From the NCBI RefSeq assembly GCF_001447785.1, contig NW_015169177.1, positions 1,098,032 to 1,162,031 on the forward strand: DNA of 64,000 nt. Direction: 5' to 3'. Shown here one piece after another: positions 1 to 64,000 of the stretch. The notes under the pieces are model-generated. The model was not told the origin of the DNA. It saw only the letters and a program-made list of their open reading frames with translations, and ran no database searches. The position numbers and the translations under genes are program-made. Positions within the stretch are counted from its first letter, which is position 1; each line of letters starts with the position of its first letter. The DNA is from Gekko japonicus. Taxonomy: Eukaryota.

Positions 1-585
1 TCAAGGACATTCCCCTCAAGGGGCTCCGTATGAAAACCCTGTTCTTAGTAGCGATGACTTCCGCTTGTAGAGTCTCAGAGTTGGGAGCCCTTTCAGCTAA
101 CCCATGCCTTTGTGTGTTCCACAAGGACAAAGTTGTCTTGGTTCCTGACCCTACCTTTCGATCTAAGGTCAATTTCCAAGTTCCACTGATCTCAGGAGAT
201 ATGTCTTCCCTCGTTCTGTCCAAATCCTTCCCATTCTCAGGATACCAGCAACTTTCAAAAATCAGAGTCCTTGTTCATTTCAGTATCTCCACCCAATAAG
301 GGGTGCAAGATGTCTTGATCTTCCATCAGTTCTGTACTCAAACTATGCATTGCTGAAGCCTACCGAGCAAAAAAGCTGGTTCCTCTGGCTGGTATGACCG
401 CTCACTCGATTTGTAGTGCGGCCACCAGCATGGCCTTCTCAAACAGAGCTTTGGTGGAGGAAATCTGCAAGGCTGCCACATGGTCCTCGGTTTCGACCTT
501 CACTAAACACTACAGGATCAACATCTTTGATTCAGCAGATGCTGCTTTCGGCTGGAGAGGTTTGCAACAGGTCATGACAGAGTAG
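1..585 (+). pseudogene. Frameshifted/deleted DIRS tyrosine recombinase
   Basis: R-box (RVSEL), degenerate H-S-x-R box (HSIC) and W..TF..HY motif, split over several frames. Confidence 0.85.
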
Positions 586-946
586 ATGATGACCCACCCG
601 AAGATTACGGACACTGCTCTAGGAGGTCCCAGCAAGATGTCCTCCTCTCAGAGGGACAATGGGCCATTGGTACGGGCTATTTCTTTCAGTGCTAACCTCA
701 ACTTTCCTGTTCTCTTTATAGTTTTTCAAGTTTGTATTATTATGTTGATTGGATTTTCCAGTTATTTAGCTAGTTACTGCTTCTCGGACTTCCTAACTGA
801 ATTCAGGGGCATGTCCCACCAAGAGGACAGGAAATGAAAGTTTGGTTCCTGCCTCCTTAAGGATAGTGTGGGAAATACCCAGCAAGATGTCCTCCTTCAT
901 CTCAGAGGAGAAGGACCCTTCATGGTAAGTACCAATGGCCCGTTCT
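1..946 (+). mobile_element. DIRS-type retrotransposon 3' part: decayed tyrosine recombinase plus ICR and right terminal repeat
   Basis: ORFs 30-299 (KTLFLVAMTSACRVSELGALS) and 394-585 (AHSI..AATS..EICKAATWSS..TFTKHYR) carry YR catalytic-region motifs. CCCAGCAAGATGTCCTCC is directly repeated at 628-645 and 878-895. GGGCCATTGGTAC (661-673) is the reverse complement of 929-941. Confidence 0.9.
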
Positions 947-1160
947 ATGTTGGGTATAATTTGAAATTCTGATGCTGGGATTTTGGGTGAAATGTTGAAT
1001 ATCCAGACTCCTCCCCCCTACATGTTTCCTCGTCTGTCTTTCTCTCTTCTGTCTGGCACAGTTTTCTTGCACCTCTGGGAATGCAGCATGGTGACTGTTT
1101 ATTATACCACTGCAGACAGATTCAGGGGCAATCATGTCACACTTGGGCATCTCCTATAAG

Positions 1161-1340
1161 TAGGGTTGCCAGCCTCCAGGTGGCACCTGGAGATTTCCCG
1201 TCTTACACTTGATCTCCCGATGACCAATATCATTTCTCCAGAAAAATGGCTGCTTTGGAGGGTGCGCGCTGTGGTATACCTGCTGTTCCCCCCTCCCCCC
1301 CAACCTCCAGGTATTTGCCAAGTCAGAGCTGATAACTCTG
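1161..1340. mobile_element. Non-autonomous DNA transposon (TAGGGTTGCC-terminal MITE family)
   Basis: Begins TAGGGTTGCCAG with a degenerate right end; internal motifs resemble the copy at 43020-43238. Confidence 0.6.
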
Positions 1341-2026
1341 CTTAGAAGAGAACAAAACTGTACTGTTAGACTGTGTGTTTTTTTTTTAAATCAGATGCCT
1401 GTTAGTTCTATAGAAGATCATCTTGAATCCATCATCTAAAACATTGTAGACTATCACTTGGAACAAATTAGCTGCCTCCATGTTAGCTGTAATTATTTTC
1501 CAGCTACATTGGTTGGAGACATATGTGTTCTTTTGAGTGATAGTCATGATCATATTAGTGTTGGCAGCTGTTGGAATAATCCCGGTGTCTAAGTACCTTT
1601 CATTTTGGAGAATTTCCCCTCTTTTCTGACTGCCTTTTTGATAGTATTGGAATATGCAAACCTTTTTGGACAGAAACTGTTTCTACTGTTGTCCTTTGGG
1701 AGAAATTAAACATGTGCACACACACACTTGCTCTTCCTCTGTAGCTTTACAATGCAGGGTGACTTTCTAAATCTCTGCTCTCAAATGATCTTTCCTAGTG
1801 GAAAGTTCTTTTCCTATAACATAGACGTCTTCGTGAACTTAGCAGCATTTTTGAACTTTTCAGAATGGGTATAATTTATAGGAAATCACATGACATCACA
1901 AAATAATACTGTTTGGCTAAGTATGTGAGACTGGTAAATCCTGTGTGTGTTTGTTAAATATGCACTCTATTGAAAAGTTAAATCACTATCTTGCTGTAGT
2001 CTTCCCAGGTATAGCACCCTGTGAAT

Positions 2027-3022
2027 TGTATTTATAATGTATAAAGTGTGAAATAAATCTATTCTGATCAATTTCAAAAAGTTGCTTGTATTTGTATTTT
2101 ATCTGAGATTCTCTTGTTAGAATACCATATATGTATATTAGAACCAAATATAAATCCAACTGGATATGTTTTTACCAAAACCATCAGTTACAGTATTCAG
2201 GCAAATAAAGATACATAGAATGACAAATCATATCAAAATATACCCCGTAGGCAGGGGTCATTTCCTGCGGGAGCGGACAGGAGCGGAGCTCCGGCAGTAA
2301 GGAGCCCAGGGGGCGGGCACATGCAACAAGCCCCGCCCCCTGCTCCCAGCAGCCCTCAGTCAGAGCAAGAAGCAACCAGGAAAGTTGCAGAGCCCACGGC
2401 CCACCTTCAGGTACAAGCTCTCCCTCTTCTGTGAGGACAGATGGACAGCTCTGCACGTTCCCCCCCCCCCCCCATAGCTAGCAATCCAAAACAGTTCAGT
2501 GGCACCTTTAAGACCAAGTTTTATTTAAGTACAAGCTCTCCCTCCTCTGCGAGGACAGCTCTGCACGTTCCCCCCCCCCCAAAAACAGCTAGCAATCCAG
2601 AACAGTCCAGTGGAGCCTGAGCGGTGGGTGTTGCCTTCTGACACACTTCCGGTGATGTCAGGGGGTGTGGCATATGCAAATAAGTTATGCTAATAAGTTA
2701 TGCTAATGAGCTCCTGCACCTCTTTTTCTACGAAATGACCCCTGCCCGTAGGGTTGCATATTTCAAGCCTTCAAAGCTGTTCTACTACCCTACAGGTTAT
2801 CTTTTGACGTGATTTGTTGTTCTATGTATCTTTATTTGCTTGAATATTCTATGTAACTGATGGTTTTTGTAAAACACATGCAATTGGATTAATGTTTTGT
2901 TCTAATATATATGGTATATATGGTATTCTAAAGGAGAGAATCTCAGATAAAATACAAAAACAAGTAACTTTTTGAAATTGATCAGAATAGGTTTATTTCA
3001 CACTCTATACATTATAAATACA
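2027..3022. repeat. Long foldback (inverted-repeat) element, arms ~2027-2251 and ~2789-3022
   Basis: The arms align as reverse complements along their length, e.g. ATTCTGATCAATTTCAAAAAGTT vs AACTTTTTGAAATTGATCAGAAT. Confidence 0.9.
2252..2744. mobile_element. hAT-type non-autonomous element with GC-rich cargo
   Basis: Perfect 13-bp TIR CAGGGGTCATTTC/GAAATGACCCCTG and perfect 8-bp TSD CCCGTAGG (2244-2251, 2745-2752). Confidence 0.92.
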
Positions 3023-4313
3023 CCTGCTATTGCTTTGATATTTAGACTATCACACTGTGGTCCTTCTGTCTTATTTGTAGTGTTCACAGGGTCTATGCTT
3101 ATGTGAGCCGAATTTGGCTAATTGGATTTCACAGTTGGGAAACTTCAAAAAATTGTATAAAACTGACTGTGAAGCTTTTTAATCTGCACCAGTTTTTCAA
3201 CTGATTCTGGACGTTTTGTACTGCCAGAAAATGTTCAGGGTAACACTTTCACCTCAAGCAAATGATCTGGAATAGATCCTTTAATATCAATAAGCTGCAT
3301 TTTCACAATTGATACTAAACACTGCCTCTGATGTTTTCTCTACTTTGAACTTGTCTGAACACAGTGTTGACCATGTGAATCAAATATTTTTAATTAAAGA
3401 AATGTCTCTGTTCTGTAATTGGCTGGTGAGATTCTGTGACATTCTCTTTCCAACCATTTCCTTTACAAAATAAGCTTATAAAAGCTGTTAGCCTACAACA
3501 AATTTTACTAGCCTGCCTACTAATAGATACATGTGTATGTGTATGAATTTAAAAACGGCTTTAAAAGAGACAACAGATTAAGAATTCAAACAAAAAACTA
3601 GAGGGATAATTAAAAAAATAGGTTCATGTCAATGTTCTACAGGGCTTTGCGGTTGAACAGTCCTTCTTTCTCCATCCTCTGTTAATTTACTGGAAATCAG
3701 ACCAGAATTCTTGGGGATGAGTTCTGTGGGGGGGGGGGGGGGGGGTACATGTGAAGTTGCAAATGCTCAGAAACCACTAAGTGCCTTCTTTTTTGTTTTA
3801 TGCTGTAGTAACTATAGTTGGATCTTGTGTTTCTCTGACTCCATGCAAAACTAGTTTCCAAGTTTTCTTTTTAATCAACAGCTTCTGCAGTTCCTTCCCC
3901 CTTTTCCTTGTGACTCATCTCGGGGCAAGGGAAGGTAAATTCCAGATAAAACAGCTTCTAAAGGCAACACACACAGAGAAACACACACAGCATAGACAAT
4001 ATTGACTGTGTATTCCCTTAATTTGCTGAGGCTGGAAAAAGTAGCATAGTTTTTGCAAGGGAAAGCAGGAGTTCAGTCAGCAGTGAAACAAGTATGTCCA
4101 ATCCATTTTAAATTTTTAAAGGGTCTACATTCATGCTGGGAGATGTGTTGAATCATGGTATGATTGCGTGGGAGGCAGTACTGTTTGCCTCAGTATGAGC
4201 AATTTTCAAACCCAAGTTTCCTCTCCAGGACCTGAAGCCTCTCCCATGTTGCAAAACAACCCCTAGATTCAAATAGATTTAAGAATGGAAAAAGACACTT
4301 GTACATCCAGTAC

Positions 4314-4545
4314 AGAGCCAGTATGGTATAGTGGTTAAGAGTTTCAGACAAGCATCCGGGAGGCCCGGGTTTGAATCCCCACTTATGCCATGGAAGCTCT
4401 CCAGTCACACTGTCTCAGCCTAACCTACCTCACAGGGTTGTTGTGAGGATAAAATAGAGGAAAGGGGAACAATGTAAACTGCTTTGGGACCCAATTGTGG
4501 AGAAACGTGAGGTAAAAATGAATGAATTAAATAAATAATAATTAA
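4314..4545 (+). mobile_element. tRNA-derived SINE (Squam3/Ther1-MIR-like)
   Basis: A-box TGGTATAGTGG, B-box GGTTTGAATCC, core CTCAGCCTAACCTACCTCACAGGGTTGTTGTG, L2-like AT-rich tail. Confidence 0.8.
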
Positions 4546-4860
4546 ATACATGTATATAATGTTGGCTGTGTGCTGTGATGGTACAAATGCAGTAGATGCA
4601 AGAGAGGTTTTGCTTTCCAGTCTGAAATATTTGAGAAGAAGCCTCGGTTCTGAGCCATAATTGTACTGTAATCAGGGGACATGGTTTTGAATAAATGAAA
4701 CCACTTGTACTTGGGTAGAGAGAATGTGAAAACAAAGCAGGAAAAGCTCATACATGAAGTTTTTGCTGCTTCTCCCTTTAAGATACACTGAAATAGCTAC
4801 TGGGACAGATTGGGCTCATGTATGCATTAACTGGATAAATTCCAAATAATGTCTCTCCTG

Positions 4861-5080
4861 TATTTATTGCATTTGTTATCTTGACCTTCCTTCAAGGAGC
4901 TCAGGCCAATGTTTGTAGCTTCCCCTTCTCATTTTTTCCACAGAGCAGACCTAGGAGGTTGGTTAGGCTGACAAAGAGCATCTGGCCTAGATAAACCTAG
5001 GGAGCTGCATGGCTGAATAGGATTTGAGCCTAGGTCTTCCCGATTGTAACCTAAGGCTCTATCCACTATTCCACACTGGC
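4861..5080 (-). mobile_element. Degenerate Squam3/MIR-like SINE
   Basis: Reverse-complement similarity to the other SINE copies (GGTTAGGCTGA...CCACTATTCCACACTGGC). Confidence 0.6.
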
Positions 5081-5689
5081 TGTTGATATGTCCTATATGC
5101 AGTGTGTGTGTGCTGGGCTATCTCTGCTGTAGATGTTGCTGAAATTCAGCAATATCAAAATTTGAAGTGGATTTGCAGGTTTCTGGTAAGATGGTAAGCC
5201 ATCTAAGGAATCTGAAAGGATGCTGAATGCTTTGATTAAAATATAAAATTTCTATGTTGGGTCTTATGCATACCTTGATGTAGATGGTTTTGTGAATGTA
5301 ACCAAAGTCTGGGAACTAGCAAAGATGCAATAATGAAAGCAAAATGAGGTAGAAACTAGAAATGTTGATGCGTCTTTCAAAGTTAACAGTAAACTATATT
5401 TTTCAAAATCAACAATTACAAATTATAGGTATATCTATAAACCATTTTTCTTTCTTCATTTCAGGCTGTAATACTAAATGTAGTAACTTGAAAGAAAATT
5501 CTATTAAGATCAAAAGGAACTAATTCCAAGTAAAAATACTGAAGACTGGGCCATGAAGCTACAGTCCATTGTGCACTTGCTTGGATGTAAGAAATGCATG
5601 GGAAACCAACTGGATTTGATTCAAAGCAAATGTGTTCTAGTGTTAGGGTATACAAATGCCAGCAAATTGTCCTACTCCAAAGGCTGTTT

Positions 5690-5968
5690 TCAAAGGCTGG
5701 TGGGAGGAATCCCCCTCCCCCCCGAACAATGTCAGATGACATGCCAGTGTCACCCGGAAGTGATATAAGCATGTCGGTGACAGTGGGGGGAGGGTGACAC
5801 TGGTTTTTGGGCAAAACTCTATGGTTTGAGGGTAATTTTACTATAGAGTTTTGCCCCAAAACCAGAATGTTGCCCCGATGTGCCTACGTCACTTCTGGGT
5901 GATGCGTGATGTCACTGGCGACAGGAGCATCCCCCCTGTAGCATCTCAAACAGACCTGGCAACCCTAT
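5690..5968. mobile_element. MITE of the TAGGGTTGCC/GGCAACCCTA family
   Basis: Right end CCTGGCAACCCTA; internal palindrome AAAACTCTAT...ATAGAGTTTT. Confidence 0.6.
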
Positions 5969-7844
5969 TTGGTTACTGGGTTTGCTTCTCATCTAGTAGG
6001 GCAATCCTTCCTCTGCCCTTGGCCCCATTTTTCATGGCTGTTCTTGATTATGTGCAGCTATGGTATCCTACCCTCCGTGCTTTGGCACTGCACTTGCCCT
6101 CCTTCCTTTCTTCTTCAAGGGATCACATGTTGGACATGATAACATCAAATTGTTACAGGCAAATCCAACCTAGTTATGAGTTGATGTTGCTAAGGTTAAA
6201 TCAAGCAATTTAGGCAAAGTCTCTCCTAGCAAATTGAACACTTTTGGAGCAATACCTGAAAGATTATCAAGGGGAGAAAATTGTTGTTGACAATGAAGAT
6301 TTTCACAAAATAGGATTCCCAGTTTGGGTTGTGGGTGGTGGTGGTGGCGGCATATGGATGGAAGGCAACTTCCCATTATTCATTTATAACTTGCTGTTGG
6401 TGGTTCAGAACACTTCAAAGGAGACCTCAATCTGAAGAAAGAAAAATGGTTCATAGCTGCTTTATGATAGCTCATTTTCTTGAGCAGAGTATGTCAGAGA
6501 TCATTTTTCTTAAGCGCACAAACTCATAAATGGCAAAATGGGCTAGGTTCAATGTCTTAAACTTGCCTCTAGGCAGAAAATCAAATACATAGAATTTCAG
6601 GCCATATGGATGCAATTTGTCAAAGTTATGAGTAACTGAAAGAGTCTGATAATGAAATGTTGTTATTGGCTCTAACTATAGCTTATACTTCAATGCATGC
6701 TGTGACAAATGGTATATATTCCATGTGAAAGTGTCATGGATTTAATTACATAAAAATGACAGCATTGCTGTTTCACAGGATAAAACGTTAAAATCTTGTA
6801 CATTAGTTGTGGCAAAGGACTTACAGAGACCTGCATGAGAACTGGCATAGCAATACTGATTCGGACTGAACTACACACCAGAGTCTCTGCTTCACATTTT
6901 GCTTGTGTTATGAACTCTAGATATATGGGCCACATGTGAATGCAAAGGAGCCAAAACCAACCTGGATACCTGTAATGTGTGTGGTGGGAAACATTTTATG
7001 ATAAACATATGTTTAAACTGACTGTGAAGGTGTGAAGTTAAGATCCAGTGAGTTAGCTGGGTTCATCTGTTGCAGGAAAAACAAAGAGCCCTATAACAAT
7101 TAAAAAGATGAATGCATTTTTTTCTTTATCTTTATAGATCTACAAATCTCTTTGATTTAAGAAGACATACAAATGGGAGACTGGCTAAAATCATGATGGT
7201 GCTTGGCAATTAAAGCACAAGTTGTAGCCATAAAAAGTTAAAATCCAATTTCTACTTATGATATTACAGTATAGGATTAACTATTGCAATAATTGTTTGC
7301 TAACTTATTGACCTTTCCCAGCTACATATAAAACCCTTTCTTTAATAACTTCCTTTGAGTTGAATTTTATACTTTGGAAATATAATATAGCAGTTTTCCT
7401 CTTTTTTCATTTTTGTCACAGGCTGTTATGAGTAAACGTGTGAAAAAATAAAGTGGTAGTTTGAAAAAGTGGAAGTTCAGTTTCCTGTAAACAAATGTTA
7501 AAAATGTTAAAATCCTTGAGTAGTTTAATATTTAATAATGTCCTTGAAACTTGCACATGATTTAGAAGAAAAAAATACCCCCAAATCCTAAACTTAAACT
7601 TGCCTCTTTAATGTTCAAACAATGAATATATTTTAGATTGTTAATACAGGTAAAACTCTTTGACAGACAAGTCATAGATGCTGCTAAAGGTACTAATGTG
7701 CTAACCAGGGAATGTGTTTTGGACAGCACTGTACTCCACATCAGTTTTGCAGATCAGGGACAGAAATAAACATGTTGCTCCATATAATTATTCAGGTCTT
7801 ATCTGTGGGATGTAAGTGCCCTTGATCTGTTAAATTATGGACAG

Positions 7845-8050
7845 TTAGGTTGGTATTATGGTACCAGACTTGGATTTAGAAGACCCAGGTTCAGATCCTC
7901 ATGAAGCATGCTAAGTACCCTTGATCCAGTCACTCTGTTTTAGCCTAATCTTCCTTATGGGGTTGTTGAGAGGGTAGAATGTATGCCTTCACGAACTCCT
8001 TTGAAGAAGGAAGAAGTGGTGCAGATCTCTCTTATAAATAAAATAAATGA
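7845..8050 (+). mobile_element. Degenerate Squam3/MIR-like SINE
   Basis: GGTTCAGATCC B-box-like motif, CCAGTCACT..TTAGCCTAATCT core, AATAA tail. Confidence 0.55.
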
Positions 8051-8467
8051 ATAATGGACGTTATGAGAGCCTGCTGTTGAAAACTGTTCTTGAAATATCA
8101 GTTGTTCAGCCAAGCTTTGCAGAAGTGTGGGAGCCTGCCTGTGAACCATCTTCTGATGTTGGTCAGGTAAGCCTCCCTTCCCCTGACGGTTGACTATTAG
8201 CAGACTATCATCATTGGGAGGACAAAGGCCAGATCTACCTGCCATTAGTAACAGTGGCCCCATCTGTAGAGATGCCAGGTCTTACCCATAGGAAATAATG
8301 GCGCCATTATCTCCTATGTGCAGATCATTGCCCAATGGGGTAAGGCTGTCCCTGTAGCAAGCTACAGCCCATTATTCTCTCACATAAACATATATATATC
8401 CCCAGCATGGACCCCATGAGCAGTTGGAATGCTTTCTTACTTGAAGGCATATTTTCCAAATGCTATA

Positions 8468-9570
8468 TTTTTTATTGGATATTGAGTATATCCAATCTAC
8501 ACACATACAAATCATTACTCATCATGTTAATATACACATTTTCCGCTTTTTAACACCAGTAATAACTAAACCCCCCCCAAAAAAAAGAAAAGAAAGAAAA
8601 CCTCCTGAGGTTACTATTTCATCAACCTAGTCCTTTTTAATCTCATTTAATCCCTCCTCTTTTCTTATGCCCCATCTTACCTGTTTATTTGGTCCCCATA
8701 CAACTTTCCCCAAAACTTATAATTAACCTTGATACATTCCATAATCTTCAGTTCATTCCTACATCAGTTACTACTACTATCCGTCTTCTTCTGTTCCTGA
8801 AAAGAAAAGTTGAAAGGATTTGCCTCCAATTATGGGCGCTGTAGAGAAGAACTCTACAGCGGGAGGAAAGACCTCCCTCCCTCCCTAAATTCAGAGGTCT
8901 TGGGGGGGGCACACTCTTCACCTCCTTGCTATACCCTAATCTAACACTTAATACACTAATCTAACATTTAACACTTGTTTAATATTCTGCTTAATCATAT
9001 TTGGAATCCAAGTCTACTTTTATACTAATAAACCCAACTTTCAGTTATTTTTTCATAGTCACGCTATAACCTGAATATCAATACCAGACCACATTATTCC
9101 CTTCAAACCCCTCCTTCCTTCAGTTTGATAACAGCCTCCACTAATTTCTTCTCCGTTGTCTCATTTTGTGCTGTAAATGTTTTGTTATTTAAATTGACCA
9201 GCAGTTCCTTGAACTCCACGATGACGTCTTGCGAAACGCCTTCAGGAGCTCTTTTATATTGACTTGTCTGTGTTTTTAAATGATGTATTTTATTCTATCT
9301 CTGTAAAATGTATACTGCTTATCAGTTTCTGGAAGCCGTCCTGAGCCTGCCTGGCGGGGAGGGCGGGGTAAAAATGAAATAAATAAATAAATAATGTTTT
9401 GATATGTTGATTCGGAAGGCCGAGGTCATTATCTCTTCTGAAGTCTCTGTTTTTCCCGCCGATTGAAGAGTCTGCAGAAGCCATTTGTTTAATTCCTCTT
9501 TAAGATTTCCTGTTGCGCAGAAGTTTGAGGAAACTCAATTATCGTTCATGTTAATTAGAGGAACTAGACA
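8468..9570 (-). mobile_element. Probable L1-clade derived remnant (antisense), interrupted by an L2-type tail at ~9320-9395
   Basis: TTTTTATT (antisense AATAAA + polyA) at 8468, with composition resembling squamate L1 3'UTR/ORF1 antisense; no clear protein motif. Confidence 0.4.
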
Positions 9571-9825
9571 CCCCTCCCAAGTATGGGACAATCTATGATG
9601 GAGATGAAATGAACAATGGTTAAAGGTTATTGAGCAGTAAGTAGCTTTATGTCTAAGTGATCTTAAATACTCTCCCACACTTTGTGTGTATTCATACGTG
9701 GCTGTCTTTCCGTTGTTCCCTGAGGTGCAACAGAAAGATATTGAGAAGCATTATACAGAGTTGCTTTTACTGTTCTAGAGTGACACTGCAGCTGAATGCT
9801 GAAGGTGAACTTGAATTCAGTTCTC

Positions 9826-10045
9826 TGAGGGACTGCCTTTCCCCACATGTTCCCCAGAGAGCACTGCAGTCAGGATCCCTAAACCGTCTGACCCTTCTGG
9901 GCCCCAAAGATGTCAGGCTGGCATCAACTAGGGCCAAGGCCTTCTCCACGCTGGTGGAACGAGGTCCCAGAAGACCTCAGGGCTCTGTGGGACCTTTTAC
10001 AGCTCCGCAGGGCCTGCAGGATGGAGCTTTTCCACCAGGCCGCAC
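9826..10045 (+). mobile_element. L2 LINE 3' fragment
   Basis: LRDCLSPHVPQRALQS...GPKDVRLASTRAKAFS, homologous to the other L2 copies in the window. Confidence 0.8.
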
Positions 10046-10107
10046 CCAATGTGCCAAGGCCCTGTGCCTAATAGTGACCCAATATCAAGATCTTTATAAT
10101 TATTAGA

Positions 10108-10885
10108 TTCTTGGGAGTACCTATGGAAACATGCATCGAAAATATCAACATGTAATAATTTCAAAGAAAATGGTTATAAGATGAAAAAAATTGCTAACAT
10201 GAATACTAATATGTCAAATAAGTGTTGGAAATGTAAAAAAGGGGAGGGCTCTTCTTACCATATGTGGTGGACTTGTGAGAAAGCAAAAAGCTATTGGACT
10301 CATGGAAAAGATTGTAAAATCTACATTTAAAAAAGAACTAGAACTTTTACTTTTGGGACTGAATTTGGAGAAAATTAATGTGCATAAAAGAACCTTGATG
10401 TGGTATATGGTGACAACAGCTAGAATTACATATGCGCAGTGTTGGAAACAAGAAGAAGTCCCGAAGATTGAAGACTGGATAAAGAAATTATTGTTTGCAG
10501 TTGAAATGGACAAAATGACAAGGAAATTATATAATAGGGAAGCAGAAGGATTCTATAATGACTGGAGAGATTTAAAAGAATATTTAGAAAAATATTGGGA
10601 AATAAAGGACAATTTGTTTTGCTTCAATACTTATTAAGAATAGAAATGAAATAAAAGTTACCTAGTGATTTTAAGAATGAAATATATAAAAATAGAAGAA
10701 AATATTGAGCAGGAGGTCGGAACACTGTGGGAAGCCATGTATAAGGGAGGGGGAAAGGGAGGGGGTAGGATGTAAGAGGGATTAAGCGAAAAAAATTAAG
10801 GTTGATTATGGTGAGAATAATATGGAAAATGTAAGGTTGAATATGAATGTTTATGTCCTGAATAAAAATTTTCCAAAAAAAAAAG
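10108..10885 (+). mobile_element. L1-clade LINE 3' end (ORF2 C-terminus and 3'UTR)
   Basis: CWKC...HMWWTC zinc-knuckle, then LLLLG..TARITYAQCWK..W (ORF 10275-10637), then AATAAA and polyA at ~10861-10884. Confidence 0.85.
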
Positions 10886-11039
10886 ATCTTTATAATTATT
10901 ATGACTATTATGGCTGTCATCAAGCCTTGGATCCATACACCCTGCTTGGTTCAGATTCAGCAGAACCTTTACACCATCCTCTGGGCAAGCATCATCCCTC
11001 CCCCTCCTTAGGGAANNNNNNNNNNNNNNNNNNNNNNNA

Positions 11040-11475
11040 GGGAAAGATCCTGATCTACTGCTGGAAGCAGACTTGGGCTTTCAGCATTATCACAATCCTC
11101 AGATTGAGTATGACCAGCCTTAGTATGCTGAGTAAGGTATTGGCTGATTATGTGGGATTGTGCAGGTACCATAATGATGAAAACATGGTTGCACTTATTT
11201 GTAACCTGTTTATCAAGTGCTCCACTGTGAGCTCTTTTTTCTACAATTTTTTCTACAACTTTGTCCACCAGAAGCTTTGAGGAACTGAGGGAAGGGCACT
11301 TCTCCTCCTCTTTTTCATGGTGGAAAAAGGCAGGAAAGCAGGGTGAGGGAAAGGAAAGGAATGTCTGCTGTTTCTTCAGAATTTTTAAAATGTCTGTGCA
11401 TGCACAGAACCTCATATCTGACTGCACAAGTTACCAGTAAATGAACAACAGTTACAGGTAAGTGCAACTATATTT
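11040..11475 (+). mobile_element. Degenerate DIRS 3' terminus (ICR and terminal repeat)
   Basis: 11182-11205 AACATGGTTGCACTTATTTGTAAC is the approximate reverse complement of 11451-11474 GTTACAGGTAAGTGCAACTATATT; same GGTAAGT-containing end architecture as the element at 1-946. Confidence 0.65.
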
Positions 11476-11744
11476 ACAACTACCATCATATGGGAGTCTG
11501 TAAAATTTGTTGATGTTAGAAAGGGGTCCTCTTACTCAAAAAGTTTGTGAAGTTCTGATTTATAACTTGGCTAACACACAAAATTGTTTTGTTTTGGTAT
11601 ATTTTTGAAATGGCAATAGCTTTTTTTCAAACAAAAGTTACAAATATCACTATACTAGAGATGGAACAGTAGTTATTGTCTAAGTTACTTAAGCATATCT
11701 AGTTGGGATGAAGGAAGAAAAAAGAATTAAAAGAATTACCCTTG

Positions 11745-12440
11745 AATCTGGTCTGAAAATTCCTGCTAGTGCAAAATGTGGTAGCACGCCTGCTGACTGT
11801 GATGTCTGTGCAGACACGCATTCAGCCAGTGTGACACCAGTTGCACTGGCTACCAATTGAGTACTGGATCCACTTCAGAGTGTTGGTATTGACCTTTAAA
11901 GCCATATGTGGCCTGGGACCAACATGTTTAAGGGACCATCTCTCCCCATATGTGCTCCGGAGAGCCTTGTGCTCAGTGGACCAACATCTACTGGTTTTCC
12001 CGCCCCAAAGGACATTCACTTAGCCTCATCCAGTGCCAGGGCTTTTTCTGCCCTGGCCCCAGCTTGGTGAAACACTCCCATTTGAGATGAGGGCCCTGTG
12101 AGACCTATTACAGTTTTGCAGGGCCTGAAAAACAGAGCTGTTCCGCCAGACCTTTGGTTGAGGTGGCAGGTGCCCAATTATTTGGCCTCCCTTGCTGAAA
12201 TCTCCCAACTGTATCTGTCCCATGTTAATGAGACTTATCACCGCTGCTTGGTTTGTGGCCTAGTTGCTGCAAGTCATTTAGTATTGTTGGAACCTTATGA
12301 ATTCTATTATCTGTATTACCTGCCGTTTTAATTGTTTTAACTAATCTATTTGTTATAACTTGTTTTTAATCTCTATTATTGTTACCCGCCCTGAGCCTGC
12401 TTGTGGGGAGGGTGGAATATAAAGCGAAGTAAATAAATAA
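11745..12440 (+). mobile_element. L2 LINE 3' fragment
   Basis: LHWLPIEYWIHFRVLVLTFKAICGLGPTCLRDHL motif; tail TTACCCGCCCTGAGCC...AAATAAATAA. Confidence 0.9.
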
Positions 12441-13257
12441 AGAGGAAGCTGTCAATGTTGTAGGAGAGTACAAAAGGATTTTTGTTTTAATTACAAAAAG
12501 TCTTCCTTCTCTGTCACCAGCATTATCCAAAAGCAGCCCACAAAACTGAGTGGCATTGTACTTTACAAGCAATAATCTATATTTTAAACTACTTCCAGTG
12601 CTCTCCAAGTGGAAAGCAAAAGAAAAACTGATGTGTGCCTCCAGCCTATTAAGGGCCATCATTAAACCTGTGAACTGTGCTACTGAAAGTCAGTATTCTG
12701 AAATTTGACTTCTAAAGTATTCATCATTGTAAATGAGAAAATATTTTATGATTGCCACTGGAAAAATTGTGGGTGATTTTTCCTACCTACTTTCCAATAA
12801 TTTTTATTATTGAAATTAAATTATTTAAATTAATTTAAATTATAAAATGTACACTCATCTCCATATGTACTTTCGTCTCTGTATACCATTTGATTGCATG
12901 TGATACTATATAGAGCTTGGGAGTAGGATCTACATTGGTGTGTCTTTTTCATGCAACTGTAGATCTGCCGTGTTCAGCTTTAGTTGAGAAACAGATATTG
13001 GTTTCTGTTTCCTATCATTATTTTCAGGGTTGGCTGCTTGTGAATATTTTATAGTGCCTTCCAGTGCACAGTAAAAAAAGAAAAGAAAAGATGAAGATAT
13101 ATAAGCAAGCATTCTCTATTGTGGTTGATGTAGTTAATTTTTAATCTGTATTTCTTGATGGAAAATCATCTTATGAAAATGTAATAGTATCAGTTATTTT
13201 TAAAAAGGACAAAGATTTTATGTAATAGAGTATAGAAGACTTTGAATTCTATTGTTG

Positions 13258-13418
13258 CTTGGGGGGGCAACAGTGGGAGGGCTTCTAATGTCCTGGCCCC
13301 TCTGGTGGACCTCCTGATGGCACCTGGCATTTTTGGCCGCTGTGTGACAAGATTGTTGGACTGGATGGGCCATTGGCCTGATTCAACATTGGCTTTTCTT
13401 ATGTTCTCATGTTCTTAT
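13258..13418 (+). mobile_element. CR1 LINE 3' end
   Basis: GTTGGACTGGATGGGCCATTGGCCTGAT..CAAC followed by an 8-nt TTCTTATG-type repeat tail. Confidence 0.75.
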
Positions 13419-15021
13419 TGTTACCGAGAGAAAGAAGCCCTCCCAAATAAATGAGCAACATCTTTAGGACGGTTCAGCTCTTTCATATTATGGATCGGCA
13501 GCTTCTGTTGAGCAAATGAGCAGCCATTATCCTTGACCCAGAGATCTTGTGCCTAGAAATGACATGGCAACCTCCCTCAAGCATCCATAAATGCTTGGTG
13601 AGAGCCTCCTTGGTGGTATCCAACTTGACTGCTCAGGGCTCAGAGCTCAGAGCTGGGGGTGGCCTATCCAGAAATACAGGATGCATAGACAGAGAAGGCC
13701 ATACTCTTCTGCATCCCAACCTTGGATACACTGTGATTCAGTATGGGATGAGTTTTTCTGTTGGTTGCTGCAGTTTTCTTATCTTACTGATAATCAAGTG
13801 CCAACTTTGTTTAGTTTATCCCAACTAATGGTGTCAGCTCAGCTCCTCTTATTCCATGTCTGTCTGCAGTGCTGAATTTGCCAACTTTACACTCTGCTTT
13901 GTTTCAGGATCATTCTTCTCTTCCTCCTCCCATGCCATCTATTGATATAAACTATTACGATGCATGACCTTTTATAGAGGCCAATTTTCTGATTCTACAG
14001 TACATTATTATTGTAACATTTTAGTTCCAGCCAAACATTAATCACCATCCATTACTCAATCTGAATTGCTTGTTAACATCCCTAGATCAATTATTTGACT
14101 TGATTTTTTAAAAAAATATTGTTTGCTTTGGACTTGGAAATGCTAATATGTAGTAAAGATGTATTTACATTCTATCGAACCATGCCAGCCAGCTTAGAGT
14201 ATAAAAAGAAAATGGTAAATAAAAGTGTTGACTTTATGAACAATTAAGGATTTGGAATATGAAGTAAAAATGGGTTTGTGGAAAGCTTGTGCTGGTTAGC
14301 AGCTTGGTGAACAGATGTCTCTGTTTGCTGTAAGTTCCAAGTTGATGAAGGCAAGATACTAATTTGCAGGGCCTCTTTTGACAGCCAAAGGAACACTTGC
14401 AAAATAGGCTTGGGTAGTAATTTTATAATTCATAACTGCCTTTTATGAAAGTGAATAAAAACAGAACATTCAGGCTTTGATTCAAAAACCTGCAATGCAG
14501 GCACCTCAAATCCCATCTAAGAAACTTCTGCAAATAAGAAGACAGCAAGGGCGAGCTTGGGTTGATGTAGAGGAAAATGCAGTTTTACTTATTTGCATAG
14601 CCATGCAGTATTTTATTACATTTATGTTACAGTATTGGACATATATTATGGAAATTTGTAATCCTTTTAGTAATGTTTTCTAATCCCATGGAAACAAGAA
14701 ATATTATGCTTCATGGCCTCTAGCATAACATAAGTTGTATGGTCTGATATGCAGAGGCTTCCCTGTTAGTAAGAAATCCATCACTTTTAGTATTATGCAA
14801 ATTAAGCCTAAGTGTGCCCAGAGGTATTGCTTTATATTGCAGTAATCTGGCTGCTGAGATATTGTTCTGCCCCTTAATAGATGAGATCAGATGGTTGTAC
14901 AATTTAATAATTTATCTAATGTGGTATCATAGAATCACAGAGTTGGAAGGGGCCATATGAATTGGTCTAAATGCCTGATCAAGTAATACATGGAGTTGGT
15001 TCAGTTTTATGTATGCTGGCA

Positions 15022-15215
15022 CCAGTGTTCCCTCTAAACTGAGTTAGTCTGAGCTAGCTCACAGTTTTTTAGCCTCCAGCTCACAGATTTTTGTCTTTGC
15101 TCAGGAAGGATGGCTCCAGAGCAAAGTAATGTATGCAGCAGCCAAATCGATCGCTCACAACTTTAATGCTAGTAGCTCACAAAGTAGAATTGTTGCTCAC
15201 AAGACTCTACAATTT
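15022..15215. mobile_element. hAT-like MITE, truncated
   Basis: Starts CAGTGTTCCCTCTAA with repeated GCTCACA subterminal motifs; right TIR not seen. Confidence 0.55.
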
Positions 15216-16149
15216 AGTCAAAAGTAGAGTAAATCAAATTTATTTCCTACACTTTTTGTGACTGAAATTTTTACAAAATAAGGAGCTGTTGAAATAAGGC
15301 TTCTATTCCAAATGAGCTTTAAACTTCAAATGAAGAGCTAGTAAATCCCTTGGAGTAGTGAATCCCGTGTAGAGTATCTTGCAATAGTATTGTAAGAGTC
15401 AGTTGAATGGACCAGGCCTAAAATGTGTAAGTGCAGAATTATCTATTCAGACCTTGAAGGTGGCATAGACCTGCTTCACGTGTGTTACATCTTAAAGTTA
15501 CCTTTTATCCTGCTTTTCTAACTAAATAGTTTCTAAATACAGCATGACAACAAAAGAGCCATTCTGAGAACTAAAGATTGATAATGTTTTAACTATAAGA
15601 CTGGTTTTAAATTGTGATGTTATTTATTGTATATTAAATTGTATAGTTTATTGTTTATTTAATTGTATATCTATTGTTCGTTTAATTGTTGGAAGCTGCC
15701 CTGAGCCCTGCTTGGCGGGGAAAGGAGAGGGATAAAAGTTTAACAAACAAACAAGTAAATAAAGCAGGATTGAAGCCACTCGTTGCAGCAGGAGTGTGAA
15801 TTAAAACCAATGAAAGAGCCAGAAACAAGACTTGGATAACATTAAAGGCTTGTAAAAATAAAAATGTCATTACCCAGTGCCTAAAACTCTTACAAGTCAT
15901 TGTCAGATGAATGAATGTGGGTGTCGCAATAGAAGCAGCCTTATTTCCAGTAACCACCGTCTCAATGCTGATGGTGGGGAATGGGCCTCTAATTTTACTA
16001 CTGTCTGGATTCATATGGGAGTAGGCAGTCCTTAAGATACCCCTGTCTAGATCATTTACGGTTTTAAAGGTTAAAACTAATACACTGAATTTGGCTCTAC
16101 AACCATAGGAAGGTGATTACTGAACCAGAAGTTACTGGATCGCTGGTGC

Positions 16150-17062
16150 CGGTGCTGGAGGTTAGGAGTTTGGGAGTGGTCCTGGATGCCTCCTTAACAA
16201 TGGAGGCCCAGGTAGCAGCCACTGTCAAGTTGGCCTTTTATCATCTTCGGCTGATTAGGTAGTTGGTTCCCTTCCTTGAACGCAATGACTTGGCAACGGT
16301 GAGCCATGCGATGGTCACCTCGAGGTTGGACTACTGTAATGCTCTCTACATGGGGCTGCCCTTATCACAAATCCGGAAGCTACAGCTGGTGCAAAATGCT
16401 GCAGCCAAGCTGTTGATGGGCCTCCCAATACAGGAGCACATTCAGCCTGTGCTGAAGGCATTGCACTGGCTACTGATAGCATACCGAATTAACTTTAAGG
16501 TGCTGGTTCTTTCCTTTAAAGCCCTTTATGGTCAGGGAACTATATACCTGAGGGATCGCCATTCTCCGCATGTCCCCCAGAGAGCACTGTGATGCAGGTC
16601 TCACCATTGACTCACCCTTCCTGGACCAAAGGATGGCAGGCTAGCTTCAACCAGGGCCAGGGCTTTCTTGGTGGCAGCTCCTGGAGGAGATCAGGGCCCT
16701 GTGGGACCTTATGCAGTTCCGCAGGGCCTGCAAGATGGAGCTGTTCCGCCAGGCATTCAATTAGGAGCCACCCCAGGGGGATGCCCTGCCCCCTGAAATC
16801 TTTGAGTCAGCCTGAGCCACCTGCAGAATATTAGATCGAGATCGACCACTAGGACAGCACGGAAGTCTGAGCGCTATCCCAAATGTAATGTTAAACTATT
16901 ATCTGTTTAATAGTATTACTTTTATTGTTAGCACCTTTTAATGTTGTAATTGTTATATGGTTTTATGATCACTATACTATTTATTGCTGTTTTTATCCTG
17001 TTGTAAGCCACCCTGAGCCAGCCATGGCTGGGAAGGCAGGGTATACATGTAATAAATAAATG
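16150..17062 (+). mobile_element. L2 LINE 3' fragment
   Basis: LGVVLDASL...VTSRLDYCNALY..LQLVQNAAAKLL..LHWL (ORF 16263-16592), with L2 tail. Confidence 0.92.
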
Positions 17063-18792
17063 TAGATACAGTGTTTACTGCTTTCTGCAAGCCATTGATT
17101 TCCAATATTATTTTCTGGATTGCAGTCTGTCCCATTTCACAAACCTTTGCCAATGAATCAGGCTTTGCCTAACATGTTTGCCAACACTTATTTACTTGCT
17201 GTTTCAGTGGCCTAATACCTGTTAACGTTTGATCAGATATCTTCACCATCACCCATATTTTGTTATTGTAAGCAATTCCCTTTCCATATCCATTCCTGTA
17301 AATACTACTCTTCCTGCTAAACTTGTAGAAAGCATTTGCAGTGGTTTTATTTGATGTTCTTGTCACCCTGTAACTGACTGAATTTTCTTGACGTTAGGAT
17401 AGGGTTGTGGAGAGAACATCTGAGTGTCAAATTAATTAATTGGCAGATTTGTGTTTAATATGATTGGAAGAAGCATTTCCTAATGATATCATTGTAACAT
17501 GTTCCTGCTATTCACCTCTGGTAATAAGCCCCTCCCCCCGGTACTAACAGTATTGAGGACTGGTTGTCACAGGATGATGCTGGCATTAAATAAGACAGGC
17601 AAGTGTTGACTTGTGTGTGATGGGCACCATTAAAAAATTGTCATATTTTTATTGCCTAAGTACGTTACCTTTCCTTGGATTTTGTCCTTGGCTATGGTAC
17701 TGTATAGAGATGAGAAATCATGTAATGTACATGTGTGTATGAGATCATCTTTTGATCTTCTCCATATTTATGTATTCCACCTTTCTTCTTTATAAGCGCA
17801 TACAGAGGGTTCCCAGCGATCTTACCTGTAGTTCCTTAGTTCTAGCAGGGTTGCTGTACTGTGTGCCCTTCCAACCCTATCCCACCTTATATTCCCTCCT
17901 GGCTTTTGTCTATTGTATATTCTTGTTCATTAAGATAGACAGCATGAGACTAAAGTTCAATATCCACCTATTCCTGTTCACATTTCGAAGTAATGAGGCT
18001 GTTTGCTTCACATGAAAGAGAGAATCTCATCTTAAATTTAATTAACTGTTTAAGTGTTCCGTGCAAACGTAAAAGAACTAGAAGCCTTTTCAAAGTTGCA
18101 TACCCAGAGGCCCAAAGCATGTAACTGGCACAAAACCTTTTTGTCTAGCTTTAAAGTGTAATGCAGAAACAGATCTTGCTTTGCTTTTAAACTGCAGCTC
18201 TTCTGAGTACATTGGAGCTTATTCTGGATTTCTCCCCAAGATTCAGAAGTGCCTTCATGAGCAATGTGAGGGGGTACTTTCAGAAGGAGGCTTGGAAGCT
18301 TCCTTGTGTAAACCGTGTCACCATGTACTCCTTGTTTTTGGCTTGTCTGTGTGTGTGTGAGGGGAGAAATGTGTAACTTGTGCTTGTACCCAGTATCATT
18401 ATGTTTTCTTTGACTCTGTTTTGGGCAAGCAGTGTACAAATAGAACCTGTGCTAATTTGCTTAAAAAGCCAAAAAATAACTGTTTTGGAACTGAATGTTC
18501 TGTCAACATTCACTTCCTTCTCAAAATTATAATTAGATATAAGCAGACAAATGAAGTTCTTGTCAGCGTTACAAAAGTTGGAAGGTGAGGTTCTAAAACC
18601 ACAACTCAATGCATTGCATTGTGTAATTGTAATTATCCTGTCTAACATGCATATAGAGTTTCAGTTTACTTAATTGTTAAGCCAGTTGAATATTACCCTT
18701 GTATCCTTGATTTAGGCAAGAGTATGAGGAAAAGTGTGTATACTATTATGGTAGAAGGGAAGCAAAGGAGTTCAGCATATGTAAGCATAGTA

Positions 18793-19174
18793 CAGTGATC
18801 CTCACTGTCTCAGGAGCCACATGTGCCTCTTTGACATGCCATCTGTGGCTCTCCTGAGCAGTGTTTCCCAATGAGCCATCTGCCCTCTGTTTCAGGAAGG
18901 GATGCAAGGCTCTTGCTCAGTGGGGCTTGTGGTTGGCATTGGCAGGTGGCTCCCGTCTTGCAACAGTCACAACCAGAGGAATGGGTAAGCTGTGAGCCTT
19001 CTTGCATTCCGCATGCAATGGATGGAAGTAAAAAGCTGCTCTTTTGGTTAATGGCAGCTATGAATATGGCAGTCTGTGAGCTGTGGAGTGAGTACCACGC
19101 TGCTGTAGTGACATGCTTTCTTCTGAGCTTGTGGTGCTGCCATTGTGGAGCAGAGAATAACTTTTGAGGAGCAC
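18793..19174. mobile_element. hAT-like MITE
   Basis: Imperfect TIR CAGTGATCCTCA / TGAGGAGCACT; GAGCCAC/GTGGCTC subterminal motifs. Confidence 0.55.
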
Positions 19175-19263
19175 TTAGGTCAGTGGCAGGTTAGTGCTTT
19201 GCATTTTGAAGTATTCTGGTATCTCCAGTTCAAAAGAGAATTCCAAAATGTATTGGATGACCT

Positions 19264-19591
19264 CAGGGCTCTTTTTGAAGAAAAAGCCCAGCAGGAACTC
19301 ATTAGCATAATAGGCCACACCCAACAGCAGTCACTCATTAGCATATTGGGCCACACCCCTGACAGCACAGCTCATTAGCACATTAGGCCGCACCCACATG
19401 TTACCAGAAGTGTGGTTATCCAGCCACACCCACCTTTTGCTTGTAGGCCACACACCCCTAATGTAGCCAATCCTAATGAGTTTTTGCTATTGGGTGTGAC
19501 CTATTATGCTAATGAGTTCCTGCTGGGCGTGGCCAACTTGGGAGCCAGCCGGAACTCCGTTCCTGTGCGTTCCTGCCCCAAAATAGCCCTG
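19264..19591. mobile_element. hAT MITE inserted into a SINE remnant
   Basis: TIR CAGGGCT/AGCCCTG; perfect 8-bp TSD GATGACCT (19256-19263, 19592-19599); SINE core continues on the right. Confidence 0.9.
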
Positions 19592-22219
19592 GATGACCTT
19601 AGGCCAGTCACTGTCCTTCAACTTAATCTACCTCCTGGGCTTTTGTGTGGCTGGAGAAGGAATCGTATATGTAATTTGAACTTTTTGAAAAAAATGCAGG
19701 GCAAAAGAAAACCATCATGCATGTAGCAGACATTGCATTGTTACTCATATAACTTATATAATAACCAGCAATGAAAACGGCACTTTGCCTCCATCTAAAA
19801 TTTAACCTAAGGGATAAGGAGAAATGGGAGTAAAATGTGTGTTCACTGCAGTTACAGGTGTTCAGGCTTCATTTCAGTAGGGATGGGATTGTGCCAAAGG
19901 TTTTAGGGTCTTTTTAAAGTCAATCTGGAGCAACCTTTGTTTGTCTAGACTGCTCTTGTAAAATACAGACAAATTAAATTGCAGCAGCTTCAAGATGCAA
20001 ACTCAGCAGTTTAAATTTAAACAGTTCTGTTCATATCATTACCATTCTAGGTTTAACTTGCTTCTCTTCTCTCTCAGGTCCAATTTGTCAAATAACCCCT
20101 ATTAATGCATTAATAGGGAAAGCATGACATTGGGGGTTCTGATATAGGAGCCACCATTTTAAACACAAATTGGCCACCCTAGCATTGTTCACTTCAGTAC
20201 ACATTTGGAAAGATGCCTATTCACCTCCTGGAACAGTATTAACATTTACAGCTAGTCTCTGGATGGATAGCCCCCACTTTGCTTCGCACAGTGTTGCAGA
20301 TGTGTTGTTTTCCGATTGTGCTGTGATCTGTACCCTGTAACTTTGGTATTCATGTTGCAGCAGTGACCAAGGTCAGTGATTTCTGCATGGTGTGCCTACA
20401 GTAATGCCAAGTGTCAAGACTGCCTCTGGTAGGTGCTTTTGGAGGTGCCATTCTGGTTGTATGCAACTTGGTAGCACATAAACTGGCTAATCTCTTAAAG
20501 GATCTGCTGTTTATGTTATTAGTATAATAGACATTGTTGAGAGCAATTAAATGAAAACGAAGGGAATTTAGAATTATATTTAAAGTGGCAACTGTTTATT
20601 AATAGTAATTAACATAAAAGCACAGCTGTTAAAATTGGAGGGCATGATAAGGAGGTGGAGGGTGTGCTTCCCTCATGACCTCTGGTAGTAGGGAGGAGGG
20701 TTCCCTTCTGGCTGAAGGGGTTTTCTCCTCAGCCCCCAGTATCAGAGGCAACCCTGTCCAGCTTTCTTTTCAGGTATAGAAGAATATAGAAATACAGAGA
20801 TGAGCGTATAAAACAGAAGCTAGTAGACTGAATGGGTAATAAATTAATTGAAAATTAAAGGAAGATGTATTAATGGTTAGAATGTGATTTAGAGGGAGTT
20901 GTACGGTGGTTTTATATGCGGGTAGGATATGGGAATAAGAAAAAGAAGAGGATACAATCTGGATTTGGATTAAGTTTAATTTGTCAGTTATATAGATGAA
21001 ATGTAACCTCATGTTTAAATACATAAATACATACATATATACATACAAATAAATACATACTGTATGAAATAGTTCTATGAAAGATATACTCTACAAAATA
21101 AAAATAAGGATCTGCTCTGCCACATGCTTGAACAAGTTCAACTCCCTGCGTACTTGTCTTGTACGTGCACTAAATTTTCTCAGCTTGTCAATTCTTTTTC
21201 CTGATTGGGTTGTAATTATTTTTAGTGCTTTCAGACATGTCAAGCCATGACTTTAGATTTAAAACAGAGGTTAGCATTTTTGGGTTATGTGTGTATCTTT
21301 CCCATTTATATAGAGCTAAAGGGGATTAGTGCTGTTTGGAAATATATTTTGTGAATGTTACGCTAGTCAAAGGAAATCTGAGCCATGTACATGTTTGGTC
21401 TTTGTTCTCCCTGCTCCTTTTCTCAATACAATGGGTGATTGTGCTGTAAAGAACAGTTTATAAAAAAACAAACAGCTCACCAATAAACTTTAATTCTTGA
21501 AGAACAAGGTTCAGGAAATAAGCTTGTGTTGTAGGTATAAATAGCATCTAGTTTATGCCCAAACAGCTGAAAGGCTTTCCTCCCTGTTTACTGTAAGTCT
21601 CTTACAGTTGCGATTGCCTGTCTTCAGCCTTTCTGGACAAAATGGATGCATTTAGAAATGTAGGGGAATAAAATGAAATTTTTTACAAAGATGAATATAG
21701 CAACAACAAAAACGTAAATTCACTGTGTGTCCTATTGGAGGAACTAATAGTCTCAGCAGGCATGTAACTGCAAATGAAAAGAGGATCAGGAGACCCCAAA
21801 AATTTTGAACCGTGATGGTGAAATAACAAAGGATAGACCTAGATGGAAATCTTGCCCCAGTGAAACTAATAAAAAGAATGTAAGCTACAGTATTCCTTAG
21901 AAGGTGCAGGGAGGAAATTAAGAGAGCTGAAATAGATTTTGCGGAGTTAATAGTGCTCCTGAAAGCCTTCTCTTTTACAAGATGTAATTCTGCAAAGCTT
22001 GTAAAATGCGGACTCTATGGGTAAGCTAAACATTTTTGTGGGAAGTGGACACCCCATGTAATTGTTTGATCTTTTCATGTTTAGATTGTAGGCTAGAGTT
22101 GGCTCAGGTTTAGCCAATACAACACGAAACATCCAATGTGAGTGTTTTGTGGTGGCTGATTTCAGATGTGTGATGGAGAGTGGAAGATGTTTGTGAAATC
22201 TATCCCCTCTCTCCACTGC

Positions 22220-22620
22220 CTAGTAGTCATGTATGGCTGAGAGGGTTGGACTATAAGGAAGGCTGAGCACCGAAGAATAGATTCTTTTGAACTATGGTGC
22301 TGGAGAAGACTCTTGAGAGTTCCTTGGACTGCAAGAAGATCAAATCAGTCAATCCAAAAAGAAATCAACCCTGACTGTTCCCTGGAAGGCCAGATAATGA
22401 AACTGAAGCTCAACTACTTTGGCCACCAAATGAGAAGGGAGCACTCACTGGAGAAGACCCTGATGCTGGGAAAGATTGAAGATCAAAGAAGACGGGTTAG
22501 ATGATTAGACAGTGTCATAGATGCAACGAACATGAAATTGGGCAAACTTCAGAGGATGGCGGAAGACAGGAAGGCCTGGTGTGATCTGGTCCATTGGGTC
22601 GTGGAGAGTCGGATTCGTTG
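22220..22620 (+). mobile_element. RTE-BovB LINE 3' fragment
   Basis: FELWCWRRLLRVPWTARRSNQSI.KEINPDCSLEG..LKL.YFGH..RR..SLEKTLMLGKIE, the BovB ORF C-terminus. Confidence 0.93.
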
Positions 22621-22639
22621 TACTCTGCCACTAAGTCCC

Positions 22640-23102
22640 CAAGTGGTGGTATCCTGAGTACAACGGTTGCTATCGATGTACCCCTCCGTCTGATTGCTCT
22701 CCACCGGTGTCTAGCCACTTCCGTTCGGAAGCCTGAGGCTTCTGATTTCCCCCCGCCATTTTTGTTTAACTAAGCGATATGCGCTTGGGTGAAGCTTCGC
22801 CATGAGCGTTTTTTTTTTAAAGCCCTTAAAAAAAAAAAGGTAAGTCCTTACCTTTAAAGTTTAAATGTAATATGGGGTGGTTTGAGCATGCGCAAGGATC
22901 GCCATTCTGTGAATGGCTGCCTATGCGCATGCTCAAACTGAGTTTAAAAAAAAAAGCCGATGCCCGCAGCATGTGAGTGGGCATACAGCAATGGGATCCG
23001 CAAAATGGAGGTGAGTGTGATCGTGTTTCAGCCGGCATAAACTTCACCAGTTCCAACCGGTACAGTTTATGCCGGCTGAAACGCCGCGTCTGAACGCACC
23101 CA
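22640..23102. mobile_element. CpG-rich MITE remnant, probably PIF/Harbinger-type
   Basis: Ends GTCTGAACGCACCC; repeated GCGCATGC motifs like those in 23820-24350; left TIR not seen. Confidence 0.5.
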
Positions 23103-23373
23103 GTATGTGTAATCTTCCACCCAAGCCTTCACTGAGCTGGGTTTGAGGAGTTTCAAGGTTAGCTTTGATTCCTTGCATCTCTTTTCCTAGCAACTATTGA
23201 GTGCTTAGTATTTCAATTGGCATCAAAGTGATAGTTTTTGCTGTGTCTGGATAGATCATGCATCCTGTCGTGAGTGGTCAGGACAGCAAGGAATGTGAGA
23301 TAGGATTGTGACTAACAAGTAAGCATTTCCATGTTTGGATTCATAATACAGGTGCTTTTGTATACCTCTAATG

Positions 23374-23672
23374 CAAGGGTCCTCAACATGGTGCCCATGA
23401 GTTTCGTTGCACCCACTGACACCTTTCTTGATGCCCGCTAAGTGTTTTTAGAGAGTGGGTGAGCTCAGGTGGGGCTTTTGCCTAACAAGGCTTCTGATTG
23501 GCTATTGGCAATTTGATTGGCTGTGCAGATTTTTAGAAACATTCTTTTGGCAGCAGCTGCCACCACAGGACAATGGCTCTGCGTCCTGCAGCAGCCGTTG
23601 TATGGCTGTCCCTGCAACACTGTGTCAGAATTCCACAGATGTCCACAGGTGTAGAAAGTTTGGAGATCCTTG
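23374..23672. mobile_element. hAT MITE
   Basis: TIR CAAGGGTCCTCAA / TTGGAGATCCTTG; 8-bp flanks CTCTAATG / CTCTGAAG. Confidence 0.7.
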
Positions 23673-23819
23673 CTCTGAAGTAGCTCTTGATGAGAGGAAT
23701 ACAATGGTCATTAAGGGCCGTTAGATGCAGCTTCTATTTCTTTGGTTGTCTTAACAGAAAAGGAGAAAAAACACGGAGTAATGGATCACTAGGAGCTGCA
23801 GGCTATAGAGAAAAAGTAA

Positions 23820-24350
23820 GGCTGCGGTCACACGTAACAGAAGCCACACAAGTGAGACGGAAAACAGCCGGAGTTTCCGGGCGCGATCTCACCAGCACAT
23901 CTGGGAAGCGTAGCACTCCCGTGGCTCAACCGAGGCTTCCAGCCGAAACTGCGTGGCAAAAAACTAGTACCTTGGAGGTACTAGTTTCCAGAAACTGCGG
24001 GGCAAGGACGGGCGTCTGATCGCGTTTCCGGTGGCATCCGGCGCCCGCCCATGTCCCCTTGCAAATAAGGTGGTTTTTTTTGTCCAAGTCTCTGTGGATG
24101 CGCATGTGCACCCAACGGAGCATGCGCATTTGTCATGTACACAAAAATAAAAAACAGTTTGCCGCGGCGCGCGCTTCTTCGTTGCGCGCCGGCTTGTCCT
24201 GTGATCAGCACCTCTCCCTTGCCATGGAACCTCCATGGAACCTCCACGGTACCTCCACAGGAGGTCTGATCACGTAACTGCGCAGTAGTTTGCCCCAGGG
24301 CAAACAGCCACGCTTCTCCTCTGCAGTTTCCTGCCCGTGTGACCGGGGCC
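23820..24350. mobile_element. PIF/Harbinger-type MITE
   Basis: TIR GGCTGCGGTCACACG / CGTGTGACCGGGGCC; 3-bp TAA TSD (23817-23819, 24351-24353); CpG-rich. Confidence 0.85.
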
Positions 24351-24630
24351 TAAGAGATGTTTTCTGTCATTCGTTTGCAAGGCTGTGTTATGAGGATCAG
24401 TCCTCAGTAATCTGTATGATATTTTGAAGGTGTATAGTTAACTGCTGTAGCTGAATGCACCAGAGGCTGATTGGGTGTGAATCATAGAGACTCTGTCTTC
24501 GAACATAGCATATTTGAGCCAGCACTTGAAATACTGTCTTTGATCCCCCAGCCTATGGTGTCCTCTGTGAAACCAACAGCGCTACCTTAGGTGCTGCATG
24601 TATTGTGCCCAGCGTCACATTACTGAGAAC

Positions 24631-26345
24631 CAGGGGTCTTTTTGGGCCGGAGCCCGACCCTGGGTCCCCCGAGCTCGCGCAAAAGCGCTGCGACTCGGGG
24701 GAGAACCGGAGAGCCCCAAGACACACTTCCAGTGAGTTATGCTCATTACCATATGCCGGTGCTTGTAGTTCCCCGGGCGCACACCACCATGCGCGGCGAA
24801 AAGGAGGTGTGCCGGGACACGAGGAGTGAGTTGGCGTGGAGTTCCGCGGGCGCCGGTCAGCCAGCTTCCCTGTTTTGGAGCAGAGGGCCTGCGGGAGCTT
24901 CTCCCGGCTTTGGTGGGGGGTAATTTAAAAACCGCCGCCCTTGGAGTTTGCAAACTTTGGCCGCCGGAGGGAGGCGGAGCGCGGCAGGCCAGCCCGCCAG
25001 CCCAGATGCAGAGACAAAGAGGCCCCCGGGTGCGGTGTTTGGGCACTCTTCTTTACCAAACGCCGGTGCTTGTAGTTCCCCGGGCGCACACCAGCATGCG
25101 CGGCGAAGAGGAGGTGCGCCCGGGACATGAGGAGCGAGTTCGCGTGGAGTTCCGTGCGTGCCGGTCAGCCGGCTTCCCTGTTCCGGGGCGGAGGGCCTGC
25201 GGGAGCTTCTCCCGGCTTTGGTGGGGGGTAATTTGAAAACCGCCGCCCCTGGAGTTTGAAAACTTTGGGAGGCGGAGCGCGGCGGGCCAGCCCGCCAGCC
25301 CAGACGCAGAAATAAAGAGGCCCCCGGGTGCGGTGTTCGGGCGCTCTTCTTCTGCCTGCCGGGTCGTGTCTGTTGTGGGTGGAGAAGCGAGCCGTGTTTA
25401 GGGATTGATCTGCAAGTGGGACCGCGGCCCGGCCGGCAAGAAGTGCTGAGAAGTTTGAAGTGAATGCTGAGGCGGGTATTGCTCCTTCCCGGCCACCCCC
25501 CTTTGGAGTTCAGGCTGGGTCTCCTTCAGCAGAGGGGCGTTTTCAGGCTGGCGGCGCCCTAGTGGGCACTCCTGGGAGGGGGTGGGCAACGCCAGATGCC
25601 TGGGGTCTCTTTGCTTGGTCATGCGGGTGGCGCGTGGGTTTTGGAGCGGGGGGGCAGAGTAGAGAGGAAGGGGGCGGGCCCTGGTTGGCGCGTTATTGAG
25701 ACTTTGAATGGAGGACTCACTTTCCCACAATGCTTTGCTCCCTTTCTCTTTAATCGCTTCTTCGGCTACACGAGGGAGGCCGGGTGAGTGCGCGAGCCTG
25801 CAAGTGGTGCGGGGGCCCCCAAAGAGTAAGGGGGCAGAAAGAGTAGGGGGAGAGCTGTCCTCTTTTAAATATCCTGCATCTGAAGGAAGACTGGAGGAAG
25901 CTTGGTCTTTCCCTCTAAAAGACCAACATTCTTTGTGAAAGGGCCTCTTTCCGTCCCCAGCCAGTAAAAGATTCCAAAAGCTTAAGGCTCGACAGTTGAA
26001 TCAAGGCGCATATTCGTGGTTTGGTATTCCTGGTGCCGATAAGTAAACCTTTTTGGAAGAGATGCTGGAAGTCCTTTTGGATGCAAGGAAGTCCTTTTGG
26101 ATTTGGAGAGGTCATTCATATTTCGCGGGGTGAATTTCTCAGCCCCAGCACTGTTTTTTCTTTGCAGACCATAGGGTATGTTTGAGAGAGTTTGGGATAC
26201 AAGTGTTTATGCCTTTATATAGCCCTAAACAGAAGCCCCGTTTATGATGTCCCCCGAGACACACTTCCGGTGATGTCAGGGGGTGTGGCATATGGTAATG
26301 AGTTATGCTAATGAGCTCCGGCAGCTCTTTTTCTACAAAAAGACC
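24631..26345. mobile_element. hAT non-autonomous element carrying ~1.5 kb GC/CpG-rich cargo
   Basis: Left TIR CAGGGGTCTTTTT and right AAAAAGACC (terminal bases lost); flanks CTGAGAAC / CAGAGAAC; right ~90 bp nearly identical to 2641-2744. Confidence 0.8.
24746..25351. repeat. Two-copy ~307 bp GC-rich tandem duplication
   Basis: GCCGGTGCTTGTAGTTCCCCGGGCGCACAC begins at 24755 and again at 25062, and the units align throughout. Confidence 0.93.
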
Positions 26346-27182
26346 CAGAGAACTGAGAAATGCTGTACAGTTATCAAAGACATGCTTGGAGTAAGAAGTG
26401 TGAAAGCCATATTATGGGTTAAACTGGGTATATTGTTGAAAGAATTAATAAGGATTTAATCGGGTGTAATCAAGCTTTCTTACGGTGCTAGTGGTAATTT
26501 GGATATCCTTCTGTAAATTACACAGAAGAGTCAAAATAATATCCCATTGATCTGGGTTGCCGACCAGAGCCAAGTGAATTACATCGCAGCTGCATCTGTT
26601 TGTGGGCTGTCACTCTTGTCTTCCTCTACCATCTCTAGGTTTGGAGGTAAGTCAAACAGTGGGCAGTTACTGTGGTTTGCTGTTTTCATTTTGTGATGTT
26701 TTCTTTACATGTTGCTTCTCAAAATTTTCAGTTTCTTCCCCTGGAACAAAGGGGAAAGTGTATTTTTTCCAGTGTATCCTAAAAAAAACAAGAAGTGTCA
26801 CTGTTTTCACATATGCTGTCCAGGAATGCTATAAACTTTGGAAAAATATGAAAAACACTCAGCGTTGGAATTTATCATTGTTCTCAGTGCCCATTTTGCA
26901 TCAAGGCAAATAGTTTGTATGATTGCCTTGATCATGAGCTTCCATTTCACAGTGAAAGGCCTTACAGATAGGTTTGTGTCTGTCCAATGGAAGTTTTTGG
27001 CATGATGGCAGGCTGGGTAGCTGATTTTCATACTCACAATTTACTAACAGTACCTTGCTTGTGAGCAACACTGAAAGCCAGTTTATTAGCATGTGGTTCT
27101 GTTTTTCTTTTTTAAAAATAGATGTCATTCATTTTTCTTTCCTGTTAAGGTGACACGTTTCAGACTCTTTTCAAAAGTTTCT

Positions 27183-27435
27183 GCCAGTTTGGTGTAGTGG
27201 TTAAGTGTGTGGACTCTAATCTGGGAGAACCGGGTTTGATTCCCCACTCCTGCCCTTGCTGGATGACCTTGGGCAAGCCATAGTTCTGGCACAGCTCTTC
27301 TTGAAAAAGAGCAGTTTCTGTCAGAGCTCTCTCAGCCCCACCTACCTCACAGGGTGCCTGTTGTGGCCAGGGGAAGGGAAAGGAGTTTGTAAGCTGCTCT
27401 GAAACTCCCTTGGGTAGTGAAGGGTGGGGTATAAA
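27183..27435 (+). mobile_element. Squam3-like tRNA-derived SINE
   Basis: CCAGTTTGGTGTAGTGGTTAAG...GGGTTTGATTCCCC head; AGAGCTCTCTCAGCCCCACCTACCTCACAGGG body. Confidence 0.88.
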
Positions 27436-29146
27436 GCCCCATTGAAATGAACTGGAATTGTGAAATCACAGTAATAGTGCATAGATAAGTAATTTGTTTT
27501 CCTTAGGATTTCTTTTCATTATTGCCTTAGAGGTATCTTGTCTGTCACTTTTACTCAATGAAAATCCATGAAACCATTGGTTAGCACTGGAACAAAAAGT
27601 AACTCCTCGAAGTTGCTTGAATTCAGGAAGCTGAGTTTGCCGGAATAATTCTTTTTTCCTGACCATACCTGGTTTTAACAACAATGCCTTTTCTAAGCTG
27701 AACTCAGATCTTCCTTGAAACCTTTGTTCTTTCCTTGCAATATATGGTATGCTGCTTCTGCTGTAGTAAAACAACAGCTGAGATGTATTAACAGACATTC
27801 TTTGGAATAGCACTGGAAGTTATAAAATTCCTTGAAAAGAGCACAAATTTGTTTACAAGCTTCGTTTTGCTGATTTGTAGCAGCAGGATTTGATGGATTC
27901 TGGTCCAGATCACTGTGGCAAGTCTTGGCGGTACTCTGATCCATTGCAGATGAAGCTTTTATTGTGAAGAACGTTGCAGTAAATCTGCCTTTAAAAACCT
28001 TAGCTTGGGACTTCAGTATTCTACAAATACTTTAGGCACTGGATAGTTTTGTGTAGTTTTTTTGTTCCCATCCCTCTGTCACACTGGAGTGTGACCAAGA
28101 AGTGGAGCCCAGGATGGGCATATGCAGATAGCAGAGGTGGAGTTATGTAGATAAGGGCAAGCAGGTTTGGTATTCAGTGGGTGAGGCTAGTATCCTCTTT
28201 AAAGATAGGACCAGGTATATCTTAATATGGGCATAATTATGGACATTTCACTGGATTTAAATATGTGTGACTTTGTTCAAGATACTACTTCAAGGTTATG
28301 TTAATTATATATTATGTTCTGTATTTAATGGAAAAAAAGGTTATACATGCATCTTGGTCCCCCATAACTAAATTTATTTTAATTATTTTTAAATTAATGC
28401 ATAAGGAAGTGTGTTTCTCTAGAATTGCATGATAAAAATATTTCCTGTTTTATTTCTGTGGGTTATGCTGGGATAAGAAAATAAGCTTTTCTCTTCATTA
28501 TTTCATCATACACATGTTTCTGGTGTTTTATAACAGTTCAGAGGATAGTTTGTTAGCTAATACGCTGCAGGTAAAAATATAAAAAATCAAACTTAACCCC
28601 AATTTATTATATTTTAATTATTTGCACAATAATTTAAGAATGGGGAAATTCCCTGTTCGTTGAGTTTATGGAACTTTAAATCAGAATATCAAAAGATATG
28701 TTCCTCTTATGCCTGCAGCAGTACCAAATAGATCCAAGCAAATGGCTGGTTTGCATATTGAAACGGTTAGTTTTCCTATTCAAACACTTTGAAAATGTGG
28801 ACCCAGAGGCAAATATTTCTTTGCCAAGTTCATGATTAACACTTTCCCAGCATGTCTAAACATAATTAGTGATAGGGATAGTTTATAGATGTTGTAAAAA
28901 TTGTACAGAACATCTTTTTATTCTTCTTTGCTTTATTGTAAGGCTTCTGCTTCACTGTTGGGTTGGCAGAAAGATTTCCCGAGGAATTTAGTTAGCAGAC
29001 TTTAATACTATTCTAAAAACAAACAAAAAAGATGAGTTGTAGTTCAACCTTAAGTTGACAGTAAGTCTTTGCAGATAGCCTGTTCAGTTGACTGCTGTTT
29101 AGAACAACTTGGGACAATTGCAAAAAAGTTTGAAAGTCAAACAAGA

Positions 29147-29488
29147 TGAGAGTCCCTTGGACTGCAAGAAGATCAAATCAGTCAATCCTAAAAGAAATCA
29201 ACCCTGACTGTTCCCTGGAAGGCCAGATAGTGAAACTGAAGCTCAAATACTTTGGCCACCAAATGAGAAGGGAGCACTTACTGGAGAAGACCCTGATGCT
29301 GGGAAAGATTGAAGGTCAAAGAAGACGGGGACGGCAAAGGATTAGATAGTTAGACAGTGTCATAGATGCAACGAACATGAAATTGAGCAAACTTCAGAGG
29401 ATGGCGGAAGACAGGAAGGCCTGGCGTGATCTGGTCCGTGGGATTGCAAAGAGTCGGCCTTGACTGTGCGGCTGAACAACAACAACAA
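29147..29488 (+). mobile_element. RTE-BovB LINE 3' fragment with (CAA)n tail
   Basis: ORF 29146-29349 is the BovB C-terminus; tail CTGAACAACAACAAC; probable TSD AAGATGAGA. Confidence 0.93.
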
Positions 29489-30458
29489 AGATGAGATACT
29501 GAAGAGTATGAATGGCTCTGTAGTGCTAGCTCTTTTCCCTTATGCCATTTTAACAACTTCAAATGGTCTCCTGGAGTTGATCCTCACCAACCAGAAGATA
29601 CATATAAGCAGTATACATGCAGACATATCTCTTGTACAGTAGTGGTTGACCTACAGTACAAACATAACCCCCGGGGTTTGTTTTCTAATCCACCTTGGTT
29701 TGTATCATTTGTGGAAATCCTTTTAAATTTGTAATTGTTGGACTGTTCAAGACCTGCTTTGGCATTGGAAATCTATGTCCATGCTGGAATAGCGATAATA
29801 AGCAGCTTCTTTTCAATTGTGCTACTTCTACAAATCAGATAGCAGCTTAATATCTAGGGAAATTATACCAAATCTGGGTAGGGCTTGATTAAATGTTATG
29901 ACCAATACACATACAGCATGCTGTCTGTTCCATGTGTATTTCTTAGAAGTGGTCAGGATGTATTGTGGGTTTTCCACTCAAGCCGGAACCATGTAAATTT
30001 AAATGTGTCGGTAATTAGGCACTTAAATTTCCTTTGCAAGAGAGAACTCTTTAATTTGCATATAGGTTTATGTCATATTCAGAACTGAAGACTCATACTT
30101 GTGATGCTATCTGTCCAGGGTATTGGTTGTCTTGTACATTGGTAGACTTATTTTAAATTAGGAAAGTCGCAGAACAGGATCAGTCTTTCATGCCTAATCT
30201 GAATGGTTTCTGAACATTCAGATAACTTTTGATTATAGTTTATGAGTAATTATTTTTAACAAGTATTTTGTTTTAGCAGATGATTCTCTTCCATTTCCTT
30301 GCACAGATCCTGGGACCTGATCAGATTAGTGAGCAGATTTTTCAACTGAAAATATCTAAACCAAGAGATCTTAATTCCAAATCTTTCTTCCACTGTGGTT
30401 TTATCTAAGATTGTCCCAATAAAAATGTGGATTTGTTTGTGGAAAGTCTTGTTTACCC

Positions 30459-31418
30459 TGTTAGGGAATTGGAGAGATTAATGTCCTGGCTTCCTCACCC
30501 TGCTGCTGAATTTATACGTCTATTAACCTCACATGTTCATTTCCCTGCTCCAGACACTGCATCACTGGAGCAGGGCCTGCTACCTCACACAGCTGGGGCC
30601 TATTTGTAGGAACCCTAAATAAATAGCTTGGGCCAAAACTCCACCCCCCACTGGAGTCAATTGGGAACTAACCAATAAAGGAGGATGAGTGAGTCAGCCT
30701 CTGGTTGACTAACAGTAGGTCTTGTTGAAAGGTAGATGCTGAGACCGTCTCTCCTTCTCAGGCTGCCTTTTACTTCAAATGCTAATTCAATTTTAAATGT
30801 TAATTTAGCCCTTTTCGGCTGAGATTAAAGGGGGCTTTAGCTGAATAGCCTCAGCAGTTGCAGAAGGTACTTAACTGCTTGTTTTCTTGTACGAAAAAAG
30901 CCTCCTCCTTTAAAGAATGTGAGAATTAGCTTAACATTTTAGATTTATTTTAAAAATTGAGCCCATTTTTTAAGCCTTAGCTGTATTTAAACACAGTCTG
31001 CAGTTTGTTTTGTTATTTGCTTTCTTTTTTCTGTTACAAAAACCTGCCTAAGGTTTAGCCTTTTTCTGTTACAAAAACCTGCCTAAGGTTTAGCCTTACC
31101 TGTGAACTAACTATCCCTAGTCTCTGGTATTATTGCTTTAATCTATACGTGTAATAATTTTCAAAGTGATATTGGAGTTTAAGATAGCCCTCAGTTTTAA
31201 TCCTTGTCTTTTGTTTGACCTTCTGTTTAACCCTTCCTGTACTGTAGTAAAACTAGCCAAGAACCTCTGAGCCTGTTTAGAACTAAAATTAGCTACTCTT
31301 GAGTAGTTTGAGGAGCTACAGCCAAACTGAATTTAGGATTAGACCAGAAAATTGGCACAGAACTAAAATTAGCTACACCTGAACGGTTTGAGCAGCTACA
31401 ACACTGAGGAGTTACACA
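30459..31418. mobile_element. Possible solo LTR with internal tandem duplications
   Basis: TGTTAGG...GTTACACA ends; duplicated units near 31024-31097 and 31279-31400; no convincing TSD. Confidence 0.35.
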
Positions 31419-31899
31419 ACGTTTGTACTTAAAGGAATTCTGTAAGCTGTTTCAAATCAAGAGAGGAAGTAGAGTATGGCAGCAATCCAAATCAGTGGCA
31501 TATTTTGAAGAAGGGGTAGACAGGGCTTTGAGGTGGGATCATAAAAGTGTTGTGTTTTAGGGGTTTTTTACAAGCTAGTAAGACATTACAGCTACATCAG
31601 AGAATTGATGTGTGTTTTGTTATTTAACATGTGAAATAATTATGAAATCATTGTGAGGTGAACGATCTCCAGTTTAATAGATTAATCATTCATATTTGGA
31701 CAATGTTTCTGGTTTACTTTGTTGGAAGAAGAACAGTAATAATTAACAATAAACATTTAAATTGTTTTGTTTAGAACTATAACAGTATATAGCATACATA
31801 TTCTTGTATTTGCTTAAACATCTACGAGGCTACATTTTCAAAGATCCCAAAACCTCTGGAGTATCCTGCTCAAAAAGTTTCAGTTCCATTTGGACTGGT

Positions 31900-32548
31900 T
31901 GTCCCTCCCTCCTCACGTTTAGCTCTTAACATCTACTCTTTCCTTACCCAGATCTAGTCTACTCCGAACTACATTGAACTTCTTGAAACTTAGCACTTAA
32001 GAGATAAGAGGTTGATTCTGTGTACATAGATTTGCAGAGGAACGATACGCTGGAGGTCTCTTTCTCAACTCTATTTAAAAGCAATTCTGCTGTTAAGGAG
32101 AGGCTTGTAATCTCTGCAGACACAAATTCACAGTTTTGAGAATTGCAAAACTTAGCATGTGTGATAGAAAAATTTACCCAAAATAATCTTACAAAAACCT
32201 CTGGGAGGGCATGAATTTAGGACCATAATAAATGAATTAATGGAATTCATTTACAAATAATCTTACTGAAACCTTTGGGTGAGCATGACATTGGGGTTCG
32301 AATGAATGAATTAATGGAATTATTTTACATTTTTAAAAACATTGCACGAATATACAGTCTCATACTGTGTAATTAAAAATTAATCCATTTTTCATGATGA
32401 AAAACCTTTGATGAAATTATCTTTAGGGAGACACCCCCCCAAAAAAAAACACCATTTTATCAAACAAAATCCAATTTAAATAAAAATAATTTAAAAAAAA
32501 ATCCAGGTTTAAAAAAAATATATATATATCAATTTTTATCCACCCTGG
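31900..32548. mobile_element. DNA transposon (hAT-like) terminal remnant
   Basis: Ends ATTTTTATCCACCCTG with an AT-rich subterminal region; ~75-bp tandem duplicate at ~32180-32330; left boundary uncertain. Confidence 0.45.
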
Positions 32549-33919
32549 ACCCAATTTGTGGTGTTGATTGTGTTCTTTCCAGGAAATCTCAGCAGTTTAT
32601 CTTGAAAAAGTTTTGCCCTAGACATGCCCTATGTTATTGTAGTAAGGATGAGAATTTGACGAGTTTGAGCAAATAAACTGGCTGGATCCAACCCATTCCA
32701 TAGGCATGTCCATTTCTGTTGTCAGTGATGTAGTTTTAGTTAGAGCTGGTTTCTGTAGATGGTTGATGGGGGAATTAACTTAATGTGTTAGTTTGAATTA
32801 TACATATTGCCAGCTATCTTTTGTGTTGGCTTCTTTATTTTTGCTACATTGTGATGCTCATTAACATAACAAAAGTTGATTATTTTCTCTTTCAGAACTG
32901 ATGTGTCCACCTGTTGCTGAACATCTTGTGTTTAGCATTCCGATAACATTTGATTTGCATGTTCTAAGAACAAGAATAGAGTAGCAGCAGGGAGCACACA
33001 TAGATCTGATAAAATTTCAGTGGAAGAGCTAAATTTATCCTGCTAGATACTTTTTCTCTTGAAGAGGAGTACATTCATGACTTCTCAGAAAAGTCAGGAG
33101 TCAGGACCATCAAGGGGACTATTGGATTTCCACTGCGAATCAACAATGGAAATATGCTGTATCGAGATCAAACCACAGAGACATAGCATCTGTTCTTTAG
33201 ATATCCAGAGTTGCGGTTTTCTAAAATAAGCAGTGCCCATTATGTTTTATGATACATTGGTGGGCTGGGATAAGGGGTAGCCTCTTAAAACTGGATTTTT
33301 TTGGTTGAAAACTCAGCTCAATTTATGTGCAAGATTACAGTCCATTTTTAAATACAGCCACAAAGTGGCGCAGGATCCATTTCCCCCCCTGTATGGAGCT
33401 TTAAGATAAATGCATATTTTATATATTTATAATCAAGTGCTGTAGTACTTAAGTATTTGATCTAAATGTTTTCTAAAAACTGTTCTATAGCCTAAACCTT
33501 GGCAGATTTTAAAAAAACCAGGCATGAGTGTATTGTCCTGATCAAGAGACCTCAGCTGGAGTGCAAGGGCTCTAGCGCCATAGAGGTTGTTCCCAAGCCC
33601 TCTGCAAATTGCGGTTCAGAGCGTGTTCTGCTGCATTCATTGCAATCAATAACATGTACACTTAGATATTCAAACAGTTTATACAAGTGATACAAAGATT
33701 GTTACAGAGAAAGGCTGTTTTTTCTTCTGTGAATTTTCAGTTTAAAATACAGAAAACCTTTTGAAATATAAAAAAACTAGCTAGCTGATCTGTTTTTCTT
33801 TGTCATTCGGGGAGGGCTGGAAAGCAGCAGCAAAAAAATTTGGGTTCTAAAATTTGAGGGCTTCTGGAACCAAGAATTTCTTGCTCGTCCATTCTTGCAG
33901 AAGGACATTAAAAATATAG

Positions 33920-34060
33920 ATGAACAAGAGTTTCGGGCTATACTATCCGGAAAATCTTGTTGGTCTCTCAGGTTCCGCTGAACTTAAATCTAGTTTTGCT
34001 AGAATCTAGCTCTACTCAAATCTAGTTCTACTGCAGACCAATTTGGCTGCTCTCTGAAAT
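33920..34060 (+). mobile_element. Degenerate Penelope-like short repeat (opposite orientation to 58555-58649)
   Basis: AATCTTGTTGGTCTC..AGGT.C..CTG.ACT is reverse-complement-similar to 58570-58605. Confidence 0.5.
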
Positions 34061-34827
34061 GAAGAAGTATAGATATGCTTGTTGGTTCTTACATTTTAAA
34101 ACGTTTTCTATAAACTGAACATTCACAGAAAAAACAACAGATTTTTCTCTCTAAGGATCTTTGTAATTAGCTTTACTCTCTGGTCATCCTGTACTCTTCC
34201 TGTTCACTGCTTGGCCTTTTTATCACCCACCCACACAGATGCTTACTGTTACTTTCACTTCCTTGTTTTTGCTAGTATTTTGCTTTTCTTCCTGTATTAG
34301 CATCCTGTTTTAATACTGCAATGGATGAAGGGCAGGAGGTCTAGTTTTATCTAAGTTTCATTCATTCACAGAGGGCTTCATTTAAAAGAAGCTCTAATCG
34401 TTCATGTTTTGATGGAGAGAGGAGGGGAAATTGCTGCAAATCATTAGTTCAGTTATGTTCCTGCCTCTTATTTTCAACCACAATCTGGCCACTCCTGTGC
34501 ATAGTATATTTAGCAAAATCGCTAATTCAGACCTGAAGAACCATAGGCTGGAGCTTTCATACAGGTATACAGTATTTTTGCATAATTTCAAAGAAACAGG
34601 GTTAGGTTCAGTACAAAAAAGCAAAGTGTATACAGGGCAAATGGAGAGTGCTTGTGAGGGGGATAAATAATGCTGCTCTGCTGGCTATTTGAAAACAAAT
34701 TTCTCATTGACCTTGGGAAATGGCACACAAAAATTCTACTGTGGCTTCTTCTATCTGCTATTTATATATATTTATTTATACAGCACCTCCGGGTGTCAAA
34801 AAGTCAGAGAATATTAAGATCAACTTT

Positions 34828-36262
34828 GTTTATTTTATTTTATTATTTTTTTAGCCCACCCTTCCCTACAAGCCGGGGTCAGGGTGACTTACAACAGAAA
34901 GAACAGACAATAAGTAACTAAAAAGTTAAAATTGTACAATAAAATAGACAGTATATATCAACAAAATTCGAGTCATTCTAAGATGGCAAAATTACAGATT
35001 TCACAAGCCTCCTGGGAGGGCTTGCGTAGAATGAGAATGCCCGACTACATGCTGTACCGTCACTGTCCTCAACCGAATGCCTGGTGGAACATCTCTGCCT
35101 TACATGCCTTGCGGAAAGGTAGCAGATCCTGCAGGGCATAGATGTCCTCTGGCAGAGAGTTCCACCAGGACGACAGCCGGATCTCCCTCAGGCTGGGGAC
35201 CACCAGGAGGTTCTTACTTCTCGAGCGTAGCGCTCTTCTTGGGGAATACTGGGAGAGGCGGTTCCAGTGGTATGTGGACTGCTAAGAGCCTTAAATGTCA
35301 AAAGCAGCACCTTGAACTTGATCCGGTGCTCCACTGGAAGCTAGTGCAGCTCATGCAGCACAGGTTGAATGTGTGCCCTAAAAGGGGTCCCTGTAAGGAC
35401 CCGTGTGGCTACATCCTGGATCAGTTGGAGCTTCTGGGTCAGTTTCAAGGGTAGGCCCACATAGGGTGAGTTACAGCAGTCTGTCCAGGAGGTGACTGTT
35501 GCATGGATTACCATGGCTAGGTCAGAGCGAGACAGGTAGGGAGCCAGTTGCCTGACGTGGCACAGTTGGAGAAATACCAGCCTGGCAACTTTCGCAGTCT
35601 GGGCCTCCATTCGTAAGGAGGCATCCAGAGTCACCCCCAGACTCCTGACAGTCAATGCCAGTGTTAAGGGCACCCCATCGAGAGTCAGAAGTTGGCAACC
35701 CAGCCATGGCTCCCACCCACCCACCCAGCCACAGAACCTCTGTCTTACCAGGATTCAGTTTCAACCAACTCTGCCTTAACCACCCAACCATGGCCTCCAA
35801 ACCATCTGGTACATTCATGGGAACAGTGTCTGGTCAGCCATCCATCAACAGAAATAGCTGTATGTCATCAGCGTACTGATGACACCCCAGCCCAAGACTC
35901 CACACCAGCTGGGTCAGCGGACACATATAAATGTTAAATAACATTGGGGAGAGAAGTGCCCCCTGAAGAACCCCGCATACTAGCAGGTGCCTCGGGACAC
36001 TGTCTCTTCCAGCACCATCCTCTGTTCCTTAATGGGGAGGAATGAGGTAAACCATTGCAAGGCTACCCCACGAATTCCAACGTCGACGAGGCAGTGGGTC
36101 AGTAGATCATAGCTGACCATGTCGAACGCTGCTGTAAGATCAAGTAAAATCAGCAATGTCGACCCACCTCAATGCAGGTGCGCCCTCATCTGTGAGGGTG
36201 AACAGCGCCATCTCCGTCCCATGGCCAGGGTGGAAGCTGGATTGGAATTGATCCAACACTGA
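34828..36262 (-). mobile_element. L2 LINE fragment including the RT domain
   Basis: Antisense QSSFHPGHGTEMAL..LLILLDLTAAFDMVSY, YADD (35866-35877), WLKLNPGKTEVL and LGVTLDASL motifs. Confidence 0.93.
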
Positions 36263-37254
36263 TCCGTAAAATAATATACATGTGTGCATATAACAGTTTT
36301 AAACTATCAACAGGAAGGACAATAAATAAAAAAAAAAAAAAAGGAAGGNNNNNNNNNNNNTAACAGTTTTAAACTATCAACAGGAAGGACAATAAATAAA
36401 GGAATGCCAAATTAAACAAGAGGTCTTCACCCACTGTCCAACTCTTTTCTAGCCACAGTGCTCTTCACATTAGGATCATCTCTAGGACTTATTAAACAAT
36501 AAAGTCCTAGAGATGATTGTATTCCACTTTTCTTCCTAGTAGGGACCCAGAGCAGCTTACAGTGTTCCCTCATCCTCCTCACCTGCTAGCAAATTACACT
36601 TGAAGAGTCTTTCTGCATTGGTGTAAATTTAAAATTTAGGCTGAGCCACCCTTGCTGCAGTTTCCAATTTATGTGGTCCTGAATGACCCTGGCCTTTTTT
36701 TCTTCTGTACTTCGCATTCCTAGTGAACACAGCATTTGTCTGTCCAAGACTTCCTTGGAAACAGAAATGTAACTCTGTAGTTCCTCTATAATTACAACAG
36801 CAATATTTTTTCCTCTTTAAAGGCCTATCTAAGAGACTGAATCCAGAAACCTTCTAAGTCCCCTCTGTAATTTATCCAACTAGTATATTTCTCACTTTTT
36901 TATCCCTCTTTGGTAAAGCTCAGAGCTCACTCTGCAAAGCAGACAGGCTTTCCTGTGCTGAGAGAGGACAAGTATCAGCGGAGGAACTCGCATTAACGCC
37001 TCTTGACATTCTGTCTGCACATTTTCTTGATGTGACCCTCTGGCCCTCCCCTCCTCTGCAAGTGTGGTGCTGAAAGAGCCCTTCCTCTGCACCACTAGAG
37101 CTGTGCTTTTCCCACCAGTGATGGGTTCAAACAAGGAGCATACTTATGGCTTTGTAAGCCATTTCTCTTGACCTTTTTTAAAAAAACTGCAACTGCTGGA
37201 GTAGAGCACTCGTGGTGTTTCAGTAATTGATGTTATTAAAGTTTTTCTGTTTGT

Positions 37255-37543
37255 GGAGAAGAGGAGGAGGAGATTGGATTTATGCCCCACCCTTCACTAC
37301 CTGAAGGAGTCGCAGAGCAGCTTACAATCTCCTTTCCCTTCCTCTCCCCACAACAGACACCCTGTGAGGTAGGTGGGGCTGAGAGAGCTCTCTTGAGAAC
37401 TGCCCTTGAGAGAACAGCTCTGAGAGAACTTATAACTGACCCAGGATCACACCAGCAGCTGCATGTGGAGGAGTGGGGAATCAAACCCATTTCTCCCAGA
37501 TTAGAGTCCGTGCTCCTAACCACTACACCTGACTGACTCTCCA
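37255..37543 (-). mobile_element. Squam3-like SINE
   Basis: Reverse complement of the 27183-27435 family. Confidence 0.88.
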
Positions 37544-39230
37544 GTTTGATATATTGTAGTTTAATGAAAATTTAAATGAAAAACTTGTTATACCTGTAAT
37601 CGGTTGGCACTTTATGTACCGCTCATTGATATTGCTCCTTACTGTTATATTATTGTTCTATGATTGTAAACGTCATTTGTTAAAATAAACAGTTTATTAC
37701 ATTTTTTAAAAAGTGACCATTCGCTTCAACATCTACAATGTGGTGCATGGGGAGAGCATCTGTGTAACCAAAGGTTACACATGTCACATTGCCAGTGTAG
37801 GGAGTAGCATCATATGCACATCCACCAATGGTTACACCACCTCTGGTATTAATTCTGGAAGGAAGTGTGTCTACAATCACTGCAGCTATGTGCACACTTA
37901 GCCAGAACCAATATTGCTGCTATAATTGTGTTGGGATTCTAATTCCTTTGGCTTCTTAGGAAATGGATCGACAATTGTTGAGGAAGTCCTTTCTTGATGC
38001 CAGTCTGCTTGTTGAGTTTCAGAGAAATGAAACTCCAGTTTGCATTTTTGGCATAGTAATATAACAGACCACGGTAGTTCACTTGCAGGCTAAAAATGGT
38101 GCTGTGGTTAGCTGGTGCTGAGCTTTTTTTTCTGCTGCCACTACCAGGATTTTGGGAGCTTTCCGACTCCCTTCTTCCGTGGCTGCTGACAGAGGCTGTG
38201 TAGAAGCTGTCTACCAGTGGACAAAGTAGTAGGAAATGATATATGGCTGGGGTATGTGTGTAGTTGTGGGCAGAATGGCATGAATTTAGAAGAAAGGCTT
38301 GGAGCTAGAGGTTCAGCAACAAACATTTTGCAGTCTGTTTTCTTCAAAGTTTTTGTTCGTTAGCAGCAATGTTTTTATGTGTATGTATATTGTTTTAGCT
38401 TTATTTGACTTGATTTTGTTGTTGCTAGTTCATGCTGCTGTGTTAATTATTGCCACTGGCTACTGTTTGCCCCACGGAGGGGGGAGAAAACAAATAAAGT
38501 GGAAGTGTGAATTTGTCTGGACTACTTTCTCCAGCAGGAACTGCTTGCTTTATTATAAAGGAAGACAATTTTTGTGATAGCATGATGTGCAGATGCTGGA
38601 ATTGAAAGACACAAGATCTCTTGCATTCTTGGGAATATGGAAGGTGTGGCAGTATTTGAAATCTTGTAGTCCTCATTTTAAATTGTATCACAGTGAATAC
38701 TGGCTAAAGCCTAGGCAGATATGGTGCAAACATGTAACCAGCTCAACTGCAACCAGTTCAACTGCTCGGTGTTAAGAAACACCTTGAAGATCATAGTCTA
38801 ATTAGCATTTGCTGAACGCTGTTGTAGTAAAGATGCAAAAAGTGGGAACAGCAAACCGGCAGTTTCCCAGTTCAAACTTTGCCTCAGCTATAGGGAAGCT
38901 TCTGTCCCCTAACATGCCTTTTCTGACATGGAGATGCTAGTCCATCATACAGGGTTTGTGAGACGATGCACAAGAAGAGGTATATTGAACACAATGCTCT
39001 ACAAATGCAAAATATCAATAGTATTAAAGGTAAGGGTGTTCTTACATACATGGGGATGCTGTTATGAATGTTTAACAAGAAATTATTAAATTGCCAAATT
39101 AGTCAAGCACAACACTTACATTCCTTTATGTAAGGATGAGATTTGGAAAAAGAATATGGTTCAGGAGATCTCCAAGCTGTGTGATTTGCTCTGCAAAAAC
39201 TGTATTCTTCAGGCAGAACAGCAGGGAGGC

Positions 39231-39258
39231 TGTGTGTGTGTGTGTGTGTGTGTGTGTG
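39231..39258. repeat. (TG)n microsatellite
   Basis: Direct observation. Confidence 0.95.
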
Positions 39259-39631
39259 GCAGGGGGTCAAGGACTGCAGCAACAGCCGTAGATGCCCTGC
39301 AGGGTACAGTTGCATTGGTAACAAGTTAGTCTTGATTTATGATGTTTAGCTTTTTGACTTGGAAGGAAAAGGAAATGGTTCACATTGGAGAGACAAGTGC
39401 TACATCCTGCACATTAACTTCTTGTAATGCATTTCAAACTTATCCTTTCTCTGAGTCATCATACTACTCTCCTGTCAGTCTGATGTCTCTCTCTTCCTGT
39501 CTGTCTTAGAATGTTCACTCGGTCAAGAGAATTTAATCCTGTCATTTTTGTTTCCTGACTGTGTTAAGTAAAATAAATTAAAAGACTAGAAGATTTGCGT
39601 GGAGGTTATATCAAGTTTTAGATGCCTTTTG

Positions 39632-39635
<4 letters not shown>

Positions 39636-39677
<42 letters not shown>
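39636..39677. repeat. (CT)n microsatellite
   Basis: Direct observation. Confidence 0.95.
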
Positions 39678-39680
<3 letters not shown>

Positions 39681-40530
39681 CACACACAGTTTCTAATCTA
39701 GAAAATTTCTAGGGAAAGGAAAGTTACCCAAATATTACCCCAAAGCTCAAACTGTTCTCTCTTGAGTTTTTAATCTTCTGAAATGCCTGCTGAATCTTTG
39801 CACAAAGGCTCTAAACCAGAAGCAATGTTTGTAAATATTTATTTGCTCTCATGGATCCAACCATCCATTTTTGCTTTGCTGCATTTTTTTTTGGGGGGGG
39901 GGGAATGGATAATACAAAAACTGGTTTTGTTGCCAGGGCTGCTGAGAGCTACCATGAACCACTGGACAAATATTCCCTCTGCCTCCCCCCCCCCTCATTT
40001 AAAGGAACAAAAAATTAAGAAGAAAAGAAAGTGTGATAGAAAAATAGGGAGTAAGCCTGGCTGACCTCAGTGAGATTTACTTTTCCTTCATTGATTTCCC
40101 TCAGCATAGCAAAACCAGGGAGAGAAAGGGCCAGGACCACTCTCCCACCCACTCATGATCTTTAGGGAACAGAGCAGGCAAAAACCCCTCCTAGGAGTTC
40201 AGGTTCTCTCATTTTAACCCTTTGCGTAACTAGAGAAGCTAGTAAATCAGGTCAAGGATTAAAGTGAGCAATTACAGATTCTTGAAGAGGTTTCTAGCTG
40301 TTGTTGAAGTTCTGAGATTAGTCCAGGAGAACAGGCATTATGCTGGCTACTTGTTTGCTCTGTCAGCATTGCCAAATGAGGCAAGTGAGCTGCCTGGCTG
40401 CCCAGTCTTCTACAGCAACTTGGGTCTGGGGAATATTGTACCTCTGTTTCTGCCTTCTCATTGCCTCCTTGTTTCAAGGAGGGGGGTGAGTCCTATCCTC
40501 TGTTAATACGTATGTAAAGAATGAGTCTAG

Positions 40531-40854
40531 GAGCTGCTGTGGCTCAAGTGGTTAAGACGCTGAACTGTACGCTGGAAGGTCGGTAGTTCAGCAGTTCGAG
40601 ACCCGAGTGCCGCATGACAGAGTGAGCTCCCGTCTCTGGTTCCAACTCCTGCCAACCTAGCAGTTTGAAAGCAAGAAATTGCAAGTAGATAAATAGGTAC
40701 CGCTTTGGTGGGAAGGTAACAGCGTTCCGTGTGCCTTGGCATTTAGTCATGCCAGCCACATGACCACGGAAACAGCGCTGGCTCTTCGGCTTGGAAACAG
40801 AGATGAGCACCACCCCCTAGAGTCTGATTCGACTGGCTTTCGAGCAAGGGAAAC
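40531..40854 (+). mobile_element. Sauria SINE
   Basis: GCTCC..CCTGCCAACCTAGCAGTT.GAAAGCA..AGATAAATAGGTACC body; perfect 15-bp TSD AAAGAATGAGTCTAG (40516-40530, 40855-40869). Confidence 0.92.
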
Positions 40855-40952
40855 AAAGAATGAGTCTAGTATACCACTGTGAACTCTCTTCATGTTGCTT
40901 CAGAATATGCTAGGTATTTGTAGTTGTGGGAAAGCCTCGACAAGCTTTAGAG

Positions 40953-41716
40953 CAGGGGTGTCAGACATCAGGTTCTTATGCAGCCCATGGGCAATTAGTG
41001 CAAGGGAGGGAACAGGAGACTGCTTTGGGGGGAGTGGGCGGAGCCATTCTGAGCATGGCTTCAGCATGGCAGAGCAACCTCGTCTGCAGCAGTCAAGCAG
41101 TGTGGGAGTGTCTGCCCAGTGCTGCACCACTGGCTCTCCAGTCCGCCCATATGGGTTTCCATTGCATCCCCTCCCTCCCAGCCCATGAAGCCTTACAGTC
41201 AGGATACAACAACTCGGAGTTTACCAGCTGCTGTTTTTTTTATACATTTTATATCTCCAGTACCCAGCAATAGGAGCTGCGGTGGCTCAAGTGGTTAAGA
41301 CGCTGAACTGCAGGCTGTGGAAGGTCAGTAGTTCAGCAGTTCGAGACCCGGGTGCCACATGACGGAGTGAGCTCCCATCTCTAGTTCCAGCTCCTGCCAA
41401 CCTAGCAGTTCGAAAGCAAGAAATTGCAAGTAGATAAATAGGTACCGCTTTGGTGGGAAGGTAACAGCGTTCCGTGCGCCTTGGTGTTTAGTCATGCCGG
41501 CCACATGACCACGGAAACGTCTTTGGACAGCGCTGGCTCTTTGGCTTTGAAACGGAGATGAGCACCGCAACCCTAGAGTTGGATTTGACTGGCTTTCGAG
41601 CAAGGGAAGCTTTACCTTTTACCCAGCAATACGTTTTATGGCACACATGGCCTGGCCCGACAAAGTGACATGTATGTCAGATCCAACCCTCCTAACATAT
41701 GAGTTTGACACCTCTG
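40953..41716. mobile_element. hAT (Charlie-like) MITE interrupted by a Sauria SINE
   Basis: TIR CAGGGGTGTCA / TGACACCTCTG; flanks CTTTAGAG / CTCTAGAA. Confidence 0.8.
41273..41619 (+). mobile_element. Sauria SINE
   Basis: Same body as 40531-40854; ACCTTT tail; 12-bp TSD TACCCAGCAATA. Confidence 0.92.
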
Positions 41717-42351
41717 CTCTAGAACCTATGAGTGGGAAGAGAAGTTATGAGTTGCTTTAGTTGCTTTGATCAGCATCTGGGAAGTTTGTAAATCCAACAG
41801 TCAGTAATTAATGCAAAAATTCTTTTAAAAAACAAACAAACCCAAGGCTTTTCTTTATTGACCTTTTTAGCTTATGTGAGAAAAAATGTTATTAAAAGTC
41901 AATAGGAAATAACATTGTTTTACAGCTATAGGGTACACTATTGTTTTACAGCTACAGGGCTATTTAACAGCAAGGTAAAAATCTTTTGTAACTGCAGGTG
42001 ATAGTAGTTTTGTTTCATCCAGTTGTTTGTTTGCAGAGGATTTCAAAAACACTGTTTACATTTGTGTGTCAAACAGTTCCTAAGTTTTACGTTACCAGAT
42101 CACACATGCTGTGAATTCTTTAATGACTAGCAGTTCCATTATGTTTGAGGGTCGCATGAGGAAGCATGAGCTTGTATTCAACAGAAAAAATATGTGAAGT
42201 CTCAAGTATTTGTGTTTTGCAGTTATTTTAATAAGGAATACTTGAAGTGTTATGCAGACCGATGCTGCATCTAAGTTGCACCACAGACTGGGGGCAGACA
42301 AAACAGCAATAGGGGTTCTTCCTTTGAAACTTGTTTTAACTTTAGACTAAA

Positions 42352-43019
42352 CAAGAGGGGGACCCGCGATACTCGGGGGGGGGAGAAGAGCTCCGTCTCC
42401 TACATCCCCACCCTCGATCTCCCCGAGGCTGCGGGGGCGGCGGCAGCGGCGAGGCCGGTGTCCCCCCCCCGCCCGTCCGCCGGCTTCGAGNNNNNNNNNN
42501 NNNNNNNNNNNNNNNNNNNNNNNNNNNNNNNNNNNNNNNNNNNNNNNNNNNNNNNNNNNNNNNNNNNNNNNNNNNNNNNNNNNNNNNNNNNNNNNNNNNN
42601 NNNNNNNNNNNNNNNNNNNNNNNNNNNNNNNNNNNNNNNNNNNNNNNNNNNNNNNNNNNNNNNNNNNNNNNNNNNNNNNNNNNNNNNNNNNNNNNNNNNN
42701 NNNNNNNNNNNNNNNNNNNNNNNNNNNNNNNNNNNNGGGCGGCGGCAGCAAGGCCTCTCTCCCGCCCGCCTGCCCGCCGGCCGGAGGCGGCAGCGTTCGC
42801 AGCATTCGCAGAGCGTCTCCTGCACACGCGCAGGAGACGCTCTTGCACTTTCGGGGGGATTTAAACTTCCCCCCGATTTTTTTTTTTAAATTTTTTATTT
42901 TTGTGCACACGTGGGGACTGGCCTACGTGTGCACAAACCTCCCCTGGCCCCCCAGGTGCCCCCGAAGTGCAGATTTAGATATCCGCACTCCAGGGGCAAC
43001 TTCAGCATTCGTATAAGGA
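42352..43019 (-). mobile_element. Probable non-autonomous Helitron (contains an N gap)
   Basis: Minus strand begins A|TCCTTATA and ends with hairpin CCCGAG-TAT-CGCGGG, a 7-nt spacer, then CTTG|T; no TSD. Confidence 0.6.
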
Positions 43020-43238
43020 TAGGGTTGCCAATTCTGGGTTGGGAAATACCTGGAGATTCTAGGAGTGGATCTGGGAGAGGGCAGGGTTTGGAGGGGGGAG
43101 GGGGCTCATTTGGTATGTAATGCCGAGGAGTCCACCCTCCAAAGCAGCTGTTTTCTCCTTGGAAACTGACCTGTCACCTGGAGACTGGTTGTAGTTCTAG
43201 GAGATCTCCAGGCCCCATCTGGAGTCTGGCAACTCTAT
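43020..43238. mobile_element. TAGGGTTGCC-family MITE
   Basis: TIR TAGGGTTGCCA / TGGCAACTCTA. Confidence 0.8.
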
Positions 43239-43690
43239 GAACCAAATAGGGCTAAGCTAAACCATATATATAAAAGAGTACAAATATTTATTAAGGTGTA
43301 CACGTGTTAAAACTTTCCTGATTAAAAATTGCTTTGTCTAAGATCAGACTGTAAAAGATTGTCCACTATACATACAAATGATGGGTAAAAACTTTACAAC
43401 TGAAGACCAAACACGGTTCGGCGCCTAAGGGCCTTCCTCAGTGGTCACTATTATCTATATATTCTAGACACACATTCAAAGACCTGTTACAGAATTCTAG
43501 TACACATATAATTACACCAGATGTTGTTTCCTTCTCTACTTATAATTGGGCTCCTGGTATTAGTGATGATAGCCATATCACCACCACAACTTATTCTGGT
43601 AACAGCGATTTTGTAGGTCTGAATGTGCGTCCCTCCATCAAAGTGAAAACTCTGAACACCAGACAATAATTTCTAAACTGTGTTCAATCT
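43239..43690 (-). mobile_element. Penelope-like element terminal (pLTR) fragment
   Basis: Contains a minimal hammerhead motif followed, on the minus strand, by AATAAA; boundaries approximate. Confidence 0.55.
43405..43446 (-). ncRNA. Minimal type I hammerhead ribozyme motif (mutated)
   Basis: GACCA-CUGAGGA-A-GGC..GCC-GAAC-CGUGU-U-UGGUC: 5-bp stem I, intact CUGANGA, stem II, GAAA changed to GAAC. Confidence 0.65.
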
Positions 43691-43959
43691 GAGGGGCTGA
43701 GGGGAGGCTTGAGGAATTTGATGTATTCTGTGATTAGGATGCTGCATGTAGCAGTGACCTCCCTCTGCCAATACATGAGCAGTGGCATTTCCCTGAGGGA
43801 AGAAATTATGATACACCAGAATTCTCTGATGGAGCCCTTACTAGTTGATAAGCATAGGGGAATTCCAGAAGCATCATCATTGTCCTGGAAACATCGCTTC
43901 ATTCCTGAGATGACTATATGAAAATGTGAACTGACAGTCCTTAGAGGCAGGATGTCAAT

Positions 43960-44053
43960 CTGCTGAAGCCAAAACAAAACAAAATGATCTTGTGCCACTT
44001 TAAAGGCTAATTAATGGTGGCATAACTTGTGAGTCAGAGCCCACTTCATCGGA
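43960..44053 (-). mobile_element. Degenerate copy of the Penelope-like short repeat
   Basis: GTGAGTCAGAGCCCACTTCATCGGAT resembles 58624-58649; hammerhead core broken. Confidence 0.55.
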
Positions 44054-44127
44054 TCTATGAAGTATTATTTGTGTGTATATATATGAGAAAAAGCATTATC
44101 AGAAAAGATCAGGGTAGTATGGTTATT

Positions 44128-44323
44128 TTTTAATTAATTTATTTAACTTTCAGTTTATATACCGCTCGAACCCCGAAGGGTCGCTGAGCGGTTTACATAT
44201 GATTTTTAATTTCCTACCTAGGGCCACATTAACTGGGGGGAAGTGTTAGCCTACCAGCACCCAGGCAGCTCTTGTTGGCTCTTTTCCAACCGTGCGACTG
44301 AACAACAACAACAACAACAACAA
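44128..44323 (+). mobile_element. Chimeric retro-insertion with BovB-type (CAA)n tail
   Basis: 12-bp TSD AGTATGGTTATT (44116-44127, 44324-44335); 3' end GTGCGACTGAACAACAAC matches the BovB tail near 29465. Confidence 0.7.
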
Positions 44324-45555
44324 AGTATGGTTATTATAAATAAAGGTTGGACAGCCCTGCATTCCAAGCTAGAGATTTGTACATTGCAGGGTCAAATGAT
44401 AATGAGATCTGTTCAGAGGTATAAAATGATCCGGTGTGTGTGTGTAGACGACTCCCAACAGTAGATACATTGACAGAATAAGATGAATATGAGTAGTGCA
44501 TATAAACTTGTAAGGAATGACAGTTACCTTTTTGTATTGAGCAGGACATTCACAGATCCACTGGTGCCCCTCATTCACAACTTTGCATTTGCACTCCCCC
44601 CTCCCCCTGTAGATGTTTGTCGTTTAAAAGTAAATGGGAATGTTTATGACAGGATATTCTGTTTAAGTAGTTCTGTTAGGTTTGTGTAGAGGAAATGGCT
44701 AAATCATCCTGTTTATAGAGAGATAAGGTAACCCCCAACCCTCTGGAGTCTGTTACCCGTAATTCACAAGAAATCCAGCTGTGTATTTTCCTACTAAAGC
44801 ATTATAACTGAAACAAGCAAACAAAAAATACTCCGTGCTTTAAACTTCTGTCCTGTCTCTTCATATAAAAACAGTATACTGTTTTTAGTTAATTACACTC
44901 TCTTTTTTTAAAATCCGGATTTATTGTATTATTGGTTGTACGTATTATACTGCTTTAATTCTTTAATCTGTTTCAGTCAGTGGGTAAAACGGATTACAAA
45001 TGAAGTAAATAAATTCATATATGTTCCTTTTTTGCCATCCTTTCAAAAATGTTGTGGCAGGTGGTCAGATGGATGACTTTACAGATAAACTTTGTTCCTG
45101 ATTTTAATTGAGTATGCTGATTGATGGTTTTATATGCTATTATGCTAAAGCTTTCCCTAGTGGGTTGAAATTAAGCATCAGCAAATAATGTTTGACCTTA
45201 AATGGGCGAAGAGATAGTGCCTCACATGGTAATTCATTGATAGCTCATTGAATCTGTTACGATAAAAATGCAGCTGTTAGAGTGTAAATTTGTTTGCTTT
45301 TTTAATGATTGAATGTGATTACTGTAGCCATGCTTTCCGGGAGTTGGTAGCTCTTATCTGATGGCACTTTGAAAGAAAGTTTTAAACTTGCCCTTAATCC
45401 ATAAATGCAGGAATAGACTAGTTTAGGTTTTTATGAAACCTTTTTAATGAAATCTTTTTCATATGGATTCTTCCCTGATGTGATCAAGTACTTTTCTTGT
45501 TACATGTGGGAAGTTGCCTTTTTGGTAAAAATTATGATTCTGTTGGGCTTCTAAA

Positions 45556-45909
45556 GGGGCCGCGGTGGCTAAGAGGTTAAGATGCTGAGCCGCAGACTGC
45601 AGGGTCTGTAGTTCAGCAGTTTGAGACTCTAGTGCTGTGTGATGGAGTTAGCTACTGTCTCTGGCCCCAGCTCCTGCCAACCTAGCAGTTCGAAAGCAAG
45701 AAATTGCAAGTAGATAAATAGGTCCCGCTTCGGTGGGAAGGTAACAGCGTACCATGCGCCTCGATGTTTAGTCATACTGGCCACATGACCATGGAAAAAG
45801 TCTTTGGACAGCGCTGGCTCTTTGGCTTGGAAATGGAGATGAGCACCGCCCCCTAGAGTCAGATTCAACTGGCTTTCGAGCAAGGGAAACCTTTACCTTT
45901 ACGTTTTAC
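45556..45909 (+). mobile_element. Sauria SINE
   Basis: Same body as the other two copies; 13-bp TSD TTGGGCTTCTAAA (45543-45555, 45910-45922). Confidence 0.92.
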
Positions 45910-46854
45910 TTGGGCTTCTAAATTTATTCTGAAGGAAAGTTTGAACACTTGAGCAGAGAGCCCAAGAGGAACACCAAGATGTTAATTAAAAAATATTTGT
46001 AGGATCCAGACATTTAATTAACAGATTCAGTAATTAAGACTTCCTTCTTCAGCAGAAAGTCACCCTGTCTGTCCATATCATATCAACCCTGATAGTTCTT
46101 ATCTTTATTCATAGGGCTCTTGTTGACTCATGTTTCAGAAATACTATAGTAATGAAAAGAAAAATTTGTTGTAGAATTTGCAGATCTGTAAATCAAATGT
46201 AGACAAGTCATATGAATATTTTTAAGTCCACTTGTTGTAGGCAGTTCCCTCCCATTCTCGTTGCTCATATCTATTATTCATTACAAAATGTAACTGTAGT
46301 AAGGCTGGCTCTTTCCTTGCACAATCATAGTACTGGTCATATGCAACCTTCCTGTGGTTTCTTCTTCTTTAGCCTTCCTATCTATTTTACATTAATCTAT
46401 TTTGCTTTCATACTCTCTGGTATTAATTGGGATGGGGAAGTCTTTATAGATTTTCTTATGAGCAAATCTGTTTGTTGTGATTCAGGAAGGACACATTTGA
46501 TTTATTGGCCCTGCTGCTGTTATATATAAATATTTTCAGTTCTCTGGCTAATGATATGGCTAATGATAGTTTGATATGTCAGGTTTCTGAAAGGTTGCAC
46601 TCTGAGCATGGCACCTACAGCTCGAAGTAGATGGAAGTTACCAGAGGGAGGCAATGCTTCCCAAGTTACATATGTATTTCTTTAGTGCTGCTGCCATTGT
46701 CAAGCGGGTACTCGAGGTTTTTTTGATCCAGTATAAAAACCCGCTTGCCAGATACAAAAGTAGGATGAGCATACATGGTATGAACGGTATTCATGCATTT
46801 AAAATAACAAAACGAAGTTGTTGGGTGAACCCAAGGTCCAGTTATGATGGTGTA

Positions 46855-47048
46855 AATAGCCCAGCCTAGCTTGATCTTATCAGAGCTTAGAAGCTAAGCA
46901 GGGCTGGCCATGGTTAGTCCTTGGATGGCAGACTGCAAAGGAGGTAATGGCAGAAGGAGGTAATGGCAGACCATCTCGGCTCACCTCATGCCTGGAAGGA
47001 TCCGTGGAAGGGGCCCCAGTAAGTCAGTTGCAACTTAATGGTACACAA
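46855..47048 (+). mobile_element. 5S rRNA-derived SINE (5S-Sauria-like)
   Basis: GAAGCTAAGCAGGG..GG....TGGTTAGT.CTTGGATGG.AGAC matches the 5S internal control region, followed by a non-5S body. Confidence 0.8.
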
Positions 47049-48224
47049 TTATTATTAACATATTCCTGTCAATAGATTAAGAGTAGAACAATTGTTGCTG
47101 ATTCGCCCTTGTCTACCCAGAAGTAGCCTTTGGGGGAACAGAGGCAGAGGTGGCCCAGTTTTGATAATAGACCATTGCTGACAGTGCTTTTGGGTCGAGT
47201 CATGTGTCTCAAACCTAAATCTAGTCAGTGGGAATCAGTTTGGATGTAGTCAAACTAAAACTAGTAACCGTGAGTACAGAAAATTATTGTATTTTAATGA
47301 CTGATTTCTTATATAAAGTTCCTACGCATTTCTCAGTGCAGGCTTCATCAGGGGAATCCGAACATTCACCTAGTGCTAGAACTGTCCACAGCAATTAAAT
47401 GTGAATTTTTGATTCTCGCAGTGTGATTCATGAGCCTCCTTTTGAACCTGTCTCAGACTAAGTTCTTGTTTGTCTTGTGCTTGCTACCAGAAAGCTCAAA
47501 GCAATTTTGCATACACATTAAGTTGGCAGCAACATTTACATCCTGTGTTTGATAGAAGAATCTGGGTACTGCAGGGTCCTCTCATGACATTTTTCTCTGA
47601 GTTGAAGGATCACCATTTTGCATTTTGGAGCTTTAAAAGAGATTTTTTTACATCAACTAGTGTGGTACCATAATACTCTGAACCTTGCCTCCATACATGT
47701 TTGTTTTTGCTTTCCTTTTTATTTTGCTGCAATGCAGAATTAATTTCCAGCTAGAAAAACCAGAGCCATGACCCAAACTTGCAGTAAAAGGAAATAGCAC
47801 CTCTGCCTGTGGCATCACTTTCTTGGTGCTGTTGAACATTTTCCATGAAGCTGCTTCGACAGGTAGCAAAATATACTCATTGGCCATATTTCACCACAAC
47901 TGTTTCACACAGTGCAGCTCAGTGTTTCTTGCTGCTGCTAATATTATATAGGTAAACCAGCTGCCAGCTTGTGGTTGTTGTGAAAAAAGAATTTGTTTAA
48001 AATGCAAGATAACGTGCAACTCATTTTCAAAAAATTGTTTTCTCTTTAATGCCTCCACTAAATAAAACAAACCCAAATACTAGAGATTTGCATTTGTTTT
48101 GAGCTTTAGTAAAATTCCTACCTCTAGCCATATGTGGAAGTAGGAGATAGCTTGAAGTTAGCATGACATTAAAAACATTGCTTCTGGTCTCCTACCGTGA
48201 TCATAATGTTACATCACAGAAGAA

Positions 48225-48493
48225 GACGACAAGAAGAAGAGATTGGATTTATACCGGGCCCTTCACTTGGAGTCTCAGAGTGGCTCACAAACTCCTTTCC
48301 CTTCCCCTTCCCACAACAGACACCCTGTGAGGTAGGTGAGGCTGACAGAGCTCTTTCAAGAACTGCCCTTTCAAGGACAGCTCTGACAGAACTATGGCTT
48401 GCCCAAAGTCATCCAGCAGCTGCAAGTGGATGAGTGGGGAATCAAACTTGGTTCTCCCAGGTTAGAGTCTGTGCACTTAATCACTACACCAAA
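48225..48493 (-). mobile_element. Squam3-like SINE
   Basis: Reverse complement of the 27183 family; ends CACTACACCAAA. Confidence 0.88.
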
Positions 48494-48554
48494 TGCCTAG
48501 TATTGAATTGACCATACTTTAACCACTGGAAGTAATGTACACTTGCATGGTCTT

Positions 48555-48618
48555 AACATAAGAACATAAGAGAAGCTAATGTTGGATCAGGCTTATGGCC
48601 CATCCACTCCAACACTGT
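48555..48618 (-). mobile_element. CR1 3' end fragment
   Basis: AACATAAGAACATAAG..GTTGGATCAGGC, the reverse complement of the tail ending at 13418. Confidence 0.7.
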
Positions 48619-48822
48619 CTTCTTTTCCAATCTATCCTAAGTTTGTGTAACTGTTGCCTTTGATCTCTTCTACAAGTGAGTAGTATAGCGGCGTTCACAA
48701 GGGCGATACTCATCATTTACCCAGTGAGTATAGTACAAAATAGTTCAATTCAGACCCCAAACTATACTGTTTGCTAATCGTAATTCAGAACTCAAACCAT
48801 GATTGAGAATTGCTAGTCTGCT

Positions 48823-49006
48823 TTTCCTGACCTGGATAGCCCAGGCTAGCCTAATCTTGTCAGATCTTGGAAGCTAAAGCAGGGTCAGCCCTGATCAGTA
48901 TTTGGATGGGAATACCTGGCCCCCCAAAGCGGGAGGCAGGCAGTGGCAAACCACCTCCGACCCTGCGGGGTCACCATAAGGCAGCTGTGAATTGACAGCA
49001 CTTTCC
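48823..49006 (+). mobile_element. 5S rRNA-derived SINE
   Basis: ATCTTGTCAGATCTTGGAAGCTAAAGCAGGGTCAGCCCTG..AGTATTTGGATGGGA; homologous to the 46855 copy. Confidence 0.8.
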
Positions 49007-49532
49007 AACACTGGCTGCTTTTGTTTCAGTCTGCAGAACAACTCTGAGTTGTTGATTCAGGCCAAGCTGTAATTAAGCTTCCCTTTGACCATGGTTTGGT
49101 GCTGTGCTACCTGAATTAAGCCAGTTTTTCATTAATTTTTGGAACGATGATCCGTAGCCCTGCTGGAACTTATCTCCTGGCCCATCTGTCTAGAAGCAAA
49201 TCTATTAGTTTGCACTGAATTCTCTAAAATATGTAGAGTTATATTTAATAATAATGACAAATGCACAGTATTCCTCATGCCTGCGTACAACCTATGGGTT
49301 GTAGAGAACTGTGAACACTCCAATTAATCCTTCAAACATTAAGGGTGTGCCAGCAAGCTCTCTTGCGGCAGTTGATCTTGTGATGTGATTTTCAAATGTA
49401 TATATTATGCACATTTGTATATATACACACATACTTCAATCAATTATTTTTATTTCTTTTACTTCCCTACCACCTTCAGGCCATTCACCTTCAGGCCACC
49501 TGTTGAAGACTAATTCAGTTAGTCTGTTAAAT

Positions 49533-49757
49533 TTATTTATGTATTTCATTTGTACCCTGCCAATGGGGACTAAAAGGGGTTTACATTGTTCCCCTCGCCT
49601 CCATTTTATCTTCACAACAACCTTGTTAGGTAGGTTAGGTGGAGAGAGTGTGACTGCTGCAAAGTCACACAGCAAGCTTCGTGGCACAAGTGGGGATTTG
49701 AACCTGAGTCTCCCAAATACTTGCCCAACACTCTTAACCACCACACCATGCTGGCTG
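49533..49757 (-). mobile_element. Squam3/MIR-like SINE
   Basis: Reverse complement of the 4314-4545 type. Confidence 0.8.
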
Positions 49758-51520
49758 TAAAGTTCATAGCTTTTTTGTAGTTGTTGTTTTCCCCTCAACC
49801 CCAGATTAAAATGATTAGTATTTTGTTTGTTTTCAGTTGTTTTTGTTGACTGTATGTTAGAGTGAACGTGTGAAGTGCAGAGGCTGTTAGCATTCATGAA
49901 GAAATGGTGCAAACTCTGCTTTTGGCTGATGAATGTCCAAAAATAGAGTTGGACCAATGAACAAGGAGAGTTGCCTAATGCTCAGTGTCAACACTGAGTA
50001 CAGCAGTTTCTTTTCTTTTCTTTTTTTTTGGATATCCAGAAGATGTGTGAAGGATTTTCAACATTCCTGTGAGACTGTCAACTGTGTCCACATTATAAAC
50101 ATTTGTTTCACCTAGATAAAGTTGTTTTCATAGTTAATATTCCCCCAAAGCAAACCCATCTGGTTTATCTATGTGAGGAGAAATGTTAAAATTGTGCCAC
50201 ATAGATAATGTGTTGCTACTAAACTCTTTGATCAAATGAGAGATGGTTTATCTATTGCAAAATGATCCTCACTGCTTGGGGTGGGGGTGGGGAACTTGAT
50301 CAACTAAAAATTCAGAGCTAGTGTTTAAATGTATCTGCTCTTGTCGTGGTTGCCCAAAATACCTCTTCCGGTCCTATGACAATAGCATTCACTTCCACTG
50401 AAAGGAATAGTTGTGCATGTCAGATGCTTCAAAAACTAGAGGGAAGGGGTTGAGATACATTATGCAACAAACTCAAGCTTACCGTCCCCTGATGCTCACT
50501 AGGGAGCCACATACGTATCCAATACTTGTAGGCATAACATGTAATAAGGATACGCCTTAAAATATGAAATAGCCCCTACATGTACAAAACAAAATCCTTT
50601 TATTAACCTGCCTCACAGGATGGTGGTTGTGAGGATAAAATAGGAGATAACCATGCTGTAAACTGCTTTGGGGGGCCTATTGGGCAGAAAAGCAGGGTCC
50701 AAATGCGGTTGGAAGTGTCCTGCTGGATTAGAGGTACTTTCCAGAAGCAGATCTTTCCCCTCCATATTGGGGAAAAAGGGAGGAATGGCCACTGGGCATG
50801 ATTTCCCCCTCTTTGGGGTAGCCTCCCTCTGCTGGTTTGCCTTTTCCTTCTGGGGGTCACTCGGGGTCACTAGGTCTCAGCAGTGCTTCTTTGGGCTTCT
50901 CAGAAGGCTTGTGTATGAAAGGGGAGTTGATGCAACGGATCCAAACTGTTATGTACCTTGAAAGCTTTTTGAAGCATGAGCATTGCTGCTAGCAAAGTGT
51001 TCATAATTTGCCTAAGGAAATCCTGTTTCTTGAAAATGAAAATGTTTCCTATTGTGTTTAAAGCCCTGAACTAAATTTTGTTTCTCTTGTTCAGTACTTA
51101 GGTACTTAGTGCTTCCATTCCCCCCAAATAGAAAGCATCTTTAGCCTGAAAAGCCAACATTTCAAAGAACTCAGATCTTTGTTTCTATTAGTCTGCAGCA
51201 CTTGCACTTTGAAAAAGAAAAAAGCATTCTCACATGAACTTAATTTCAACCGAAATGACTTGTCTTAAATCACAAGACCAGAGAATAAGATTCAAGTGCC
51301 CCTTTTTATCCGTCCGGTTTCTCTTGGTTCTCTTACAGCTTTTCCTAACAGCACCAGTAGGTGTTCCAATGTGAAGCTAGGAGCACTCTAGTCTGATTTT
51401 TGTCCGTTTTTATTTTTTAAATCTTTTGTAAGGCAGAGTAAAAGAAATTTTCTTGAAGTGACAAATGCAAGCATGTTCCTTAAACTACAGCAACAAAAAG
51501 ACCAGTCTTCAGGTACCCTT

Positions 51521-51522
<2 letters not shown>

Positions 51523-51569
<47 letters not shown>
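51523..51569. repeat. (CT)n microsatellite
   Basis: Direct observation. Confidence 0.95.
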
Positions 51570-51571
<2 letters not shown>

Positions 51572-51856
51572 CCAAATCACAAATTGTCAAGTGCCTTTTT
51601 ATTTATTTTTTTCTAAGNNNNNNNNNNNNNNNNNNNNNNNNNNNNNNNNNNNNNNNNNNNNNNNNNNNNNNNNNNNNNNNNNNNNNNNNNNNNNNNNNNN
51701 NNNNNNNNNNNNNNNNNNNNNNNNNNNNNNNNNNNNNNNNNNNNNNNNNNNNNNNNNNNNNNNNNNNNNNNNNNNNNNNNNNNNNNNNNNNNNNNNNNNN
51801 NNNNNNNNTATATATAAATAAAATAAGAGGGATGTCTGTGTATGTGTGTGTGTATG

Positions 51857-51892
<36 letters not shown>

Positions 51893-51907
51893 TATGAGGT
51901 GTGAGTG

Positions 51908-52100
51908 TAGGAAAAATTAGGTAGGAAAAGTCAAATGCATAATTATAGGTTGGGGGAGACTTGTCTTGGCAGTAGTATGTGCGAAAAGGATGTAGGGGTT
52001 ATCGTAGACCATACGCTGAATGTGCGTCAGCAGTGTGATGCAGTTGCTAAAAAGGCAAATGCGATTTTGGGGTGTATCAACAGACGTATAGTGTCCAGAT
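51908..52100 (+). mobile_element. CR1 LINE ORF2 fragment
   Basis: YRLGETCLGSSMCEKDVGVIVDHTLNVRQQCDAVAKKANAILGCINR, a classic CR1 post-RT motif. Confidence 0.92.
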
Positions 52101-52443
52101 GTCAGCCATGGTGTTCTGTGTTGCTGGTACTTCGGTACAGTTGTTCCTCCCCATCCCCCTCCTTCCCTGCCTGTGAGCTGTTATTGAGCTGTTATTGTAT
52201 TCTGCTGTAATGCATAAGCCAAACAACTGGAGGTCGTCTTGTGGGAGTTCGCTTCATTGCTGGCTTGTTGCTTTTAGAGCCTGAGAACTGCACCTGTATA
52301 TGTCTGGAGATAACTGAGTTCCCAGGGAAAAGGCGCGCAACCGTTTCCCCTCGCCCGCCAGCGGGAATGTGACCCATTGGTTCTGTATCTGTTTCAAATC
52401 CCTTTATTATGCTTGCCCTTATGGTTTGTAGTCAGTTCTAACA
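52100..52443 (-). mobile_element. Possible solo LTR
   Basis: TGTCAG...CTAACA ends, antisense AATAAA, abuts the point where the CR1 fragment stops; flanks CAGA/AAGA. Confidence 0.35.
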
Positions 52444-53681
52444 AAGAACGTGTTTGAGTGTCTTTCCAAACAACACTTCTCCATTAGAGCGGCGGGAGGG
52501 GGAAGGCACTTTAGGCAGGCAATGGCTGGCGAGTGAAGTGAGGAGGATGGGAGGGCAGAGCACCAGCCAGGGAGAGCCAGAGCTGTCACATTACCTGGCT
52601 TGGAGAGGAGCCCTCAAATTCTGCCCCTTCCTACCAGCTCTGCCATCGTAGGCAGTGCTCACCACAGCTCTCTACCTCGCAAGCACAGGCAATGCAGGCG
52701 ATGGTGAAGGCAGGATAAACGGTGGTGTGGCGGGAAAGAGGAATGATTGCCTACCATGCGGTCAGAAGAGGAGCTGTAGCCACTGTGGAGATTACCCCTT
52801 GTTCAGCCTGCCGTGCCTTTGAGGCCTCTTTCTCTTTCCTCAGCTGCTCCATGGTGAGAACGGGGGGGGGGGGCAGGTAAGCAGCAAGCTGACAGGGAGG
52901 AGAGGGGAGCACTGATGATGGGGGAACCAGAACCAAGCGAGTACTGTACTGATGGGGGGGGGAGGCAGCAAACTGATGATGGAGGGGGCAAGAGGGCAGA
53001 GCTCCAACAAGGGGGGGAGCCAAGCAAGAGCTGCACTGGCAATGGGAGGGGCAAGCTAGGCAAGGAGCGAACTGAGGAGGGAAGGGAGGCAAACAGGCAG
53101 AGCTCCAATGACAGGCACTAAAGATGGGGGGGAGGTGTGTGTCGGCAGAGCAGCTCACTTTCCAAATACCAGCATCTTCAGAATTCCAAAGTTCAGAGTG
53201 CATAAAGTCAAGGGAACAAGATTCATGGGATAGCAGAGGAAGAAGGTGACCTCCTCTATTACATGCAAATCATTATGTTTAATTATGTGCACAGTGATAT
53301 TAGTATGTACCTCACAGACATTTACATGTAAAAAATGAATATAGGCAGGCCTTAGACTGCAAGGCACTTGCAATTCAGCAATAGACAAGGAGGCAAAATA
53401 CTAGTGACTAAGGAGACAAAGGTGAGTGCACAACAGATGCACTTATAAGCCAAGGGGGAAACATAAGTGGCAGCTATATAATATGTGACAAGCATTTACT
53501 GTGCTTCAAGTCCTTTTCTGGGACATAGACTCAAACATAGAATTAGTGAGGGAATATTCCCGTGAGTTTCTCATGGGTTTCCGCTTGTGTGTGTGTGTAT
53601 ACAAATATTTAAACAAATCAGTAAGAACATAGACATATGAACATAGCACAACCAGGGAGGAGGATTAAGTGGTATGGCCAA

Positions 53682-53712
<31 letters not shown>

Positions 53713-53759
53713 TCTCCACTCATTGATGGAAGACTGGGATACAGGTAGATAGATGAATC

Positions 53760-54270
53760 TCAATGGGAAGGTAGTTCCAAAGTTTTGTCACCACGATCAA
53801 GAAGGACCTATCTGAGGTTGCCACCCCTCTAGCCTCAAATGTACCCAAAGCAGGGCCTCCGAAGATGACTGGAGTGGATGGGTAGGCTCATATGGGAGAA
53901 GGTGGTCTTTAAGGTTTGGTGTCCCCAAGCTGTAAAGCGCTGTAAAAGTCAGTAACTGGAGCTGGGCCTAGAAGCAAAATGGGAGCCAAAGTAGATGGCA
54001 CATGACTGCAGCATTATCATCCCGCAGCTCACTTCAGTCAGCAGATTGGTTGCCGCATTCTGTACCAACAGAAGCTTCCAGACAGTTTTCAAGGGGCCGC
54101 CCCAACTATAGCACACTGCAGTAATCTAATCTATATGTTACCAGGGCATGCAACACAGCGGCAAGATCTCTCTCTTTCCGGAAGGGCTGAAGCAGGTGAA
54201 AGGCACCCTTGGCCTTGGTGGCCATTTGCTAACATGAGACCAGGGTCCAGCAACACCCCTCAAACTACAA
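53760..54270 (-). mobile_element. Old L2 LINE fragment
   Basis: Antisense similarity to L2 (GCAGTAATCTAATCT = RLDYC; GCCGCATTCTGTACC = VQNAA). Confidence 0.75.
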
Positions 54271-56499
54271 ACCTACTTGTTTTTATTGAAGCTCAAGCAT
54301 GAGTGAACCACTGCATTGTCAGATGTATAGTGAGTACATAAGGGATGCTGTGAATTTCAGTGTCAATACACTTGGCTGTCAAATTTAACCTGTCCAAAGG
54401 TGATGATCAGAGATGTGAGCCAGTCACTAGGTATGGTTCGTTCACGGCAAACAGCTGTGAATGCCCACCAAACTGGTTTGCACTGAGTTTTTCCTAAACA
54501 CAGCATGTGCAAAGATACTGCCAATTCAAACAAATCAGAGGCTATTAGTGTAACAGTGGAGGTGGAGGCAGGTATGGGGGGGGGGGACCAAGGTTATATC
54601 CCCTGTTCAAAAGCAAATGAGCACCACTAGAATATGATTACAATTCAGGGCTTATACATGTGTGAGGGAGAGAGGGTGCCAACTCAGACATTTCCTTCCA
54701 CTGTATTTTCTGTCTTTTCCACGTGCATTGAAGCCTTCCATTTTTGAAGCTGTGTGCTTAAAGAGATGTGAATTACTCATAATATATTAAATATAGGGAG
54801 GAAAAAACCCTCCACATTGCAGTAAGGTTGCTTTGTTTTGACATTTATCTTGCTATGATCGTTCTGCCAGTTGGCTTTAGGCACGGCTACCAAAAGAGTG
54901 AACACATGTTGCATTCATTAACTTTCCTCTGGCTCTGCTCAATTCTGCAAGTCGGACAAAAGCATGATCATATTAAATAGACTACAGTGCAGTTGTAATA
55001 TGAGTGCACTGTCTCGCACTTAATGGAATGATAATCTTGTGAAAGCTGTTTGGGTTTTTTTTGTCCATTTTGGAGATACTGTGTCTCTTCAGTGCAGTGC
55101 AGAATCCTGATTGCCCATGTATTGCCTGGGCTGCGCCGGCTTAGTAGTGAGCAAGTGTAATTTCAGAATTCTGTAGTGATACATCTGTCGCCATCGCACT
55201 CAGATTTATATGCTGTGCTTTCTCCAGCAGCCTCAGGGCAATTACATGGGGATATCCCATATTATTCTAATGTTTTCCCTGTGAAGTTGAGAGACTGCAG
55301 TTTGGCATATCCTNNNNNNNNNNNNNNNNNNNNNNNNNNNNNNNNNNNNNNNNNNNNNNNNNNNNNNNNNNNGATGAATATTTAAATATAGGTCTTTTGG
55401 TTGCAGACACAATTTTGTTTTCCTTCAATTAAACTAGATGTGAAATGCTTGTTTTCACAAGTTAGCAAGTACACTAGAGGTGGTAGAACTTGTTTGCTAC
55501 ATATACTTATCTTTTGAAAGGACTTTTTCCTCCCCTTTCACCCCCTGTGCATTCTATAGATTTACTGCTTGGTTACCTTTGGTGTACCTGTTGTCTTTAT
55601 TTTATTACAGTGTTTATATACTGCCTTTCACACCATTTGTAGTGGCCCAATACATCTTCCTTCCTAATCCTCCTTTTGCCCATTGTTTAAAGAATCTAGA
55701 ACCCTTGTGAGTGACAACTGGAGAATAGTGTGGAGTATACAGATCAAATTCTGAGCTTGCTCCCTCTGACCTAGTTTACCTTAATGGCTAAAATTCACAA
55801 TAAACAGAGAAGGAACAATTCATTATTGACTTTTCAGCTAGTTGAAAGGTGATTTACTATTGCCTCGGTTCCTGTCTTTCACTGGCTTTCCCAAGGCATT
55901 TGTTTGTTTGTTTACAGCATTTGTAGTTTTCTTTTTCTCCAGAAGCAGATTCCAATCGAAATATTTTAAACCAAACGTCCATAAAACATCTGTGAAACAA
56001 TATTAAAAACTGGCAACGCAATGCACGGATGAAGAGTAGGCCCTCCTAAAAAATGCTGCTGTTCAGCGTCTACAGAAGGGCTGAGGTGTGGGAGACTCCT
56101 TAATTTCTTCTGCTAAGTTATTCTACCAGGTGGCAATGCAGCCTGATCCAGCGGAAAAAGGCTCCAGAATAAATCTGTTTCTGTTGATCTAAACAACTCA
56201 AGCTCTTGATGATGTAAAAACTATGGTGTTCCAGTAGACCTGGCTAACTAGTTTTTTTTTAAAATATTTAAATGCTGAAACAGTACACTGTAAGGATAAA
56301 GAAAGAAAACAATAAGTTCAACACAGCCATTCCAAGAAAAGATCATTACTGGTTAACTAGTTCATAAAAATCCGATTGGCTCCTCAGTCGCTTCCTTTAT
56401 TTTTCGGAACACAGAAAGCGAACTTGTAACACTTGGGAGTGTGTATCACCCCCCCACCCCCCCTTTGATTCCCAGTTTGTGCCGTATGACAGATTGCTG

Positions 56500-57005
56500 T
56501 GTAGCGTCTGTGCTACTAAGTGCCTTTATTAGTGTGTTTGACGTCTAGGTTTTGGCCCCTCCTTCCAGCAGTCTCGGGTTTTCCTCCCCCCTCCCCTGTG
56601 TATCCCACCCCCTTCTGCCTCTCGCTCACTCGCGCGCGTACAAACACACTCCACAGGCAGACGCTGTCCTTTTGCTCAGTCGAACGCAGACGCTCGGGTG
56701 GAGGGAAGCTTATCACGGGCATTTTTGCCGCGCGGAATTGCTTTTGTGGCTCTCTGAAGGGGCAGGAGCTCCTCAGAATTCGAAGAATGTGGTCTCATTT
56801 GGAGAACTGGCGTTTGCTGTGAAACTCCGGTTAAGGAGGCAGAAACCGTAGACAGCACTGGTTTGCAGCTCTCAGAACGTAGGTGGCAAGAATGGAAGAC
56901 AGCTTGCCTTGTCTTGCTTCGGTGTGCAATTCCTCGGCACTGATGAACTTCTGCACCGGTAAAGTAGAACTTCCCCTTGTTTGTGTGTGAACTCGTAACG
57001 CCGTA
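56500..57005 (+). promoter_or_regulatory. CpG-enriched non-repeat region; candidate intragenic promoter / alternative first exon
   Basis: Local CpG excess (CTCGCGCGCG, GCCGCGCGG), C-rich boxes upstream, ATG at 56892 open to a CCG|GTAAAG donor-like site at 56958/56959. Confidence 0.45.
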
Positions 57006-58554
57006 GTTTCTTTCTAACCCCAAATTGGGAAGAGGTTTCTCTCCCATCTGCTTTAAAGCTGCTCTCTACAGCTGCTACAAGCCCTTCCACAAGTGAATAT
57101 CGATAAGTTTAAAAAAGCAAAGTGTTTACCTTTTCGAAGTCTAGGAATTGTTCTCTTTACAAATCGGGTTTGTGGCAGCCTTAAAGGAAGCAGATCTATT
57201 TTTAGCACTGGATGATTCTCCTGTAAAATGTGTAGTAGACACACCAAACATTCTCACTCAGCATGGCTACCCTTATAGTATGAAAATCCCCTCCCATTAA
57301 GGATAAGTGTACAATTGAGAAGGGAAAACCTGCTACATTGTGCATTTTGAATATTCAGTATACTTAACTGACTCCTGTGTCTTTACATTTCTATGAAAGA
57401 GGCATCATTTAAACTGGCTTTCATTATTACTTGCTTTGTTTTGAAGAAGGTTTAATCCCCAGAGGAAAGTTTTGGATTGCATGGGAGGGGGCTCAGAAAA
57501 GTGGCCCACAGTGAAACATCTATGCACAGTAATGTATTATGTCTGCTGCGGCATCTTGAGCATTCAGAGAATAGTTTTTATTGCTGCACAGCATGTGAAA
57601 TGCACAGCATGTGAAATTTTGCAGACCAATTTATTCTTGTCTTTCGTATATTTGATAATTAGCAGTTACTGAAGTATCTGTGTGCGATTACATTTGCATA
57701 CCACATTAAGTGGTTTGATCTCTAGCTATCAGAGGGCTGCTAAGAGAACACTTTCCTCATTATAAAGTTTGTGGTAATTATTAAAAACAATGGACCAGGA
57801 TTAGAGTAAAAACCAAAGTTTCAAGTTTAATGCTATTTTAAATGCACCAAAAGATACATGAGCACATGTGTCTTAAAAAAAAAGTTCAGTGCATTAAGAT
57901 GAAAATCACTTCTGCAGAAAGATATTAAGTGCTAAAATAGAAACTGTTTCATGCACTAAAAAGAATTATCTTTCCACACTTGCTTTTATTGGTAGGAAAA
58001 GGTGCCGCTTTATTATAAATTCCTCAAGGAAGGTTCAGTATTTTATTTGCTTCAGAAACCACTGTAGTAAGTATAGAATGTAGCCTTGAGATGTTAAAAG
58101 CACTGTGTGCCTGTTTAGGTGAGGGAGTAAGGAGAAGTTGAAGAAATTATGGTACTTTAGCATAATTAACAAGTTAAGCATTTCCCTTCTGAATAAAAAG
58201 AATTGCTCTTTCAGGTTATGTTAATGCACAGTAGTGAAGAGGAAGAGACAGATCTTAATTTGTCATGCTTTATTTCTACTGAGTGGCATCATTGGGAGCA
58301 ATCCAAAGCTCATTGATACTAACATTCAATGGGTTGCATCCACAGATTTCAATCACACCTTCTAAGAGCCATTCCTTAAAAATAAATAGTTGAGTTCAAA
58401 TCAGAAGTGGGACTCAAATGGCACATGCTATGTGGGTTGTGTTCAGTCCTTGCTGTCCAAGCAGACATGAGATCAAAACAAAATGTTTGGTTTTCTTCTG
58501 GTCTGAGCTGGTGACCTCAGGTTGATCTGGTTCAAGTCAGTAAGGATTTGGCAG

Positions 58555-58649
58555 ATGTAGAAAAGAGTAAGAGTCCAGTAGCACCTTAAATACTAACAAA
58601 ATTTGTGGTAGGGTATGAGCTTTCGTGGTCACTGCTCACTTCTTCAGAT
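58555..58649 (-). mobile_element. Penelope-like short terminal repeat with hammerhead motif
   Basis: GAGTCCAGTAGCACCTT..ACTAAC..GCTTTCGTG..CACTTCTTCAGAT; related copies occur elsewhere in the window. Confidence 0.7.
58613..58649 (-). ncRNA. Minimal type I hammerhead ribozyme motif (core intact, stem I truncated)
   Basis: AU-CUGAAGA-A-GUG..CAC-GAAA-GC-UC-AUAC; palindromic AGCU stem III. Confidence 0.7.
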
Positions 58650-61583
58650 GGTTCAGCATACCTGTTCAGTGGATCTAGTTCATTGCCACCACACAGGTAC
58701 ACCAAATTTATGTGTAGGATTTATTACACATCAATGATCGTCATTACATATAAGTACAATGAAATATGCCTTATGTAAAAATAAATAAAATAATGCATTT
58801 TTGTGTTTTTTTAATTGGGATTATTTAAACTGGGTACAATTTTTGTTAGGGCTGTGTGAGTGTATATTGCTGTCTGTGTGCATGTTAGTGGAACTCTTTA
58901 ATTTGAACCTGCATTTATTTTAAGCTTTATTTATTTATTTATTTATTTATTTGATTTATAGCCCGCTCTCCCTGCCAAAGCAGGCTCAGGGTGGCTTACA
59001 TAAAAGGTTAAAACAAGTTAAAAACATAAAACATTTATAAGACATTTATAAGGTGCTAATATATTCCACTTCAGCCCAGCAGATTTTAAAAATAAGTTCA
59101 ATTTCGGGGGGGAAATGGTTAGGTTTTGATTCATAATCAGCTTGAGTGCATGCTTAGTTATGCAGCCACAGTTAGCATGGAAGAAATATGGGACATTTTC
59201 TGTTGCACACTTTTTTCACTTATCCATGTGGCAATAGGACATGGAAAGATAATCTCCATATCACTATTATAGGAAATCAATTCAATTGGATAATGCAAGA
59301 CACAAGAGCTTTGCAATACCATCTGTACTTTTCGTTATAATCTAAAGTTACAAATGAAACAATGGACAGAACAATAACATTACCAACGATATATCAATAA
59401 GGTTATTGTAGACAGATGCATTCATACTGTTCCCTGTTGGTAGCAATTTTCATTAGGCTATGTTTAATACCACTTAGTGGGAAAACATGAATCTGCACAT
59501 GCACTNNNNNNNNNNNNNNNNNNNNNNNNNNNNNNNNNNNNNNNNNNNNNNNNNNNNNNNNNNNNNNNNNNNNNNNNNNNNNNNNNNNNNNNNNNNNNNN
59601 NNNNNNNNNNNNNNNNNNNNNNNNNNNNNNNAGATGGTTCAGTAGGAGGGTAATCGATATGGCTGACTTATAGACATTACTGCTACTATAGATACCTGTT
59701 AGCTAGACATGTTCAAATTCCTCAGGCCTTGTTTCTCTACTACCTGGAATTTTACCACTCCTGCTTTAAGTAGCACATGCTGTGTACTCATGAAGCCCCC
59801 TTTTCCGGGTAAGCTTGCATCTAAATCAGGCAAACTGTGATTTTCACAAACCATAGTTTGCCCCATTGCAGAATTAGAAATCAAGAGGGAAGTGTGGGTT
59901 GTCACAAGGTGGGTAAATTTGGGTACAGGTGACCGGACCATGCCTTGACATCACACAGAGCTATGTTCCCACCTTTAAGGAGCCTGAGCTGGTGCTTCAA
60001 AATCTGCAGTGCTGATCTGGGCTTTCTGGTGCCTGAGGATTGGATTCTGGTGCCAAGTAAATTGTGGAACTGGTGCATAAGAGGCCCAGAGAATGGGCTT
60101 GGAGGTATATGACACAGTTTTATTCCTGAGGTGAAGCTTCCTGGATGAGAGAACTCTGTGTAAACTACTCTGAGCTTCTCTAAGGAAGAACAGCATGTAT
60201 GTCGAAATACAAATAATTGGAAGCACTTTCTTAACTGTTCTGGTAAATAAAAGGGGGACATTATATTCACAGTTCAAGATTTAATATTTCATCAGGTACA
60301 AAAAATTGGTTCAAAGACGAAGATCATGTTAGGGTTGAAACAAAGTTAGACATGTCATTGAGTGTTGTGTTGAGTGTTGTAGATAACTCAGCATATCATG
60401 CATGTATGGATAATCTAGGGTGGGCAAGAAGTAGTATAGTATAGTAACTGACATTTTTAGCGAATTACTCTTGATCACTTGAGTGAGCAACTTTTCCACA
60501 CAAAAAACGTGTGTGTGTGTGTATAACAGCTACTGTATATTGTGTAGTTAAAAAAGAGAGAGAAAATTATTCATGCTGCTAAGAAGTACAGGAGACTATG
60601 TGTGTGTGCTCCATTCAGTCCCAAGGTAAGGGATCAAAAGTTCTCTCACGAGGGGTGGAGGATACTCTGATACACTTGAGTTCCTCCTCCCACAATCCCT
60701 GGAGGTCAGAAATTGATTGAACTTTCCATCTCCAGGGGGAGGAGGAGCCCACCCTCAGTCTTTTTCCTGTCTCCACCTGAGAGAGCAGTGGATTTAGAGA
60801 GCTCCTGCAATTTTCCTATAAGGATCTCTTTTGGTTGCACTTTGTTTTTTGCTTTCCACGCATGTGCCTTTCCCTTTGTTTAAAAAACAAACAAATGTTG
60901 TTCTTCTGGCCTCGTCTTCCCTGAGGCTGTTTGCCTTTTGCCTGCTGCTTCGGTCATGGTGATGTGTGCAGCTGAAGTCTCCTCCGACCATGGGACCTCC
61001 TCCGAGGGAGAGTTGGGGGAGGTGATCCCCAGGCAGTGGAGTAGGAAATCGCTGCAAACTTGCTTGCCCAGCCATCCTGCCACAGCAGAGTTCCAGGAGA
61101 GAGCCCTAGGCTGAGAATCATCTGGTTTAGTTCATGAAGAAGTAGGCTCGATTTTTGGCGCCATAACTGCACCCTCTACTGAACACTTATGATAGCCTGT
61201 ATTGGACCATCGGCCCTGTTCAGTGCAGCCTTCTGCAGCCATCGGAGCAGTGAGTCCAAGAGAGACAGTAGCTACCTGCTAGGGGGGAAGCTAGGAGGGT
61301 CTGAAGACAGGGATTCACCCTTAGGCTCTGAGGATTCTGATGCAGATTTGGATAAAGAGGAATGCCAGTTGTCTTGAGGACAAAGTCCCTCAACAGAGCA
61401 AGCCAACTCGTTTTTTCTCATGAGGAGCTTCCCACTCTCTTACATAAAGTATTAAAAAATTGACATCTTTCTGCCCCTAAGGTAGAAATCCCCAAGGAGG
61501 AAAAGGAGGAGGAGGACGATGACGATAAAGGGGCCCCTGAGGTTTTCTCTAGGGTTAGAGAGCTGGGTTCAACTTTTCTCTTC

Positions 61584-61848
61584 CCAGTTTGGTGTAGTGG
61601 TTAAGTGCACGGACTCCAATCTGGGTGAACCGGGTCTGATTCCCCATTCCTCCACTTGCAGCTGCTGGATGATCTTGGGCAAGCCATAGTTCTGTCAGAG
61701 GTGTTCTTGAAAGAGCAGTTCTCCCAGAGTTCTCTCAGCCCCACCTACCTCACAGGGTGCCTGTTGTGGGGAGGGGAAGGGAAAGGAGTTTGTAAGCCGC
61801 TCTGAGACGCTGAGTGAAGGGCAGGGTATAAATTCAATCTCCTCCTCC
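61584..61848 (+). mobile_element. Squam3-like SINE nested in DIRS
   Basis: Highly similar to 27183-27435. Confidence 0.88.
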
Positions 61849-61859
61849 TGGGTCCAATC

Positions 61860-62600
61860 TCCACTTCAAATTCCTGAACAGTTTTGTGAGATACAGGAAG
61901 TTCAAAATGGGGACCATGAAGACCATTGTGAAAGCCTTACAGCCAAACGACTTCATGGTCTCCATTGATTTGACCAAGGCATATCTTCATGTGTCCATAA
62001 TTCTCCAGGACAGACAGTATCTGAGATTCATCTTTAGTCAAAAACACTTCCAGGTCAGGGCCATGCCATTTGGGTTGACATGAGCGCCCTGGATATTCAC
62101 AAAACTGTTCACTTGATGTAAGCATGTGTCTCAAAGGAATCTATATCTGTCTCTACCTTGACAATCTCCTTATAAGGTCATCTTCACGAGAGCAGGCACT
62201 CAGGGACATTCAGGAGACTATCCAGTGCCTCTCCGCTCACGGCTTCCTGATCAACCTCCAGAAGAGCCAACTAACACCTGCCCAAGTCATCCCACATTTG
62301 GGGTCAGTGATAGATTCAATCCAGAGAAAAGTGTTTCTTCCACTAGACAGAGCAGAGAAGATCAGTCAGACCATGAAACAGGTTCGCTCTGTGAAATCAG
62401 TGGACTTGATGATCCTAGCACATCTGCTAGGTTTCATGATTGCAGCCATCAAGACAGTCCCTTGGGCCTGAGCACACTCTTGGGTACTTCAGTGGATGCT
62501 ATTGCCATATCAAAAGCTCATAGCCCTCCGAAAGCACATCAGAGTCAGCATCAGTCAGTATCTCAGGAAGGACCTCATTTGGTGGACAACCAAGAAACAC
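61860..62600 (+). pseudogene. DIRS reverse transcriptase, disrupted
   Basis: ORFs 61886-62083 and 62124-62471 with stops and frameshifts; YLDD changed to YLDN. Confidence 0.9.
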
Positions 62601-62739
62601 TTGCTTTTGTCAGATGGTGCAAGAGGAAACACCTGCAACCAGATACCCTGGATCTTCCTCAGGTATTGTCTTTCCTACAGGATGGAGTTTCTCAGGGTCT
62701 CCCCGTTGCCAGGTAGCTGCTCTAAGCACCATACTTTTA

Positions 62740-63390
62740 TCAGTTATTTATTTATTTATTATCGAATTTCTACCCTGCCCTAACATCCAAAGCCAGTTCA
62801 GGGCGGCTTACAGAAAAACAGATGTTACATTAAAACATAAATTACAATTAAAACAATTCTAAAACCATCTAACATAATAAAGTGCTAATAGTCGATGTCA
62901 TTAGATTGATGGTGGCAGCCATTATTCGATGCTCTTAACTCACAGTTGGCTCCCAATCTTCATATTTAATTGTCCTTGCAGTGATTGATGTCCTTTAGGC
63001 TGTTGGTGGAAATTCTAGGGATCCAGGGCCCTCTCTCATTCCGCCATCAGTTGTTAACTGTTGGTGGTGGCGGCGGCTCCCAAAAGCCTGGTGGAAGAGC
63101 TCTGTTTTACTTGCCCTGCAGAACTGTAAAAGGTCCTGCAAAGCCCTGATCTCCTCCGGGAGCTCATTCCACCAGAACGGAGCTGCCACCGAGAAAGCCC
63201 TGGTCCTGGTTGTTGACAGCCTAGCCTCCTTAAGACCTGGGAGGGCCAGTCGGTTCTGAGCCCAACAGGTCCAACAGCAACAGCACTGGCGATCTGCCTC
63301 GATCCAGATACCTCTGGAGGTCATCCGTGAAGGTGACCAGTGCCATCTTCGTCCCATGGCCAGGGCAAAGGCTGGACTGGAAGGGATCTA
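62740..63390 (-). mobile_element. Internally deleted L2 LINE nested in the DIRS YR
   Basis: Antisense DPFQSSLCPGHGTKMAL..LLLLDL joined directly to the L2 3' region (RAFSVAAPFWWNELPEEIR) and tail. Confidence 0.88.
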
Positions 63391-63394
63391 GAAT

Positions 63395-63790
63395 AGTGGT
63401 GCACCACTCTCCAGGCACCCAGCGGTGAAGAGATTTCTGAAGGGAGTTACTTTGTCTCAGCCCCCTGCCATGCACAGGTTTCCCTCTTGGAGACTTCATG
63501 TTCTAACCAGTCCTCCATTAGAGCCTCTTAGAGAGGTTTCCCTGAAGTTCCTTACCCTGAAGGTACTTTTCCTGGTAGCTGTTACATCACCAAGACAGGC
63601 CACAGAGATAGGTGCTCTTTCCATCAGAAGGGGCTTATGGATCTTCCATAAGGACATGGTGATTCTGTGCAGAGATCCCACCTTAATTCCCAAGGTTAAC
63701 ACACCTTTTCACGGCTCACAAGAGATATATTTGCCATCCTTCTGCCTGAAGCTGTGTCATCCTAGGAAGAAGAATTGGCACTTGCTTGGC
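63395..63790 (+). pseudogene. DIRS tyrosine recombinase fragment
   Basis: ORF 63425-63802, homologous to ORF 30-299. Confidence 0.88.
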
Positions 63791-64000
63791 CAGGCAGCAT
63801 AAATCTTTCTCCTGTCAGGATGGCAGAGGGCAACCAGGGGGTAGGACTGGACCTAAAATGCTGGCTCAGAACTGCTGTTTAAATATGAACATTTCATACC
63901 TGTTCTTGACAGCAGTAAGAAACTGAAACTTGGAGTCTGCATGAGGAACACTAATGGGGCCAGTAATGATGTTACGTTCCTGAGCAAGGTTACCTGGTAG

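What the first reader, a model, noticed from the sequence alone, without database searches (positions are those of the whole stretch)
24631..26353. 'Pack-hAT': transposon ends enclosing a CpG-island/promoter-like cargo
Seen: the ends belong to the same family as 2252-2744 (shared TIR and ~90-bp right subterminal block, plus an inverted CTCATTACCATATGCC on the left) with a near-TSD. The ~1.5 kb interior is unrelated to that copy and very CpG-rich. It has GGAACTACAA motifs on the minus strand (~24763-24772 and ~25070-25079), a GC box (~25671), a donor-like GG|GTGAGT (~25783) and an acceptor-like TTTTTTCTTTGCAG (~26167). In both family copies the cargo is tandemly duplicated (307 bp here, 118 bp there). 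Established: Pack-type capture is well known in plants (Pack-MULE, Pack-CACTA) and less documented for vertebrate hATs; ACTACA motifs mark ZNF143/THAP11 promoters. Inference: a lizard hAT family that captures host GC-rich promoter/first-exon DNA through abortive gap repair and relocates it. This is the best candidate for an undescribed system in the window.
Basis: partly seen in the sequence, partly recalled or inferred. Interest (0 to 1): 0.72.

Follow-up and report, generated by a model that had tools for sequence, protein, structure and literature searches.

The report
Lizard transposon carrying microRNA-cluster promoter DNA
A small jumping DNA element in this lizard-like genome carries a 1.2-kb copy of the CpG island just upstream of a microRNA cluster on another contig, and its relatives carry the starts of other genes, sometimes two or three at once; this copy is likely a silent, immobile remnant, and such gene capture is known in animals but is rarely reported as so repeated and patchwork.

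Summary
Window 24631-26346 is a non-autonomous element with hAT-type ends and an 8-bp target duplication. A related species has the empty site. The interior is a copy of a CpG island on another contig, without TIRs, 1.46 kb upstream of a mir-17/17/17/19/92 cluster (miR-106a~363 by recalled synteny); the hairpins were not taken. Seven other places carry the same capture, four with perfect, distinct TSDs. A sibling keeps a fold-back hairpin and 3-nt microhomologies at the junction, which points to template switching. Relatives carry C1QBP exon 1, an opsin-like exon 1, a PCLO-like exon 1 and a further island, some as serial mosaics; all 5 traced donors are CpG-island-like (background 3 of 365 tiles). 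This copy has lost its right TIR tip and 20 of 77 donor CpGs, and shows almost no RNA in two runs. Corrections: the 2252-2744 interior is ordinary sister-subfamily sequence, not cargo; promoter and splice use are not shown; no transposase partner was found. Animal multicopy Pack-hATs are known (Tan 2021), so this is a variant: Pack-MULE-like in repetition and mosaicism.

The parts
24623..24630 (+). left target-site duplication CTGAGAAC (8 bp)
   Evidence: single copy at the empty site in organism B
24631..24644 (+). left terminal inverted repeat
   Evidence: the first 25 nt occur exactly at 21 places in the genome; same ends in siblings with perfect TSDs
24645..24714 (+). one ~65-bp GC-rich subterminal unit (tandem in most family members)
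   Evidence: 70 matches among 40 of 120 candidates scored; siblings
24715..24741 (+). second, partly deleted copy of the start of the right subterminal block
   Evidence: same 11-mer at 24720 and 26258; undeleted form in L125
24742..24757 (-). inverted 16-nt arm of a fold-back scar; it overlaps the cargo start by GCC
   Evidence: reverse complement of 26287-26302; whole hairpin in L125, z -6.7
24755..26250 (+). cargo: copy of the CpG island at G000:C10146 ~123220-122071 (minus strand), upstream of the mir-17/17/17/19/92 cluster
   Evidence: (86-93% identity; 434 donor bases are N)
24746..25351 (+). 307-bp tandem duplication of the cargo's 5' part, private to this copy
24763..24772 (-). GGAACTACAA half-motif (ZNF143/THAP11-like, recalled); second copy at 25070-25079
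   Evidence: one copy in the donor; binding not tested
25670..25789 (+). GC box (25670-25679) and donor-like GGGTGAGT (25782-25789)
   Evidence: also in sibling L019; the donor is N here; no spliced read
26154..26181 (+). acceptor-like tract followed 8 nt later by GTATGT
   Evidence: identical in the donor; no spliced read
26251..26346 (+). right subterminal block and right TIR lacking its last 3 nt
   Evidence: read depth implies about 29,000-51,000 related blocks
26347..26353 (+). one filler A plus 6 of 8 nt of the right TSD
   Evidence: organism B contig joins 24624 to 26348
2252..2744 (+). sister-subfamily element, perfect TSD CCCGTAGG, ordinary interior (not cargo)

Best explanation
This is one copy of a non-autonomous, hAT-type transposon that holds 1.2 kb of the CpG island lying upstream of a microRNA cluster elsewhere in the genome, likely picked up by template switching during DNA repair or replication and then spread by a transposase supplied from another element. 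Steps. (1, shown) The parent is a very high-copy short element with a GC-rich tandem left arm and a ~90-bp right block. (2, junctions shown, process inferred) Synthesis across one copy stalled in the right block, folded back on itself for 16 nt, switched at GCC to the donor island, copied ~1.15 kb, and returned at GT(C) to an earlier point of the element, so element sequence flanks the cargo twice. (3, shown) The product moved: 8 places share the junctions, TSDs differ, and the orthologous site is empty in a related species; the transposase is inferred, not found. (4, shown for siblings) Copies then swapped or added cargo, giving two- and three-donor mosaics. (5, partly inferred) This copy duplicated 307 bp, lost its right TIR tip and is losing CpGs as methylated DNA does, so it is likely immobile and silent.
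For: Donor without TIRs, island continuing on both sides, 5 Rfam hairpins downstream on the same strand, between a glypican exon and a CCDC160-like ORF. Siblings with perfect TSDs L021, L022, L026, L027. Empty site, flanks 6% diverged. Hairpin junction in L125 and microhomologies. Other donors without TIRs: C1QBP, class-A GPCR exon, L130, L185. CpG to TpG/CpA in 20 of 77 sites against 33 of 794 other mismatches, p 4e-6. RNA depth 0-1.5 over the cargo and no splice joint.
Against: No transposase locus with these ends among the 30 best of 150 scored PF05699 matches, 1.5-kb flanks only, so 'hAT' rests on TIR and TSD shape. Polarity against this donor is weak in the window copy: 20 CpG losses against 10 reverse changes, p 0.10. 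434 donor bases are N, and the L022 mosaic joint lies in an N gap. RNA of the donor locus could not be examined. The RNA negative rests on 3% and 12% of two runs of unknown tissue, with human-like reads dropped. The empty site rests on one contig. Gap repair and fork stalling are not separated.
Confidence: 0.85

Rival explanations
1. A native promoter at this place, flanked by chance by two separate transposon fragments.
For: CpG-rich, motif-bearing interior; damaged right end and imperfect TSD.
Against: Organism B joins 24624 to 26348 with one TSD copy; the same interior sits between the same ends at other loci; no gene was found in 145 window ORFs scanned.
Confidence: 0.01
2. An ordinary internal-deletion derivative of the autonomous element.
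For: The ends are those of a high-copy family.
Against: The cargo matches only 10 places, one of them a locus without TIRs beside a miRNA cluster; plain family members have a different interior.
Confidence: 0.02
3. Capture by two neighbouring elements jumping together as a composite, or through an RNA copy.
For: Two related short elements lie 5.5-7 kb upstream of the donor island.
Against: Both are complete, have their own TSDs and lie on the same side; cargo junctions sit inside the element with fold-back and microhomology; the C1QBP, opsin-like and PCLO-like cargos run on past the exon into unspliced genomic DNA.
Confidence: 0.05
4. The capture is real, but the relocated island works as a new promoter in some tissue and is being kept.
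For: CpG loss (26%) is lower than in L020 (47%) and L021 (41%), and o/e stays 0.87 in the duplicated part; motifs are doubled.
Against: CpG loss is about three times the rate expected from other sites; RNA is near zero over cargo and flanks in two runs; no host gene found in the window.
Confidence: 0.07

Closest known systems
Multicopy animal Pack-TIRs, e.g. Pack-hAT-N8_XT with 291 bp of the CAPSL 5' UTR in three copies (Tan et al. 2021, PMC8277862; read: abstract, passages, sections 9 and 10, one supplement row)
   Same: hAT-type non-autonomous ends, distant donor, gene 5' DNA as cargo, distinct TSDs, template switching followed by transposition (their FoSTeST model).
   Different: They found 4 multicopy cases in 100 genomes, median cargo 224 bp, and 0 Pack-TIRs in the one lizard (whose library held no hAT consensus). 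Here one clade has 5 traced cargos of 0.6-1.2 kb, each in 2-8 copies, with multi-donor mosaics, a preserved fold-back junction and an empty orthologous site.
Rice Pack-MULEs (PMC5861414, passages read) and plant Pack-TYPE elements including maize Pack-hAT (PMC8903248, passages read)
   Same: Non-autonomous TIR elements that take up GC-rich host DNA and raise local GC; cargo inherited through later transpositions.
   Different: Short TIR and 8-bp TSD rather than the long MULE TIR; vertebrate host; CpG decay and no expression seen here; the element's share of the family is not measured.
Bat Helibat Helitrons carrying promoters and 5' UTRs (PMC4224331, abstract only)
   Same: Amniote DNA transposons that amplify host promoters and first exons.
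   Different: Rolling-circle elements without TIR or TSD; contributions to transcripts were reported there, not here.

Membership tests
Pack-TIR, multicopy class (Tan 2021) | host sequence between the two ends of one TIR element | tested here: met
   cargo 24755-26250
Pack-TIR, multicopy class (Tan 2021) | parental copy elsewhere without the element | tested here: met
   C10146, no pairing TIRs in 100 kb fetched
Pack-TIR, multicopy class (Tan 2021) | several copies with distinct TSDs, far from the parent | tested here: met
   8 places on 8 contigs; perfect TSD in 4 of 7 siblings, 1 shortened, 2 truncated
Pack-TIR, multicopy class (Tan 2021) | no cargo-free element at the orthologous site | tested here: met
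   empty site in one contig of organism B
Pack-TIR, multicopy class (Tan 2021) | transcribed as a chimera (a minority trait) | tested here: inconclusive
   near-zero RNA in 3% and 12% of two runs
hAT superfamily | 8-bp TSD | tested here: met
hAT superfamily | short TIR starting CAG (recalled trait) | tested here: met
   12-14 bp TIR in siblings; right tip lost in this copy
hAT superfamily | autonomous partner with a hAT transposase and the same ends | tested here: inconclusive
   none among 30 loci read of 150 scored and 1509 candidates
Pack-MULE | long TIRs and 9-10-bp TSD of Mutator elements | tested here: not met
   short TIR, 8-bp TSD; it works like one but is not a member
Pack-MULE | preference for GC-rich cargo | tested here: met
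   5 of 5 traced donors GC 0.60-0.76, CpG o/e 0.77-0.93 against 3 of 365 background tiles; donors were reached from one clade
miR-106a~363 host-gene 5' region (donor identity) | mir-17 x3, mir-19, mir-92 in order, between GPC3 and CCDC160 | tested here: met
   cluster name, GPC3 name and synteny are recalled; the sixth hairpin was not tested
miR-106a~363 host-gene 5' region (donor identity) | transcription start inside or beside the captured stretch | not tested
   no RNA lay of the donor locus was obtained

The most novel reading that the evidence does not exclude
This lizard lineage has a Pack-MULE-scale CpG-island shuffler: a hAT-type family with tens of thousands of copies whose GC-rich arm and hairpin-prone right block repeatedly capture promoters and first exons from hundreds of genes, stack them into multi-gene mosaics, and sometimes give new promoters or chimeric transcripts to the host.
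Probability: 0.3. Interest if true: 0.75.

Novelty: new variant of a known kind. Interest (0 to 1): 0.5.

Why it matters
Multicopy gene capture by cut-and-paste elements was counted only four times in 100 animal genomes (PMC8277862). One small clade here already gives five multicopy cargos and serial mosaics, so squamate genomes may have been missed for lack of repeat libraries. The sibling series also preserves the capture event step by step (fold-back, switch, return, later deletion), which makes the template-switch model directly testable in an amniote. Practically, such copies will be mis-annotated as CpG-island promoters or gene starts. This particular copy likely does nothing.

Tried and rejected
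Host gene in the window: 145 of 191 listed ORFs scanned against Pfam gave only reverse-transcriptase fragments and weak hits; the weak Crisp hit at 5508-5765 was rejected on reading. Donor as a protein-coding gene start: no coding exon in the 143 ORFs on the cargo strand over 40 kb beyond reverse-transcriptase fragments; the miRNA cluster explained this. Captured miRNA hairpins: none in the window or in 18 loci holding family copies. Autonomous partner: not found. Donor of the L117/L119 cargo: search swamped by another repeat. Donor of L115: one candidate (L174, 84%), but part of it recurs at about 28 places, so it is not counted. No indexed RNA holder was listed; this is no evidence either way. 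An RNA lay of the donor locus was not obtained. A tree of the 300-bp unit is too short to order the copies; it only groups unit 1 with L020 (0.93). Literature: 'Pack-TIR' with 'gecko' gave 0 papers; searches showed no squamate Pack-hAT report in their listings; the synteny search gave 0 papers. Subscription journals and Repbase were not searchable.

Full report
1. Observation. The window lies in a 2.49-Gb genome; a lizard, probably a gecko, is inferred from recalled repeat types and from earlier AI notes, not tested. The element starts at 24631 behind CTGAGAAC. Its right block matches 2640-2741 at 83 of 102 columns. The listed motifs, the inverted 16-mer and the 307-bp duplication (88% identity) are all present. 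The interior has CpG o/e 0.73 against 0.30 for the window. The right end reads GACCC-A-GAGAAC where siblings read GACCCCTG plus a full TSD.

2. It is an insertion. A contig of a related species (organism B, run X18) lies on 24493-24624 and continues directly at 26348. The flanks differ at 36 of 577 letters. The empty site holds CTGAGAAC once. So the TSD is 8 bp, the element ends at 26346, and five letters (TIR tip plus two TSD letters) were replaced by one. This rests on one contig of depth 8.

3. The interior is multicopy and has a donor. Two interior searches found 10 places, this one included. Seven siblings share one or both cargo junctions: L021, L022, L026 and L027 have both ends and perfect, different TSDs; L020 has a TSD two letters short; L019 and L125 are truncated. 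L026 and L027 are 99-100% alike where compared, so the clade moved recently. C10146 has the sequence once, without family ends, and the island runs on at both sides; 434 bases of it are N. Rfam finds mir-17, mir-17, mir-17, mir-19 and mir-92 hairpins on the same strand, the first 1.46 kb past the cargo's 3' end. A glypican exon lies 51 kb downstream and a CCDC160-like ORF 22 kb upstream (score 0.98). From recalled synteny this is the miR-106a~363 cluster beside GPC3; a paper search for it gave nothing. The hairpins are in neither the window nor 18 loci with family copies. The tenth place, L024, is a 3.65-kb element with sister-type ends and TSD ACTACAAG (read by eye) holding 1.4 kb of the same island with other borders, likely a separate or older capture.

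4. Mechanism. L125 keeps the ancestral 5' junction: left arm, start of the right block, a 5-nt loop, 16 nt of the block inverted, then the donor. It folds at z -6.7, 0 of 200 shuffles as stable; the window version has lost one arm and does not fold. The switch into the donor shares GCC; the return shares GT(C) and lands at the start of the right block again. Fold-back, short microhomology and re-copied element sequence are the marks of template switching (established knowledge, recalled). L030/L184, L110/L129 and L115 also have element sequence repeated or resumed on both sides of the cargo. Whether the trigger was an excision gap or a stalled fork is open. Why CpG islands: likely the GC-rich left arm offers microhomology and islands are open chromatin (inference). 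The 307-bp repeat includes part of the scar, so it postdates capture; its units differ by 12% and unit 1 groups with L020, which suggests a switch between two copies rather than recent slippage (weak).

5. The family does this repeatedly. Of 21 places with the exact left 25-mer, I read 6 as plain, 12 as holding non-family interior and 3 as not readable. The pattern came from this copy, so the share is inflated. Donors without TIRs were traced for 7 of the 21. They are: C1QBP exon 1, whose next exon hits PDB 7te3 and 1p32, behind the family's left end in 6 places; exon 1 of a class-A GPCR (Pfam 7tm_1; OPN3 by recall), in 2; a PCLO-like exon 1 (name recalled), in 2 with different TSDs; and this island. 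Outside the 21, an unnamed island at C10128 is in 2 copies. L077 carries C1QBP only; L075 adds the opsin-like exon, which is 2.1% from its donor against 5.6% for the C1QBP part, so the captures were sequential. L022 joins that pair to the 3' end of this window's cargo inside one perfect TSD (joint in an N gap). L026 and L027 join the first 145 bp of this cargo to another mosaic at GGAGGGC. All 5 traced donors have GC 0.60 or more and CpG o/e 0.77 or more, against 3 of 365 background tiles. Read depth puts the right block at about 29,000-51,000 copies. Three earlier AI notes on this genome describe like cases; they are leads only.

6. Function of this copy. 20 of 77 donor CpGs are TpG or CpA here, against 4.2% mismatch elsewhere (p 4e-6), as expected of methylated DNA. 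Against a clean polarity, 10 sites go the other way (p 0.10); three other donor-copy pairs pooled give 59 against 6. Two RNA runs (3% and 12% read, 88% likeness) gave depth 0-1.5 over the cargo, 0 over the flanks, and no splice joint among those shown; tissue is unknown and some reads are filtered. With the right TIR tip gone the copy is likely immobile. Promoter or exon use of the donor motifs is not shown.

7. The second element. 2252-2744 has a perfect TSD but a different left arm; its interior recurs in 5 other fetched loci and is the commonest read continuation before the right block. It is an ordinary sister-subfamily copy.

8. Known systems. Tan et al. 2021 (PMC8277862; abstract, passages, sections 9-10, supplement search) report 370 animal Pack-TIRs, 208 of them hAT, only 4 multicopy, and 0 in the lizard genome they screened. 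This element meets their multicopy criteria. It works like a rice Pack-MULE in GC preference and inherited cargo (PMC5861414, passages) but fails MULE structure. hAT membership rests on TIR and TSD; no transposase partner was found in 30 loci read. Searches showed no squamate case; subscription papers and Repbase were out of reach.

9. Verdict. A real multicopy Pack-hAT; a new variant of a known kind through its repeated, CpG-island-biased, multi-donor captures and a preserved capture junction. The copy itself is likely dead. Interest 0.5.

Noticed in passing
window 2027-3022: Element with 88-bp (95%) and 63-bp (84%) inverted arms, into whose middle the 2252-2744 element inserted.
   Followed up: no
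window 19264-19593: A third related short element with a CAGGGCTC end and internal inverted repeats, 88-92% like copies at the donor contig.
   Followed up: no
window 23830-24330: CpG-rich palindromic stretch just left of the element, likely another small transposon; a similar stretch lies in L118.
   Followed up: no
window 42501-43000: CpG o/e 1.66 at only 32% GC, with long overlapping open frames on both strands and no Pfam hit.
   Followed up: no
window 61832-62468: Reverse-transcriptase fragments of a LINE.
   Followed up: no
L024 ~3130-6780 (C13978): 3.65-kb sister-type element with TSD ACTACAAG holding 1.4 kb of the same donor island plus about 1.6 kb of untraced DNA.
   Followed up: partly
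L075 1403-3155 and L022 4440-6038: C1QBP exon 1 fused in front of a whole opsin-like exon 1; in L022 the opsin part differs from its donor at only 1 of 357 non-CpG sites.
   Followed up: partly
L080 1402-2003: Left end of one subfamily, C1QBP piece, right end of the sister subfamily, no matching TSD: likely a recombinant between two elements.
   Followed up: partly
L115 430-1560: GC-rich cargo with its own internal duplication; its first part recurs at about 28 places at ~80%.
   Followed up: partly
L021 2708-3093: Full-length 7SK match (125.7 bits) 1 kb from a Pack copy.
   Followed up: no
L109 201-1251: Family copy with a ~170-bp GC-rich insert and a second right end 385 bp further on.
   Followed up: no
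G000 C8369, C11306, C14031, C3432 (L143-L146): hAT-domain open frames of 727-791 aa without family ends nearby; possibly domesticated ZBED-type genes.
   Followed up: no
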